From Chthoniobacteraceae bacterium (lineage in GTDB: Bacteria; Verrucomicrobiota; Verrucomicrobiia; Chthoniobacterales; Chthoniobacteraceae): a stretch of 64,000 nt of DNA. The position numbers and the translations under genes are program-made. The stretch spans positions 64,001 through 128,000 of the forward strand of contig JBBCKI010000048.1 in the NCBI GenBank assembly GCA_037190965.1, read 5' to 3'. Below are positions 1-64,000 of this stretch, piece after piece; within the stretch, counting starts at the first letter, position 1, and each line of letters starts with the position of its first letter. The notes beneath the pieces were generated by a model, which saw only the letters and a program-made list of their open reading frames with translations, did not search any database and was not told where the DNA came from.

Positions 1-681
1 GTGTCCGCCGCCCGAAACGAGGGCGTCGACCAGCTTCTGGAGGATCACGCGGATGGCGCGGATGGCGTCGTCGTTCCCGGCGATCGGGTAGTCGATCAGG
101 TCGGGGTTCGCGTTGGTGTCAACGATGGCAACAACGGGGATCCCAAGGCGGCGGGCTTCTGCCACGGCGATGGCTTCGCGCTGGGTGTCGATGACGATCA
201 ACGCGTCAGGGAATTTCTCCATGTTGCGGATGCCTTCGAGGTTGCGGAAGAGCTTCTCGCCCTCACGGCGGACAGCGGCGATCTCCTGCTTGCCCATCTT
301 GGAATACTCGGCCTGCTTGTCGAGATTCTCGATGTACTTGAGGCGGCCGATGCTCTTGCGGATCGTCGCGAGGTTGGTGAGGGTGCCACCCAGCCAGCGC
401 TGGTTGACGTAAAAGTGTCCGCAGGCCTGCGCGGCTTCTTTCACTGCTTCCTGCGCCTGCTTCTTGCAGCCGACGAAAAGCACTTTGCCTTTGCGCTCCG
501 CCAACTCACTCAGGAACTGCGTGGCGGCCTGGAGCTGCTTGACGGTTTCACCGAGGTTGATGATGTAGATCGCGTTCCTCTTCTCGAAGATAAAAGGCTT
601 CATCTTCGGGTTCCAGCGCTTGGTCTGGTGACCAAAGTGGACTCCGGCCTCGAGAAGTTCCGTCATTAATTCTGTCGACAT
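1..681 (-). CDS. rpsB: 30S ribosomal protein S2 (3' end outside window)
   Basis: Minus strand from ATG at 681 reads MSTELMTELLEAGVHFGHQTKRWNPKM..., the S2 signature. Not in the ORF track because it runs off the window edge. Confidence 0.97.
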   Translation of the reverse strand, partial: MSTELMTELLEAGVHFGHQTKRWNPKMKPFIFEKRNAIYIINLGETVKQLQAATQFLSELAERKGKVLFVGCKKQAQEAVKEAAQACGHFYVNQRWLGGTLTNLATIRKSIGRLKYIENLDKQAEYSKMGKQEIAAVRREGEKLFRNLEGIRNMEKFPDALIVIDTQREAIAVAEARRLGIPVVAIVDTNANPDLIDYPIAGNDDAIRAIRVILQKLVDALVSGGGH

Positions 682-712
682 AACTTATTATTCTGCTTCC
701 AAAAGGGCGCGT

Positions 713-741
713 AGTATCTACGGCTCCTGCTTTGAACGCAA
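713..741 (-). promoter_or_regulatory. sigma70-type promoter candidate for rpsB
   Basis: TTGCGT-17 nt-GATACT on the minus strand, about 30 nt upstream of the rpsB ATG. Confidence 0.5.
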
Positions 742-790
742 GGGGTAATTTTGAGGCCCTCTTTGGCTTAAAGGTGGCTCCAGCGTCCCT

Positions 791-1384
791 TCACGTTACG
801 GTTGGTTTTTGGTTTTGGGTTGGTGGGTTCTCTGCGTGCGTTTCCGTCCACCTTGCCCAGAGCCAGCAAAGGTCTGAGAGGCGGTTTAGGTAACGCAAAA
901 TTTCCAAATTCAGGGTCGGGTCGGCTTCGTGCAGCCTCGTCACCTGCCTTTCGGCGCGGCGACAAACGGTCCTCGCCATATCGAGGGCGGCGCTTTCCAC
1001 GGTCGCACCGGGGGTAGCCCAATGCTTGAAGCTGATCTGGTGGTTCTTCTCCAGATCGTCGATGGCGGCGGTAAGCCGGTCGACACTCTCTGCCGCGATG
1101 GAGCCGAAACCGGCTTTCGCATGGCGATCCCGGTCTTCCGGGGTCACGGCGATCTCGCCCATCAGGGTAATGAGTTCCTTCTGAATCCCGAGGATTGGCC
1201 GGGCAATGAATGCCTCGGCTTCGCTCCCCCCGGTCGCCGTCAGCGTGGCTCGCGCCATGCCGAGGGCTGCGTTGAGTTCATCCACCGCGCCGTTGCAGTC
1301 GATCCGAAGATCGCCCTTCGACACGCGCTTTCCGAAGAGGAGAGCGGTGGTGCCGTTATCACCGGTTTTGGTTGCGATGGACAT
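791..1384 (-). CDS. PduO-type ATP:cob(I)alamin adenosyltransferase
   Basis: Motifs IATKTGDNGTT, GAVDELNAALG, ARTVCRRAER and YLNRLSD. Confidence 0.92.
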   Translation of the reverse strand: MSIATKTGDNGTTALLFGKRVSKGDLRIDCNGAVDELNAALGMARATLTATGGSEAEAFIARPILGIQKELITLMGEIAVTPEDRDRHAKAGFGSIAAESVDRLTAAIDDLEKNHQISFKHWATPGATVESAALDMARTVCRRAERQVTRLHEADPTLNLEILRYLNRLSDLCWLWARWTETHAENPPTQNQKPTVT

Positions 1385-1388
1385 TTCT

Positions 1389-1435
1389 GAAAAAGAGAGC
1401 GGCGGCGTCTCGTGTTTCCGGGGACGCCGCCGCTC
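1389..1435 (-). terminator. intrinsic terminator after rpoC
   Basis: GAGCGGCGGCGTC...GACGCCGCCGCTC stem followed by TCTTTTTC on the minus strand. Confidence 0.75.
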
Positions 1436-1446
1436 AAACTGGATCG

Positions 1447-5559
<4,113 letters not shown>

Positions 5560-5604
5560 AGGAATAGCAATGCGATTTGCTGGATTTGCGAACGGTTGCG
5601 GGGA

Positions 5605-9399
<3,795 letters not shown>

Positions 9400-9549
9400 A
9401 GGTGGTGCGTTGGAGTTGGGACCTTGTATTGGGACGTGCCGTGGAGCCTTATTAACCTTCTATCCTGACCTGTAACTCGCGGTGCCTCGGGAGAAAACGG
9501 GAACTCGCGATCATGGGTACAACAAAACCTTCCCCCGCGCGAACGCGGG

Positions 9550-9604
9550 AAAAAGGAATAGGCTGAAAGTCGCGGGCCGTCAAACAGCCCGCGACTTTCA
9601 ACCT
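9550..9604 (-). terminator. long hairpin (terminator/attenuator) in the rplL-rpoB spacer
   Basis: AGGTTGAAAGTCGCGGGC...GCCCGCGACTTTCAGCCT followed by ATTCCTTTTT on the minus strand. Confidence 0.7.
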
Positions 9605-9746
9605 CTGAGTACTGGATCGGTGAAACGCTGAGTTCAGAATACGCCGGGTCGAATAAAGAAAATGGGTTGGGACCCTATGACACAAATCGGCGTGCGGCAA
9701 GCAATTTTTTTGCCTACCGCACGCTCGAAAGTGCTTTTTATCGAAA

Positions 9747-10121
9747 TTACTTGATTTCGACCTTGGCTCCGGCCGCTTCGATCTTCTTCTTGATCTCTTC
9801 GGCTTCAGCCTTCGTCCCGCCTTCCTTGATTGCCTTGGGAGCGCCTTCAACGAGGGCTTTGGCTTCGGCGAGGCCGAGTCCGGCAACAGCGGCGCGGACT
9901 TCCTTAATCACGCCGATCTTGTTGCCACCCACGTCAGCGAGGATGACGTCAAAGGAGGTCTTCTCCTCGACAGGAGCGGCGGCGGCTGCCGGAGCGGCGG
10001 CGGCTGCAACAGGAGCAGCGGCGCTCACGCCCCACTTCTCTTCGAGGTTCTTGACGAGATCAGCAATTTCCAGAACGGTGAGACCGCTGAGCTGATCGAC
10101 GATTGCGTTGATATCTGCCAT
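9747..10121 (-). CDS. rplL: 50S ribosomal protein L7/L12
   Basis: [31 protein letters not shown] and GLAEAK motifs. Confidence 0.99.
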
Positions 10122-10285
10122 AGTATTTTTTCGGTGTCGTCGTATCCCGGAGGCATCCGGATGTTTCAGGCAATCAGCCGATCACCCGACGAGGAACCAG
10201 TTTTTGGGTTTTTTTGGATTTGCGGGGCCAACGACCGTATTGGTGGTCGACCCCGCAAAAGGATGTTGTGATCTTGGTTGTCCGA

Positions 10286-10834
10286 TTAAGCGGCGGCTTC
10301 GGTGGCTTCGCCACCTGCAGATCCACCGGCCGCTTCGGCCTTGGCCTTGAGCACGCGAGCCAGCGAGGAAGCCGGTTCGTTGAGCAGGCGCACCAGCGTG
10401 CTGGCGGGCGAGAGCAACGTTCCGAGCAACTGGCCCAGAAGAACTTCGCGGCTTGGGAGGTCGGCAATGGCGGCAATCTGCTCGCTGCTGACGACAACCC
10501 GGTCAACCACGCCGACCTTGACGGCCAGCTTCTTGGTTTCACCGGCGAAAGTTTTGACGATTTTGGCGGCGGCGGCCACATCCTTGTCACCGATGACGAT
10601 GGCCGTCTGGCCATTGAGGTCGGCGCTGATGTCGGGCAACCCGGCATCGCTCAAGGCGCGGCGGAGGAACGTGTTCTTGACCACCTTGCACTCGGCACCC
10701 GCTTCGGCGAGCCGGTTGCGGAGGGTCGAAAACTGCTCAACCCGGAGGCCGGCATAATCGGTCACAAGCACGAACGGCGAGGCGTTCAGCTTGCCCTGCA
10801 AATCTTCAACAATTGTGACTTTTTCGGGTCTCAT
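10286..10834 (-). CDS. rplJ: 50S ribosomal protein L10
   Basis: DYAGLRV, KVVKNT and LPSREVLL motifs; synteny. Confidence 0.98.
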   Translation of the reverse strand: MRPEKVTIVEDLQGKLNASPFVLVTDYAGLRVEQFSTLRNRLAEAGAECKVVKNTFLRRALSDAGLPDISADLNGQTAIVIGDKDVAAAAKIVKTFAGETKKLAVKVGVVDRVVVSSEQIAAIADLPSREVLLGQLLGTLLSPASTLVRLLNEPASSLARVLKAKAEAAGGSAGGEATEAAA

Positions 10835-10849
10835 GATGGGCGGCTCCGG

Positions 10850-11548
10850 TTAGTTCTTCAGGTAGGGCGACGGGTCGAGTTTCAGACCCGGGAGCATCGT
10901 GGCGCTCAGCGTGATGTTGGTGACAAACGTCCCCTTTGCGGTGGCCGGACGAGCCTTGACGATCGCTTCGATGACGGTCGTGCCGTTGTCGTTGAGGGCT
11001 TCTTCGCTGAAGGAGAACTTGCCGAACGGCACGGCGATGTTGCCATTCTTGTCGAGCTTGAACTCAACGCGGCCCGCCTTGACTTCCTTGACCGCTTTGG
11101 CGGTGTCGTCGGTCACGGTGCCGGTTTTCGGGTTTGGCATCAAGCCGCGAGGCCCGAGGACTTTACCGAGCTTGCGGACTTCAGTCATCGCAGCCGGAGT
11201 GGCGATGGCGACGTCGAAATCCTGGAAGCCTTCCTGAACCTTCTTGAGGAGGTCTTCGTAACCGACGAATTCCGCACCAGCTTCGCGGGCGGCTTCAGCG
11301 GCCTGGCCCTGGGCGAACACGAGAACGCGGACCGACTTGCCGCTGCCGTGAGGAAGCGGAGTGGTGCCACGGACCATCTGGTCGGACTGGCGGGGATCCA
11401 CGCCGAGACGGAACGAGAGAGTGACCGTCTGGTCGAATTTGGTGGCGGGGAGCGTCTTGATGAGAGAGACGGCTTCCTGCAGGGAGTACGCTTTGTCGGC
11501 CACCTTTTCAAGGGCGGCGCGGTAACGCTTGCTTCTTTTCTTTGCCAT
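10850..11548 (-). CDS. rplA: 50S ribosomal protein L1
   Basis: LPHGSGK and [16 protein letters not shown] motifs. Confidence 0.99.
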
Positions 11549-11556
11549 AAAGGGTT

Positions 11557-11593
11557 GCAGTAAAAGCGAGCCTCCTTTCGGAGGCTCTCCTGC
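11557..11593 (-). promoter_or_regulatory. putative L1-binding autoregulatory RNA site
   Basis: Minus strand GCAG-GAG-AGCCTCC-GAAA-GGAGGCT-CGCTTTTA-CTGC: two helices separated by an asymmetric loop, directly before rplA. Confidence 0.6.
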
Positions 11594-11611
11594 GGTTTTG
11601 ATTGTGTTGAC

Positions 11612-12037
11612 TTAGCCTTCGATCTCAATGCCCATCTGACGGGCCGTTCCGGCGATGATGCGGAAGCCGGCTTCTTCAGTGCGGGCGTTGAGGTCTTTGG
11701 ACTTGATCTTGACGATGTCGAGGACCTGTTTTTTGGTGAGCTTGGCCACTTTCACCTTGTTGGGCTCCTTGGAACCGGCGGCGATACCGGCGGCTTTCTT
11801 CAGGAGGACGCCGGCGGGAGGCGACTTGGTGATGAAGGTGAAGGACTTGTCCTTGTAGACCGTGATGACAACCGGGAGGATGTCTCCAGCCTGCTTCTGC
11901 GTGGTGGCGTTGAACTCCTTGCAGAAAGCCATGATGTTGACGCCCTGCTGACCGAGCGCGGGCCCGATGGGGGGCGCTGGGTTGGCCTGGCCTGCAGGGA
12001 TCTGCAATTTGATGAACGCGACGACTTCTTTAGCCAT
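11612..12037 (-). CDS. rplK: 50S ribosomal protein L11
   Basis: [13 protein letters not shown] and FCKEFNA motifs. Confidence 0.99.
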
Positions 12038-12090
12038 AGGATAATTGAAAAGTGATTTAGACGGGTAAAAAGGATTTTCCGGCAGCGGAG

Positions 12091-12651
12091 TTAGCTCCGT
12101 TCAACCTGCCAGTACTCGAGTTCCACCGGGGTGGAGCGCCCGAAGATGCTGACAGAGACGCGCAGCTTGCCGCGCTCGGGGTCGATCTCCTCGACCACCC
12201 CGCTCTGATTCTGGAAGGGGCCGTCGGCCACCTTGACGGTCTCGCCGATCTCGAAGCTGACCTTCGGTTTGACGGTGTCTTCGCGCTCGGCCATTTGGGC
12301 GAGCATGGTCTGCACCTCCTGGTCCCGCATGGGAATGGGCCGGTCTTTGGTGCCTGCGAACCCGATAACGCCAGGGGTTTCGCGGATGAAATACCAAGTG
12401 CGCTCAACGAGCTTCCCATCTTCGAGAAGGCGCATGTTGATGATGAGATAGCCTGGCAGCAACTTGCGCACCGTTTCGGTGCGTTTGCCACGCTTTACCT
12501 CGGAGATCCGCTCTGTAGGAATCAGCACTTCAAAGATCAGGTCGCCCATCTCTTCGGTCTTGATGCGTTTGACGATATTGTCATGCACCTTCTGTTCCTG
12601 GCCTGCGAGAACATGCACCGCAAACCACTGATTGCCTGTCGATTCTGCCAT
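12091..12651 (-). CDS. nusG: transcription factor NusG
   Basis: NGN domain (WFAVHV...LLPGY...TPGVIGF) plus KOW (GPF...[10 protein letters not shown]). Probable start MAESTG overlaps the secE stop (TAATG). Confidence 0.98.
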
Positions 12652-12875
12652 TAGTGCCAGCCTCCGGTCGTGATGGCACCAACCACGTGCACCAGGATCA
12701 AATCCCAAAACGCCACATAGCCGCTCAAGAGCAGCATGGCGACGACGACGACAACGGTGGAATCAACCAGCTCCTTATATTTTTTGAATCCCTTTTCCTT
12801 TGGATCCCAAGGCCAGCTGGCTTTCAGAAGCTCCCCTTTGACTTCGCTGATGAAAGTGTTGATGCGAGCGAACAT
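12651..12875 (-). CDS. secE: preprotein translocase subunit SecE
   Basis: EVKGELLKASWP plus a single TM segment; lies between tRNA-Trp and nusG. Confidence 0.95.
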   Translation of the reverse strand: MFARINTFISEVKGELLKASWPWDPKEKGFKKYKELVDSTVVVVVAMLLLSGYVAFWDLILVHVVGAITTGGWH

Positions 12876-12897
12876 TAAATTACGGGATTAAAAAGAA

Positions 12898-12970
12898 CAG
12901 GCCAGGAGGGACTCGAACCCCCAACAAACGGTTTTGGAGACCGCTACTCTACCAATTGAGTTACTGACCT
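12898..12970 (-). tRNA. tRNA-Trp(CCA)
   Basis: AGGTCAG acceptor stem, anticodon loop CT-CCA-AA, GGTTCGAGTCC T-arm; 3' CCA not encoded. Confidence 0.97.
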
Positions 12971-13053
12971 ATCTCTTTAATGAAGTGAAGTTCTTTTCTC
13001 AAACCCTCCGGGAAGCTAGCTCCCCGGAGGTTTGAAAGCAATCCTTGTCCTCT

Positions 13054-14235
13054 TTAGAGGATTTCGGAAACGCGGCCTGCACCCACCGTACGGCCACCTT
13101 CGCGGATGGCGAAGCGGATGGTCTTCTCCATGGCGATCGGGGTGACGAGCTCGACTTCGATGGCGACGTTGTCACCAGGCATCACCATTTCAACTCCTTC
13201 AGGGAGGCTGACGGTGCCGGTCACGTCCGTGGTACGGAAGTAGAACTGCGGGCGGTAGTTGGTGAAGAACGGCGTGTGGCGGCCGCCTTCGTCTTTGCTC
13301 AAGACGTAGATTTCAGCCTTGAACTTGCTGTGCGGGGTGATCGAGCCGGGCTTGGCGATCACCTGACCACGCTGAATGTCTTCCTTCTTCACGCCGCGGA
13401 GCAGAACGCCGACGTTGTCACCGGCGCGGGCTTCGTCGAGAAGCTTGCGGAACATTTCGATGTCGGTCGCGGTCGTCTTCGAGGTCGGACGGATACCAAC
13501 GATCTCGACTTCGTCCATCTTCTTGAGGATGCCACGTTCGACACGGCCGGTCGCGACGGTGCCGCGGCCTTCAATGTTGAACACGTCTTCCACAGGGAGG
13601 AGGAAGGGCTGATCCACCGGACGCTCAGGAACGGCGATGTACTCGTCGACAGCGGCAACGAGGTCGAGGATGCGCTGCTCGTATTCGGCGTCGCCTTCGA
13701 GCGCCTTGAGAGCGGAACCCTTGACGATCGGAATCGAGTCACCAGGGAATTCGTACTGGTTGAGAAGGTCGCGAACTTCCATCTCGACGAGGTCGAGGAG
13801 TTCGGGATCGTCCACCATGTCGCACTTGTTGAGGAAGACAACCATCGCGGGCACGCCGACCTGACGGGCGAGCAGGATGTGCTCACGGGTCTGAGGCATG
13901 GGGCCGTCAGCGGCACTGACGACGAGGATCGCTCCGTCCATCTGCGCGGCGCCGGTGATCATGTTCTTCACATAGTCGGCGTGGCCGGGGCAGTCGACGT
14001 GCGCGTAGTGGCGGTTGTCGCTCTGGTACTCGACGTGAGCGGTGTTAATGGTGATACCGCGCTCTTTTTCTTCCGGAGCCGCGTCGATGTCGGCGTAGGC
14101 GCGGGCCTGAGCGAAGCCTTTCTTCGCAAGAATCGTCGTGATTGCCGCTGTGAGGGTGGTCTTGCCGTGATCGACGTGACCGATCGTGCCAATGTTCACG
14201 TGCGGCTTATCGCGCTTGAATGATTCCTTTGCCAT
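13054..14235 (-). CDS. tuf: elongation factor Tu
   Basis: [22 protein letters not shown] and NKCD motifs. True start is MAKESF at 14235, preceded by a GAGGAG SD. Confidence 0.99.
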
Positions 14236-14333
14236 TTTCTGGTCTCCTCGTGACTGGGTTAGTCTTGGGTTAAGTTTAGTCTTGGTGGTTAAAATTGTTG
14301 TGCCGTTCAAGTCCCGGCTTCCAGTGCCGGAGG

Positions 14334-14409
<76 letters not shown>

Positions 14410-14566
14410 GTATCCATTTCATCTCCTGAGACCGAACGGGATTTCTCCCGGTCCTCCCAAGATCTCGCTCCAAGAGGCCAAGGGCGAAAAACCCCTGAGC
14501 CGAACCCGCATAGAAACGAGCACGATCAGGGTAAAAATCACTCTTGGCTCCTAAAAGCGAGCGGTG

Positions 14567-14594
14567 AAAGTAGCAAAAGCCCCCCGACTGTCAA
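14567..14594 (-). promoter_or_regulatory. sigma70 promoter candidate for the tRNA-Thr/tuf operon
   Basis: TTGACA-16 nt-TACTTT on the minus strand. Confidence 0.6.
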
Positions 14595-14730
14595 AAGATT
14601 TCTCGCGGATTTTATCTCAAAGTTCGCGCAAACCCTCCGCAGAGGTGCAATTTTTCCTCGCCAGCACGGGAAGTGAAGCCTAAAACGCTCGTCCCTTCAA
14701 GCGGCAAACCCCGTATGAAGCCTTAATTCG

Positions 14731-15609
14731 ATGAACCAGCAGATTCTCAGAATCGGACTCCCTTCCGGCAGTCTACAGGAGCCCACCCTGGCGCTTTTCG
14801 CCAAGGCCGGGTTCACGATCACTGTTCCAAAGAGGTCCTACAAGCCCTCCGTGGACGACCCGCAGCTCGAAGTTTGCCTTTTGCGCGCCCAGGAGATCAG
14901 CCGCTATGTAGAGAACGGCTATCTGGATTGCGGCCTTACCGGGCTGGACTGGGTCGTGGAGAACGACTCCAACGTCGAACGGCTCTGCGAACTGACCTTT
15001 TCCAAGGTAAGCAGCGCCCCGACGCGCTGGGTGCTCGTGGTGCCGGAGGCCTCGCCGATCCGTTCCGTCAAGGATCTGGAAGGCAAAGTGATCGCCACGG
15101 AGGCGATCAACATGACCCGCCGGTTTCTCGAAAAGAACGGCGTGAAGGCCGAAGTCGAATTTTCATGGGGTGCGACGGAAGTGAAAGTCCCGGACCTGGT
15201 TGACGCGATCGTCGACGTCACGGAGACCGGCTCCTCGTTGCGCGCCAACAAATTGCGGATCGTGGAGACGCTCATGGAGTCGTCCCCTCAGTTCATTGCC
15301 AACAAGACCGCTGCCCTCGACGCTTGGAAGCGGGAGAAGATGGAAACCCTCGTTCTCCTGCTGCGCGGCGCCCTGAATGCACGGGACAAGGTTGGCCTCA
15401 AGATGAATATCGAAGAAAAGAAATTGCAGAATCTGCTGCAAGCTCTACCTTCGCTCCGCAATCCGACCATCGCACACCTGGCGACGGGAGGCTGGGTCGC
15501 GGTGGAAACAGTCATTGACGAAAAAGTCGTCAGAGAGATTATCCCCCAACTCAAGGCGCTCGGCGCCGAAGGGATCATTGAGTATCCCCTGAACAAGGTC
15601 GTTTACTAA
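14731..15609 (+). CDS. hisG: ATP phosphoribosyltransferase (long form)
   Basis: LPSGSL, RAQEI, GATE and [18 protein letters not shown] motifs, plus the C-terminal regulatory domain. Confidence 0.96.
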
Positions 15610-15662
15610 AAAAATCGACTAGAAACCAGCAGGTCAACAGCCAAGCAGAACAGTAGCAACGT

Positions 15663-15767
15663 ATGGGTTCATTAAAGAAAAGACGCAAAGCCAAAATTGC
15701 GAAGCACAAGCGCCGTAAGCGGATGAAAGAAAACCGCCACAAGAAGCGTTTGCGCTACAAGAGCTAG
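15663..15767 (+). CDS. small basic protein, bS22 / AURKAIP1-COX24 (mS38) family
   Basis: MGSLKKRRKAKIAKHKRRKRMKENRHKKRLRYKS*, 34 aa, below the ORF-track cutoff. Fits the MGS..K(K/R)R.K....HK..K pattern. Confidence 0.85.
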   Translation: MGSLKKRRKAKIAKHKRRKRMKENRHKKRLRYKS

Positions 15768-15783
15768 CCAATACGTTAGTGCA

Positions 15784-17685
15784 ATGAACCCACTGAGAGC
15801 CCTGACCCTAAAAAGCCGGCGGCTCTCGTGGCTCTTTCGCCTTTCATCGCCTGGCGTCCGTGGCTTGCGCCCCGGAATCTGCTGCGGGATTCGTCACGGG
15901 ATTGCCCGTGCCATCCATTACGGTATCCACCGCAGTATTCAAATAGGAATTGGGGTCGGTCTTCTGGCCGGCCCGATTCTGTTTTCCGCCCAAGCGGCAA
16001 AGCCGGGCCGTGCGTATCCCGGCTCACGGGGTGTCCAATCCGACATCCTGCCAAAAACAACGCTCAAGCCTGAAGCGACTCCGACAGATCTCCTCCTCCA
16101 GAAATCGGGGGAAAAGATTGCGGAGGCGCTTGCTTCGTTTTCAGAAGGTCTTGCCGCGGAGGAGAATGCCGACTTCGAACGCGCGCTCGAAGCCTACCGG
16201 CGCACGCTGTCGCTGGACCCGAGCAATACCGAGCTTGCGGTCAAGGTCGCCTTCACACTGGCCCAACGCGGAGAAGTTCCGCAAGGGATCGACATCCTTA
16301 AAGACGCGGCCAAAGCCTCTCCGAAAGAGTCGCTGCCCCCTCTCTGCCTTTCGCAGCTTTACGGGAAATTCCTCAAAAAGCAGGATCTTGCGGAACGATA
16401 CGCGCTTACCGCGCTGAACCTGGAGCCGGAAAGCTTCGCCGCTTATCTCGCGCTCTTCGAGATTTACACCGTCAGCAATCAACCCAAGAAAGCCGACGCG
16501 ATCCTCCACCGCGCCTCCCAATCTCCCACGCAGGACCCCCAGTTCTGGCTTCAGCTGGCGGAAATCTATTCGAAACTTCCCACCAACGACGAGGAGAAGA
16601 CGACCCGTGTCATCGCCGCCCTCGATAAGGCGTTGGCCTCCGGGAAGGAAAACCTGGCCGTCATGGCCAAAGTGGCCGATGCCTACGCCGTGATGCGAAA
16701 GGTGGAACTGGCGATCCCGCTCTATCGCAAGGTCATTGAAGGAAGCAAGAACCCACGCTCCGAAGAAACGCTGGCAATGCGGGACAAGCTCGCCCGCTGC
16801 CTGCTGGCCGATGGCAAACGGGATGAAGCGATCGCCGTCCTCGAGGCCATGGTCAAGGATGGCCCGGCTCGTTATGAGACCTACGAAATGCTGGGTGAAT
16901 TACACGCCCTCAACGATCAATTGGAACGGGCCACTCTCAGCTACCAGCAAGCCCTGCTGATCGACGCTTCGCAACCGGAGAAATTCCTCCGCATCGCCGA
17001 TCTCCAATTGCGGCAGAAGAAACCTGAGGAGGCCGTCAAAACGCTGACTGCGGCCCGGGCGAGGTTCCCTCGTTTCCCCAGAATCACCTATTCCCTCGCC
17101 CTCGTCATGAGGGAGGCGAAACAGTTTCCACAAGCTCTGGCAATGTTCGATCAAGCCGCGCAGGAAGGCCAGAATTCCTCCGAAGGGCTCTTTACCAGCG
17201 TGTTCTATTTCGACTACGGAGTGGCTGCCGAACAGGCCGGGAAGCTCGAACTGGCCGCGGAGATGCTTCGCAAGTGCATTCAGCTTGACCCCTCCAACGC
17301 CGCGCAGGCTTACAACTACCTCGGCTACATGTGGGCTGATAAAGGCGAGCATCTGGAGGAGGCTCTGGAGTTGATCAAGAACGCCCTCGCCCTCATTCCG
17401 GATGAAGCCGCCTTCCTGGACAGCCTCGGCTGGTGCTATTTCAAGCTCGGTGACTACGAGAACGCGATCACCTACCTCCAAAAGGCCGCCGAAAAGATGC
17501 AGCCGGAGGAAGCGGTCATCTTCGACCACCTCGGCGACGCCTATGCAGCCGGGGGAAAACAGGCCGAAGCGCTGGAGAACTGGAACAAGGCCGTCGCGCT
17601 TGATCCGAAAAACAAGGAACTAACCGAGAAAATCGACAAAGCGCAGAAGCGCAAAGCCCCGGCTCCCGCCGCTGTGGTCCCCTGA
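15784..17685 (+). CDS. exported tetratricopeptide-repeat protein
   Basis: Many TPR repeats, including AYNYLGYMWAD, AFLDSLGWCYFK and IFDHLGDAY. Hydrophobic N-terminal segment; start uncertain. Confidence 0.85.
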   Translation: MNPLRALTLKSRRLSWLFRLSSPGVRGLRPGICCGIRHGIARAIHYGIHRSIQIGIGVGLLAGPILFSAQAAKPGRAYPGSRGVQSDILPKTTLKPEATPTDLLLQKSGEKIAEALASFSEGLAAEENADFERALEAYRRTLSLDPSNTELAVKVAFTLAQRGEVPQGIDILKDAAKASPKESLPPLCLSQLYGKFLKKQDLAERYALTALNLEPESFAAYLALFEIYTVSNQPKKADAILHRASQSPTQDPQFWLQLAEIYSKLPTNDEEKTTRVIAALDKALASGKENLAVMAKVADAYAVMRKVELAIPLYRKVIEGSKNPRSEETLAMRDKLARCLLADGKRDEAIAVLEAMVKDGPARYETYEMLGELHALNDQLERATLSYQQALLIDASQPEKFLRIADLQLRQKKPEEAVKTLTAARARFPRFPRITYSLALVMREAKQFPQALAMFDQAAQEGQNSSEGLFTSVFYFDYGVAAEQAGKLELAAEMLRKCIQLDPSNAAQAYNYLGYMWADKGEHLEEALELIKNALALIPDEAAFLDSLGWCYFKLGDYENAITYLQKAAEKMQPEEAVIFDHLGDAYAAGGKQAEALENWNKAVALDPKNKELTEKIDKAQKRKAPAPAAVVP

Positions 17686-17703
17686 TCAAGGACGCAAGAC
17701 GGA

Positions 17704-17868
17704 TGGTGCGGCAGCACCGGTAGCACGCTCGCGCCGTCGAGCGCGGGTATCGGCTCTCGTGGCTTCATGAAGGCTGCATCCCAATACCAGAAGCCTATCC
17801 TGCGGGGATGGGCGGCGCAAAACGCGGCTCGTTAACCCATCCCGCGCTCGCGGCGCGAGTGGTCTACC
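17704..17868 (+). repeat. REP doublet (REPIN-like) copy 1 with 5' flanking hairpin
   Basis: TGGTGCGGCAGCACC, then GGTAG-palindrome (17719), spacer, inverted palindrome-CTACC (17868). Confidence 0.88.
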
Positions 17869-17948
17869 AAGCACGCCCACTCTCTCAGCAAATCGGCCAT
17901 GCCCTCTCCGGGCCATTTGCGCTCACGCGCTTCCTGGGACATCTTGAG

Positions 17949-20864
17949 ATGCCCATGATGTCGTTGGACGCCACCATCAAAGCCCAGGGAGAACGGCTTT
18001 TTGCACGCATGTGCCAGCAGCCGCGCGGCTTCTTCTCCAAACGCGGTATCTACGACCGGCTCATGGAGTGGTCGATGCGCGACCCCGCTTTCAAGACGCA
18101 ACTCTTCCGGTTTGTCGATGTGCTCCCCTCCCTGAATTCGGGGGCCGAGATCGTGCGGCATCTGCGTGAGTATCTGGACGCGCAGGCCCGGGTTCTTCAC
18201 CCGTGGCTCGCTTCCGGCTTGCGTACCGCGTCGGTCGCCCCGGCGCTTTCGGCCTGGCTAATCAAAGAGCAAATGGGCACCATGGCCCGCCGGTTTGTCG
18301 CGGGGAAGGACGCCTCCGATCTGTTGCGCCGCTACCGTTCCAACCTCCGCGACGGAATGACGACAACCGTCGATCTTCTCGGCGAGGCGGTCGTCAGCGA
18401 AGCCGAGGCCGAGGCCTTCCTTGCCAGGAATCTTGAAATGCTCGAAACGCTTTCCAAGGCTTTTCCCGAAGGGAGCAAACCGGGCGATCTCAATCTTTCC
18501 GTCAAAATTTCAGCTCTTTCGCCGGAGATCGACCCCCAGGATCCGGAACGCTCCCTGGAAGCCTTGAAAATACGCCTCCGGCCCATTCTCCGACGGGCCG
18601 CCGCCTCCGGGGCGTTCATCAACTTTGACATGGAAAGCTACCGCTTGAAGGACCTGACACTGGCCCTCTTCAAATCGGTGCTCGAAGAGCCCGAATTCCG
18701 CTCGGGCCCCGCGGCAGGAATTGCTCTTCAGGCTTATTTGCGGGATTGCGAGGCCGATCTGCTGGATTTGATCCGGTGGACCAGAGAGCAAGAGCGAAAG
18801 ATTGGCGTGCGACTCGTCAAGGGAGCCTACTGGGATTACGAATCGATCACCGCCCGGCAAAAACATTGGCCTGTTCCCGTCTGGGAAAGCAAACCGGAGA
18901 GCGATGCCTGCTTCGAGGCGCTCTCCCTGCTTCTGCTGGAGAACATCGACACCGTGGAACCGGCGTTTGCTTCGCATAATGTTCGGAGCGTCGCCCATGC
19001 CATTGCCCAGGCCGAACGCCTCGGGATCGCCCCCGGAGCTTACGAATTCCAGGCGCTCTACGGCATGGCGGACGACCTGAAACGCGCATTGATCGAGGAA
19101 GGATTCCGTGTGCGGGAGTATTGCCCAGTGGGCGAACTGCTGCCCGGGATGGCTTACCTTGTGAGGCGGCTGCTTGAAAACACGAGCAATGAAGGGTTTC
19201 TGAGGGCATGGGATCGCGGGGAAGCGGAGATTGACGAACTGCTCCGCGATCCACGCGATCGTCTGGTCCAGCCGCCGCCGCGACCCACATCGTCCCCTTC
19301 GGCACGCGACAGGTTCATTAACGCGCCCAACACCGATTTCACCCGCCCTGAGGCTCGCATGCGCTTCCGAAAAGCCCTTGCGGCGATCGATTCCGGTCGT
19401 GGAAAACATCATCCGCTGGTGATCGGAGGGCAACGGCGCCCGGGGAGTGGCGCCGTGCCATCGGCCAATCCCGCGCGGCCGAAGGAGATTCTCGGCACCT
19501 GGAGCCGTGCGACTCCCGCCGATGCGGAGGCAGCCGTCAAGGCAGCCCGGCTCGCGCAACCCACTTGGGAGGCGACCCCGCAGGAGGACCGTTCGGCAAT
19601 CCTCGAACGCGCCGCTTCCCTGATGGAAGAGAAACGTTTCGAACTGGCGGCGCTGGAGGTTCGGGAGGCCGGGAAACCATGGGGCGAGGCCGACGCCGAC
19701 GTGAGCGAAGCCATCGACTTCTGCCGTTTCTACGCGACGCAGATGCGGCGAAGAGTCCCCGCCCTCACCCAGAACACCCCCGGTGAGTGGAACCTGCAAC
19801 TTTACAAACCGCGCGGGGTCGGCGTGGTCATCGCCCCTTGGAATTTCCCGCTCGCGATCCTCTGCGGGATGAGCGTGGCCCCGCTCGTGGCTGGGAACAC
19901 GGTCATCATGAAACCGGCGGAACAGACCTCGCTCGTTGCCGCCGCGTTCATGGAGATCCTGGAAGCCGCGGGAGTGCCCGCCGGAGTGGCAAACCTCTTG
20001 ACCGGCATGGGCGAAGAGGTCGGCGCGCTGCTCGTGGAGCATCCACAGGTGGATTTCATCGCCTTCACCGGCTCGCGGGCCGTCGGCACGCAGATCTGGG
20101 AAAAGGCGGGCCGGACTCTGCCCGGACAGGCCAGTCTCAAGAAAGTCGTCTGCGAAATGGGCGGAAAGAATCCGCTGATCATCGACGATTCCGCGGATCT
20201 CGACGAAGCCATCCCCGCCGCCCTCCACTCCGCTTTCGGATACAGCGGGCAAAAGTGCTCCGCGCTCTCCCGCCTGATCGTACTGGATGGCATTTACGAT
20301 CGATTCGTAAGTCGCTTTGTGGCTGGGGCGGCCTCCGTCCCGGTGGGCGATCCCGGGGAACCGGGAACGGTAATCAGCCCGGTCATCGACGAGGAAGCCC
20401 AGTTGAGAATCCTGAGCGTCATCGAACGCGGAAAGAAAGAGGCGCAAATTCTCTTCCAGGGGGAAGCGCCCGCCGCCGGCTATTTCGTCCCGCCCACCAT
20501 TTTCGGGAACGTAAAACCGGGCTCATTTCTCGAACGGGAGGAGATCTTTGGCCCGGTGGTCGCGGTCATCCGGGCGGCGACCCTGACCGAAGCCTTCGCC
20601 ATTGCCAACGATACCCCGTACGCATTGACCGCGGGGGTTTTCTCGCGCACGCCGAGCACCCTTGAACGGGCCAGGCGCGAGATTCTCGCCGGGAATCTCT
20701 ATCTCAACCGGGGGATCACCGGCGCGCTGGTGGAGCGCCAGCCCTTCGGCGGCTTCAAAATGAGCGGCGGCGGAACGCAGGCGGGAGGCCAGGGCTATCT
20801 GGACAATTTCCTCATCCCCCGGGTGATTACGGAAAACATCGTCCGGCGCGGGTTTGCGGAGTAA
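17949..20864 (+). CDS. putA: bifunctional proline dehydrogenase / P5C dehydrogenase
   Basis: FRFVDVLP, RLVKGAYWD, ASHN, YLVRRLLEN, PWNFP, EMGGKN, GQKCSA and EEIFGP motifs. The ORF-track start at 17808 falls inside the repeat. Confidence 0.96.
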   Translation: MPMMSLDATIKAQGERLFARMCQQPRGFFSKRGIYDRLMEWSMRDPAFKTQLFRFVDVLPSLNSGAEIVRHLREYLDAQARVLHPWLASGLRTASVAPALSAWLIKEQMGTMARRFVAGKDASDLLRRYRSNLRDGMTTTVDLLGEAVVSEAEAEAFLARNLEMLETLSKAFPEGSKPGDLNLSVKISALSPEIDPQDPERSLEALKIRLRPILRRAAASGAFINFDMESYRLKDLTLALFKSVLEEPEFRSGPAAGIALQAYLRDCEADLLDLIRWTREQERKIGVRLVKGAYWDYESITARQKHWPVPVWESKPESDACFEALSLLLLENIDTVEPAFASHNVRSVAHAIAQAERLGIAPGAYEFQALYGMADDLKRALIEEGFRVREYCPVGELLPGMAYLVRRLLENTSNEGFLRAWDRGEAEIDELLRDPRDRLVQPPPRPTSSPSARDRFINAPNTDFTRPEARMRFRKALAAIDSGRGKHHPLVIGGQRRPGSGAVPSANPARPKEILGTWSRATPADAEAAVKAARLAQPTWEATPQEDRSAILERAASLMEEKRFELAALEVREAGKPWGEADADVSEAIDFCRFYATQMRRRVPALTQNTPGEWNLQLYKPRGVGVVIAPWNFPLAILCGMSVAPLVAGNTVIMKPAEQTSLVAAAFMEILEAAGVPAGVANLLTGMGEEVGALLVEHPQVDFIAFTGSRAVGTQIWEKAGRTLPGQASLKKVVCEMGGKNPLIIDDSADLDEAIPAALHSAFGYSGQKCSALSRLIVLDGIYDRFVSRFVAGAASVPVGDPGEPGTVISPVIDEEAQLRILSVIERGKKEAQILFQGEAPAAGYFVPPTIFGNVKPGSFLEREEIFGPVVAVIRAATLTEAFAIANDTPYALTAGVFSRTPSTLERARREILAGNLYLNRGITGALVERQPFGGFKMSGGGTQAGGQGYLDNFLIPRVITENIVRRGFAE

Positions 20865-20865
20865 C

Positions 20866-20901
20866 AAAAACGGCGCCGGACCTCCTGGAGATCCGGCGCC
20901 G
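20866..20901. terminator. hairpin terminator between convergent genes
   Basis: CGGCGCCGGA...TCCGGCGCCG with an A-run on the left. Confidence 0.65.
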
Positions 20902-20926
20902 CGACGTTTCAAATTTTTCCCAGGGA

Positions 20927-23347
20927 TCAACCGCCCCGTTTGAACTCCATCCGGCTGAGGCGTTTCAACTGGATCAGGGCGAACCCGACAAGCAGGGAAC
21001 CGAGGATCCACGCCATGGCCGTTGCCGGGCCGAACTGGAGGAACATGAAGGCCTGGTAAAAGATCCGCAGCGCGGCGACTTCCGTGATGGCGTTGGGGCC
21101 ACCCGCCGTCATGATGAGGATATTCTGGGAGGCCTGGAAGGCCCCCATGACCGCGCCGATGAAGTTGATCGCAATCAATGGGAGCAACGCAGGGACGACG
21201 ATGTGGAAGGTCTTGCGCCAGAACCCGGCTCCGTCGATCTCCGAGGCTTCAAACTGCTCCTCGGGAATCGTCTTGAGGGCGGCGAGATAAATCAGACAGC
21301 CGGGACCCGCCCCTGCCCAGACGCCGGGCAAAACACAAGAGATCATGGCAAAAGCCGGATCCTCCGGCCAGGCGCGACGGATGTGGATCCCCACGGCATC
21401 GAGCATGGTGTTGATCACGCCATTGACGGCGAAAAACTCTTTCCACAAGACGAAGACCGCCGTGCCGGTTAACAGCGCGGGGAGGTAATAGAGCGTCCGG
21501 AAGAGAAGCTTGTGCCTCGGCACAACGTGAAGCAGATAGGCCAGCGTGATCGGCACGCAGAACCCGACCGTCAGCATCCAGAAAGCAAAATGGAACGTGG
21601 CCAGCATCGAAGACCAGAAGCGTTTGTCGAACAGGGTGTTGGCAAAGTTGTCGATGCCGACAAAGGTTGACTTCAGCATGATCTGGTAATCCAGCAGCGA
21701 CATCCACGCCCCTCTTGCAAGCGGGAGGTAAGACCAGGTGAAGGCCAGGCCCAGCGGGATGATCAACATCCCCCAGGCGATGAACTTCGCCTTGCCGCGC
21801 ACGCGACTGGTTGCGGCCCCCGCCTCCGAAAAGGATTTGAAGATCACCCGGCCGACCAACACAAAGGCCCCGATGATCACCAATACGACGACCCAGCCGA
21901 CCCCGCGACGCTGCGCCATCTTCTCCGGCGGGACGATGCCGAGCATCCGTTCGTCAGTCGCCTTGACGGCGGTATCGAGGATTCGCTTGATCTCCTCCTT
22001 GACGGCTTTCTTGTCACCCGTCTTCCACGAATTGGCAATTTTCGAACTCAGCAAAATCTGGTCGAGCGGATAGGTCATCTCGAGATAAACGAGGTCGCAA
22101 TTTTTGCCGTAGGGCTCGGGCTTCCCGTTCGCCATGGCGATCTTGAACTCTTCCTCGGTGCCGGGCGGCACCATCTCAAGGAAAGAGGTGAACCCGAAAC
22201 GCCGCAAATCAACCGGGTTGATGACGTTGGCTGTGCCGAGTTCGACTAGCGCTTCGGTTCGGATCCGCTGCGCCTCGTCGCTACCGTAGAAGTTAATGTA
22301 TTCCCAGGCGGCAGCCCGCACTTTGGGGTCTTTGACTCCGGCAAAGATCCCCATCATCCCGGCGTTGACCTCCGAGCCGCGAATTCCTGTCGGCCCCTTC
22401 GGGACCGCTCCGAATCCCCAGACGTTGGGGTCGAAGCTCATAGAGGCTCCGATGTACCCGAAGGTCATTCCAATATAACGGCTTTCGGCCGAATTAATCT
22501 GCGTTCCAGCGTCGGTGGCCCTGGTGGCAATCCGATCTCCCTCGACCAACTGGTAATAGAACTCGAAAGCGTCAACCGCCGCGTCGGAATTGAACACAGC
22601 GCGCCACTCGTTCTTCTCGATCTCCTCCACGGCCTCTCCCCCGGTGGACCAGAGGAAGTTCATGAGGTTCCAGGAAGCCTGCTGCCCCGCGTTCAACAGC
22701 AACGGCTTGTTCCGAGGGTTGACGGCCTTGATCTTTCTGGAGAACTCCACCAACTCGTCCCAGTCTTTGGGTGTGCGCTGAGGAAGCCCTACCTGCCGGA
22801 ACAGACTCCGGTTGAAGTAGAGACCCATGACATAGTAGCGATACGGCAGCGCATAAGTACGGGTTTCATTATCAGGGCCGGGCCGACGAATTACGTCCTC
22901 GATCTGCGGAAGAATATGCTCCCCTTTCCACCCCGGATTTCCGGCGGTCTCTTTCTCGATGAACTCGTCGAGCGGATAGAGAATCCCCTGCCGGACATAA
23001 CTGTCGATCTTCCGGAAGTTGACGTAGAGAACATCGGGGGAGATGCCACCCGCGATCATCATCAATGGGCCGATCTCGCTCCCCATGCCTTCAACCTTCA
23101 GCCCGGTGACTGATTTAAGCTCAATATGCGAATACTTCTTGCTGAAAGCCTCCAGCACCCGCAAGTCGGCAATGTCGGTGGAACTGGTACTCCCCGGATT
23201 TGGGAGGCCAAACACCTTTACGACGGTTTTTTCGGAGTTTTCCTTCCCCGGACGCTCGGCGGCACACACGCCGGCACCGGTGAAAAAGGCGGCCAAGAGC
23301 AGCAGAGCCTTACGGACAGGGGCCGCAAAATTTGCAAATCGGTTCAT
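20927..23347 (-). CDS. sugar solute-binding protein fused to an ABC permease
   Basis: Signal peptide, family-1 SBP domain (PDV...LYPLDEF, YALP, LYFNRSLF, PKDWDEL), then TM helices with the EAA loop IPEEQFEASEIDGA. Confidence 0.88.
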   Translation of the reverse strand: MNRFANFAAPVRKALLLLAAFFTGAGVCAAERPGKENSEKTVVKVFGLPNPGSTSSTDIADLRVLEAFSKKYSHIELKSVTGLKVEGMGSEIGPLMMIAGGISPDVLYVNFRKIDSYVRQGILYPLDEFIEKETAGNPGWKGEHILPQIEDVIRRPGPDNETRTYALPYRYYVMGLYFNRSLFRQVGLPQRTPKDWDELVEFSRKIKAVNPRNKPLLLNAGQQASWNLMNFLWSTGGEAVEEIEKNEWRAVFNSDAAVDAFEFYYQLVEGDRIATRATDAGTQINSAESRYIGMTFGYIGASMSFDPNVWGFGAVPKGPTGIRGSEVNAGMMGIFAGVKDPKVRAAAWEYINFYGSDEAQRIRTEALVELGTANVINPVDLRRFGFTSFLEMVPPGTEEEFKIAMANGKPEPYGKNCDLVYLEMTYPLDQILLSSKIANSWKTGDKKAVKEEIKRILDTAVKATDERMLGIVPPEKMAQRRGVGWVVVLVIIGAFVLVGRVIFKSFSEAGAATSRVRGKAKFIAWGMLIIPLGLAFTWSYLPLARGAWMSLLDYQIMLKSTFVGIDNFANTLFDKRFWSSMLATFHFAFWMLTVGFCVPITLAYLLHVVPRHKLLFRTLYYLPALLTGTAVFVLWKEFFAVNGVINTMLDAVGIHIRRAWPEDPAFAMISCVLPGVWAGAGPGCLIYLAALKTIPEEQFEASEIDGAGFWRKTFHIVVPALLPLIAINFIGAVMGAFQASQNILIMTAGGPNAITEVAALRIFYQAFMFLQFGPATAMAWILGSLLVGFALIQLKRLSRMEFKRGG

Positions 23348-23364
23348 ACAGTGATGCAAAGAGA

Positions 23365-25113
23365 TTATTTATCCGAAGGAACGACAATCCCTCGCAGGAT
23401 GACATTCTGCGCGCAAAGGAAGACAATCAGCGTCGGGACGGCGGTGATAAGAAGCGAAGCGTAAATGATTCCCGGCCCGGCACTCTGCCTCAACTGGTAA
23501 ATCCAGACCATCAAGGTCCACATCTCCGGGTCAGGCGCCAGGATAAGGGCAAAGAAGAAGGCGCCATAAGCGGAGATGAACGCTCCAAGGGCGATCACCG
23601 CGAGAATCGGGCGGGAGAGGTTCATGGTGATCCCCCAGAAAATCTGCCACTCGCTGGCCCCGTCGATATCCGCCGCCTCGTAAAGTTCCTTGGGGAGGCT
23701 GTCGAAGAAGCCCTTTAGCAGGAAAATGGAGAAGCCGTTCACCAACCCCGGCAGCACCAGCGCGCCGAAGGTGTTCAGAAGGCCGAATTCCTTGAGTTGC
23801 AGGAAGTTTGGAATCATGGCCACCTCAGCGGGGAAGGCAATGGTGGCAAGGAAAAAGAGGAGCACGTGATAGCTCTGCGGGAGCTTGTAGCGCGACAGGG
23901 CATACGCGGCCATGGGATTGATCGTGAGCGCACCGAGCACTGAAAGACCGATGAGAATGAGCGTATTCTTCACGCCATTCCCCTGAATCAACACCTCGTC
24001 AATCACGTCGAGGTAGTTCTGACAGACAAACCGCCAGCGCCAGAATCCCTTCTCGTTCTGGAAGTTCTCCCAGTCGAGCGCCATTTGCGGGATGCGGGCG
24101 TCGGCGACGCCGCGTTTCGCCGCCCACTCCGCGAACGCAATGTCGATGCTGCGGACACGGACATCCTGAGCCGTTGCCTTTATCGAGATGAACTCCTTCT
24201 TGGACATCCCTGCTGCGATCCGGGCCGCCTCCCCGGAGGGCGTCAACTCGACGAAAGAGGGGTTAAGCAGTTTTTTGACAAAGGAAAACCATGGGACACT
24301 GGCTCCGCCTTCCGGGGCGGTGCCGGGAAACGGGATCTCCGAATAGGAATGATACTGGGTCCCCGCCGTCTTGTTGTAGGCCTCAATTCCACCCTTGGAA
24401 TCGGAGTCCGCCCCTTCCGTTTTGACATCGCTGGCCTCGCCATAGAGCCGCACGAGATAAACCGAGCGATAGAAATTCCCGACGTTCCAGATCAGGCGAT
24501 GGCTTTCAGGAACGGTTTCGAGATACTCCAGAAATTTCCCCGTCAGGGCCGAATCGGTGTCCGGCTTGAAAACCCTCGCCTGCACGGGCGGTATAATACT
24601 GGTCGAGTGAACAACCTGGATCGAGAGCGCCTCATTGAGCTTGTCGAGGCTGCCGTATTGATCGAGCAACCAGATGCGGAAATTCCGGTTGTGGTAACCG
24701 GCGTCGCGCTTGTTCATCCGCGTGAAGGAGAGGCCGGCGTCGGTTCCCTTCAGAGGGCCATGCTCAGCCTTGAACTCCTGCCAGAGCTTCATCTGCTCCG
24801 GCGGAGCCGGAGGCACGGGGTAAACCGGCGCGTAGAAATCGACGCTCGAGGAGTTCGTCGCCATCGCGAAGTTCTCCAACGAACCGCCGTACTTCGCATC
24901 GACATACCGTCCCCAAAGGGCCTCTTCCTTAAAGAGAAACCGGGGATAGAAAGAAAACGTCTGCGCGTCATAAGGACCGGAGGTGGAACCGGTCACCGTC
25001 ACCAACAACGGCAGCACCATTGTCAGCGCGCCCAGAATCAGCAGTCCGTAAATGGAGGCGAAAAGAAACCGCACGGTGGCGGAGCGTTCCGTAATGGGGG
25101 AAAAAAAACTCAT
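23365..25113 (-). CDS. carbohydrate ABC permease (MalG-like) with a large extracytoplasmic insert
   Basis: AAYALSRY, LKGFFDSLPKELYEAADIDGA EAA motif; about 300-aa soluble insert after TM1. Confidence 0.9.
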   Translation of the reverse strand: MSFFSPITERSATVRFLFASIYGLLILGALTMVLPLLVTVTGSTSGPYDAQTFSFYPRFLFKEEALWGRYVDAKYGGSLENFAMATNSSSVDFYAPVYPVPPAPPEQMKLWQEFKAEHGPLKGTDAGLSFTRMNKRDAGYHNRNFRIWLLDQYGSLDKLNEALSIQVVHSTSIIPPVQARVFKPDTDSALTGKFLEYLETVPESHRLIWNVGNFYRSVYLVRLYGEASDVKTEGADSDSKGGIEAYNKTAGTQYHSYSEIPFPGTAPEGGASVPWFSFVKKLLNPSFVELTPSGEAARIAAGMSKKEFISIKATAQDVRVRSIDIAFAEWAAKRGVADARIPQMALDWENFQNEKGFWRWRFVCQNYLDVIDEVLIQGNGVKNTLILIGLSVLGALTINPMAAYALSRYKLPQSYHVLLFFLATIAFPAEVAMIPNFLQLKEFGLLNTFGALVLPGLVNGFSIFLLKGFFDSLPKELYEAADIDGASEWQIFWGITMNLSRPILAVIALGAFISAYGAFFFALILAPDPEMWTLMVWIYQLRQSAGPGIIYASLLITAVPTLIVFLCAQNVILRGIVVPSDK

Positions 25114-25309
25114 TTCGTAAATTCAAAGGGAGGGGAACCCCCTGGTGTAAAACCAACAGGCCGGCTGTTTTACCATCCCTCAGCCCAGCCACAAATCAAT
25201 TTTCCTGATGTTGACCTTAAAATTTTCAACCTGAATTCCGATGCCGGAGCGGATGATCTTGTGCAATCGCCGCGAGCAACTTCGGAATTCAGGTTTAACA
25301 CCGGGAGAA

Positions 25310-26209
25310 TCACCCGCCGTGCACTCCTCGTCTGGTCTCCCGCGGAGTGCTTCCAGCCCAGCGTCGAAAGGCCCGGCTGAAATAGCTGGGATCCCGGAAA
25401 CCGGCTGCTTCGCTAACCTCCGCGATATTCAAAGTGGAGTTCTCCAACAGCACCTGGGCCCGCATCAAACGCTGGCCATTGATATAAGCCTGCAGGGTGC
25501 CGCCCGTTGTTTTCCGGAAAAGCTGGGAGAGATAGTCGGCGCTGCATTGAAGCTCCCGCGCCAGGCGCGCAACGGAGAGATCAGGGTCGGCCAGGAGTTG
25601 AATGACCCAGTGCCTTGCCTGGGTCACCTTGAAGGGCTCCCTTCGGGAGGGCGCGCTGGATCCCTCCAACGCCGCCAGCAGTAGGGAAAGATGAGCAAGC
25701 ATCAACCCCTTCAACCCGATGAGACGAGCCGATCCGGAGGAATGGGCCAGTTCAGCCGCCTCATCCAGCAACGCGACAACGCCCGGCCCGATCTTGCCAA
25801 TCGAGCTGCCGACAACCCCGACCGGGACCCCCCGGGGCTTTTCGTGAGCAAGATGGAAGTACCCCTCGCGGGCAAACATAAAGACCAGATTCGCGAAGGG
25901 CCCCTGCCAGGCTCGCACCCGCTCGAAATGCGGCATCCCACGGGGCACCAAACAAATCTCACCGGGGCCGACCCGGATTTTTTCCTCGGGAAATTCAAAA
26001 ACCGTCACCCCCGACAATTGAATAAATAATTCGGGATGGAGGTGAAACACCTTCCCAGGGAGGAGCCGCATCACTCCCCGCAACCTGGGGATTCGCACCG
26101 GAATTCGCCCCGCGTCCATTTCCCCAATCCAGCGCCGAAGAGTCTCACGGGTGAAATCACGCAATTCGTTTTCCGTGGAAGGCGAACCTTTGGAGGCGAA
26201 AATCGACAC
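25310..26209 (-). CDS. AraC family transcriptional regulator
   Basis: Cupin (HLHPELFIQLSG...PH) plus C-terminal AGFRDPSYFSRAFRR. Confidence 0.92.
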   Translation of the reverse strand: MSIFASKGSPSTENELRDFTRETLRRWIGEMDAGRIPVRIPRLRGVMRLLPGKVFHLHPELFIQLSGVTVFEFPEEKIRVGPGEICLVPRGMPHFERVRAWQGPFANLVFMFAREGYFHLAHEKPRGVPVGVVGSSIGKIGPGVVALLDEAAELAHSSGSARLIGLKGLMLAHLSLLLAALEGSSAPSRREPFKVTQARHWVIQLLADPDLSVARLARELQCSADYLSQLFRKTTGGTLQAYINGQRLMRAQVLLENSTLNIAEVSEAAGFRDPSYFSRAFRRWAGSTPRETRRGVHGG

Positions 26210-26366
26210 CTCGGATATGTCCTATTTTTAGGAGGGATTGTCCAAACAATCCTGATTGAGACCTGCTTGCGACGGGATTAATACAGAAGGAAAGTGAAAC
26301 TTCCCCCGCCCGCGCTTCATCGCGAGTAAGAAAGGATAAATTCTAATCCAACCTGTCATCCAACCC

Positions 26367-27107
26367 ATGAGCACGCCCAGGCCCATTCAAGTCACCATCT
26401 GGAACGAGTACCGCCACGAGAAAAAGAACGAAGCCATCCGGAAAATTTATCCCGAAGGAATGCACCGCACCCTGGCGGACGCCCTCGGGAAGCACGCAGA
26501 CTTTTGCGTGCGGACGGCCACCCTCGACGAACCGGAGCATGGCCTCACCGCCGAGGTCCTCGACGATACCGATGTCCTCCTCTGGTGGGGGCATATCGCC
26601 CATGCCGAAGTCAGCGACGAAGTCGTCAACCGCGTGCAAAAGCGCGTGTTGGAGGGGATGGGGCTGATCGTGCTCCACTCAGGGCACTATTCGAAGATCT
26701 TCAAGCGACTGATGGGCACCACCTGCTCGCTACGCTGGCGGGAGTCGACCGACAAGGAGCGGCTCTGGAATCTGGAACCCGGCCACCCCATCACCCAGGG
26801 GATCGGCGACACCATCGAACTGCCGCGCCATGAGATGTACGGAGAACGCTTCGACATCCCGACCCCCGACGAGTTGATCTTCGTCTCCTGGTTCAGCGGC
26901 GGGGAGATCTTCCGGAGCGGCTGCACCTGGCGGCGAGGCCACGGGAAAGTCTTCTATTTCAGCCCGGGCCACGAAACCTACCCGATCTATCATAACGCGC
27001 AGATCCAGCAGGTCATCACCAATGCGGTTCGCTGGGCAAAGCCGCAGGTGCGCATCGCCGATGCCGCCCCGCGGGTCGAGCCGCGCGAAATCCTTCCCGC
27101 AGAATAA
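26367..27107 (+). CDS. thuA: ThuA-family (trehalose utilisation) protein
   Basis: [35 protein letters not shown] and FSPGHETYP motifs. Confidence 0.9.
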
Positions 27108-27125
27108 ACTCCCGATTCATAGACC

Positions 27126-28166
27126 ATGAAAAAACTTAAAGTCGGCGTGATCGGACTCGGCATGGGCCGGTTCCATCTACTCGAATACAAAAACCACCCG
27201 CAGGTTGAACTGGCGGCGGTGGCGGATCTCGATGAAAAACGATTGGCCAATGCCGTCACCGAGTGCGGTGTCGCACGGACCTACACCTCCGCCGAGGAGA
27301 TGTTGGAAAAAGAATCGCTCGACCTCGTCAGCATCTGCACCCCCAACAAATTCCACAAGCCGCTGACCGTCGCGGCTCTTCGCGCCGGATGCCATGTGCT
27401 TTGCGAGAAGCCGATGGCAATGAACGCGACTGAAGCCCGGGAGATGCTGGAGGCAGCGCGCAAGGCGGATCGCCGCCTGATGATCAACTTCTCCTATCGA
27501 TTCAGCGACCAGAGCTTCGCGCTCAAAAAGCAGGTGGAAAGCGGCATCCTCGGCGACATCTACTTCGGGCGGTCGATCTGGCATCGCCGCCGTGGCATTC
27601 CCGGCTTTGGCGGATGGTTCGGCATCAAAGAGCTCTCCGGCGGCGGCCCGCTGATCGATCTTGGCGTCCATCGGCTCGACCTCGCTCTCTGGCTCATGGG
27701 CTACCCGAAGCCGACCTGGGTGATGGGCTCCGCCTACGACCCGATCGCCCGGGAACTGGCCGCAAAAGAAGGAAAGAAGTTCGACGTCGAAGATCTCGCC
27801 GCCGCCTGCATCAAGTTTGAAAACGGGGCGACGCTGATGATCGAGGCTTCATGGGCTTCCAATTCGAAAAAGAACGAACAGATGGAAACGATTCTCTTCG
27901 GAACCAAGGGCGGGCTTACCCAGCGGAACGTTGGCGAAGGATATGGATCATTCGAAGCCGAGATCCACCTGGAATCCCAGGGCTGCCAGTTCGACATGAA
28001 GCTTCACCCTCCAGTGCCTGCGGCCAAGAAATCGATGATCCATTTTGTGGACGCCATTCTCAACAATGAGCCGCACATCGCCACCGGCGAAGAAGGCCTC
28101 ATCGTGATGGAGATTCTCGACGCGATCTATGAGAGCGCGAGAACCGGCGCGCCGGTGAAGATCTAG
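27126..28166 (+). CDS. Gfo/Idh/MocA family NAD(P)-dependent oxidoreductase
   Basis: GVIGLGMG, HVLCEKPMA and GGGPLIDLGVH motifs. Confidence 0.93.
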   Translation: MKKLKVGVIGLGMGRFHLLEYKNHPQVELAAVADLDEKRLANAVTECGVARTYTSAEEMLEKESLDLVSICTPNKFHKPLTVAALRAGCHVLCEKPMAMNATEAREMLEAARKADRRLMINFSYRFSDQSFALKKQVESGILGDIYFGRSIWHRRRGIPGFGGWFGIKELSGGGPLIDLGVHRLDLALWLMGYPKPTWVMGSAYDPIARELAAKEGKKFDVEDLAAACIKFENGATLMIEASWASNSKKNEQMETILFGTKGGLTQRNVGEGYGSFEAEIHLESQGCQFDMKLHPPVPAAKKSMIHFVDAILNNEPHIATGEEGLIVMEILDAIYESARTGAPVKI

Positions 28167-28175
28167 GAGAAAATC

Positions 28176-28211
28176 GGAAAGCGGAGACTGGAGGAAAGGT
28201 TTCCGCTTTCC
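28176..28211. terminator. hairpin between the convergent oxidoreductase gene and rpoN
   Basis: GGAAAGCGGA...TTCCGCTTTCC inverted repeat. Confidence 0.6.
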
Positions 28212-29612
28212 CTAATAGCTTTTCCGCATGTTGCTCGGCAGGATGCCGAGTTCCGAGCGGTATTTGGCAACGGTGCGCCGGGCGATAGGGATGCCGCGAT
28301 CCGTCAGGATATCGACGATTTCCTTGTCGGAGAGCGGGTTGCGGGTGTCCTCTCCCCGCACCAGTTCGCCAATGGCGTTTTTCACGCTGGTATTGCTCAT
28401 CGCCTCGCCATCCGAGGTCTTGTACCCCGGCGTGAAGAAATATTTCATCTCAAACACACCCCATGGGGTGGCAATATATTTGCCGGAGATGGCGCGGCTG
28501 ACGGTCGTCTCATGAACCCCGACCGCGTCGGCAATTTGCACCATCGTCAGGGGCCGAAGGGCGGTCGGGCCCTGTTCGAAAAAATCAAGCTGCCGGGTTA
28601 AAATTTCGTGCGCGATATTGGAGATCGTCTGCTGCCGCTGATGGATGCTCTTGATGAGAAACTTGCCGCTGCGAATTTTATCCCGGATGTAGTCACGCAC
28701 ATCCATCGGGTTTCCGTCCCGAGCCATCAGGTCTTTGTAGGTATTGGAAATTCTTAGATGCGGAATCTGGTCGCCATTCAGCGTGACCTGCCAATCGCCC
28801 CCCGCTTTTTCAATCGCGACATCCGGCAGAACATAATTGTTCGGGTTCGGCGTAAAGATCTGCCCGGGCTTGGGGTCGAGCGATGCGATGAAGTTCGCAC
28901 ACCGTTGGATCTGTTCCACCGTGGTTCCCAACTTGCGTGCGATCTCGGGAAAACGCCGCTTCCCAAGGTCCTCCAGATGCGACGCCACGATGCGATACTC
29001 CATACTCCCCTCTTTGCCCAGCCGCCTAAGCTGGATAAGAAGGCAGTCCCGCAAATCGCGCGCACCCACGCCGACGGGATGAAAGCTCTGCACCACATCC
29101 AGAACGCTCCGGATGGATTCCACCGCAAGCCCGGTATTCTGCGCCATCTCTTCGACGGAGGCCTGAAGAAAACCGAGGTCGTCGATGTTGCCGATAATCA
29201 GTTCCGCAATCTTCCGGTTCTCAAGACCCACCTCGCTCGTCTGCAGCTGATCAAGCAGATGCGCCTGAAGCGTCTCCTGCCCGACGATTGAGTCGAAAAA
29301 GAACTGGCGGCGCTCTTCGTCCTCCTGCGAGCGGCTGGAGTACGCGCTGCTCTGAGACATGAAATCGCGCCATTCTTCATCCAGCTTGGCCAGATGATCG
29401 AACTCCTGTTGAAATTCGTCCAGCTCCCGCTGCTTGTCTTCAAGGCTTGGCTCGGTGCGCTCCTCCTCGATCACCGGATTGACGGCGAGTTCCGCCTGAA
29501 TCAAGGCCCTCAGTTCCAACATGGGAACTTGAAGGATTTGCAGGCTTTGCTGGAGCTGAGGCGCCAGCGTCTGCTGCATGGAGAGGTTCTGAACCTGTTG
29601 CATTCCGGCCAT
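28212..29612 (-). CDS. rpoN: RNA polymerase sigma-54 factor
   Basis: Q/L-rich region I (PQLQQSLQILQ), HETTVSRA and RpoN box ARRTVAKYR. Start is likely MAGMQQ. Confidence 0.97.
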   Translation of the reverse strand: MAGMQQVQNLSMQQTLAPQLQQSLQILQVPMLELRALIQAELAVNPVIEEERTEPSLEDKQRELDEFQQEFDHLAKLDEEWRDFMSQSSAYSSRSQEDEERRQFFFDSIVGQETLQAHLLDQLQTSEVGLENRKIAELIIGNIDDLGFLQASVEEMAQNTGLAVESIRSVLDVVQSFHPVGVGARDLRDCLLIQLRRLGKEGSMEYRIVASHLEDLGKRRFPEIARKLGTTVEQIQRCANFIASLDPKPGQIFTPNPNNYVLPDVAIEKAGGDWQVTLNGDQIPHLRISNTYKDLMARDGNPMDVRDYIRDKIRSGKFLIKSIHQRQQTISNIAHEILTRQLDFFEQGPTALRPLTMVQIADAVGVHETTVSRAISGKYIATPWGVFEMKYFFTPGYKTSDGEAMSNTSVKNAIGELVRGEDTRNPLSDKEIVDILTDRGIPIARRTVAKYRSELGILPSNMRKSY

Positions 29613-29646
29613 CCGGAGCAAAATACGAGGCAGCGTAATATGAGCA

Positions 29647-29662
29647 AGCAGAATCCGCGCCA
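29647..29662 (-). promoter_or_regulatory. sigma54 -24/-12 site upstream of rpoN
   Basis: TGGCGCGGATTCTGCT, exact GG-N10-GC spacing. Confidence 0.6.
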
Positions 29663-29736
29663 ACCCCTCGATAAAAATCAAAATACTGAACCTTTTATCT
29701 ATACTCCGCCCCGATTCCGGGATATACTTTCGCGCC

Positions 29737-30015
29737 ATGAAGATGACCCGCTCGCTCTACTTCCTGGCGATGGCAGGCGCGCTGACCCTTTTTGCGCTAG
29801 CTGATCCCGAACCAATCTTCGGACAGAATCTCCCAGTCGCCCAGGTCACCACGGAGGCCCCTCTGGAAGCGCTCATCACCGAACTCACCGCGCAAAACGC
29901 GGAACTTGCAAAGAACCAGGCAGAGATGGACGCAAAGATCGATCAAATCGCCGAAGCGGTCCGCCAAGCCCGGCTTTATGCGGCCCGCGCCGGCAAAGGA
30001 GGAGCCAAGCCATGA
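29737..30015 (+). CDS. small exported coiled-coil protein A
   Basis: Signal-peptide-like N-terminus; heptad LTAQNAELAKNQAEMDAKIDQI. Confidence 0.75.
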   Translation: MKMTRSLYFLAMAGALTLFALADPEPIFGQNLPVAQVTTEAPLEALITELTAQNAELAKNQAEMDAKIDQIAEAVRQARLYAARAGKGGAKP

Positions 30016-30248
30016 GAAACCCGATTGCACACCTGACCCTGGCAGCCACCCTCGCCACCCTTCTCCTCACCGGCGGCAGACTGATCTCCCAAACACAGCC
30101 GCTCGTCGCGAAATCGCCGGAGCAGAGATTGGCGGAACTCAAAGCCGCCAATGCCGAGTTGCTAAAAAAGCAAGCGACGACCCAGGAGAGGCTTGACGCT
30201 CTTCTGAAGGACGCGGAGCAGTTGCGGATCTTCGCGAAGAGAAGCTAA
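30012..30248 (+). CDS. small exported coiled-coil protein B (paralogue of A)
   Basis: ATGA overlap with gene A; heptad LKAANAELLKKQATTQERLDAL. Confidence 0.75.
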   Translation: MRNPIAHLTLAATLATLLLTGGRLISQTQPLVAKSPEQRLAELKAANAELLKKQATTQERLDALLKDAEQLRIFAKRS

Positions 30249-30272
30249 GAGGCGATGCCGCCGGAAGCCAGG

Positions 30273-30435
30273 TGGTGCGGCAGCACCGGTAGCCCGCTCG
30301 CGCCGCCGAGCGCGGGTATCGACTCCCGTGTGCTTTATGAGAGCCACATCCCAATGTCAGCAGCCCGTCCTGCGGGGATGGACGCGAAACGCGGCTCTTC
30401 ACCAATCCCGCGCTCGGCGGCGCGAGCGGGCTACC
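30273..30435 (+). repeat. REPIN-like copy 2
   Basis: Flanking hairpin, GGTAG at 30288, CTACC ending at 30435; spacer homologous to copy 1. Confidence 0.9.
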
Positions 30436-30574
30436 CTAGCCGGTCCTCCAATCGGTAACTTTGCGGTCCATGCACCCGGTTAAACAAAGGCAACCTGTTT
30501 TCGATTGAAAACGTAAGGGAATATCCTAGCTTCCACCCAGGTCACACCTTGGCCTACTGAAGCATATCGTCCAA

Positions 30575-31879
30575 ATGGCCTCTTTCGCGTACCTCTTCGA
30601 GCGCTTTCCCGCTCCCACCCAGACCTTTTGTTACCGGGAGGTAGCCGAGATGTGCAGGAAGGGAGTTGAACCGGCCATATTTTCGATCCGACGCCCCTCC
30701 GAGATTCCCTTGGATTGCCCCGAAGAAGTGATCCGCCTGATTCGCCATCTCCCCGAAGAAAGGACTCTCCGGAGTGAAATCGGGCGGTTGCGCGCCGAAC
30801 GCCGGATCGGACGCAAGGCGAGCAAGCAGCTTGCCCTTAACCCCAAGAGGGATGTCCTGCGGATCTACGAGGCGCTCTGGCTCGGCCCGCGTCTTCGGGA
30901 AGAGGGCATTCGGCACGTTCACGCCCACTTCGCCGGAATCGCCGCGCGCACCGCTTATTGGCTCAAAAAGCTCTACGGAATCAGCTATAGCTTTACCGGC
31001 CATGCCAATGATATTTTTTGCGAAACGAGCTTCCCCGTAACGCAGGTCGATCTCATTCGCGAAGCCGCGCTGGTGGTCACGGAAACCGACTACAGTTGCG
31101 ACTGGCTCAAGAAGCATTACCCCCAATGGGCCGGCAAATTCCATCGGGTCTATAACGGCATCGATTCGACCCAGCTTTTACAGGCGGCCCCCACTCCCGG
31201 CAGGCCGCATATCATCTCGGTGGGCCGCTGCATCGAAAAGAAGGGGTTTGCGGACCTGATCGACGCCTGTGCGTTGTTGCGGGATCGAGGAGTGGAGTTC
31301 GAGTGCTCCATCGTCGGCAGCGGGCCGCTGGAAGATTCGCTTCGCGCCCGGGTGACGGAGCGCAGCCTCGACGGAGTGGTCCGGTTGACCGGCTCGCAGC
31401 CGCAGGCGGAAGTACGCTCGCTTCTCTCACGCTCCCACGTCTTCGCACTTGCTTGCAGCACCGAGGCCAATGGAGGCATGGATAACTTTCCCACCGTGAT
31501 TGTCGAAGCGATGGGCAGTAGGCTCCCGATCGTTTCCACCCGCCTGGCGGGAGTACCCGAGATGGTCCAGGAGAACGTCAACGGGTTGCTCGTGAATGAA
31601 CGGGATCCGGCCGCTCTGGCCGTTGCAATCGAGACCCTGCTTGCCGATCCCGAGCGAGCGAGCCGATTCGGAGCTGCCGGGGTCAACCTCGTCGCCGAGA
31701 AATTTGTAGTATCCGTCACTACAGACAGCCTGATCAACCTGCTTGCAAGTCTCCCGCAGGTCCAGATGCCGCCACCCCACCCGCAGCGCAAGGCATCATG
31801 GCTTCAATGGCTGCGGGAACCCATCGCGAGCTTTTTGACCCTGGCCACCGTTGCGGACTCATCCACGATGGGAGCTTAG
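30575..31879 (+). CDS. glycosyltransferase family 4 (WcaL-like)
   Basis: RFP..QTF..RE, HVHAHF, SVGRCIEKKG and DNFPTVIVEAM motifs. Confidence 0.9.
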   Translation: MASFAYLFERFPAPTQTFCYREVAEMCRKGVEPAIFSIRRPSEIPLDCPEEVIRLIRHLPEERTLRSEIGRLRAERRIGRKASKQLALNPKRDVLRIYEALWLGPRLREEGIRHVHAHFAGIAARTAYWLKKLYGISYSFTGHANDIFCETSFPVTQVDLIREAALVVTETDYSCDWLKKHYPQWAGKFHRVYNGIDSTQLLQAAPTPGRPHIISVGRCIEKKGFADLIDACALLRDRGVEFECSIVGSGPLEDSLRARVTERSLDGVVRLTGSQPQAEVRSLLSRSHVFALACSTEANGGMDNFPTVIVEAMGSRLPIVSTRLAGVPEMVQENVNGLLVNERDPAALAVAIETLLADPERASRFGAAGVNLVAEKFVVSVTTDSLINLLASLPQVQMPPPHPQRKASWLQWLREPIASFLTLATVADSSTMGA

Positions 31880-31932
31880 AGCGCTCAAGAAAAGTCCGCA
31901 CAAGGACGAGTTGTTGAGAAGAAAATATTAGG

Positions 31933-32083
31933 GCCTTCGGCCATAGGCGGCGTCGTGGAACTCCGCCCTCCCTCTACCGCGCGGCAAGCGCGCGCAGGGT
32001 AAAAGCTTCTTGATCAACCAGAGTGAAATACCCTCCAACGGAGGGCGGAGCTCCGCGACGCCGCAACCCTTGCAGCCGAAGGC
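31933..32083. repeat. second inverted-repeat (REP-like) element
   Basis: GCGGCGTCGTGGAACTCCGCCCTCC (31947-31971) pairs with GGAGGGCGGAGCTCCGCGACGCCGC (32040-32064); outer GCCTTCGGC/GCCGAAGGC. Confidence 0.75.
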
Positions 32084-32092
32084 TCACTTTTT

Positions 32093-33313
32093 TCACAGCA
32101 TCTTTTGGAGGATCGCCTCCAGTTGCGCAGGGTCGATCCGCATGTCGTTGTTAAGGAGAGGATCGTCGTGAGCCGGCACAGCCTCTCCCACAAGCGCCTG
32201 ATAGCCTAGGCCCATCTGCAATGCCAGCGAACGAAAGTGAGTGGGGGCGTAATCGGGAGAAAAGAGTTCAAGCAACGTTGCAGGCCTCTCGCAGAAACAG
32301 AGATTGCTCAATCCACCCCCGTGCGGGGCGACAATGAACTCCGCCGAAGCAAAGAGCCTCGCCTGCTCCTGAAACCCGATATCGCCCAGTGTCGCCCGCT
32401 GAAACCCAAACCGGTCTAGTATCGGCATCAGTTCATGTTCATTGGTGATCCGGCGTACGGCCCTCACCGAGTCTTTGCGACTGATAACGAGGCGGATCCG
32501 TTGATTGGGCGAGACGGATGAAGGGCGATGAAGCTGCCGTAAAAAGGGAAAAACGAACGGGTGATGCTGCCGGTCATTGTTGGGGAAAGAAGCGGCGACC
32601 AGACTGTCGCATTCGACATGGCGCGTTTTCGTACACCAGACAATCTTCTCCCGGGGAATGCCCAGCAAATCGAGAGTCTCGTAATGCGGATCGTACTTCG
32701 GCTTGGTCATCAGAAAGCCGTCGAAATCCTTGATCCTGAACCCCGCCAGCCGAAGAACCTCGAGGCGGGCAATGTTATCGTACATCCAGTGGTAAGTGGA
32801 ATTTCCCGGACCGTTGAGAAGGGCATAACGGCCCCGCAAACGACGCAGGGGCGGCAATTCCGTCTCGCAAAGCAGCGGGTGATCCCAGGGCTCCCGGAAG
32901 AATACCCGGGAAACGTCGCTCAAAAGCACGTTGTCATTCGTCAGCACCGCCCCGTACCGCCCGATCATACGGCCAAATGGGATCTCGATGGCAAACTGGG
33001 CGGGAACCGTGAACGGACCGACCTGCCATTCTCCTTCCTCCAATATCGGGTGAGGGCAAATAAAGGGCTCCAGGGAAAACTCGCCCCGATAGGGAGGCGC
33101 CACCTCAACGAAACTCGAACGATTCCAGCATCCAAAATGCCAAGCCCGGGCCGTCTGACTTTCCACCGGAACCGGAGCTTTTAGTCCAATTCTTTTCGGC
33201 TTGCCGGGAATGGCGGGAATGGCGTTGACACCTTTGTTCACCAGGCGGGCGACGCGCATCCGAAAACGATTCTTAACGCAATCCCAATCCTGTTGCCCGC
33301 TTACGGTACTCAT
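32093..33313 (-). CDS. glycosyltransferase family 61 (DUF563) protein
   Basis: YHWMYD, ISRKD..RRITNE, EQARLF and APHGGGLSNL motifs. Confidence 0.88.
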   Translation of the reverse strand: MSTVSGQQDWDCVKNRFRMRVARLVNKGVNAIPAIPGKPKRIGLKAPVPVESQTARAWHFGCWNRSSFVEVAPPYRGEFSLEPFICPHPILEEGEWQVGPFTVPAQFAIEIPFGRMIGRYGAVLTNDNVLLSDVSRVFFREPWDHPLLCETELPPLRRLRGRYALLNGPGNSTYHWMYDNIARLEVLRLAGFRIKDFDGFLMTKPKYDPHYETLDLLGIPREKIVWCTKTRHVECDSLVAASFPNNDRQHHPFVFPFLRQLHRPSSVSPNQRIRLVISRKDSVRAVRRITNEHELMPILDRFGFQRATLGDIGFQEQARLFASAEFIVAPHGGGLSNLCFCERPATLLELFSPDYAPTHFRSLALQMGLGYQALVGEAVPAHDDPLLNNDMRIDPAQLEAILQKML

Positions 33314-33373
33314 TCTTTCCCCGGTGGATAGCTAGGGAAATACCCGCACGCAAGCGATATCTACCATTGGAGG

Positions 33374-33967
33374 CTAGTGAAAGCCTCCAACTCCCGCCGC
33401 CCAACCACCCAACAACGCTGCCAAAGCCTCCATCGGGAGACCGACCACGTTGGTCCGCGACCCTTCGATGCACTCGACCACGCTCTCCGGGCCGTCGTCC
33501 TGCGCGGCATAGGCTCCGGCCTTATCAAGCGGCTCAATGCGAGCCAGATAGCGGCGAATCTCCGCTTCGTCGAGGGGGCGGAATTTGACATGACTGACCT
33601 CGATGGAAGCCCGCGACCTTCCCGACGCCAGACAAATCGCCCAGATTGAAGAGTAAACCTCATGCACCCGGTTGCTCAGGCGGCTGAGCATGGCGAACGC
33701 GTCGTCCAGATCGCGCGGCTTGCCGATTGGCGCCCCATCCAGTGCCACAAGAGTATCGACCCCGATCACCAAGGCGTCGGGATTGCGCCGGGCGACGTCC
33801 AATGCTTTGAGCTTTGCGTTGAAAAGAGTGGTCTCCGCAACGGTAAGATGCGCCGGAGCGATCTCGTCCACCGTTGCCGGTTGTACGGTGAAGCGATACC
33901 CGTATTCCGTCAGCAATTGACGACGGCGGGGTGAGGAGGAGGCAAGAAGAAGGTGTTGCGAATTCAT
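33374..33967 (-). CDS. maf: Maf family nucleotide pyrophosphatase
   Basis: LASSSPRRRQLL, GVDT, GKP, DKAGAY and NVVGLP motifs. Confidence 0.93.
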   Translation of the reverse strand: MNSQHLLLASSSPRRRQLLTEYGYRFTVQPATVDEIAPAHLTVAETTLFNAKLKALDVARRNPDALVIGVDTLVALDGAPIGKPRDLDDAFAMLSRLSNRVHEVYSSIWAICLASGRSRASIEVSHVKFRPLDEAEIRRYLARIEPLDKAGAYAAQDDGPESVVECIEGSRTNVVGLPMEALAALLGGWAAGVGGFH

Positions 33968-34220
33968 CGGATCACTCGGCGCAGTCCCGGGAAAGGACGG
34001 ATCCTGACAAGTCGCGCTTACAGCCGCGTTCACGACCTTTTTACAACCGGTCTGCCGCCGTTTCCGATACTCTATCCTATTTTTCGAGGCTCTGCCGCCT
34101 TTTTTTTGCCTCCGCGAGGCCCCGAGGAACCGATTATAGTCCCGGAATTAATTTCCGGGATGTAAAGGAACGCCGCTCCAGTGCATCCGGAGAGGATTGG
34201 GATGCGCTCCCCTCCTGCTA

Positions 34221-34898
34221 TTACTCCCCGGCTCCAGGCATTGTCGGCATCGACATCGCCTTGTAACCGGCGGGAACCGCGAATTCCGAATCGTTAACCG
34301 GCTCATCCTTGAGCGACATCAGCGTGGTGGTCACCTTCTGTCCCGCGCCCATCTCGACCTGAGTCTTCACCGGGACGCCGGGGAAATCTTCGGGCTGCGG
34401 CGCGGCTTCCCGCGCCATCTTGCTCAGCGCGGAACCCTGCATCTTTTTGAAAAAATCCAGAAACTTTGCGCCCTCGGGATAGTCTTTTGCAATCCAGTAG
34501 GTGGCCTTCTGATCGCCGACAACGGTGGTGTAGATCTCCGTCTCATATCCATTGACGGTTTCCTTCTTGCCGGTCGGTTGCAGCGTCACCTTCTCGTTGC
34601 CCGACTTGCCGCTCTGCGCCGCGGCGTTCTTGAGCATCTGCGCCGTCATGGCGCCGCTGACCTGCATGTAAACCTTTTGAGAATGCATGAGCGTCGTCAT
34701 GTCTCCGGACTCGGTGTCGGTCATCACGGAGGCCTCCTTGGAGATATCGATTCGCAGCTTGTTCCCCTTCATCTTGACGGTCATTTCGCCATTCTGGCCG
34801 AGGCCGCCACCCTCAATGCTTTGAACCATCACGAGATCGGCATGGAGGAAAGCGGAAGAAAGGAGCGCGAGCGCACAAGAAAGGAGGGAGGTTTTCAT
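34221..34898 (-). CDS. exported DUF4412-like protein
   Basis: Signal peptide; TGKKETVNGYET and FAVPAGYK motifs. Confidence 0.75.
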   Translation of the reverse strand: MKTSLLSCALALLSSAFLHADLVMVQSIEGGGLGQNGEMTVKMKGNKLRIDISKEASVMTDTESGDMTTLMHSQKVYMQVSGAMTAQMLKNAAAQSGKSGNEKVTLQPTGKKETVNGYETEIYTTVVGDQKATYWIAKDYPEGAKFLDFFKKMQGSALSKMAREAAPQPEDFPGVPVKTQVEMGAGQKVTTTLMSLKDEPVNDSEFAVPAGYKAMSMPTMPGAGE

Positions 34899-34957
34899 GA
34901 GATGCACGGAAGTATGGATAAACGCTGTAAAAAAACAACAGCGCTGTTTTCAGGGAA

Positions 34958-35443
34958 TCAGCTTCCCTGATCCTCGGTGGACACCCTACTTTCGGCCTTC
35001 CCGGATTGGGACTCTTCCAACGCCTGTTCGAACGCGCGCCACGCCAGCATGGCACACTTGACGCGCTGGGGGAATTTGCGAACGCCGCTCAGCACATTCA
35101 AATCGCCCAGTTCGCGCGGCCCGGGCTCTTCTCCGGTTTCTCCCGGCTTTCCCGCAACCCGGTCGTGAAAGAGTTGAGCCAACCGTTGAGCCTCGCCCTT
35201 CGGCTTGCCCTTGAGCTTGAGTGTCATCATCGAGGCGGATGCCTGGCTGATGGCGCAACCGTGCCCGGTGAACTTGATTGCCTCGACGGCTTCCGGACCG
35301 AACTTCACATGCAGGTGAATCTCGTCACCGCACGAAGGATTATCGCCGTGCACATGCACGGCGTCCCCCTCCAGTTCCCCAAAATTGCGGGGGCGCTTGG
35401 AATGGTCGAGAATCAGCTCCTGGTATAGTTCTTCGAAGTTCAT
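34958..35443 (-). CDS. sufU: SUF-system NifU-family protein
   Basis: LYQELILDH, NPSCGD, GCAISQASAS and RVKCA motifs; overlaps the sufS stop. Confidence 0.93.
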   Translation of the reverse strand: MNFEELYQELILDHSKRPRNFGELEGDAVHVHGDNPSCGDEIHLHVKFGPEAVEAIKFTGHGCAISQASASMMTLKLKGKPKGEAQRLAQLFHDRVAGKPGETGEEPGPRELGDLNVLSGVRKFPQRVKCAMLAWRAFEQALEESQSGKAESRVSTEDQGS

Positions 35444-36678
35444 CGGAAAAAACGGTCAATTTCGGCCAAAATGACGGCCATCCGGTCGATCTCGGCCTCG
35501 GTGTTGTAGAAATAAAAACTCGCCCGAGCGGAAGAACTCAAGCCGAGTTTGCGCATCAGAGGCTGGGTGCAATGATGCCCGCCGCGCAACGCGAGACCCC
35601 GCTGGTCGGCCAGCGTGACGACGTCGTGCGCGTGCGCGTTCTCCATCACGAAACTGACGACGCCACTTCGGCTCTCGCTCCCCAGCGGCGGCCCCAGAAC
35701 GCGAAGGCCGGGGATTTTCGCCAGCTTCTCGTGCGCATAACGGCCCAGATGCCGGTCATGCGCGAAGATCGCATCGCGCCCGATCCCTTCGAGATAATCC
35801 ACCGCCGCGCCCAGCGCGATGGCATCCCCGATATTGGGAGTCCCCGCTTCGAAACGATGCGGCGGCTGCTTCCAGGTGCTTTTCTCGTACTGGACGCTCA
35901 GGATCATCTCGCCGCCGCCGTGCCACGGAGGCATGGCATCGAGAAGCGCGCGCCGCCCATAAAGAACGCCAATGCCGGTCGGCCCGCACATCTTATGGCC
36001 CGAGAGGGCCAGGAAATCGCACCCGAGCGCCTGCACATCGAGCGTGCAATGCCCCGCGCTCTGGGCGGCATCCACTAGCGTCACCGCTCCCACTTCACGC
36101 GCGGCGCGGCAAAGGACCTCGGCCGGGTTGATCGTCCCGAGGGAGTTGGAAATATGCACGAAGGAAAAGAGCTTCACCTCGGGCGTCAAAAACTCCCCGA
36201 GACGTTCCAGATCCAGCTCGTGCCGGTCATTGATCGGGAGAAAGCGAAGCTTCACGCCGGTACGCTCCGCCAGAAGCTGCCATGGCACCAGGTTGCTGTG
36301 ATGCTCCATCTCGGTGAGCAGGATTACATCGCCCTCGCGCAAAAATTTTGCCCCCCAGGTCTGGGCAACCAGGTTTATGCTCTCCGTGGTCCCCCGGGTG
36401 AAAATGATCTCCTCCTCGCTGGGCGCATTCAGGTACCGGGCAATCCGCGTGCGGGAGGCCTCGAACTCCGCCGTCGCCCGGGCGCTCAACTCGTGCATCC
36501 CCCGGTGGACATTGCTGTTGTCCCGCTCGTAATAATGCCGGAGCGAATCGATCACCCCCTGAGGCTTTTGCGAGGTGGCGGCGTTGTCGAAGTAGATCAA
36601 CGGCTGCCCGTGGACCTGCTGGTCGAGGATCGGAAAATCGGCCCGGATTGTGTTCCAGGAAAAGGTTGGATGGTTCAT
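35440..36678 (-). CDS. sufS: group II cysteine desulfurase
   Basis: YFDNAATSQKP, EHHSN, SGHKM and RGGHHCTQPL motifs. Confidence 0.95.
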   Translation of the reverse strand: MNHPTFSWNTIRADFPILDQQVHGQPLIYFDNAATSQKPQGVIDSLRHYYERDNSNVHRGMHELSARATAEFEASRTRIARYLNAPSEEEIIFTRGTTESINLVAQTWGAKFLREGDVILLTEMEHHSNLVPWQLLAERTGVKLRFLPINDRHELDLERLGEFLTPEVKLFSFVHISNSLGTINPAEVLCRAAREVGAVTLVDAAQSAGHCTLDVQALGCDFLALSGHKMCGPTGIGVLYGRRALLDAMPPWHGGGEMILSVQYEKSTWKQPPHRFEAGTPNIGDAIALGAAVDYLEGIGRDAIFAHDRHLGRYAHEKLAKIPGLRVLGPPLGSESRSGVVSFVMENAHAHDVVTLADQRGLALRGGHHCTQPLMRKLGLSSSARASFYFYNTEAEIDRMAVILAEIDRFFR

Positions 36679-36768
36679 CGTCGGCTTCCTTTAGTCTCAA
36701 CCGAAAAACCGGGCGAGCCAAGCCTCTTCCGCAAAAGATGTCTCGCGCCAAGCCTCTTCTGCAAAGAA

Positions 36769-36802
36769 GGCGGCGTTCCGCCTCAAAAGGCAGAACGCCG
36801 CC
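36769..36802 (-). terminator. hairpin downstream of the HdeD-family gene
   Basis: GGCGGCGTTC...GAACGCCGCC inverted repeat. Confidence 0.55.
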
Positions 36803-36833
36803 CGTTTTCCCCTACCGAAATGATCGGATCAAA

Positions 36834-37427
36834 TCAGGCCAACCCGGTCGCTCCATGCGTCCCAGGCAGCGGTCCTTCCGAGTGATGAACCGAGAACGCG
36901 AACGTGGACCACCAGATCCCCCTAAAGACAAGGGCGATGCCTACCGCCATCCCCAGGAACCAGAACGCCGAGAACGGCCAGGACACCAACAGGATCACCC
37001 CGAGCACAAAATCAATAATCCCGCTGAACACGGCCCATCCCCTGTTGGGCAGCCTCAACATCAATGCCGAAAAGACCCGAACCGGGCCACCCACCAGAAA
37101 GAAAACGGCAAGGATGAACGTCAGTCCCGCCGCGCCTGCAGCCGGAAACGCGATCAACAACGCGCCGCAGACAATATCTAGGATACCCGTGAAAAGGTGC
37201 ATCCAGAGATCGCCGTGACGCCCTCTCTGAAAGGAATTGCTGATCTCGAAGATTCCCCCGATCAGAAGCACGATTCCCAAAGCCCATACGGCGGCCAGCG
37301 TGGCGGCAAACGTCATGGAGAGCGCGATCAGCCCCAAAATGATGAGTGCAATACCGAGCGCCAACAACCAACCCCAGTGGTAGTGCCCGAACTCGGCCTC
37401 ATCCGGTAAATTCATTCCAATAGCCAT
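36834..37427 (-). CDS. HdeD/DUF308 family membrane protein
   Basis: Six hydrophobic helices, WGWLLALG start, FLGMAVGIALVFRG. Confidence 0.85.
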   Translation of the reverse strand: MAIGMNLPDEAEFGHYHWGWLLALGIALIILGLIALSMTFAATLAAVWALGIVLLIGGIFEISNSFQRGRHGDLWMHLFTGILDIVCGALLIAFPAAGAAGLTFILAVFFLVGGPVRVFSALMLRLPNRGWAVFSGIIDFVLGVILLVSWPFSAFWFLGMAVGIALVFRGIWWSTFAFSVHHSEGPLPGTHGATGLA

Positions 37428-37633
37428 AGTATTCCCCCTATGCCAAGAGAACGCGTGCCGGGGCGACTCAGGCTGTGTTGAAAGGGACTTCGCCCATTTT
37501 CAGCCCGCAACCAGGTCGGCGAACCTACCAATAAAATCGGCGGTTTGGACCATTGCCGCCTCTTCCCTTGCAGGTCCACTCCATGAGAAAGTGGCGGCAA
37601 AGCCAAACTCAAATCAGATCAAAAACCAGCACC

Positions 37634-38428
37634 ATGCGCCCCAGCCGAATCCTAAAAGATAGCGCCAACGGCAAGTTGGCAACCTGCGTAAAGTCCAATC
37701 TGCACGACCCGCGCGTGATCGAACTGGCAGGCATGGCAGGGTTCTCCGCGGTCTGGCTTTGCAACGAACACGTCCCGGGAGACTGGGCCGCCATCGAACA
37801 CGGCGTTCGGGCCGCAAAAATCCACGATCTCGACGTCATCGTCCGCATCGCCAAAGGCTCCTACAGCGATTACATCAAACCCTTGGAGTGCGATGCGGCA
37901 GGCATCATGGTGCCCCACGTGACCTCCGCCCAGGAGGCCCGCGAGGTGGTCGACAAGTGCCGCTTCCGGCCGCTCGGCAACCGGGCGCTGGACGGCGGCA
38001 ACGTCGATGGAGGATTCTGCCAGCTCCCCCTTGTCGAATATCTGGAAGCAAGCAATCGCGAAAAGATCATTATCCTCCAGATTGAATCGCCAGAAGGCGT
38101 CGAGGCCGCCGACGAGATCGCCGCCGTGGAAGGGTACGACTTTCTGCTCTTCGGCCCGGGCGACTATGCCCACCGGATCGGAAAGCCGGGACAGATCCAT
38201 GATCCCGAAGTCCTTGCCGCCCGGGCGCGCGTGGAAGCCGCCATCCTTAAACATGGCAAACGCGGGTTCGCAGTGGGCGCGCCAGGCAATCCGAAAGAAC
38301 TGATCGAACGCGGCTACGGCATCGTCAATCTCGGCTCCGATGTCGGATCCCTTAGCGTTGCCTTTCGCGGCATACTCGATGGCTTCTGCAAGAACGCCTC
38401 CGACAGCGGGGCGTACTATCAGCGTTAA
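37634..38428 (+). CDS. HpcH/HpaI aldolase family protein
   Basis: WLCNEH, GIMVPHV, QIESPEG and LFGPGD motifs. Confidence 0.9.
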   Translation: MRPSRILKDSANGKLATCVKSNLHDPRVIELAGMAGFSAVWLCNEHVPGDWAAIEHGVRAAKIHDLDVIVRIAKGSYSDYIKPLECDAAGIMVPHVTSAQEAREVVDKCRFRPLGNRALDGGNVDGGFCQLPLVEYLEASNREKIIILQIESPEGVEAADEIAAVEGYDFLLFGPGDYAHRIGKPGQIHDPEVLAARARVEAAILKHGKRGFAVGAPGNPKELIERGYGIVNLGSDVGSLSVAFRGILDGFCKNASDSGAYYQR

Positions 38429-38471
38429 ACCCAAACTCCGATGCCCGGAGGGGAAGGCGTGACGCAAAGGC

Positions 38472-38631
38472 GGTAGCCCGCTCTCGCTGAGAGCGCGGGA
38501 TCGGTAAGGAGTCGCGCTTGGCGCTCAACCCAGCGGGACGGACCGCCGCTGTTGGGATGCGGCATTAAGGAGAAACGAGAGCCGATACCCGCGCTCGGCG
38601 GCGCGAGCGGACTACCGGTACTACCGCACCA
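38472..38631 (-). repeat. REPIN-like copy 3 (reverse orientation)
   Basis: Reverse complement reads TGGTGCGGTAGTACC-GGTAG-palindrome-GGGTATCGGCTCTCGT...-CTACC. Confidence 0.88.
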
Positions 38632-38702
38632 CTCTTCGTTTTGTAACTTTTCGACGCCTCCGCAAAGATGACGCGCGAGCTCCGCGATGCTATCCTCCGG
38701 CA

Positions 38703-39608
38703 ATGGATCGGCGCGTCATTCCTGTTTTCGAACTCAGCGAGTACCGGCTACCTGCGTCGGATCTGAGCGGCTTTTCCATCGAAACTCTCGCCAGTTCCCT
38801 ATTGAATCACCCCTATCGGTCACGTCCCCATTATCATCACTTCTTTCAGGTCTTCCTGACTTTCGGCTCGGGCAGCCTGATGCATGATTTTGTCGACTAT
38901 TCGATCTCCGGTCCGGTGCTGACCTTCACGAGCCCCGGTCAGGTGCATACGGTGCTGGGCGCGGTAACGGGGTCGTTCATCTCATTCTCGCAGGAGTTCT
39001 TCGACGGCGACACCCCGCCTCCCAGCAAATTGCTCGAATACCCGTTCTTCTTCGCGCCAACGGCACCTCCTTTTCTAAAACTGCGCGACGGGGATATCGA
39101 CTGGTGCAAGAAACTCTTTGCCGAGTTGCAGCGCGAGTATCAAACCGGCCAGCCCGGTGCTCAGGAAATCTTGCGGGCCTACCTGCGGATCCTTTTCACC
39201 CGCATCGCCCGGCTCTACCCTCCCCCGGCTTACGGCGCTTCAGGTTCAGGGGCTTCGTCGCGCCCCGCGCAGCTCGTGCTCGAGTTCCGGCTCGCGGTGG
39301 AAAACCGGTTTCGCGAGTTGACCGCGCTCCCGGCCTACGCCGCGCTTTTGAAGGTCACCGCCAACCATTTGAACGACACCGTAAGGAAGGAGACGGGGCA
39401 GTCGGCAGGCGAGATCATCCGCCAACGCCTGCTTTTGGAGGCAAAGCGGCTTCTGCTCCATTCGGACTTGAGCGTTTCCGAGATCAGTTACGAACTCCGT
39501 TTCAAGGATCCCTCTTACTTTAGCCGCTTCTTCCGACGCCGTTCCGGCCATGCTCCGGCGGCGTTCCGCAACAAAATCCGAGAAAAATACCAGGAAAGCA
39601 CTTCTTAA
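38703..39608 (+). CDS. AraC family transcriptional regulator
   Basis: PHYHHFF, SPGQVH and LRFKDPSYFSRFFRR motifs. Confidence 0.92.
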   Translation: MDRRVIPVFELSEYRLPASDLSGFSIETLASSLLNHPYRSRPHYHHFFQVFLTFGSGSLMHDFVDYSISGPVLTFTSPGQVHTVLGAVTGSFISFSQEFFDGDTPPPSKLLEYPFFFAPTAPPFLKLRDGDIDWCKKLFAELQREYQTGQPGAQEILRAYLRILFTRIARLYPPPAYGASGSGASSRPAQLVLEFRLAVENRFRELTALPAYAALLKVTANHLNDTVRKETGQSAGEIIRQRLLLEAKRLLLHSDLSVSEISYELRFKDPSYFSRFFRRRSGHAPAAFRNKIREKYQESTS

Positions 39609-39665
39609 CACCAAGGACGGCCATTGTTGTTCCCTGCGGAACCGCTTTGATAAAAGCCGCCCATC

Positions 39666-40919
39666 ATGAAGACGCTTGCCGCCGAAGAAGAATTTCCCGC
39701 CGGAGAAAGTACCGGGGAAAACGCCGGAAATAACCGGGACGACCAGACCGCTTTTGCGATTCTGTCCGCCATCGCCTTTTCGCACTTCCTCAACGACTCC
39801 ATCCAGTCGCTGCTCCCGGCGCTTTACCCGCTCTTCAAGGACTCCTTCGCGCTCAGCTTCACGCAGGTGGGGCTGATCTCGCTCGCGTTTCACCTCACTT
39901 CCTCCTTCCTCCAGCCCCTCGTCGGCTTTTACACCGATCGCAACCCGAAGCCGTACCTTCTCGCCATCGGCCTGAGCGTTACTTTGGTCGGCCTGCTGTT
40001 GCTCTCGCTGGCGGGCAACTATCCCCTGATCATCCTGTCAGCTGCGCTGGTGGGGACGGGATCGGCGGTGTTTCACCCCGAAGCATCGCGGATTGCCCAT
40101 CTTGCCTCGGGCGGACGCCACGGCTTTGCCCAATCGTTCTTTCAACTCGGCGGCAATGCCGGCTCCTCGCTCGGCCCGCTCGTGGCGGTTCTGGTGGTGA
40201 CCCAACCGCACATCGCCTGGTTCTCGCTGGTCGCCCTGCTGGCGATCCTCGTTCTTTCGCGCGTCGGCAAGTGGTACCACGCCAAGCTCGCCCTGATGAG
40301 CCGGGGGGCCCGCTCGCAAACCCGCGTCGTCCGCCCCGCGCTCTCCCGCAAAAGGATCATCGGCGCGATCGGGATTCTCCTGGCGTTGATCTTTTCCAAG
40401 TACTTTTACATCGCCAGCCTGGGCAGCTACTACACCTTCTATCTGATCCAGAAGTTCGGCGTCTCCGTGCAAAGCGCGCAGATCCATCTCTTCGTGCTCA
40501 TGGCGTCCATCGCGGCCGGAACACTGATCGGCGGGCCGGTGGGCGACCGCTTTGGCCGCAGGATTGTCATCTGGATTTCCATCCTCGGCACTGCCCCTTT
40601 CAGCCTTTTGCTGCCTCACGCGAGCCTCTTCTGGACGGGCGTGTTGAGCGTTTTCATCGGTGTCATCCTCTCCTCGGCGTTCTCGGCGATTCTTGTCTAC
40701 GCGCAGGCGCTCATTCCCGGGAAAGTCGGGATGATCGCGGGGCTTTTCTTCGGGTTCGCCTTCGGCATGGGAGGAATCGGATCGGCGTTGCTGGGAAAAC
40801 TGGCGGATTCCACCAGCATCGACACCGTTTTCCACCTCTGCGCCTTCCTCCCTTTGATCGGATTGCTGACGATCTTCCTGCCCGATGTGGAGCAACGCTC
40901 CTCAAGAAAAACTACGTAA
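39666..40919 (+). CDS. MFS transporter, Fsr (fosmidomycin efflux)-like
   Basis: SHFLNDSIQSLLPA, SAVFHPE, GLFFGFAFGMGG motifs; about 12 TM segments. Confidence 0.9.
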   Translation: MKTLAAEEEFPAGESTGENAGNNRDDQTAFAILSAIAFSHFLNDSIQSLLPALYPLFKDSFALSFTQVGLISLAFHLTSSFLQPLVGFYTDRNPKPYLLAIGLSVTLVGLLLLSLAGNYPLIILSAALVGTGSAVFHPEASRIAHLASGGRHGFAQSFFQLGGNAGSSLGPLVAVLVVTQPHIAWFSLVALLAILVLSRVGKWYHAKLALMSRGARSQTRVVRPALSRKRIIGAIGILLALIFSKYFYIASLGSYYTFYLIQKFGVSVQSAQIHLFVLMASIAAGTLIGGPVGDRFGRRIVIWISILGTAPFSLLLPHASLFWTGVLSVFIGVILSSAFSAILVYAQALIPGKVGMIAGLFFGFAFGMGGIGSALLGKLADSTSIDTVFHLCAFLPLIGLLTIFLPDVEQRSSRKTT

Positions 40920-41313
40920 CCAGCCGCAGGATTAATGGGTAACGAAACGCCCTCCCCTTGCTGGCCGCGATGGCCCCGAGAATGACCAGCGCAATATCCG
41001 CGATCCAAAGGGCGAATAGGAGAACAAACCCCACCAGGATCAGGACGAGCACCCCCGCGATCACGGCGTAAAGCGTATAGCTGATCTGAGCATTGAGCGC
41101 CTCCTTGCCCTGATCGTCCACAAACGGGGAGGTATCCCGTTTGATCAGCCACACCACCAGCGGTCCGATGATTTGCCCGAGAGGGAAAAAATGCCCGGCA
41201 AATGCGCTCAGATGCGCGATGACAGCCCAGTTCCGATCATCTTTTCCCGTCGGGACGGGGCGTGAATCCGGATAGTGCGATGCGGAGCCGGGGCCGGGAT
41301 TGAGCGGGTCCAT
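40912..41313 (-). CDS. DUF4870 family membrane protein
   Basis: WAVIAHLS, GPLVVWLIK, GKEALN and FRYP motifs; start uncertain (41313 or 41334). Confidence 0.85.
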   Translation of the reverse strand: MDPLNPGPGSASHYPDSRPVPTGKDDRNWAVIAHLSAFAGHFFPLGQIIGPLVVWLIKRDTSPFVDDQGKEALNAQISYTLYAVIAGVLVLILVGFVLLFALWIADIALVILGAIAASKGRAFRYPLILRLVT

Positions 41314-41428
41314 CAAACCGGAATCGAAGCGCATCCTGTTTTTGCGCGATTTCTCCCGGCTCCCTTGACGAGACCCGCGCCGGGCCCGCACATTGGGCTT
41401 ATACTACTCTCACCATCTGGAGTTCACG

Positions 41429-42187
41429 ATGCGCCTCTTCTCTTTCCTGCTTCTCCTCGCCGCCGCCGTGCCGCTCCATGCCGGGTGGCGCGTGGAATCG
41501 TCCACCCCCCATTCGGCCAGCCCCGCCCTCACCCATTGGGTGAAAAAAGTCCGCAACGGTCGCGAGCGTCCAATGGAGCTGCAACTGGTCCTCCTCGACC
41601 GGTCCAAAACCACCCTGAAGGTGATCGACCTTCCGCCCGGGGCCAGCGTTGCCGAGGGGCTTCGAAAATCCGGCGCTTTGGCCGGCGTCAATGGCGGCTA
41701 CTTTCACCGCGACCGCACCCCGTTGGGCCTCGTCATCAGCGGCGGCGTCAAGACGAACCCTTTCCAACGCGCAAAACTGCTCAGTGGCGTATTGGCTGTG
41801 ACACCGCGCGGAGCAAGCCTGCTGCGTAACGCGGAGTACCGTGACGGCGCCCAAGTCAAGGAAGCTCTCCAGTCGGGCCCCTACCTCGTGGACCGTGGCA
41901 AAGCCGTCGCTGGCCTCAATGCCACGCGCGCGGCGGAACGAACCGTGCTGCTCGCCGACAAAAAAGGGGTGGCGGCACTCCTGATCACCCCGCCGATCAC
42001 GCTGGCCAAAGCAGGCGAACTGCTCGCCACTCCGGGGCTGTTTCCGGAGCTCAAGATCGAACGCGCCCTGAACCTCGACGGCGGAAGCTCGACCGCGCTT
42101 TGGGTGAATGATCACCCCGCCCCCTATTCCCACAGCGAATGGAAACGAGTCCGTAATGCCGTGGCCGTGATGCCGAAGAATCCGTGA
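41429..42187 (+). CDS. phosphodiester glycosidase (NAGPA/DUF2233) family protein
   Basis: Signal peptide; GVNGGYF, QSGP, ERT and ALNLDGGSST motifs. Confidence 0.87.
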   Translation: MRLFSFLLLLAAAVPLHAGWRVESSTPHSASPALTHWVKKVRNGRERPMELQLVLLDRSKTTLKVIDLPPGASVAEGLRKSGALAGVNGGYFHRDRTPLGLVISGGVKTNPFQRAKLLSGVLAVTPRGASLLRNAEYRDGAQVKEALQSGPYLVDRGKAVAGLNATRAAERTVLLADKKGVAALLITPPITLAKAGELLATPGLFPELKIERALNLDGGSSTALWVNDHPAPYSHSEWKRVRNAVAVMPKNP

Positions 42188-42204
42188 TCAGGATGCGCGC
42201 CAAC

Positions 42205-42376
42205 TGGTGCGGCAGCACCGGTAGCCCGCTCGCGCCGCGAGCGCGGGAGAGGACGCGGTGGCGCGTTCGGCTTTCATCCCAGCCAGACAAACTGCCGGTC
42301 TTGAGATTGGCAAAAATCGGGAGGCATCAAGAGACACGTAAGTCGATACCCGCGCTCGCGGCGCGAGCGGGCTACC
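42205..42376 (+). repeat. REPIN-like copy 4 (core inverted relative to the flanking hairpin)
   Basis: Flanking hairpin, GGTAG at 42220, CTACC ending at 42376. The spacer matches copies 1-3 only as the reverse complement. Confidence 0.85.
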
Positions 42377-42407
42377 TTTGCCTGTCCTCCAGAAACCCGT
42401 CCCTTGC

Positions 42408-43067
42408 TTATCTCACCGCGCGCAAGATCGGCGCGGGCGTATGCGCGGGAATCATTGACGGAGCGATTGCCCGCGATTCGGCCTCGGATTCTTTGCCGAC
42501 GTAAATCGCTTCGTCGGGCCAATCCTTGCGAAGATAACCGTCCTGCATGTTCACGCTGGGGACGTAGTTACGCAAAACCCGCACGGGCGCGAGAAGGCGC
42601 ATGGTGGAAATCTCCTCGATGGAATCTTCCCCGTGATTGCGCCGCAGGAGCGGGATCAACTTTTCCTGCACCGTCACGACGATGTCGGTGTCGCTTGCCC
42701 CGTCGATGAAAAGAAGCATGGCGATCTTCCCGTCGATTTCGGCAATGTGGCTCTCGAAAATGAACTCCGTGAAGATGGAGCGGACAAACGGCTCCTGGGC
42801 GATGTCCTGCTTGATCTGGGTGGGCGTCATCCCGATCCGGAACTTGATGATGTAAAGGTGCCGGGTCTTGAACTGGCCCGTCCCGGTCATGGAGAGATCG
42901 ACATGGGTGTGGTAGCTCAGGACGCCGTCCTGCTCCAAACGCTGGCGTTTGCGGCTCACGGTCCGGACGTTGACGCCGGTCAGTTCACCAATCCCGTTAT
43001 CGCTTTCGCGGGGGTCTCGAATGAGGGCGCGGGCGATTAACCGCTCCTGCTCGTCAAGTTCTCTCAT
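42408..43067 (-). CDS. Lrp/AsnC-type wHTH regulator with an atypical C-terminus
   Basis: LDEQERLIARALIRDPRES...IGELTGVNVRTVSRKRQRLEQDGVL; alternative start at 43094. Confidence 0.75.
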   Translation of the reverse strand: MRELDEQERLIARALIRDPRESDNGIGELTGVNVRTVSRKRQRLEQDGVLSYHTHVDLSMTGTGQFKTRHLYIIKFRIGMTPTQIKQDIAQEPFVRSIFTEFIFESHIAEIDGKIAMLLFIDGASDTDIVVTVQEKLIPLLRRNHGEDSIEEISTMRLLAPVRVLRNYVPSVNMQDGYLRKDWPDEAIYVGKESEAESRAIAPSMIPAHTPAPILRAVR

Positions 43068-43243
43068 GGCTGGGTAATCGACATCGTAGCCCATTTTTTC
43101 CTGCGGTCACGCCAAACCTCTTCAAAGTTATGATTCACCTGTAGAAACGCTCAAACTGGCCATTCGATACGATTCATTGTCCAGTTTGAGTCTCATTATT
43201 TTTAAAAAATGCAAATTTACGCCTCTTTCATGTTTAAATTGTC

Positions 43244-43271
43244 TTGAATCAACATCCCGCATCCCTAGGAT
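43244..43271 (+). promoter_or_regulatory. sigma70 promoter candidate for gltB
   Basis: TTGAAT-16 nt-TAGGAT preceded by an AT-rich tract. Confidence 0.45.
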
Positions 43272-43338
43272 GAGCAGACCGCCAAGAGCGCACCCCCCAC
43301 CATTAAACCTCATGCCACCTCACTAAAGTTTACTGCTT

Positions 43339-46300
43339 ATGAACCAGGTCATCCTCGATCAGACCTCGCACCTTCGCGGGCTCTATTCCCCGGGCCAAGA
43401 ACATGACGCCTGCGGCGTCGGATTCATCGCTTCCATCAAGGGCCAACGCTCCCACAAAATTCTGCGCCACAGTTTGACGGCGCTCCGCAACCTGGCTCAT
43501 CGCGGCGCCATCGACGCCGATGCCAAAACCGGCGACGGCGCCGGCGTGATGACCCAGATCCCCCACAAACTCTTCGCCGCCGAAGTCAAAAAGCTGGGTC
43601 ACCGACTTTATCACGACGAAGACCTCGGCGTCGGATTCATCTTCCTGCCGCACGACAACGCTTACGCCCAGGCCCGGGCCAAGGCCATTGTCGAAAAAGT
43701 CATCGCCAAGCGCGGTCTCTTCCTCTTCGGCTGGCGCGAAGTGCCGATCCACCTCAGGGTTCTCGGCGAAAAGGCACAACTCACCATGCCCCGCATCGAG
43801 CAAGTGCTCGTGGGCAAGCCCGCCGACATCGACGCCGACGAGTACGAACGCCGCCTCTTCCTGGTCCGCAACGAAGTGGAAAAACGCGCCGCCGAAGCGG
43901 AAATCAAGCATTTCTATATCCCGTCGTTCTCGCACCGGACGATCATCTACAAGGGGCTGCTCACCTCCCCCACGCTGGAGACGTTCTATAAGGATCTGAC
44001 GAACCCGGATTACGAGACCTCCATCGCCGTCTACCACTCCCGCTACAGCACCAACACCTTCCCGACCTGGCCGCTCGGCCAGCCGTTCCGGATGCTCGCG
44101 CACAATGGCGAGATCAATACCCGGCGCGGCAACGTGAACTGGATGCACGCCCGCGAAGCCGAATTGCAGGCGGGCGCATGGGGCACGGACATTGACCTTC
44201 TCAAGCCGATCATCCAGCCCGGCGGCTCGGACTCCGCGGAACTCGACAACTCGCTGGAAGCCCTCGTGATGAGCGGGCGCAACATCCTGCACGCGATGAC
44301 CATGCTGGTGCCGCCCGCCTTCCGCGCGGACAAGAACCTGCCGGAGCCGATCCGCGCGTTCCATGAATATCACCGCGCCTTTAACGAACCGTGGGACGGC
44401 CCCGCCGCCCTCGTTTTCAGCGACGGGCTTACCGTCGGCGCGTGTCTCGACCGCAACGGCCTGCGCCCCTCCCGCTACAAACTGACTGACGATGGGATCT
44501 TCTCGCTCGGCTCCGAAGTCGGCACCATCGAGTTCGACGACGAGCACGTGCTGGAAAAGGGACGGCTCGCTCCCGGCGAGATGATCGCCATCGACACGGT
44601 GGAAGGCGTCCTGCTGCGTGACGATGCCATCAAGACCCGCCTCGCCGCCGCGCAGCCGTATGGCGAATGGGTGAAGACCCATCTCAAGCCGCTCGAAACG
44701 TTCGTGACCGAACCGGTCAAGGAACCGGAGGGCGACCTCGATATTCTCACGCTGACGCAAAAGCAGATCGCCGCCGGGTACTCCAGCGAAGAGTTGGAAA
44801 TGGTGCTCAAGCCGATGGCAAAAAGCGCCTACGAAGGGATCAGCTCCATGGGCGACGACACGCCGCTGGCCGTTCTCTCGCTCCAGCCGCGTTTGTTGTA
44901 TAGCTACTTCAAGCAACTCTTCGCGCAGGTGACAAACCCGCCGATCGATCCGATCCGCGAGAAGCTGGTCATGTCGCTCTACACCGGCCTCGGCTGGCGG
45001 CGCAACCTGCTGGGCGAAACTCCGGAACACGCGAATCTGGTGATCGCCAAATCGCCCATTCTTCTGGAGAACGAATTTGCGGCCCTCAACACCATCCCCG
45101 ACCACCCGCTGGCCGTCATCAGCACTGTCTGGCCCTTGGCGGAAGGCGAACAGGGATTGGAAAAAGCGATCGACCAGATTTGCGAAGAAGCGGAATTCCG
45201 CGTTCGCCAGGGCGTTCGGCTGCTGGTCCTGAGCGACCGCGCCGTCGATCACGAGAACGTGGGCGTCCCGATGCTCCTCGCCACCGGTGCGGTGCATCAC
45301 CGCCTGATTCGCGCGGGGCTCCGCATGAAGGCGAGCATTATCTGCGACACGGCGGAAGCCCGCGACGTGCACCAGATCGCCTGCCTCATCGGCTACGGCG
45401 CAAGCGCGGTCTGCCCCTACCTCGGCTTCGAAACCTGCCGGGAGCTTCTGGAAAAAGACAAGGCGCTCGCCCCCGCCAAGCAGCAGTTCGTCGGAATTAG
45501 CTACGAGAAGACCGTCGCCAACATGCGCCAGGCCCTGGAGGACGGGCTGCTCAAGATCATGTCGAAGATGGGAATCTCCGTGCTCGCCAGCTACCAGGGC
45601 GCGCAGATCTTCCAGGCCATCGGCGTGGGCGATGCGGTAATCGCCAAGGCGTTCAACGGCACCCCATCGGGCGTCGGCGGCGTCGGCTTTGCCGAGATCG
45701 CCCGCGAAAGCCTGGAACGGCACCACAAGGCCTATGCCGCGCCGGTTCCCACGGACAAGGACGGCACCCCGCTTCTCGAAGACGCCGGGTATTTCCGGTT
45801 CCGCCGCGACGGGGAGACGCACGCCGTCACTCCGCCGGTCATCAAGAACTTCCATACCTTCGTCAAGAGCGGCAACCCCGCCGACTACAAGGCCTATGTG
45901 GAAGCGCTCAAGGCAAACCGCCCCATCGCGCTCCGCGACCTCTTCGAATTGGTCCCCTCACCCGAAGGGCCGGTGCCCATTGAGGAAGTCGAGGAGATCG
46001 AAGACATCCGTAAACGTTTCACCACGGCAGCCATGTCGCTCGGCGCGCTCAGCCCCGAAGCCCACGAATGCCTGGCCATCGCCATGAACCGGATCGGCGG
46101 CAAGTCGAACTCCGGCGAAGGCGGCGAGGACCCCGAACGCTTCCGCCGCCGCGACAATGGCGACCTCGCCAACAGCGCGATCAAGCAGGTGGCCTCCGCC
46201 CGCTTCGGCGTGCATGCGGCTTACCTGGCCAGCGCGAAGGAAATCGAGATCAAGATGGCGCAAGGCTCCAAGCCGGGCGAAGGCGGGCAGCTCCCCGGCT

Positions 46301-47928
46301 TCAAGGTGAGCGGGTTGATCGCCACGCTCCGGCACACCGTGCCGGGCGTGATGCTCATCTCCCCGCCGCCACATCACGACATCTATTCCATCGAGGATCT
46401 CGCCCAGCTCATCCATGACTTGAAAGAGGTCAACCCGCGTGCACGCATCTGCGTAAAGCTCGTCTCCGAAGCCGGGGTAGGCACCGTGGCGGCAGGCGTC
46501 GCCAAGGCGCATGCGGACATCATCCTGATCAGCGGCCACGACGGCGGCACCGGCGCGTCCCCCCTGAGTTCGATCAAGAACGCGGGGAGCGCGTGGGAAC
46601 TGGGCGTCGCGGAAGCCCAGCAGGTACTAGTGATGAACGGCCTGCGCAACCGCGTGACGCTACGCACCGACGGCGGCCTCAAGAACGGCCTCGACATCAT
46701 CCACGCCACGATCCTCGGCGCGGAGGAATACAACTTCGGCACCATCGCGTTGATCGCCGCCGGTTGCGTCTACGTCCGCCAGTGTCACCTCAACACCTGC
46801 CCGGTCGGCGTCGCCACCCAGGACGAACGGCTGCGCGGAAAGTTCAAGGGGAAGCCCGAGCATGTCATCAACTTCTTCAACGCAGTGGCAGAAGAAGTTC
46901 GCGAAATCATGGCAGCCCTCGGCGTCCGGAGCATCGACGAACTGGTGGGACGCACGGAGTTCCTGCGCCAGCGGCACGTCGCCGATCACCCGAAGGCCAA
47001 CACCCTCGACCTCTCCCGCCTCCTCGCGAGCGCGGTCCCCGTCGACGGCAGCCCCCGGCATAACACCCGCAATCGCAACGACGGCTCGCGCGATCGCCCG
47101 CTCGACGACCTGATCCTTCAGGACGCGAAAGACGCGATCAGCGACAAGCGCCCCGTCTCGCTCTCCTACGAGGTGAGCAACATGCACCGTTCCATCGGCG
47201 CGAAGGTCTCCGGCGAGATCGGCTACCAGTGGGGCATCGAGGGATTGCCCGAAGGCACCTTGGAGCTCAAGCTGGAAGGAAGCGCGGGCCAGAGCCTCGG
47301 GGCGTTCCTGAGCGCGGGCGTGAAGATTGAATTGACCGGCGAAGCCAATGATTATGTCGGCAAAGGGATGAGCGGCGGCGAGATCATCGTGCGGCCGCAC
47401 GCCAAGGTCGGGTTCAAACCGCAGGACAACTCGATCATCGGCAACACCTGTATCTACGGAGCGACCGGTGGCACCCTCTTCGCGGCAGGCCGCGCCGGGG
47501 AACGCTTCGCCGTCCGCAACTCAGGCGCGGCGGCGGTTGTCGAAGGAATTGGCGATCACGGCTGCGAATACATGACCAACGGCACCGTGGTCGTACTCGG
47601 CAGCACCGGGAAGAACTTCGGCGCCGGGATGACCGGTGGCGTCGCCTACGTGCTCGACAAGGATGGCCAGTTTGAGTCGCGCACCAACCTTTCGCTGGTC
47701 AGCCTGGAAAGCCTGACACCGGAAGACGTGGTGATTCTCCAGCAGTTGATCTACCGGCACCTCGTCGCCACCGACAGCGCCCTCGCCCGTTGGATCCTGG
47801 CCACCTGGCCCGATCACGGACCGAAATTCCGCAAAGTCATTCCCCGCGCCCCGGAAGCTCCGGCGGCCAAGGTGGTGGCGGCAGCGGAAACGGTGCTGAC
47901 CGAGCAAGTCACGGCGGCGAAACCGTAA
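43339..47928 (+). CDS. gltB: glutamate synthase large subunit
   Basis: EHDACGVG, HSRYSTNT, EPWDGPA, AQGSKPGEGGQLPG motifs and 3Fe-4S motif CVYVRQCHLNTC. Confidence 0.98.
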   Translation: MNQVILDQTSHLRGLYSPGQEHDACGVGFIASIKGQRSHKILRHSLTALRNLAHRGAIDADAKTGDGAGVMTQIPHKLFAAEVKKLGHRLYHDEDLGVGFIFLPHDNAYAQARAKAIVEKVIAKRGLFLFGWREVPIHLRVLGEKAQLTMPRIEQVLVGKPADIDADEYERRLFLVRNEVEKRAAEAEIKHFYIPSFSHRTIIYKGLLTSPTLETFYKDLTNPDYETSIAVYHSRYSTNTFPTWPLGQPFRMLAHNGEINTRRGNVNWMHAREAELQAGAWGTDIDLLKPIIQPGGSDSAELDNSLEALVMSGRNILHAMTMLVPPAFRADKNLPEPIRAFHEYHRAFNEPWDGPAALVFSDGLTVGACLDRNGLRPSRYKLTDDGIFSLGSEVGTIEFDDEHVLEKGRLAPGEMIAIDTVEGVLLRDDAIKTRLAAAQPYGEWVKTHLKPLETFVTEPVKEPEGDLDILTLTQKQIAAGYSSEELEMVLKPMAKSAYEGISSMGDDTPLAVLSLQPRLLYSYFKQLFAQVTNPPIDPIREKLVMSLYTGLGWRRNLLGETPEHANLVIAKSPILLENEFAALNTIPDHPLAVISTVWPLAEGEQGLEKAIDQICEEAEFRVRQGVRLLVLSDRAVDHENVGVPMLLATGAVHHRLIRAGLRMKASIICDTAEARDVHQIACLIGYGASAVCPYLGFETCRELLEKDKALAPAKQQFVGISYEKTVANMRQALEDGLLKIMSKMGISVLASYQGAQIFQAIGVGDAVIAKAFNGTPSGVGGVGFAEIARESLERHHKAYAAPVPTDKDGTPLLEDAGYFRFRRDGETHAVTPPVIKNFHTFVKSGNPADYKAYVEALKANRPIALRDLFELVPSPEGPVPIEEVEEIEDIRKRFTTAAMSLGALSPEAHECLAIAMNRIGGKSNSGEGGEDPERFRRRDNGDLANSAIKQVASARFGVHAAYLASAKEIEIKMAQGSKPGEGGQLPGFKVSGLIATLRHTVPGVMLISPPPHHDIYSIEDLAQLIHDLKEVNPRARICVKLVSEAGVGTVAAGVAKAHADIILISGHDGGTGASPLSSIKNAGSAWELGVAEAQQVLVMNGLRNRVTLRTDGGLKNGLDIIHATILGAEEYNFGTIALIAAGCVYVRQCHLNTCPVGVATQDERLRGKFKGKPEHVINFFNAVAEEVREIMAALGVRSIDELVGRTEFLRQRHVADHPKANTLDLSRLLASAVPVDGSPRHNTRNRNDGSRDRPLDDLILQDAKDAISDKRPVSLSYEVSNMHRSIGAKVSGEIGYQWGIEGLPEGTLELKLEGSAGQSLGAFLSAGVKIELTGEANDYVGKGMSGGEIIVRPHAKVGFKPQDNSIIGNTCIYGATGGTLFAAGRAGERFAVRNSGAAAVVEGIGDHGCEYMTNGTVVVLGSTGKNFGAGMTGGVAYVLDKDGQFESRTNLSLVSLESLTPEDVVILQQLIYRHLVATDSALARWILATWPDHGPKFRKVIPRAPEAPAAKVVAAAETVLTEQVTAAKP

Positions 47929-47951
47929 CCTGAGCCGAAAGTATAACAATG

Positions 47952-47988
47952 AAGCAGCGCGGGACAGGATCCCGCGCTGCTTTTGTTT
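47952..47988 (+). terminator. intrinsic terminator after gltB
   Basis: AAGCAGCGCGGGA-CAGGA-TCCCGCGCTGCTT followed by TTGTTT. Confidence 0.8.
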
Positions 47989-48010
47989 GTGCGATTCACG
48001 ACGCTCCCTT

Positions 48011-49813
48011 TTACCGCCCGATTTCCGGCTGCTCTTCTTTCCTCGCCGTTTCGGCCAAGGCGAGCATCAAATCGGTTTTCGACAAGCTCCCCAGCAGGCG
48101 GCCATCCGTTGCCGTTACCGGAATGCGTTCGCCCTCGTGCTTTGAAAATCGTTCGAGCGCCTCCGCAAAACTCGCATTCGGAGTAATGGTGGGGAAATTT
48201 CGCCGCTCGATATCGCGCGCAATCACCAGCAGCGCGAGGTTTGGATCGTTAAGATAGCTTTTGATGTCGTGGAGGGAAATGACGCCCCTGAATCGCCCAC
48301 GTTCATCCACCACGTAGAGATAGCTGAAGCGATTATCGACAAACCTCTCGGCGATCTCCGCGAAACGTGCTGACTCCCGGACCGACACCGGGTCTCTGCG
48401 CATGATTCCGGCGACAGGCATCTTTGCAATCTCGAGGGCAAAGCGCCCCGCGCCTTTCTCTTTCAGCGAATGTGCATAGATCGAATTCGGCTCAATGGAA
48501 CGACTGAGGTAATGCGCCACGACACAGGCGCTCATAAGCGGGAGGATCATTTGATAGTCCAACGTCAGCTCAAAGAGCATGATGATCGCCATGAGCGGCG
48601 CGTGCGTCGTTGCGGAAAGGAAGGCCCCCATTCCAACCAGCGTAAATTCGGCAAGCGGGAGTGGCTGTCCCGGCCAAACCGGCCCCAGCGCACCCGCGAA
48701 AAGATTTCCCACACATGCCCCCATAAAAAGCGTCGGCGTAAAGACACCGCCGACCGCGCCAGAGCCAAAAGTGGCGGCGGTTGCGAGGATCTTGAGAATC
48801 AGGATCACAACCAGCAGCTTCCAGGCGTATGCTCCATGCAAGATACCGCTGACGACACTGTATCCGTTGCCGCTGACTTCAGGCATCACTGTAGCGAACA
48901 ATCCGACCACCGCGCCGCCCGCTGCAAGACGCAGAAATGCCGGGCCCGGGAGCTTTGCGAAAAGCTGTTCACTACGCCCGAGCAATCGAAGGAACATGGG
49001 AGCAATCAGGCCCGCGAGGAGGCCCAGCCCCAAATACGGCACCATCTCCCAGCCGAAGCCGGCCTCACCGGGCGATGTAGTGATCTGGTAAACCGGGGCA
49101 CTGCCGAGAAAATGACGCGTGGTGAGTGTCGCCACAACGGACGCAAATACCAGCGGCCCGAAGCTCTCCATCGCCAGTGATCGCAGGACGATCTCCGCGA
49201 CGAAGAGGGCCCCCGCGATCGGAGCATTATAAGCGGAGGCGATGCCCGCCGCCGCGCCGCACGCGACGAAAAGCCGCAGGCGAACCGTGGAAATGCGCTG
49301 GATACGCCCAATCAACGAAGCAACCATCGCCGAAAGCTGAACCAGCGGGCCTTCGCGGCCAATGGAAGCCCCGGAAGCGATCGAGAAGAGCGCGGAGAGC
49401 GATTTCACAAGGCTCACACGCGAAGAGATGACGCCATTGCCCAGCACGATGGCTTCCATGTAATCCGTGCTACTCTTGGCCCGCGCCGCAAACCGGCTCG
49501 CAAAGCGGAGGGTGACGCCCGCCAATGCACCACCCAGGCACGGAAGAAGCAGCCGCTGCCACCAGGCGAGCCGCGAAAAACTTTCCACAAGCCCACCCTT
49601 AAACCCGGTGAAAAGCCAATGAACCAACCCGGTCGCATCGCGAAAAAATACCGACACCAAAGCACCGAGAAACCCGATCACCCCCGCCCAGAAGAGCGTT
49701 GCCTGCAGTTCAGTAAGCCGGAGAGTTTCGGAAACCCGGAGCCAAAATTTAAGCAGCGAAACCCTCCAACGGGCCCATCGAGAGCAGGCAGGTGCAGGCG
49801 CCTCATTCATCAC
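48011..49813 (-). CDS. ClcB-like ClC chloride channel/transporter with a CBS pair
   Basis: DYMEA, SIGREGP, AYNAPIAG, GGVFTP and SIY motifs; C-terminal CBS domains. Confidence 0.92.
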   Translation of the reverse strand: MMNEAPAPACSRWARWRVSLLKFWLRVSETLRLTELQATLFWAGVIGFLGALVSVFFRDATGLVHWLFTGFKGGLVESFSRLAWWQRLLLPCLGGALAGVTLRFASRFAARAKSSTDYMEAIVLGNGVISSRVSLVKSLSALFSIASGASIGREGPLVQLSAMVASLIGRIQRISTVRLRLFVACGAAAGIASAYNAPIAGALFVAEIVLRSLAMESFGPLVFASVVATLTTRHFLGSAPVYQITTSPGEAGFGWEMVPYLGLGLLAGLIAPMFLRLLGRSEQLFAKLPGPAFLRLAAGGAVVGLFATVMPEVSGNGYSVVSGILHGAYAWKLLVVILILKILATAATFGSGAVGGVFTPTLFMGACVGNLFAGALGPVWPGQPLPLAEFTLVGMGAFLSATTHAPLMAIIMLFELTLDYQMILPLMSACVVAHYLSRSIEPNSIYAHSLKEKGAGRFALEIAKMPVAGIMRRDPVSVRESARFAEIAERFVDNRFSYLYVVDERGRFRGVISLHDIKSYLNDPNLALLVIARDIERRNFPTITPNASFAEALERFSKHEGERIPVTATDGRLLGSLSKTDLMLALAETARKEEQPEIGR

Positions 49814-50180
49814 ACCCGAGAAAAGGGGCTCTTCGGCTTGCTTTAAAGACTTTTTTCACAGCCACCTTGCATCGCTCCGTCCGTAGAGTCGAGCGGGTAT
49901 TGGTCTACTTTCATGGGTATCCTTACCTCTCGATTCTTAGTTTACCTTACTGGAACCGGCGTTCACGTATCACTCATTCATCATATCTTTACCCATGATA
50001 AAGAAGTATCTCTGCGTCCATCTTTGCCTCGGGGCGCGTGCACCCGGCCAAATACTTCGACGGGACGGGCTAGGTTTCTGCATAGGAATATGCACGATGC
50101 CAGGATCAAGGATAGTCTGATCGCTATTATCTTGTACCTAGTAAAATCGTATTTACAGTGATTCCAAAATCCCAAAAGCT

Positions 50181-52727
50181 ATGAACACAAAACGCTCGAC
50201 TGTTTATGTAGTGGCTGTCGTTGGATTATCGGGAAGTCTCTTCCCCACTCTTTTCCCATTCGGCGCGGCGACCGCCTATGCCCAATTGGCGACCCCCAGC
50301 GCTCTTCCGGGCGGAGTCACTCTGACTCAACCGACTTCCTCCATTCTCCTTACTCCTGGCGAGATCACCGGGCTGCAAACCTGGTGGAACAGCCCCGCGT
50401 CGACCTACCAAACAAATGTCAAAACGGATGTCAACAATACCGCCAATGGCACATTGGTCATGGCAGTGCCATCGACGCTGGCCGACACCGAAGCCCAAGC
50501 CTCCAACGCCCAGGCCAAAGCGCTCCGATGGCTGCTGACCGGCGGTGGCAATACCAGCTTGCCGGATTTTGTCAATGTTCGCAATGTATTGACCAACTAT
50601 GCAGGTATCGGCACCGGCAGTTCGGGAATTACCGCCCCCCTGGTGTCCAAAGGCTATTTTGTGGCTTATGATTTCATCAATTCGGGCCTGACTGCTCCGG
50701 AACGCACCGCGATTCTCGCCCGCCTGGGTGGTTCCAATGTCTTGGGAAAATTCGGCACTCCCTCCAACAATAATAACCAAACCTTCATCAACTACGGTGC
50801 CAGGGGGCTCTGCGCCCTTCTTGCAGGTAATACAGCCAACCTGAACTCCGCCCTGAACAGCCTTAGATCCGGCTATACCAACAACACCACTAATGATGGC
50901 TTTCTCACGGATGGCGATCGCTATTTCAATTATACCATGGGGCCAATGGCTCCCTTTCTGAACGCCTACCGGAATGGATCGGGCGATGCAGCCGGCACGG
51001 CCCAATTCGTCAATGTAGCCGAACAACATGCCCAGTATGCCTTGGGAATCCGGATGCCCAACGGCCTTTCGCCGTCATTCCACAATAGCGATAACGTGCC
51101 ACTCGCCATCCAGGAGCTTTCACGCTGCATCGCCGATTCTCAACTCAGGGCTGCCGTTCTTTGGTATGCCGAGGCACTAGGCAGTTTTTCATGGTCGGGA
51201 TGGACCAACGCACTCAACAACCAGAATGGCTGGACAGACCTCTTTTGGACGGTGGCAACCGATGTCGCCCCTGCGGCCCCGACATGGTCTCCCACCTATT
51301 TCTCCGGCGGGCAGGCAAAGATCTCTGTCTTTCGCAATGACTGGGGCACGGGTAGCAACTACCTGGCATTAACGGCGGGCATCGATAACCCCTCGAGCTT
51401 CGCCCAGCATGATACAGGAGCGATCACGCTCGTCGCTGAAGGAACTCAAGTCCTGGTCGAACCCGGCTATTCCCGCTACAACGGATTTCTGGGGATCGGA
51501 GCCGACTCCGCGATGCCGAACACTCCGGCCGGGGGCAGCCCCAATCTCGTGACCTCCAACGCCATCGAACACAATGTTCTTCTTGCCAAGAATACCGGCG
51601 GCAGTTCCTGGGGAATCGGCGACGGCAATTCCCAGGGAATCACGACGACGAATACCACCGTCACCAATCGACTCGATTCCACGGAGCGCGGCAGTTTCAA
51701 AGGCGTAGCCGATTTCTCCACGCTACGGACCACCTATGGCGGTTCTGGCGCTGGCTCCAATGTTCAAGTCCGGCGTTCCACCGCCATGATCAATGAATCG
51801 TCCATCGACCGGGGTTACTTCAGTATGGCCGATTCGTTCCGCCGCACTAACGCGACCAACAAAGATATCGCCCTCAACCTGATCGGCAAATCGACCGCTG
51901 CCAACACCGCCATCGTGGCCAATACGGCCACCTACAAAAAGATTCGCTGGACGGTCGATACCTACCTCGGAACCTACAGCGTGACGAACAATCCCGGGTT
52001 GCCATCCAGCCTGATCCTCGGATTCCCGTATAACCAAACGATCGACGGGCAGGTCATTGCCCATATCGTTTCCAGTGGATCAATGAACGCGGTGGGACAG
52101 GATACTTCGTGGATGATTGAAAACTGGGGTGTTTTCATCCAGACCCAGCGGATGCGCGTTTCGCTGACCAACATCGACCGCGGAGCGTTCCTGTCTCTCT
52201 TCGAGACCGGTGCAGCCAATGCCGCCAGCCGCTGGACGGTGACCCCTCTGTCAGGCACCGACTACGCCGCCGCCCGGATCGTCTCACTGGATGGCTGGAC
52301 CGACTGGCATCTCTCGCAAACCTCCTCAACCAACGTCCACGCGACATCCGCTGGAGCGAGCGTCTCCATCGACAGCGGAGCATTGGTCTCCGATGCGCAG
52401 TATGCCTACCTCCGAAAAGTGGCAAGCACCCTGGACAGCGCCATGGTCTCCCGAGGCACAACGCTCTCCTCTGCGGGCACGCTCATCTTTAGCTCAAGCA
52501 ACCCGGTTACCACGTCGCTCCTGTTCTCTAATCTGGCAGGGGGAACGATCTCCGGAACCATTTCGATGGACGATTACACCAACGGGACTGTGCTGACGTT
52601 CAATCTTCCGGGGCCAATCACCAGCGTCACTTACAACGGTGCCGCTCTGGCCATTTTTACCGCCAGCACGGTCACGATTCCCTCTGTTGCGGGCGTCGAG
52701 AGTGCTTCGTTTATCATTAACTTCTAG
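50181..52727 (+). CDS. secreted heparinase II/III-like (polysaccharide lyase fold) protein
   Basis: Signal peptide (AYA-Q); DGFLTDGDRYFNY, MPNG..P.FHNS, VFRNDW, HDTGAITL...LVEPGY and EHNVL motifs in family order. Confidence 0.65.
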   Translation: MNTKRSTVYVVAVVGLSGSLFPTLFPFGAATAYAQLATPSALPGGVTLTQPTSSILLTPGEITGLQTWWNSPASTYQTNVKTDVNNTANGTLVMAVPSTLADTEAQASNAQAKALRWLLTGGGNTSLPDFVNVRNVLTNYAGIGTGSSGITAPLVSKGYFVAYDFINSGLTAPERTAILARLGGSNVLGKFGTPSNNNNQTFINYGARGLCALLAGNTANLNSALNSLRSGYTNNTTNDGFLTDGDRYFNYTMGPMAPFLNAYRNGSGDAAGTAQFVNVAEQHAQYALGIRMPNGLSPSFHNSDNVPLAIQELSRCIADSQLRAAVLWYAEALGSFSWSGWTNALNNQNGWTDLFWTVATDVAPAAPTWSPTYFSGGQAKISVFRNDWGTGSNYLALTAGIDNPSSFAQHDTGAITLVAEGTQVLVEPGYSRYNGFLGIGADSAMPNTPAGGSPNLVTSNAIEHNVLLAKNTGGSSWGIGDGNSQGITTTNTTVTNRLDSTERGSFKGVADFSTLRTTYGGSGAGSNVQVRRSTAMINESSIDRGYFSMADSFRRTNATNKDIALNLIGKSTAANTAIVANTATYKKIRWTVDTYLGTYSVTNNPGLPSSLILGFPYNQTIDGQVIAHIVSSGSMNAVGQDTSWMIENWGVFIQTQRMRVSLTNIDRGAFLSLFETGAANAASRWTVTPLSGTDYAAARIVSLDGWTDWHLSQTSSTNVHATSAGASVSIDSGALVSDAQYAYLRKVASTLDSAMVSRGTTLSSAGTLIFSSSNPVTTSLLFSNLAGGTISGTISMDDYTNGTVLTFNLPGPITSVTYNGAALAIFTASTVTIPSVAGVESASFIINF

Positions 52728-52769
52728 TGGAGAGCCGTACGACTTTCGTTAACCGACATCTTCCATTTG

Positions 52770-52844
52770 GCGGGGATGGACGTGACATGCGTCGCGTCGG
52801 CTCTCCATCTCCCGCGCCCTCGGCGAGAGCGGGAGTGGGTTACC
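52770..52844 (+). repeat. degenerate right half of the REPIN-like element
   Basis: GCGGGGATGGACG spacer motif plus TCCCGCGCCCTCGGCGAGAGCGGG...TTACC. Confidence 0.6.
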
Positions 52845-52927
52845 AGTAGGCTCCGTGATTTCGACCTTTGTTCCGAGAACTCGAATCAGGTCGAAGCGCC
52901 ACTCTGCGAAAGCTCGCTGGGGAGCAC

Positions 52928-53521
52928 CTACTCACCCACCCGCTTCTTGAAAAATTCGTTAAAATCAGTGCCTTTTGCCTTATTGGCCGCTCTCTCCTGC
53001 GAAAATTTCCTGTCCAAATCGGCCAAGACCTTTTGAGGGCCGACATACTCTCCGCCCACATAGCTACTCATCACTACCTTACCGTCGGCATCCAGGACGA
53101 CCAGGTTGGGAATTCCGTTACCACCGTATTTTTTGAGGACGAATCGCTTCTCATAATCGATCACGGGCCATGGCATCCGCGCCTCTTTCATATAGCCGAC
53201 CATCGCGGACTGCGATTTGTCGCTACTGCAAAACACCAATTCAAATTCCGGGTGATTCTTCTTCACCCGATTATAAAATTGAACAAGATCCGGCGTGAAC
53301 GCGCGGCAAGGCGGACACCAGTGCGCTGAAAAATAGATCGCGATGAGCTTGGCTTTATCGAGGTTGCTTTCGTCATACGCTTGAAGGTCATTGCGCTCCA
53401 GTGAGAACAACGCCCCCTTGAGGGAATCCGATACGGTGCCCGCCTGAAGCGGACTCAATGCAGATCCCAACCAGCAAGCGGTCACAGTGAATAAGGTTTT
53501 AAACAACGTGCTGTTTTTCAT
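52928..53521 (-). CDS. exported nucleoredoxin/tryparedoxin-like thioredoxin
   Basis: IYFSAHWCPPCRAFTP, ELVFCSSD, MPWP and GIP motifs; signal peptide. Confidence 0.88.
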   Translation of the reverse strand: MKNSTLFKTLFTVTACWLGSALSPLQAGTVSDSLKGALFSLERNDLQAYDESNLDKAKLIAIYFSAHWCPPCRAFTPDLVQFYNRVKKNHPEFELVFCSSDKSQSAMVGYMKEARMPWPVIDYEKRFVLKKYGGNGIPNLVVLDADGKVVMSSYVGGEYVGPQKVLADLDRKFSQERAANKAKGTDFNEFFKKRVGE

Positions 53522-53670
53522 GGGGTGTCCTTTTTTTGATCCGTCACTAAACGCCCCCGGATGATGACTGAAACCGGATTCAATGGCAATGAAGCTTTCA
53601 AAGGAAAAACAAGCTTTTCGGAGTTTCGAATGAGCTTCCGGGAACCCTCCTTGACGCTATAATGGGCAAA

Positions 53671-54369
53671 ATGTCGAAAACCACCGCCTCTTCAAAAACG
53701 GGAAGGTCAAAGGCTACCGAGTATGTAATGGCGGCCCCGGCAACCTCCGCGCCACGAAACGCTCGCGCGACGCAGACGCGCGGGCGGATTCTCCAGACCG
53801 CCATCCGCCTCTTTTCGCAAAAGGGATATGACGGGGCGAGCGTGGACGAGATTGTCGCCCGCGCAAAGGTCAATAAGCGGATGGTTTACCACTATTTCAA
53901 GAACAAGGAGGGCCTCTATGCCGCCGCGCTGGAGCAGGTGTTCGAGCGGCTCGCCAATGTGGAAGCCAAAATTTTTCACGACCAACCCAGCGCCGACCTC
54001 GCCATCGAACGGATTACCACGGCTTATTTCGGGTTCCTGCACAAGAACCCGGAGTTCTTCGCCCTGCTGCATTGGGAAAACCTTCAGGGTGGCAAACATC
54101 TCAAGGCGCTCCCGGCGTCCGTCACCAAAGCCCCCCTTCTGGAAGCGCTGGGCCGCGTCATCGACGAAGGAATTGCCTCCGGCCAAATTCGCCCCGAGAT
54201 CGACAAGCGGCACATGCTGATCGACCTGATCGGCATCTGCATGATCTACTTTTCCAACCGGCACACCCTCTCCCGCACCGTCGGCCTCGACATGGAAGAC
54301 CCGGGCACTCTCAAGGAAGGGCTGCGGCATGCGCTCTCGCTGATCCGCCACGGGTTTTTGAAAGCCTAG
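53671..54369 (+). CDS. TetR family regulator
   Basis: ILQTAIRLFSQKGYDGASVDEIVARAKVNKRMVYHYFKNKEGLY; start uncertain (53662, 53671 or 53728). Confidence 0.93.
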   Translation: MSKTTASSKTGRSKATEYVMAAPATSAPRNARATQTRGRILQTAIRLFSQKGYDGASVDEIVARAKVNKRMVYHYFKNKEGLYAAALEQVFERLANVEAKIFHDQPSADLAIERITTAYFGFLHKNPEFFALLHWENLQGGKHLKALPASVTKAPLLEALGRVIDEGIASGQIRPEIDKRHMLIDLIGICMIYFSNRHTLSRTVGLDMEDPGTLKEGLRHALSLIRHGFLKA

Positions 54370-54385
54370 CGTTACATTCCCTCCT

Positions 54386-54727
54386 ATGACACAAGAACCG
54401 AGTCCCGAGATAAAGCCCCTCTCTTTCACCAAAAGAGAAGCCCGATTTCTCGGAGGCCTCGCACTTTTTGGCGCGTTGATTCCCAATGGAATTTTCTGTT
54501 ATTACTTTTTCACAGCCCCCGAAGTCACCAAAGACGCTCTCAGCAACCCTATTTCTTTGGTATTTATCATCGAAGCATTTATCCTGATGGCTCTCTTTGC
54601 CTGGCTGCTTCGAAAAACCGTCAGGAACGGAGTTGGTGCGACACGCTTTGTAGTCATGTCTTTACTGGGAAGCATGGTTTTCAGTATTCCCGCCACCCTC
54701 TATCTGATGTTTCGCAAAGAGCGGTGA
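54386..54727 (+). CDS. small membrane protein (possibly DUF2834-like)
   Basis: Three hydrophobic segments; NPIS and SIPATLYL motifs. Confidence 0.6.
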   Translation: MTQEPSPEIKPLSFTKREARFLGGLALFGALIPNGIFCYYFFTAPEVTKDALSNPISLVFIIEAFILMALFAWLLRKTVRNGVGATRFVVMSLLGSMVFSIPATLYLMFRKER

Positions 54728-54899
54728 AATCTCTCGACAGCCTCCCCTCTTTCAACGGCAAAACGGTCGTCAGCAAGGAGTGGAGGAATAGCCGATGCGG
54801 TGTTCTCCATGATCGAAGTCACCGTTTTTAGAGGGGAGATTGGGGGTTGCCCCCTCTGCCTTGACAACCCCGCGCTTTCTCCATCACCCTGCCCCCGCC

Positions 54900-56723
54900 G
54901 TGAAAAATCTACTGGGAACCCTCAAGGCGGCTTTTGGCTATGACGCCTTCCGGCCCCACCAGCGCGAGATCATCGAGGCCTCACTGGCGGGGCGCGATGT
55001 CTTTGCCCTGCTGCCCACCGGCGGCGGCAAATCGCTCTGTTTCCAGATTCCAGCGCTGCATCGTGACGGGCTGACCATCGTGGTCTCGCCGCTGGTCGCC
55101 TTGATGAAGGACCAGGTCGACCAACTCGCCGCCTCCGGGATCGCGGCCACTTATCTCAATTCCACGCTGACTGCCGCCGAAGCGCGCGCGCGGCTGCGGG
55201 GGCTGCACCAGGGCGAGTATCGGCTCCTCTACGTCGCGCCGGAGCGGCTCATGCTGGAGGACTGGAAGGAGAACCTCCTTTCATGGCACGTCACCGCGTT
55301 TGCCATCGACGAAGCGCATTGCATCTCCGAATGGGGCCATGACTTCCGCCCCGAGTATCGCCTGCTCGCGCAACTGCGCGACCTGCTGCCGCATGTCCCG
55401 ATGATGGCGCTCACAGCCACGGCCACGCCCCGCGTGCGCGAAGACATCGTCCGGGCGTTGCGCCTGCGCGATCCCGCCATCTTCGTCGCCAGCTTCAACC
55501 GGCCCAACCTGGCGTACCGCGTCATCCCGAAGGATAAGCCGCTTTCACAAATTCTCGAATTCATCGGCACGCGCACCCGGGAGAGCGGCATCGTCTACTG
55601 CGCCTCGCGAGCCGCCGCCGAGCGGGCCGCCGAAGCCATCGCCGCCAAGGGCTACAAGGCGCGCCCCTACCATGCCGGGCTCGATGCGAAGACCCGCGCG
55701 CAGAATCAGGAGCTTTTCCTGCGCGACGACGTCCGCATCATCTGCGCGACCATCGCCTTCGGCATGGGGATCAACAAACCCAACGTTCGCTGGGTCATTC
55801 ATTACGATCTACCCAAGAACATCGAAGGCTATTATCAGGAGACAGGCCGCGCCGGACGTGACGGGCTCCCCGGCGAATGCCTCCTGCTCTTCAGCCCGGG
55901 CGATGCCGCCAAGCAGACTCATTTCCTCGACGAGATCACCGACCCCGAAGAACAACAGAACGCCCGCACCCAGCTTCGCAAGATCATTCATTACGCGGAG
56001 ACGAGCGCGTGCCGCCGCGCGGAGTTGCTCGATTACTTCGGCGAAACCTACGTGTCCCCCTCCGCCAATGGCTGCGGCGGGTGCGACAACTGCCTGGAAC
56101 CCCGCCAGACCTACGACGGCACCCTTGCCGCGCAAAAGCTCCTCTCGTGCGTCTACCGGGTGGCGCAGGCGAGCGATTTCGGCGTCGGCCTCAACCACAT
56201 CATCGAAGTCCTCACCGGGGCCTCGACCGAAAAAGTCCGCCGCTGGGGCCACGACAAACTCACCACCTACGGCATCGGCAAAGAGACTTCACGTTCCGAA
56301 TGGGGAGCCATCGGGCGGGAACTGATGCGGCTGGGCTACCTTGCGCAGGCTCCCGGCGAATTTCCGACGCTGGAACTCACCCGCGAAGGAATCGACTTCC
56401 TCCGCACCCGGAGTTCCGTAACGCTCACCCGCCCGCTCGTCATTCCCAAGGCCCGGCGCTCCGAATCACGGGATGGCGCGATCATCTGCGACGAGCGTCT
56501 CTTCGAACGCCTCCGTTCCCTCCGAAGGGAGATCGCCGACGAAAAAGGGGTCCCTGCCTACGTCATCTTCGGCGATAATACCCTGCGCCAGATGGCCCGG
56601 GATTATCCGGAGGACGAGGACGAGATGCGCGAGATCAGCGGCGTCGGCGAGAAGAAACTCGCGGAATTCGGCGAACTATTCATCGACGCGATTGTGGAGT
56701 ATATGGAAGAGACGGGACGATGA
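54900..56723 (+). CDS. recQ: DNA helicase RecQ
   Basis: PTGGGKS, DEAHCISEWGHDFR, QETGRAGRDG motifs, Zn-binding cysteines, RQC and HRDC domains; GTG start. Confidence 0.96.
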   Translation: MKNLLGTLKAAFGYDAFRPHQREIIEASLAGRDVFALLPTGGGKSLCFQIPALHRDGLTIVVSPLVALMKDQVDQLAASGIAATYLNSTLTAAEARARLRGLHQGEYRLLYVAPERLMLEDWKENLLSWHVTAFAIDEAHCISEWGHDFRPEYRLLAQLRDLLPHVPMMALTATATPRVREDIVRALRLRDPAIFVASFNRPNLAYRVIPKDKPLSQILEFIGTRTRESGIVYCASRAAAERAAEAIAAKGYKARPYHAGLDAKTRAQNQELFLRDDVRIICATIAFGMGINKPNVRWVIHYDLPKNIEGYYQETGRAGRDGLPGECLLLFSPGDAAKQTHFLDEITDPEEQQNARTQLRKIIHYAETSACRRAELLDYFGETYVSPSANGCGGCDNCLEPRQTYDGTLAAQKLLSCVYRVAQASDFGVGLNHIIEVLTGASTEKVRRWGHDKLTTYGIGKETSRSEWGAIGRELMRLGYLAQAPGEFPTLELTREGIDFLRTRSSVTLTRPLVIPKARRSESRDGAIICDERLFERLRSLRREIADEKGVPAYVIFGDNTLRQMARDYPEDEDEMREISGVGEKKLAEFGELFIDAIVEYMEETGR

Positions 56724-56975
56724 GGGAAATTTTTCCACCCTCTGATGAAATTCGATCTCGGTTTTCGATCATCTCGGCAAAGCTCGATGCAGGCTTTCCG
56801 TCCTTATCTCCTTCCCTGACCAATGCGGCATCAAACGCACCCTTCTCTCTGTAAAAAGCGGCTGGTGTAACCGGGCCGAGTGTATTATGGCTTCTCTTAA
56901 AGGAGCCAAGGACCCGAGACGTCACCCGCCCGTGGCGCCATCCACCCTTAAAGTAAAACGGAACCGACACCCAGC

Positions 56976-58649
56976 ATGAACGTATATTCTTCCCCAAGAC
57001 TTTGGTCCGTTTTTCTTCGGCGGATGATTGTCTTGGGCATCGTATCCGGTGTGCCTCTCTTTGCAGCGGAATCCCCCATCGCAATCACACCCACTCGCGG
57101 CGTTCTCCTTCCCGGCACGTGGAAGGTCTTGGAGAGAGCAACCGACGTGACGCCGCCCTCGCAAACGTTGGTCTCTCCCAGGGAACCGGGGGCCGTCAAG
57201 GTCCTCCTGAGCGCATCGGCCGTCGATGAATCGCGCAAAATCTTTCTTTGCGCCTTCCGCACCGATGTCGTCTCCATGTCACCGCCCATCTGGACCGGCA
57301 AGCAAGCCGAAGACTTCGAACTAAGCAGCTTTTTGAACGGCATTGTGGGTCAAGGCTATATTCCCACCAAGACCGCCGTTCTCCGACCCGGAGAACAGAA
57401 TCAGAATACGCCGATCACCATTCAAGTGAGCGGGAAAAATGCGGCGGGAGAGGCGCGGATCTTTACCAATACCGTCATCAGCGACGGCCGTTCCATCGTC
57501 CGGCTCCACTCCTCACGCCTCGAAGCCGACATGGTTGGCGACACGGAGATCCGTGCGATTCTGCGCTCTCTTTATACAGTTGAAGGGAAAAAATACGATA
57601 GCCTTCCCGAACCGGCTCTCACCACCAATCAGACCATTGCCACAACGCTCGGCGGCTCGGCCACATCCCTCCCTCCTACAGACTTTGATACTGCCGCGTT
57701 TGCAAATCTTGTGCAAAAACACCAGTCGGCTCTGTTGATCGTCGAGGGGCAGAAGAGCGTTGGCAGCGGATTCGTCTGCTCGATCGATGGTCGGGCGTTC
57801 GCCTTTACCAACACACACGTCATCGCCGGAAATCGTACTTTCAAACTGACCACAATTAAAAACACCGCTGTCACCGCCTCGGCTTGCTCGCTTGCTGCCG
57901 GGCGCGACCTCGCCCGGTTTGAAATCCCTGCTCCCGAAATCAATTTTGAGGCCCTGACTGACTTCGAAAATACTGTGAAGATCGGCGATGCCGTGGCCGT
58001 GCCCGGTAATTCCGACGGCGCGAGGGTCGTAACCATCGTTTATGGAAAAGTGGTCGGCATCGGCCCGGACCGAATCGAAATCGACGCCCCTTTTGTCCAA
58101 GGCAATAGCGGCAGCCCGATCATCCATCTCAACTCAGGTAAAGTAATCGGCATCGCCACCTACTTAATCGTGCAGCATAAGTCAGCCTCGGACAGGTCGG
58201 ATTCCGACACAACCCCAACGCCGCGTCGATTCGGATATCGATTGGACCTGATCAATACCTGGGAACCGGTCCAATGGCAGCGATTTTTCTCTCAGGCGGC
58301 AACGATGGAAAACATCGATCTCGTCAGCGCCGACTTCGTCAAACTTTGCGATCAATCAGGTTCCAATGACATGTTGAATTCCGCTCATTATTCAAGTGCC
58401 ACCGTAAGACGCGCCGTCGAAACATTTGCCGCAGCCGTCCGGGGCAACAGGAACATGAGCCAGGCAGACAGGAAAAACCATGCCCGCCGGTTTATCGCCG
58501 ATCTACGATCGGCAAGTCGCAACGATATCCAGGCGTTCACCTCGCAAAATGTCCACGACTACTTCCGTCGTCGGGCGGAAGAGCAGAATCAGTTTCGCAA
58601 CGAGTGGTATGATGCGTTGACGCGCATCATGCAAGCCCAGATGAACTAG
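56976..58649 (+). CDS. exported trypsin-like serine protease with extra N- and C-terminal domains
   Basis: GSGF, TNTHV (His), RDLA (Asp) and GNSGSP (Ser). Confidence 0.82.
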   Translation: MNVYSSPRLWSVFLRRMIVLGIVSGVPLFAAESPIAITPTRGVLLPGTWKVLERATDVTPPSQTLVSPREPGAVKVLLSASAVDESRKIFLCAFRTDVVSMSPPIWTGKQAEDFELSSFLNGIVGQGYIPTKTAVLRPGEQNQNTPITIQVSGKNAAGEARIFTNTVISDGRSIVRLHSSRLEADMVGDTEIRAILRSLYTVEGKKYDSLPEPALTTNQTIATTLGGSATSLPPTDFDTAAFANLVQKHQSALLIVEGQKSVGSGFVCSIDGRAFAFTNTHVIAGNRTFKLTTIKNTAVTASACSLAAGRDLARFEIPAPEINFEALTDFENTVKIGDAVAVPGNSDGARVVTIVYGKVVGIGPDRIEIDAPFVQGNSGSPIIHLNSGKVIGIATYLIVQHKSASDRSDSDTTPTPRRFGYRLDLINTWEPVQWQRFFSQAATMENIDLVSADFVKLCDQSGSNDMLNSAHYSSATVRRAVETFAAAVRGNRNMSQADRKNHARRFIADLRSASRNDIQAFTSQNVHDYFRRRAEEQNQFRNEWYDALTRIMQAQMN

Positions 58650-58799
58650 TATTACTGCGCTAGATTAGCGAGGGATGAAGCTTTTCTTCAACCCTCCGGT
58701 TCACCCTCTCATTCCAGAACCAAGATATAGATAGCGCGATCTTCAAGGATTTTTGAGAGATGCTTTAAAGTTCCGCGCAAGGGCGCTCCCGCGCCAATG

Positions 58800-58831
58800 A
58801 AAACGGCGAAAGACGAATTCGCCTTTCGCCG
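58800..58831 (-). terminator. terminator downstream of the aminotransferase
   Basis: CGGCGAAAG...CTTTCGCCG stem with a T-run on the minus strand. Confidence 0.6.
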
Positions 58832-58859
58832 CCCAAAACTACCGAGGTACTCGGCCTTA

Positions 58860-59933
58860 CTAGCCCTTCAGGCAATCATCCAACCAGCCGAGCAACTGCG
58901 TAATGCTCTCCTCGGTCTCGTCGCCCATGTTGGAGATGCGGAAGGTTTTCCCCTTCAGCTTGCCGTAACCGCCGTCGATGACGGCATGGTAACGCTCCTT
59001 GAGCTTTGCGTTGAGCGCGGCGACGTCGATCTCGCGGTTGTTCTTCACGCAGGTGAGCGACTTGGAGCGATACCCTTCCGGCGCAAAAAACTCGAAGCCG
59101 TTGCGGATCACCCAGTCATGGACGAGGCCGTTGAGCTTCTCGTGCCGCGCGTGGCGGGCCTCCACGCCTTCGGCGAAGATGTCCTCCAGCTTGGACTGGA
59201 GCGCGTAGATGTGGGAGATCGACGGCGTGCTCGGCGTCATGTCGTCGGCCTGGTTCTTTTTGAACTCGATGAAATCGAAGTAATAGCCGCGATCATTCAT
59301 CGTGGCGGCGCGGGCAAAGGCGCGCTCGGAGGCGGCAAAGAGCGCAAGGCCCGGAGGCATCGCGAGCGCCTTCTGGCTGCCGGTGAGCAGCACGTCAATG
59401 CCGAGTTCGTCCATCGGGATCGGCACCACCGAAAACGAGGAGACGGTGTCGACGATGAGCAGAACATCGGGGTACTTCTTCACCACGTCGCAAATCGCCT
59501 TGAGCGGGCTCATCACGCCGGTGGAGGTTTCGTTATGAATGAGCGTCACGGTGTCGAACTCGCCCGTGGCAAGCTTGGCGTCGAGCGCTTCGGGACAGAT
59601 CGGTTGACCCCACTCCACCTGCAACCCTTCGGCTTGCTTGCCGCAACGGCGCGAGACGTCGAGCCATTTGTCCGAGAAGGCGCCGCACATGCAGTTGAGC
59701 ACTTTCTTGGCGACGAGGTTGCGGATCGCCCCCTCCATCACGCCCCATGCCGAGGAGGTGGAGAGAAACACCGGCTGCTTCGTGCCGAAAAGGGTCTGAA
59801 GCTGCGGTTGAATGGCTGCGTAGAGCTTCTTGAAGTCGTTACTGCGGTGGCCGATCATCGGCTTGCAAAACGCCGCGAAGGTTTTCTGCGAAACTTCCAC
59901 GGGGCCGGGAATGAAGAGTTTGGTGTGTGGCAT
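58860..59933 (-). CDS. class V aminotransferase (alanine/serine-glyoxylate family)
   Basis: FIPGP, HNETSTGV, VDTVSS, GSQKALAMPPG and FRISNMG motifs. Confidence 0.92.
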   Translation of the reverse strand: MPHTKLFIPGPVEVSQKTFAAFCKPMIGHRSNDFKKLYAAIQPQLQTLFGTKQPVFLSTSSAWGVMEGAIRNLVAKKVLNCMCGAFSDKWLDVSRRCGKQAEGLQVEWGQPICPEALDAKLATGEFDTVTLIHNETSTGVMSPLKAICDVVKKYPDVLLIVDTVSSFSVVPIPMDELGIDVLLTGSQKALAMPPGLALFAASERAFARAATMNDRGYYFDFIEFKKNQADDMTPSTPSISHIYALQSKLEDIFAEGVEARHARHEKLNGLVHDWVIRNGFEFFAPEGYRSKSLTCVKNNREIDVAALNAKLKERYHAVIDGGYGKLKGKTFRISNMGDETEESITQLLGWLDDCLKG

Positions 59934-60042
59934 GTGACTGAAAGCTGCGGGTCTGAGAAAAATCGAGGGGAAGAGTAAAGAGCATCCCGGCGGTTTCGAA
60001 AATGCTAAATTTTAGGACCCGGTGCAACTGATGCACCTCGAC

Positions 60043-60077
60043 GTCGATGCCCGCGCTCTCGGCGAGAGCGGACTACC
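60043..60077 (-). repeat. solo REP of the REPIN-like family
   Basis: Reverse complement GGTAGTCCGCTCTCGCCGAGAGCGCGGGCATCGAC. Confidence 0.8.
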
Positions 60078-60269
60078 TTGCCGGATTGGCAAACGGAGCT
60101 TTTCTCTATAGCGTTTCTCGGAAATAATTTCCGGAAGGCAATGGGAGCGCCGTGGCTTCTGGAGCAAGGAACAAAGCGCAGTGGCTGGGGCCGTAGTGCC
60201 CCTGCCCAAGCTTAGCGACGCCGCGCCAGAGACCGCGCCGCCCCAGTACATCCGGAAAGGAGAGATGCT

Positions 60270-62747
60270 CTATTCCCAGATGAAATGCTCCAGCCTCAAA
60301 CGGCTTGCGCTTTTTGCCGCTTCCTCGGCTCGCGGCCCCTCCAGGGCGGCCATCTTCCGGTAGATGCCGATGGCGCTTTTCCATTGCCCCTGCGCTTCGC
60401 AGAGACGTCCGGCATCGAACCCGGCTTTGTAAAACCAGTAGTACTCCTCAGGCTCGGCGAGCCCCGCCTCCAGGACGTCGTAGTAAGCCGCCAACGCCTC
60501 TTCCGGCCGGGCCAATGCTTCCAGCAGACGCCCCTTCTGGTAGAGCGCCTGGCTGCGCCAGGTTACCCCAAGGCCGGGCTCGGCGGCCAGATGCGTGTAC
60601 AGCTCGAGCGCCTGCTGGGAAAGCGCCCGATCTTTCTCTCCCAACTCAGCGAGGTTTTCGGCCTTCCCGGCGAGCGCGGCAAAACGCACCTCGGCGGGTG
60701 GGTCCGCCCGCAAAATCGCGTCGTAGAGAAGAATCGCCTCATCCTGCTTTCCCATCCGGTTTTTGGCCAGCGCCTGCTGGAGCCGAACCTGGAGCTTGAG
60801 CGGGCCATCCATCTTGGCGGCCTCCGCAAACAATTCGATGGCGCGATCGATGGCTCCTTCGCTCATCCGCTTCATCGAAGCCTGCCCGGCCAGAAACAGC
60901 GCCGCCTCCACGAGCGGCGAGGCGGAATTCTCTTTCGCAAGCGTTTCGAACTGAGTCTGCGCGCCCGCGAAATCGCCCGTGCGAAAATAAACCTGCCCAA
61001 GCTTCATCCGGACCTCGGGCCGCTTTGCGGCAAGGGGGTACTGCTCCAGAAATGCCTGACAGAGCGCGGCCACTTTCTCGTCGTCGCGAGGCGTGGCGGC
61101 GTCGGCGACAAAAATGGCCAGATACGCGGATTGCTGCAACGCTTGGGGGGAAGGGCTCACTTCATCGCTCGATCCCGTCTCATTGACGACCTTCAAAACT
61201 TCGGATGCACCCGCCGCGTCGTTCCCGGCAAGCCGAAGTTCGGCAAGGGCGATCCTCGCCTCGGCGACACGCGGGTTGTCCCGGAAATCATGAATGAACT
61301 GCCGCAGCGTCGCCTCGGCTTGCGCGACATGGGCAGGCCCCTGCCGGGCCTGAAGCAGCCCCTCCTCCAGAATCAACTCGCGACGATACGGGCTGTCGGG
61401 CACCCGAGTGCTCAGTTCCTTGTAGTCCTGCAAAAAACGGGAAAAATTCCCCTGGTGCAACCATGAGAGCGCGGAGTTGAACACCGCCCGCTCCCAAAGC
61501 GCGGGCGCGCGTTCCCCTGCCGCGCGAAAAACCGTGGCGGCGAGGACGAATTCGCCCTCCTGAAAAGAGACGGTGGCCGAAGCCATCTCGATCTCCGCGC
61601 GTTCGAGATCGGTTTGCGACGCGCGCATCGCGCCATCCAGCGCAACCTGCGCCTCGCGAAATTTCTTCTCCTCGGTCAATAACCGCCCTTGCATCAGCAA
61701 CGCGGGAGCAAGCATCGGGTGCCGGGGGAACCGTTCGCCGTAGTTTTCCAGCGCACGAAGCGCGCGCTCCCGTTTCCCCGCCCGCGTATAGGCTTTGGAG
61801 AGATAATAGGCGGCGAAGCCGGCGCGTTGTTTGTGAAGGTTCGGTTCGCGCTCGGCCCATTTTTGCAGTTCGGAATCCGACGCGCTCTCCTCCCCCGCGT
61901 AGATTTCATCCAACTTGGCGAAGATCTCGCCGAGCCGGGGGCTCTCCGGGTATCGCCAGATAAACTGCTCCAGCACATTGTCCGCCGCGGCAAGCCCGCT
62001 CAGCTGTGCCCGCGAATCGCTCATGCCCAGCAATGCGCCCGTGATCAAATCCATTGTGAGACCCGACGAAGCGGGATCGCGCTGCAAGCTCTCAAACCTC
62101 CCCAACGCATACGCCGGATGCCCTTCCGCCAAAAGCAGACGCGCTTCCACATACTGCTTCCATTTTTCTGCCGCCGGAGTGCCGGGCCGGATCCCGGGAA
62201 GAAGCGCGGCGCATTTCTTAAGCTCGCCGCCCTCCAGATAGAGCTCCGCCAGCCGCAGGCTCGCGGTTTCCGTCGGATGCGTCAGGCTTTCCAGCGCGGT
62301 AATCGCCTCCGGCAGCCGGTTGAGAGCGCGCAGCGACTCCGCCTTTCCCAAAGCGGCCAGGGCCGAATCCTGCCCCTGCGGGTGCGCGTCATAGAACGCG
62401 CCATAAACCGTCAATGCTTCCTCCCAGCGCTTCAGCGCGGCATTGGCCCGCCCTTCAAGCAATGGCGCGGAGACCCCCGGTTCCTTCAATTCCTTGAGCG
62501 CCTCTTCGAAACGGCCTGCCGCAAGGAGCGCTTCGGCAAGTTTCGTGCGAACCTGCACCTGCACTCCTTCCTCCAAAGGCGCGTTCAACTGTTCGCGCAG
62601 CTTGACCACGGCCACCTCGGGCACTCCGCTCTCCAGCGGCTCCAAGGCCCGATCCAACCCCGGATCGGGCGCGGCAACCGCAGCGGATACCGCCAGGAAA
62701 AAAGCGGCCACGGGAAAACGATGTTTCAGGAAAGCGTCGGCATTCAT
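60270..62747 (-). CDS. exported TPR-repeat protein
   Basis: Signal peptide; repeated helical units with YP/FP turns; ATGA overlap with uvrA. Confidence 0.8.
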
Positions 62748-64000
62748 GGGAGCATCCTCTTCAAATACCGCCCCGTATGGCTGGCCTCAAGCGCGGCGAT
62801 CTCCTCGGGCGTCCCCTCTCCGACGATGGTGCCGCCCCCTTCTCCCCCTTCGGGCCCCATGTCGATGATCCAGTCGGCGCATTTGATCATCTCAAGATTA
62901 TGCTCGATGACGACGAGCGTGTTGCCGCTGTCGCGCAGCTTGAGTAGTACTTCCAGCAGCTTGTGAATGTCCGCAAAATGCAAGCCTGTTGTCGGCTCGT
63001 CGAGGATGTAAACCGTCCGCCCGGTGGCTTTCTTGGCCAGTTCCGCCGCGAGCTTCACGCGTTGCGCCTCGCCGCCGGAAAGCGTCGTCCCGGCCTGCCC
63101 GAGCCGGACATACCCGAGCCCCACGTCTTCCAGCGCCACGAGCCGATCCGAGATCGTCGGGACACTGCGGAAAAACCGCGCGGCCTCGTCCACGGTCATG
63201 TCGAGAATGTCGGCGATGTTCTTCCCCTTGTAGGTAATCTCCAGCGTCTCTCGATTATAGCGCCGCCCCCGGCAAACTTCACACTCCACGTAGACATCCG
63301 CCAGGAAGTGCATCTCGATCTTGATGACCCCGTCGCCCTCGCAATTCTCGCAGCGGCCCCCTTTGACGTTGAAGGAGAAACGCCCCTGGTCGTAACCGCG
63401 CACGCGGGAGGCGGGAAGCTGCGCAAAGAGAGAACGGATCGGCCCGAACGCGCCGGTGTAAGTCACCGGGTTGGAACGCGGCGTGCGGCCGATCGGCGAC
63501 TGATCAATGACAATCGCCTTGTCCACCTGATCGAGTCCCAGCAGGGCACGGTGTTTCCCGGGGCGATCCTTGGAGTGATAAAAATGACGGAAAAGCGCCC
63601 GGCGAAGAATGTCGTCCACGAGCGTCGATTTACCGCTGCCGGAAACACCGGTAACGGCGGTAAAACACCCGAGCGGAAATGAAGCCGTGATATTCTTGAG
63701 ATTGTTCTCCTGCGCGCCTGCGACCGTCAGCCATCCGCTGGAGAGCACCCGACCGTCCATCGCGAACTCCCGCCTTCCTTCCGGAGCGACGCGGCGGCGC
63801 GGCACGGGAATGCCGAGACGGCCCGAGAGATAATCAGCAGTGAGCGACCCCTGCGTGGCGAGGACCTCTTCCAGGGTCCCCTGCGCGACGAGATGCCCGC
63901 CGCGTACCCCGGCTCCCGGCCCGAGGTCGAGCACGTGATCGGCGGCACGGATCGTGTCTTCATCGTGTTCGACGACGATCACGGAATTTCCCAGATCGCG
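62744..64000 (-). CDS. uvrA: excinuclease ABC subunit A (5' end outside window)
   Basis: [24 protein letters not shown], Zn finger and [12 protein letters not shown] motifs. Confidence 0.97.

Follow-up and report, generated by a model that had tools for sequence, protein, structure and literature searches.

Background

The closest described relatives of the repeats analysed here are the REPINs of Pseudomonas fluorescens SBW25 and the BIMEs of Escherichia coli. In SBW25, inverted doublets of REP sequences enclose a variable spacer and occur as hundreds of non-identical extragenic copies; several families coexist in the genome, each with one cognate RAYT, and asymmetric excision footprints have been described (PMC3116915, PMC3337134). 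The "two orientations" mentioned in that work designate head-to-head versus tail-to-tail doublets and not an inversion of the spacer. BIME-2 and the atypical BIMEs of E. coli, associated with TnpA-REP, combine a GTAG head, a heterodimeric REP pair, conserved flanking segments, chimeras and a C-T step beside the inverted REP (PMC3333891, PMC8266576). One-sided flanks and chimeras are known for BIME-2, and TnpA-REP cuts at variable C-T sites, by which flanking DNA can be taken along (PMC3333891). The way in which RAYTs bring REPIN copies to new locations is described as an open question (PMC8266576). GTAG repeats had already been recorded in Verrucomicrobia in a description of GTAG/CGTC dimers, which also have small stem-loops beside their REPs (PMC3733652). 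Linker inversion and GNNA mini-hairpins go unmentioned in the portions at hand of the two E. coli accounts, and the word "inversion" is absent from the main text of PMC8266576 and PMC2817692. A literature search covering mostly open-access articles returned no account of spacer inversion in a REPIN or BIME, nor of a mini-hairpin occurring together with a REP and a transposase.

Two further bodies of work are relevant to the present locus. Template switching is described as inverting the spacer between inverted arms and homogenising these arms (PMC8604942). The GCGNNAGC DNA mini-hairpin is reported as extraordinarily stable, nuclease-resistant and poorly bound by SSB, and is known from single-strand origins and from the promoters of N4 (PMC13037366).

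The window studied here, a stretch of 64,000 nucleotides from a Chthoniobacteraceae bacterium that appears to live in soil, contains four REP doublets and one solo REP, all of the same family. The fourth doublet (copy 4), at 42205-42376, carries its core in the opposite direction relative to a mini-hairpin located on one side only. Copy 4 is one of about 190 GTAG-family REPIN/BIME doublets of a genome that encodes its own RAYT for them; its mini-hairpin likely belongs to a one-sided outer flank, and its core was probably flipped in place through template switching or recombination between the inverted REP arms.

Results and discussion

Copies of the family in the window

All four doublets, each with its one-sided mini-hairpin, were recovered at the positions given by a previous sequence-only reading of the window. 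Copy 1 (17705-17868, plus strand, hairpin at 17705-17718), copy 2 (30274-30435, plus strand, hairpin at 30274-30287) and copy 3 (38472-38630, minus strand) have the standard orientation, copy 2 despite the perfect 29-nt inverted repeats formed by its arms; the hairpin of copy 3, at 38617-38630 on the minus strand, has a variant stem with a G-T pair. In these three copies the spacer end starting with GTATCG adjoins the mini-hairpin, composed of a stem of 5 bp closed by a GGCA or GGTA loop, whereas in copy 4 this end is on the far side. The mini-hairpin of copy 4 (42206-42219, plus strand), with a 5-bp stem, a GGCA loop and a core corresponding to GCGNNAGC, lies one base 5' of the GTAG head. It is followed by the left REP arm (42220-42247, plus strand), 28 nt made of a G, the GTAG head and the palindrome; the right arm (42349-42376, minus strand) is its exact reverse complement. 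The 101-nt spacer enclosed by these arms (42248-42348, minus strand) is reversed with respect to the hairpin, has a long end branch (0.44) and contains a small insertion. A remnant of the right outer flank of the family (42377-42393, plus strand) is on the side of the spacer end which, in standard copies, is turned towards the hairpin. Copies 2 and 4 are each predicted to fold as one hairpin.

The reversal of the copy-4 spacer was evaluated with a profile built from 164 standard spacers after trimming of the shared end motifs. The profile matched the reversed strand at 23.8 bits and not the other strand, the best of 1200 shuffled controls reaching 4.2 bits, which bears out the earlier statement that this spacer aligns only as a reverse complement. 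Copy 4 is bordered by two genes located outside the element and convergent on it, one encoding a protein with a NAGPA/phosphodiester glycosidase domain (41393-42187, plus strand) and the other a winged HTH protein (AsnC-type, weak match; 42408-43094, minus strand).

The solo REP (60050-60077, also delimited as 60051-60076, minus strand) had been said to reproduce the copy-4 arrangement with a hairpin of its own. The junction agrees, a spacer-A-like start being located beside the hairpin-less flank as in copy 4, but the hairpin is weak: it lies at 60021-60037, on the inner side of the REP, with a loop of 7 nt where the family loop has 4 nt. A stem of this type is expected by chance at about 0.0006 per 60 bases, which amounts to roughly 5% when all 84 solo REPs are considered; neither its attribution to the family nor its dismissal is therefore warranted. 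A degenerate REP palindrome devoid of GTAG head, preceded by a spacer-like stretch, was also noticed at 52811-52832 of the window.

A GTAG-type REPIN family and its RAYT

The genome (G000) totals 4.2 Mb in 73 contigs, many of which end in REPs, and is 97% complete. The REP is a short palindrome headed by GTAG on its 5' side; 460 matches were obtained in this genome when up to 4 mismatches were allowed, and 359 of them have 0-1 mismatch. Most of these (376/460) pair into 188 inverted doublets whose spacer has a mode of 91 nt and mostly measures 89-93 nt. The doublet copies are all different, with a median nearest-neighbour identity of 86%. According to our own rough gene calls they are extragenic, only 4 of the 188 lying inside genes, and convergent gaps are enriched for them (51/114 vs 274/1486). 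As a family they are restricted to this genome among those compared: the REP pattern gave 372 matches in G000, single matches in two of 300 same-order genomes, and no family in any of these 300. Searches against Rfam returned generic hairpin matches alone, far below gathering scores.

The cognate RAYT is a single-copy ORF of contig C50, which matches NF047646 with 82 bits for an NCBIfam cut-off of 80. Its translation contains the HUH motif in the form H-C-H and the tyrosine motif Y-x-x-x-N-P, and the gene is bordered by a REP of the family on the 3' side and, upstream, by a doublet without hairpin. Four Verrucomicrobiota relatives of this protein also have their own GTAG- or GTGG-type palindromes adjacent. 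The element is a GTAG-type REPIN/BIME with its own RAYT, which would catalyse its movement. It shares with the SBW25 and E. coli systems the features listed above, the C-T step being seen here beside the right arm, and differs from the E. coli BIMEs in occurring mostly as single doublets rather than arrays and in its short, nearly perfect REP stems. Compared with SBW25, one flank has a conserved mini-hairpin and decayed longer arms, which exposes the orientation of the core. As to the GTAG/CGTC dimers, their stem-loops are located inside the spacers, and the parts of that description at hand do not connect them with the GCGNNAGC motif; its figures and supplements may list related verrucomicrobial families (PMC3733652).

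Other Y1/RAYT matches, on contigs C5, C9, C7 and C43, were rejected as cognate, being adjacent to other repeats or to none of the GTAG family. The third RAYT, on C5 (G000:C5:33145-33675; L004 1264-1794; 109.7 bits), is flanked by another repeat family, copies of which are also found within flanks of the GTAG family. Long Y1-type proteins (320-350 aa), with a truncated neighbour and no GTAG-family REP nearby, are encoded at G000:C7:29.9-31.4 kb and C43:15.2-16.2 kb (L001, L002) and are possibly of the REP-less subclass 2.1 type. Three near-identical tandem copies with a 92-nt linker form a recent BIME-like array at G000:C48:138422-139037. Doublets of a fourth palindromic family are found inside the linker that separates adjacent GTAG copies at G000:C31:88038-88228, C30:98134-98285 and C67:9991-10146. 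Orthologous gaps of G000 and a sister organism are often occupied by different repeat families.

Reversed cores recur throughout the genome

Tabulating the spacer orientation against the hairpin side for all copies revealed that copy 4 is not a one-off. The hairpin is at the usual end only in 164 of the 188 doublets (standard), at the other end only in 9 (flipped), at both ends in 2 and at neither in 13, with alignment score thresholds of 18 and 20 for the calls (a pass at 18/18 gave 163/9/3/13). An independent exchange of the ends would yield 1.3 flips and 9.7 both-end copies (Fisher P=3.6e-8). The 9 flips are far above this expectation, which indicates that both ends change together, as in an inversion; this reciprocal swap supports the earlier proposal that the core inverts between its terminal repeats. 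Among the solos with a far-end spacer, 4/39 have the hairpin. The right-arm motif was found on the hairpin-less side in 1/9 flips and 26/164 standard copies, a check of low power.

The REP arms provide additional information on the event. They differ on average by 1.6 edits in flips versus 3.6 in standard copies (P=3e-4). Since the two arms normally differ in type, the crossover can be located: in 4 flips the REP type goes with the spacer (crossover in the outer part of the REP), in 1 it goes with the flank (inner part), and the 4 others have homogenised arms. One of the both-end copies has an identical rare GGAA loop at each end, and the own loop of the mini-hairpin is inverted in 2 clear copies. 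At G000:C12:9956-10006, a collapsed copy was observed in which a single fused REP joins both outer flanks, the spacer being gone.

The flips fall into both spacer classes. A few spacer columns are common to 4-6 of the 9, although the similarity among flips does not exceed that among random copies (0.67 vs 0.70). On the spacer tree, built on few columns, 9 changes are needed to account for them, and a single clade of flips is not rejected by the AU test (p=0.72; poor tree search). Given these few columns and this test result, the spacer tree settles nothing on the origins of the flips.

The flipped copies could be suspected of being assembly errors at near-perfect inverted repeats: the arms of copy 4 are identical over 28 nt, the arms of flips are more alike than those of standard copies, and numerous contigs of this 73-contig genome end in REPs. 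We nevertheless regard this explanation as very improbable. A contig from run X1, assembled separately at a depth of 8.8, spans 42219-42378 without any difference and joins the hairpin-type base to the far end of the spacer and the TT of the other flank to its near end. This agreement relies on 1-2 diagnostic bases, run X1 may itself be the source sample, and read-level support is limited to copy 4 among the 9 flips. In 7 of the 9 flips the exact identity between the arms does not exceed 21 bases, and the genes on either side of copy 4 are adjacent in the genome G004 as well.

The inverted repeats bounding the core and the occurrence of two orientations also evoke a dedicated site-specific switch of the phase-variation type that would control the neighbouring genes, and a review reports that Neisseria Correia elements invert their core (PMC10969869), these being DDE-type MITEs and not RAYT substrates. 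Such a switch is very unlikely here. Both neighbours of copy 4 end at the element and neither is a recombinase; the crossover is not fixed; the elements show no polarity relative to genes (27:24, P=0.78); and the copy-4 locus is present in one orientation only in the assembled contigs, which drop rare variants.

Probable template switching or recombination between the arms

The joint swap of both ends, the more similar arms of flips, the varied crossovers and the flipping of a second family lead us to infer that the flips come from generic template switching or recombination between inverted arms rather than from a dedicated invertase. The second REPIN family has a GGAG head, with heads oriented inward, and 118 REP ends in G000, comprising a doublet in the window (31947-32064) and 117 further ends. 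Its RAYT, at G000:C9:~15.7-16.2 kb, is 36% identical to that of the GTAG family. In its hairpin-bearing subtype, 2 reciprocal flips were found against 4 standard copies (47 doublets in the family, many untypable). The outer tails of this second family are asymmetric and have hairpins with 3-nt loops, GAA in 14/16 of one tail type.

The described outcomes of template-switch inversion, namely a reversed spacer, perfected arms and one arm copied onto the other, are those observed here, but the spacers in the yeast table of that work measure 2-5 nt (PMC8604942) as compared with about 90-100 nt in the present family (101 nt in copy 4). In the sequence of events that we propose, the RAYT would spread the unit as single-stranded DNA with variable flank lengths, the hairpin would ride along with this variable flank, and occasional strand switches between the arms would produce reversed cores, arm homogenisation and hairpins at both ends. 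The hairpin strand is on the locally C-rich strand in 97/162 standard copies (97:65, P=0.015), a weak replication-strand bias based on local GC skew as a proxy and of no help in dating the flips.

The RAYT itself could alternatively make the flips. The core is symmetric, a GTAG REP starting each strand, and the enzyme would either cleave the two strands close to the outer CTAC ends or excise one strand or the other, then rejoin the core in reverse beside the same flanks. TnpA-REP of E. coli indeed cuts both BIME strands at a site overlapping CTAC (PMC3333891), the crossover is in the outer REP part in 4 of the 5 informative flips, and 77% of 162 standard copies have a C-T step immediately after the right arm. 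This scenario nonetheless seems unlikely to us, because a ratio of 4:1 is indistinguishable from even odds and includes one inner crossover, because arm homogenisation and inversion of the mini-hairpin loop require no RAYT, and because the hairpin side is devoid of C-T peak (at most 7% per position). The suggestion that the window holds an undescribed mobile system is not supported: the element is of the REPIN/BIME kind and has a cognate RAYT, template switching has already been described as inverting spacers and homogenising arms, and the second family flips too.

A conserved mini-hairpin on the strand of the REP head

The core of the hairpin matches the GCGNNAGC motif, with its closing G-C pairs and G..A loop, in 153 of 174 hairpin-bearing ends, and the motif always reads on the strand of the REP head. 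Changes in this core number 42 at the second N position and 3-8 at the other positions, the spacer columns having a median divergence of 16%, a comparison in which the overall conservation is inflated by the choice of the class on hairpin likeness; the excess at the second N might instead reflect a mutation hot spot at the C found there. The first G of the loop interior is also conserved, beyond what the motif needs. Stem changes within the family, mostly single, comprise 39 broken pairs, 12 wobbles and 8 compensatory changes, two of which are register shifts. In the sister organism, known from metagenome contigs, 4/12 REP ends have, at an identical offset, a GNNA hairpin whose 5-bp stem is perfectly paired and made of other base pairs. 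A mostly "flipped" sister lineage was considered and discarded: 11 of the 12 sister spacers match the G000 spacer profile in neither direction, and the remaining one scores 1.6 bits.

The motif is exactly that of the GCGNNAGC/GCGNAGC hairpins found at the phage G4 origins, RSF1010 ssiA and the N4 promoters (PMC13037366). It differs here by its location beside a RAYT substrate and by the conservation of an additional loop G. We predict that, on the strand bearing GTAG, the sequence adopts the extra-stable GCGNNAGC mini-hairpin fold and would help a copy to survive or be replicated. An intrinsic terminator was rejected on the tandem-gene polarity (27:24, P=0.78) and on an A-tract that is not richer when facing an incoming far gene (3.5 vs 3.3 of 8, P=0.63).

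The sequence-only reading had also raised the possibility that the hairpin is a separate repeat or target. Counting the exact hairpins of G000 without REP gave 8 of 150, the 142 others abutting a REP, and the five same-genus genomes have 0-2 exact hairpins each, like the reversed-pattern controls, i.e. at chance level. These two results make it most likely that the hairpin travels with the element, as part of a one-sided outer flank. The hairpin-plus-GTAG pattern had no match in the JGI metagenome collection and single 1-mismatch matches in 3/150 same-family genomes. Longer flanks have left decayed remnants outside the hairpin and outside the opposite arm, and these remnants are imperfect inverted repeats of each other; the one-sided hairpin and these decayed flanks resemble the one-sided flanks and chimeras of BIME-2 (PMC3333891). 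The outer inverted motif has 24 matches versus none in a reversed control, mostly pointing at a nearby REP, with 1 full pair. This pair delimits G000:C58:23203-23532 (L080), the sole full-length unit of 330 bp, where outer imperfect inverted repeats enclose the hairpin and the core. The ends of this unit are ISL3-like. A DDE-type MITE or ISL3-MITE passenger was rejected, since there is one full pair only, no target duplication beside the full-length unit and no PF01610 match, that is no ISL3 transposase, in the 97%-complete assembly.

A target reading would have the hairpin and outer flanks constitute a separate repeat or a preferred landing site into which cores insert either way, mostly in one direction. 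Several observations are consistent with it. About six core-less sites have a hairpin cleanly joined to a right-flank-like start (G000 C30:101041, C50:51030, C29:93458, C10:95255, C63:~50720 and window 58782), including the site at 58770-58795 of the window (minus strand), where a hairpin variant (58782-58795) is followed directly by this start and which is either an excision footprint or an unfilled site. A mini-hairpin variant with a swapped stem pair is located 5-10 nt 5' of the head in 20/118 REP ends of the second family. Flank and spacer are only weakly linked (Mantel r=0.07, P=0.003 with the left arm; no significant correlation with the hairpin or the right arm), and a hairpin-like remnant is present both at the sister locus L072 and at its REP-less orthologue. 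The absence of a hairpin from the doublet beside the RAYT likewise speaks against a hairpin that travels with the element. We nevertheless hold this reading to be quite unlikely. It requires that about 95% of the sites are filled (142/150) and that a separate engine moves a motif which is at chance level in five same-genus genomes, when neither a target duplication at the 330-bp unit nor an ISL3 transposase was found. A palindrome deletion at the short ACC/C repeats bordering the core could also yield core-less junctions, and these sites are most simply interpreted as excision or slippage footprints. The G004 orthologue of the copy-4 gap is devoid of such a hairpin. Orthologous empty sites are of little help in this comparison, the same-genus genomes being too distant (76-84% identical in genes) and the sister loci aligning poorly between genes.

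Conclusions

Flipping, taken alone, is nothing unusual for inverted repeats, and the conserved mini-hairpin is of greater interest. We put forward, as a tentative and rather doubtful proposal, that the verrucomicrobial REPINs studied here depend on another cis element in addition to the REP, namely the GCGNNAGC mini-hairpin, which immediately precedes the REP head on the 5' side of the active strand. This hairpin might cap the single-stranded intermediate, exclude SSB from it or prime it (or else mark the landing site), would set the polarity of copying and would be common to families with different RAYTs. If so, the flips would merely reveal that the spacer is free in its orientation and the hairpin fixed in its position. 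Because the one-sided hairpin marks polarity, in-place inversion, arm conversion and core loss become countable in one genome, with 9, 2 and about 6 cases, respectively, per 190 copies. The GCGNNAGC mini-hairpin also offers the study of RAYTs a concrete and mutable candidate cis element.
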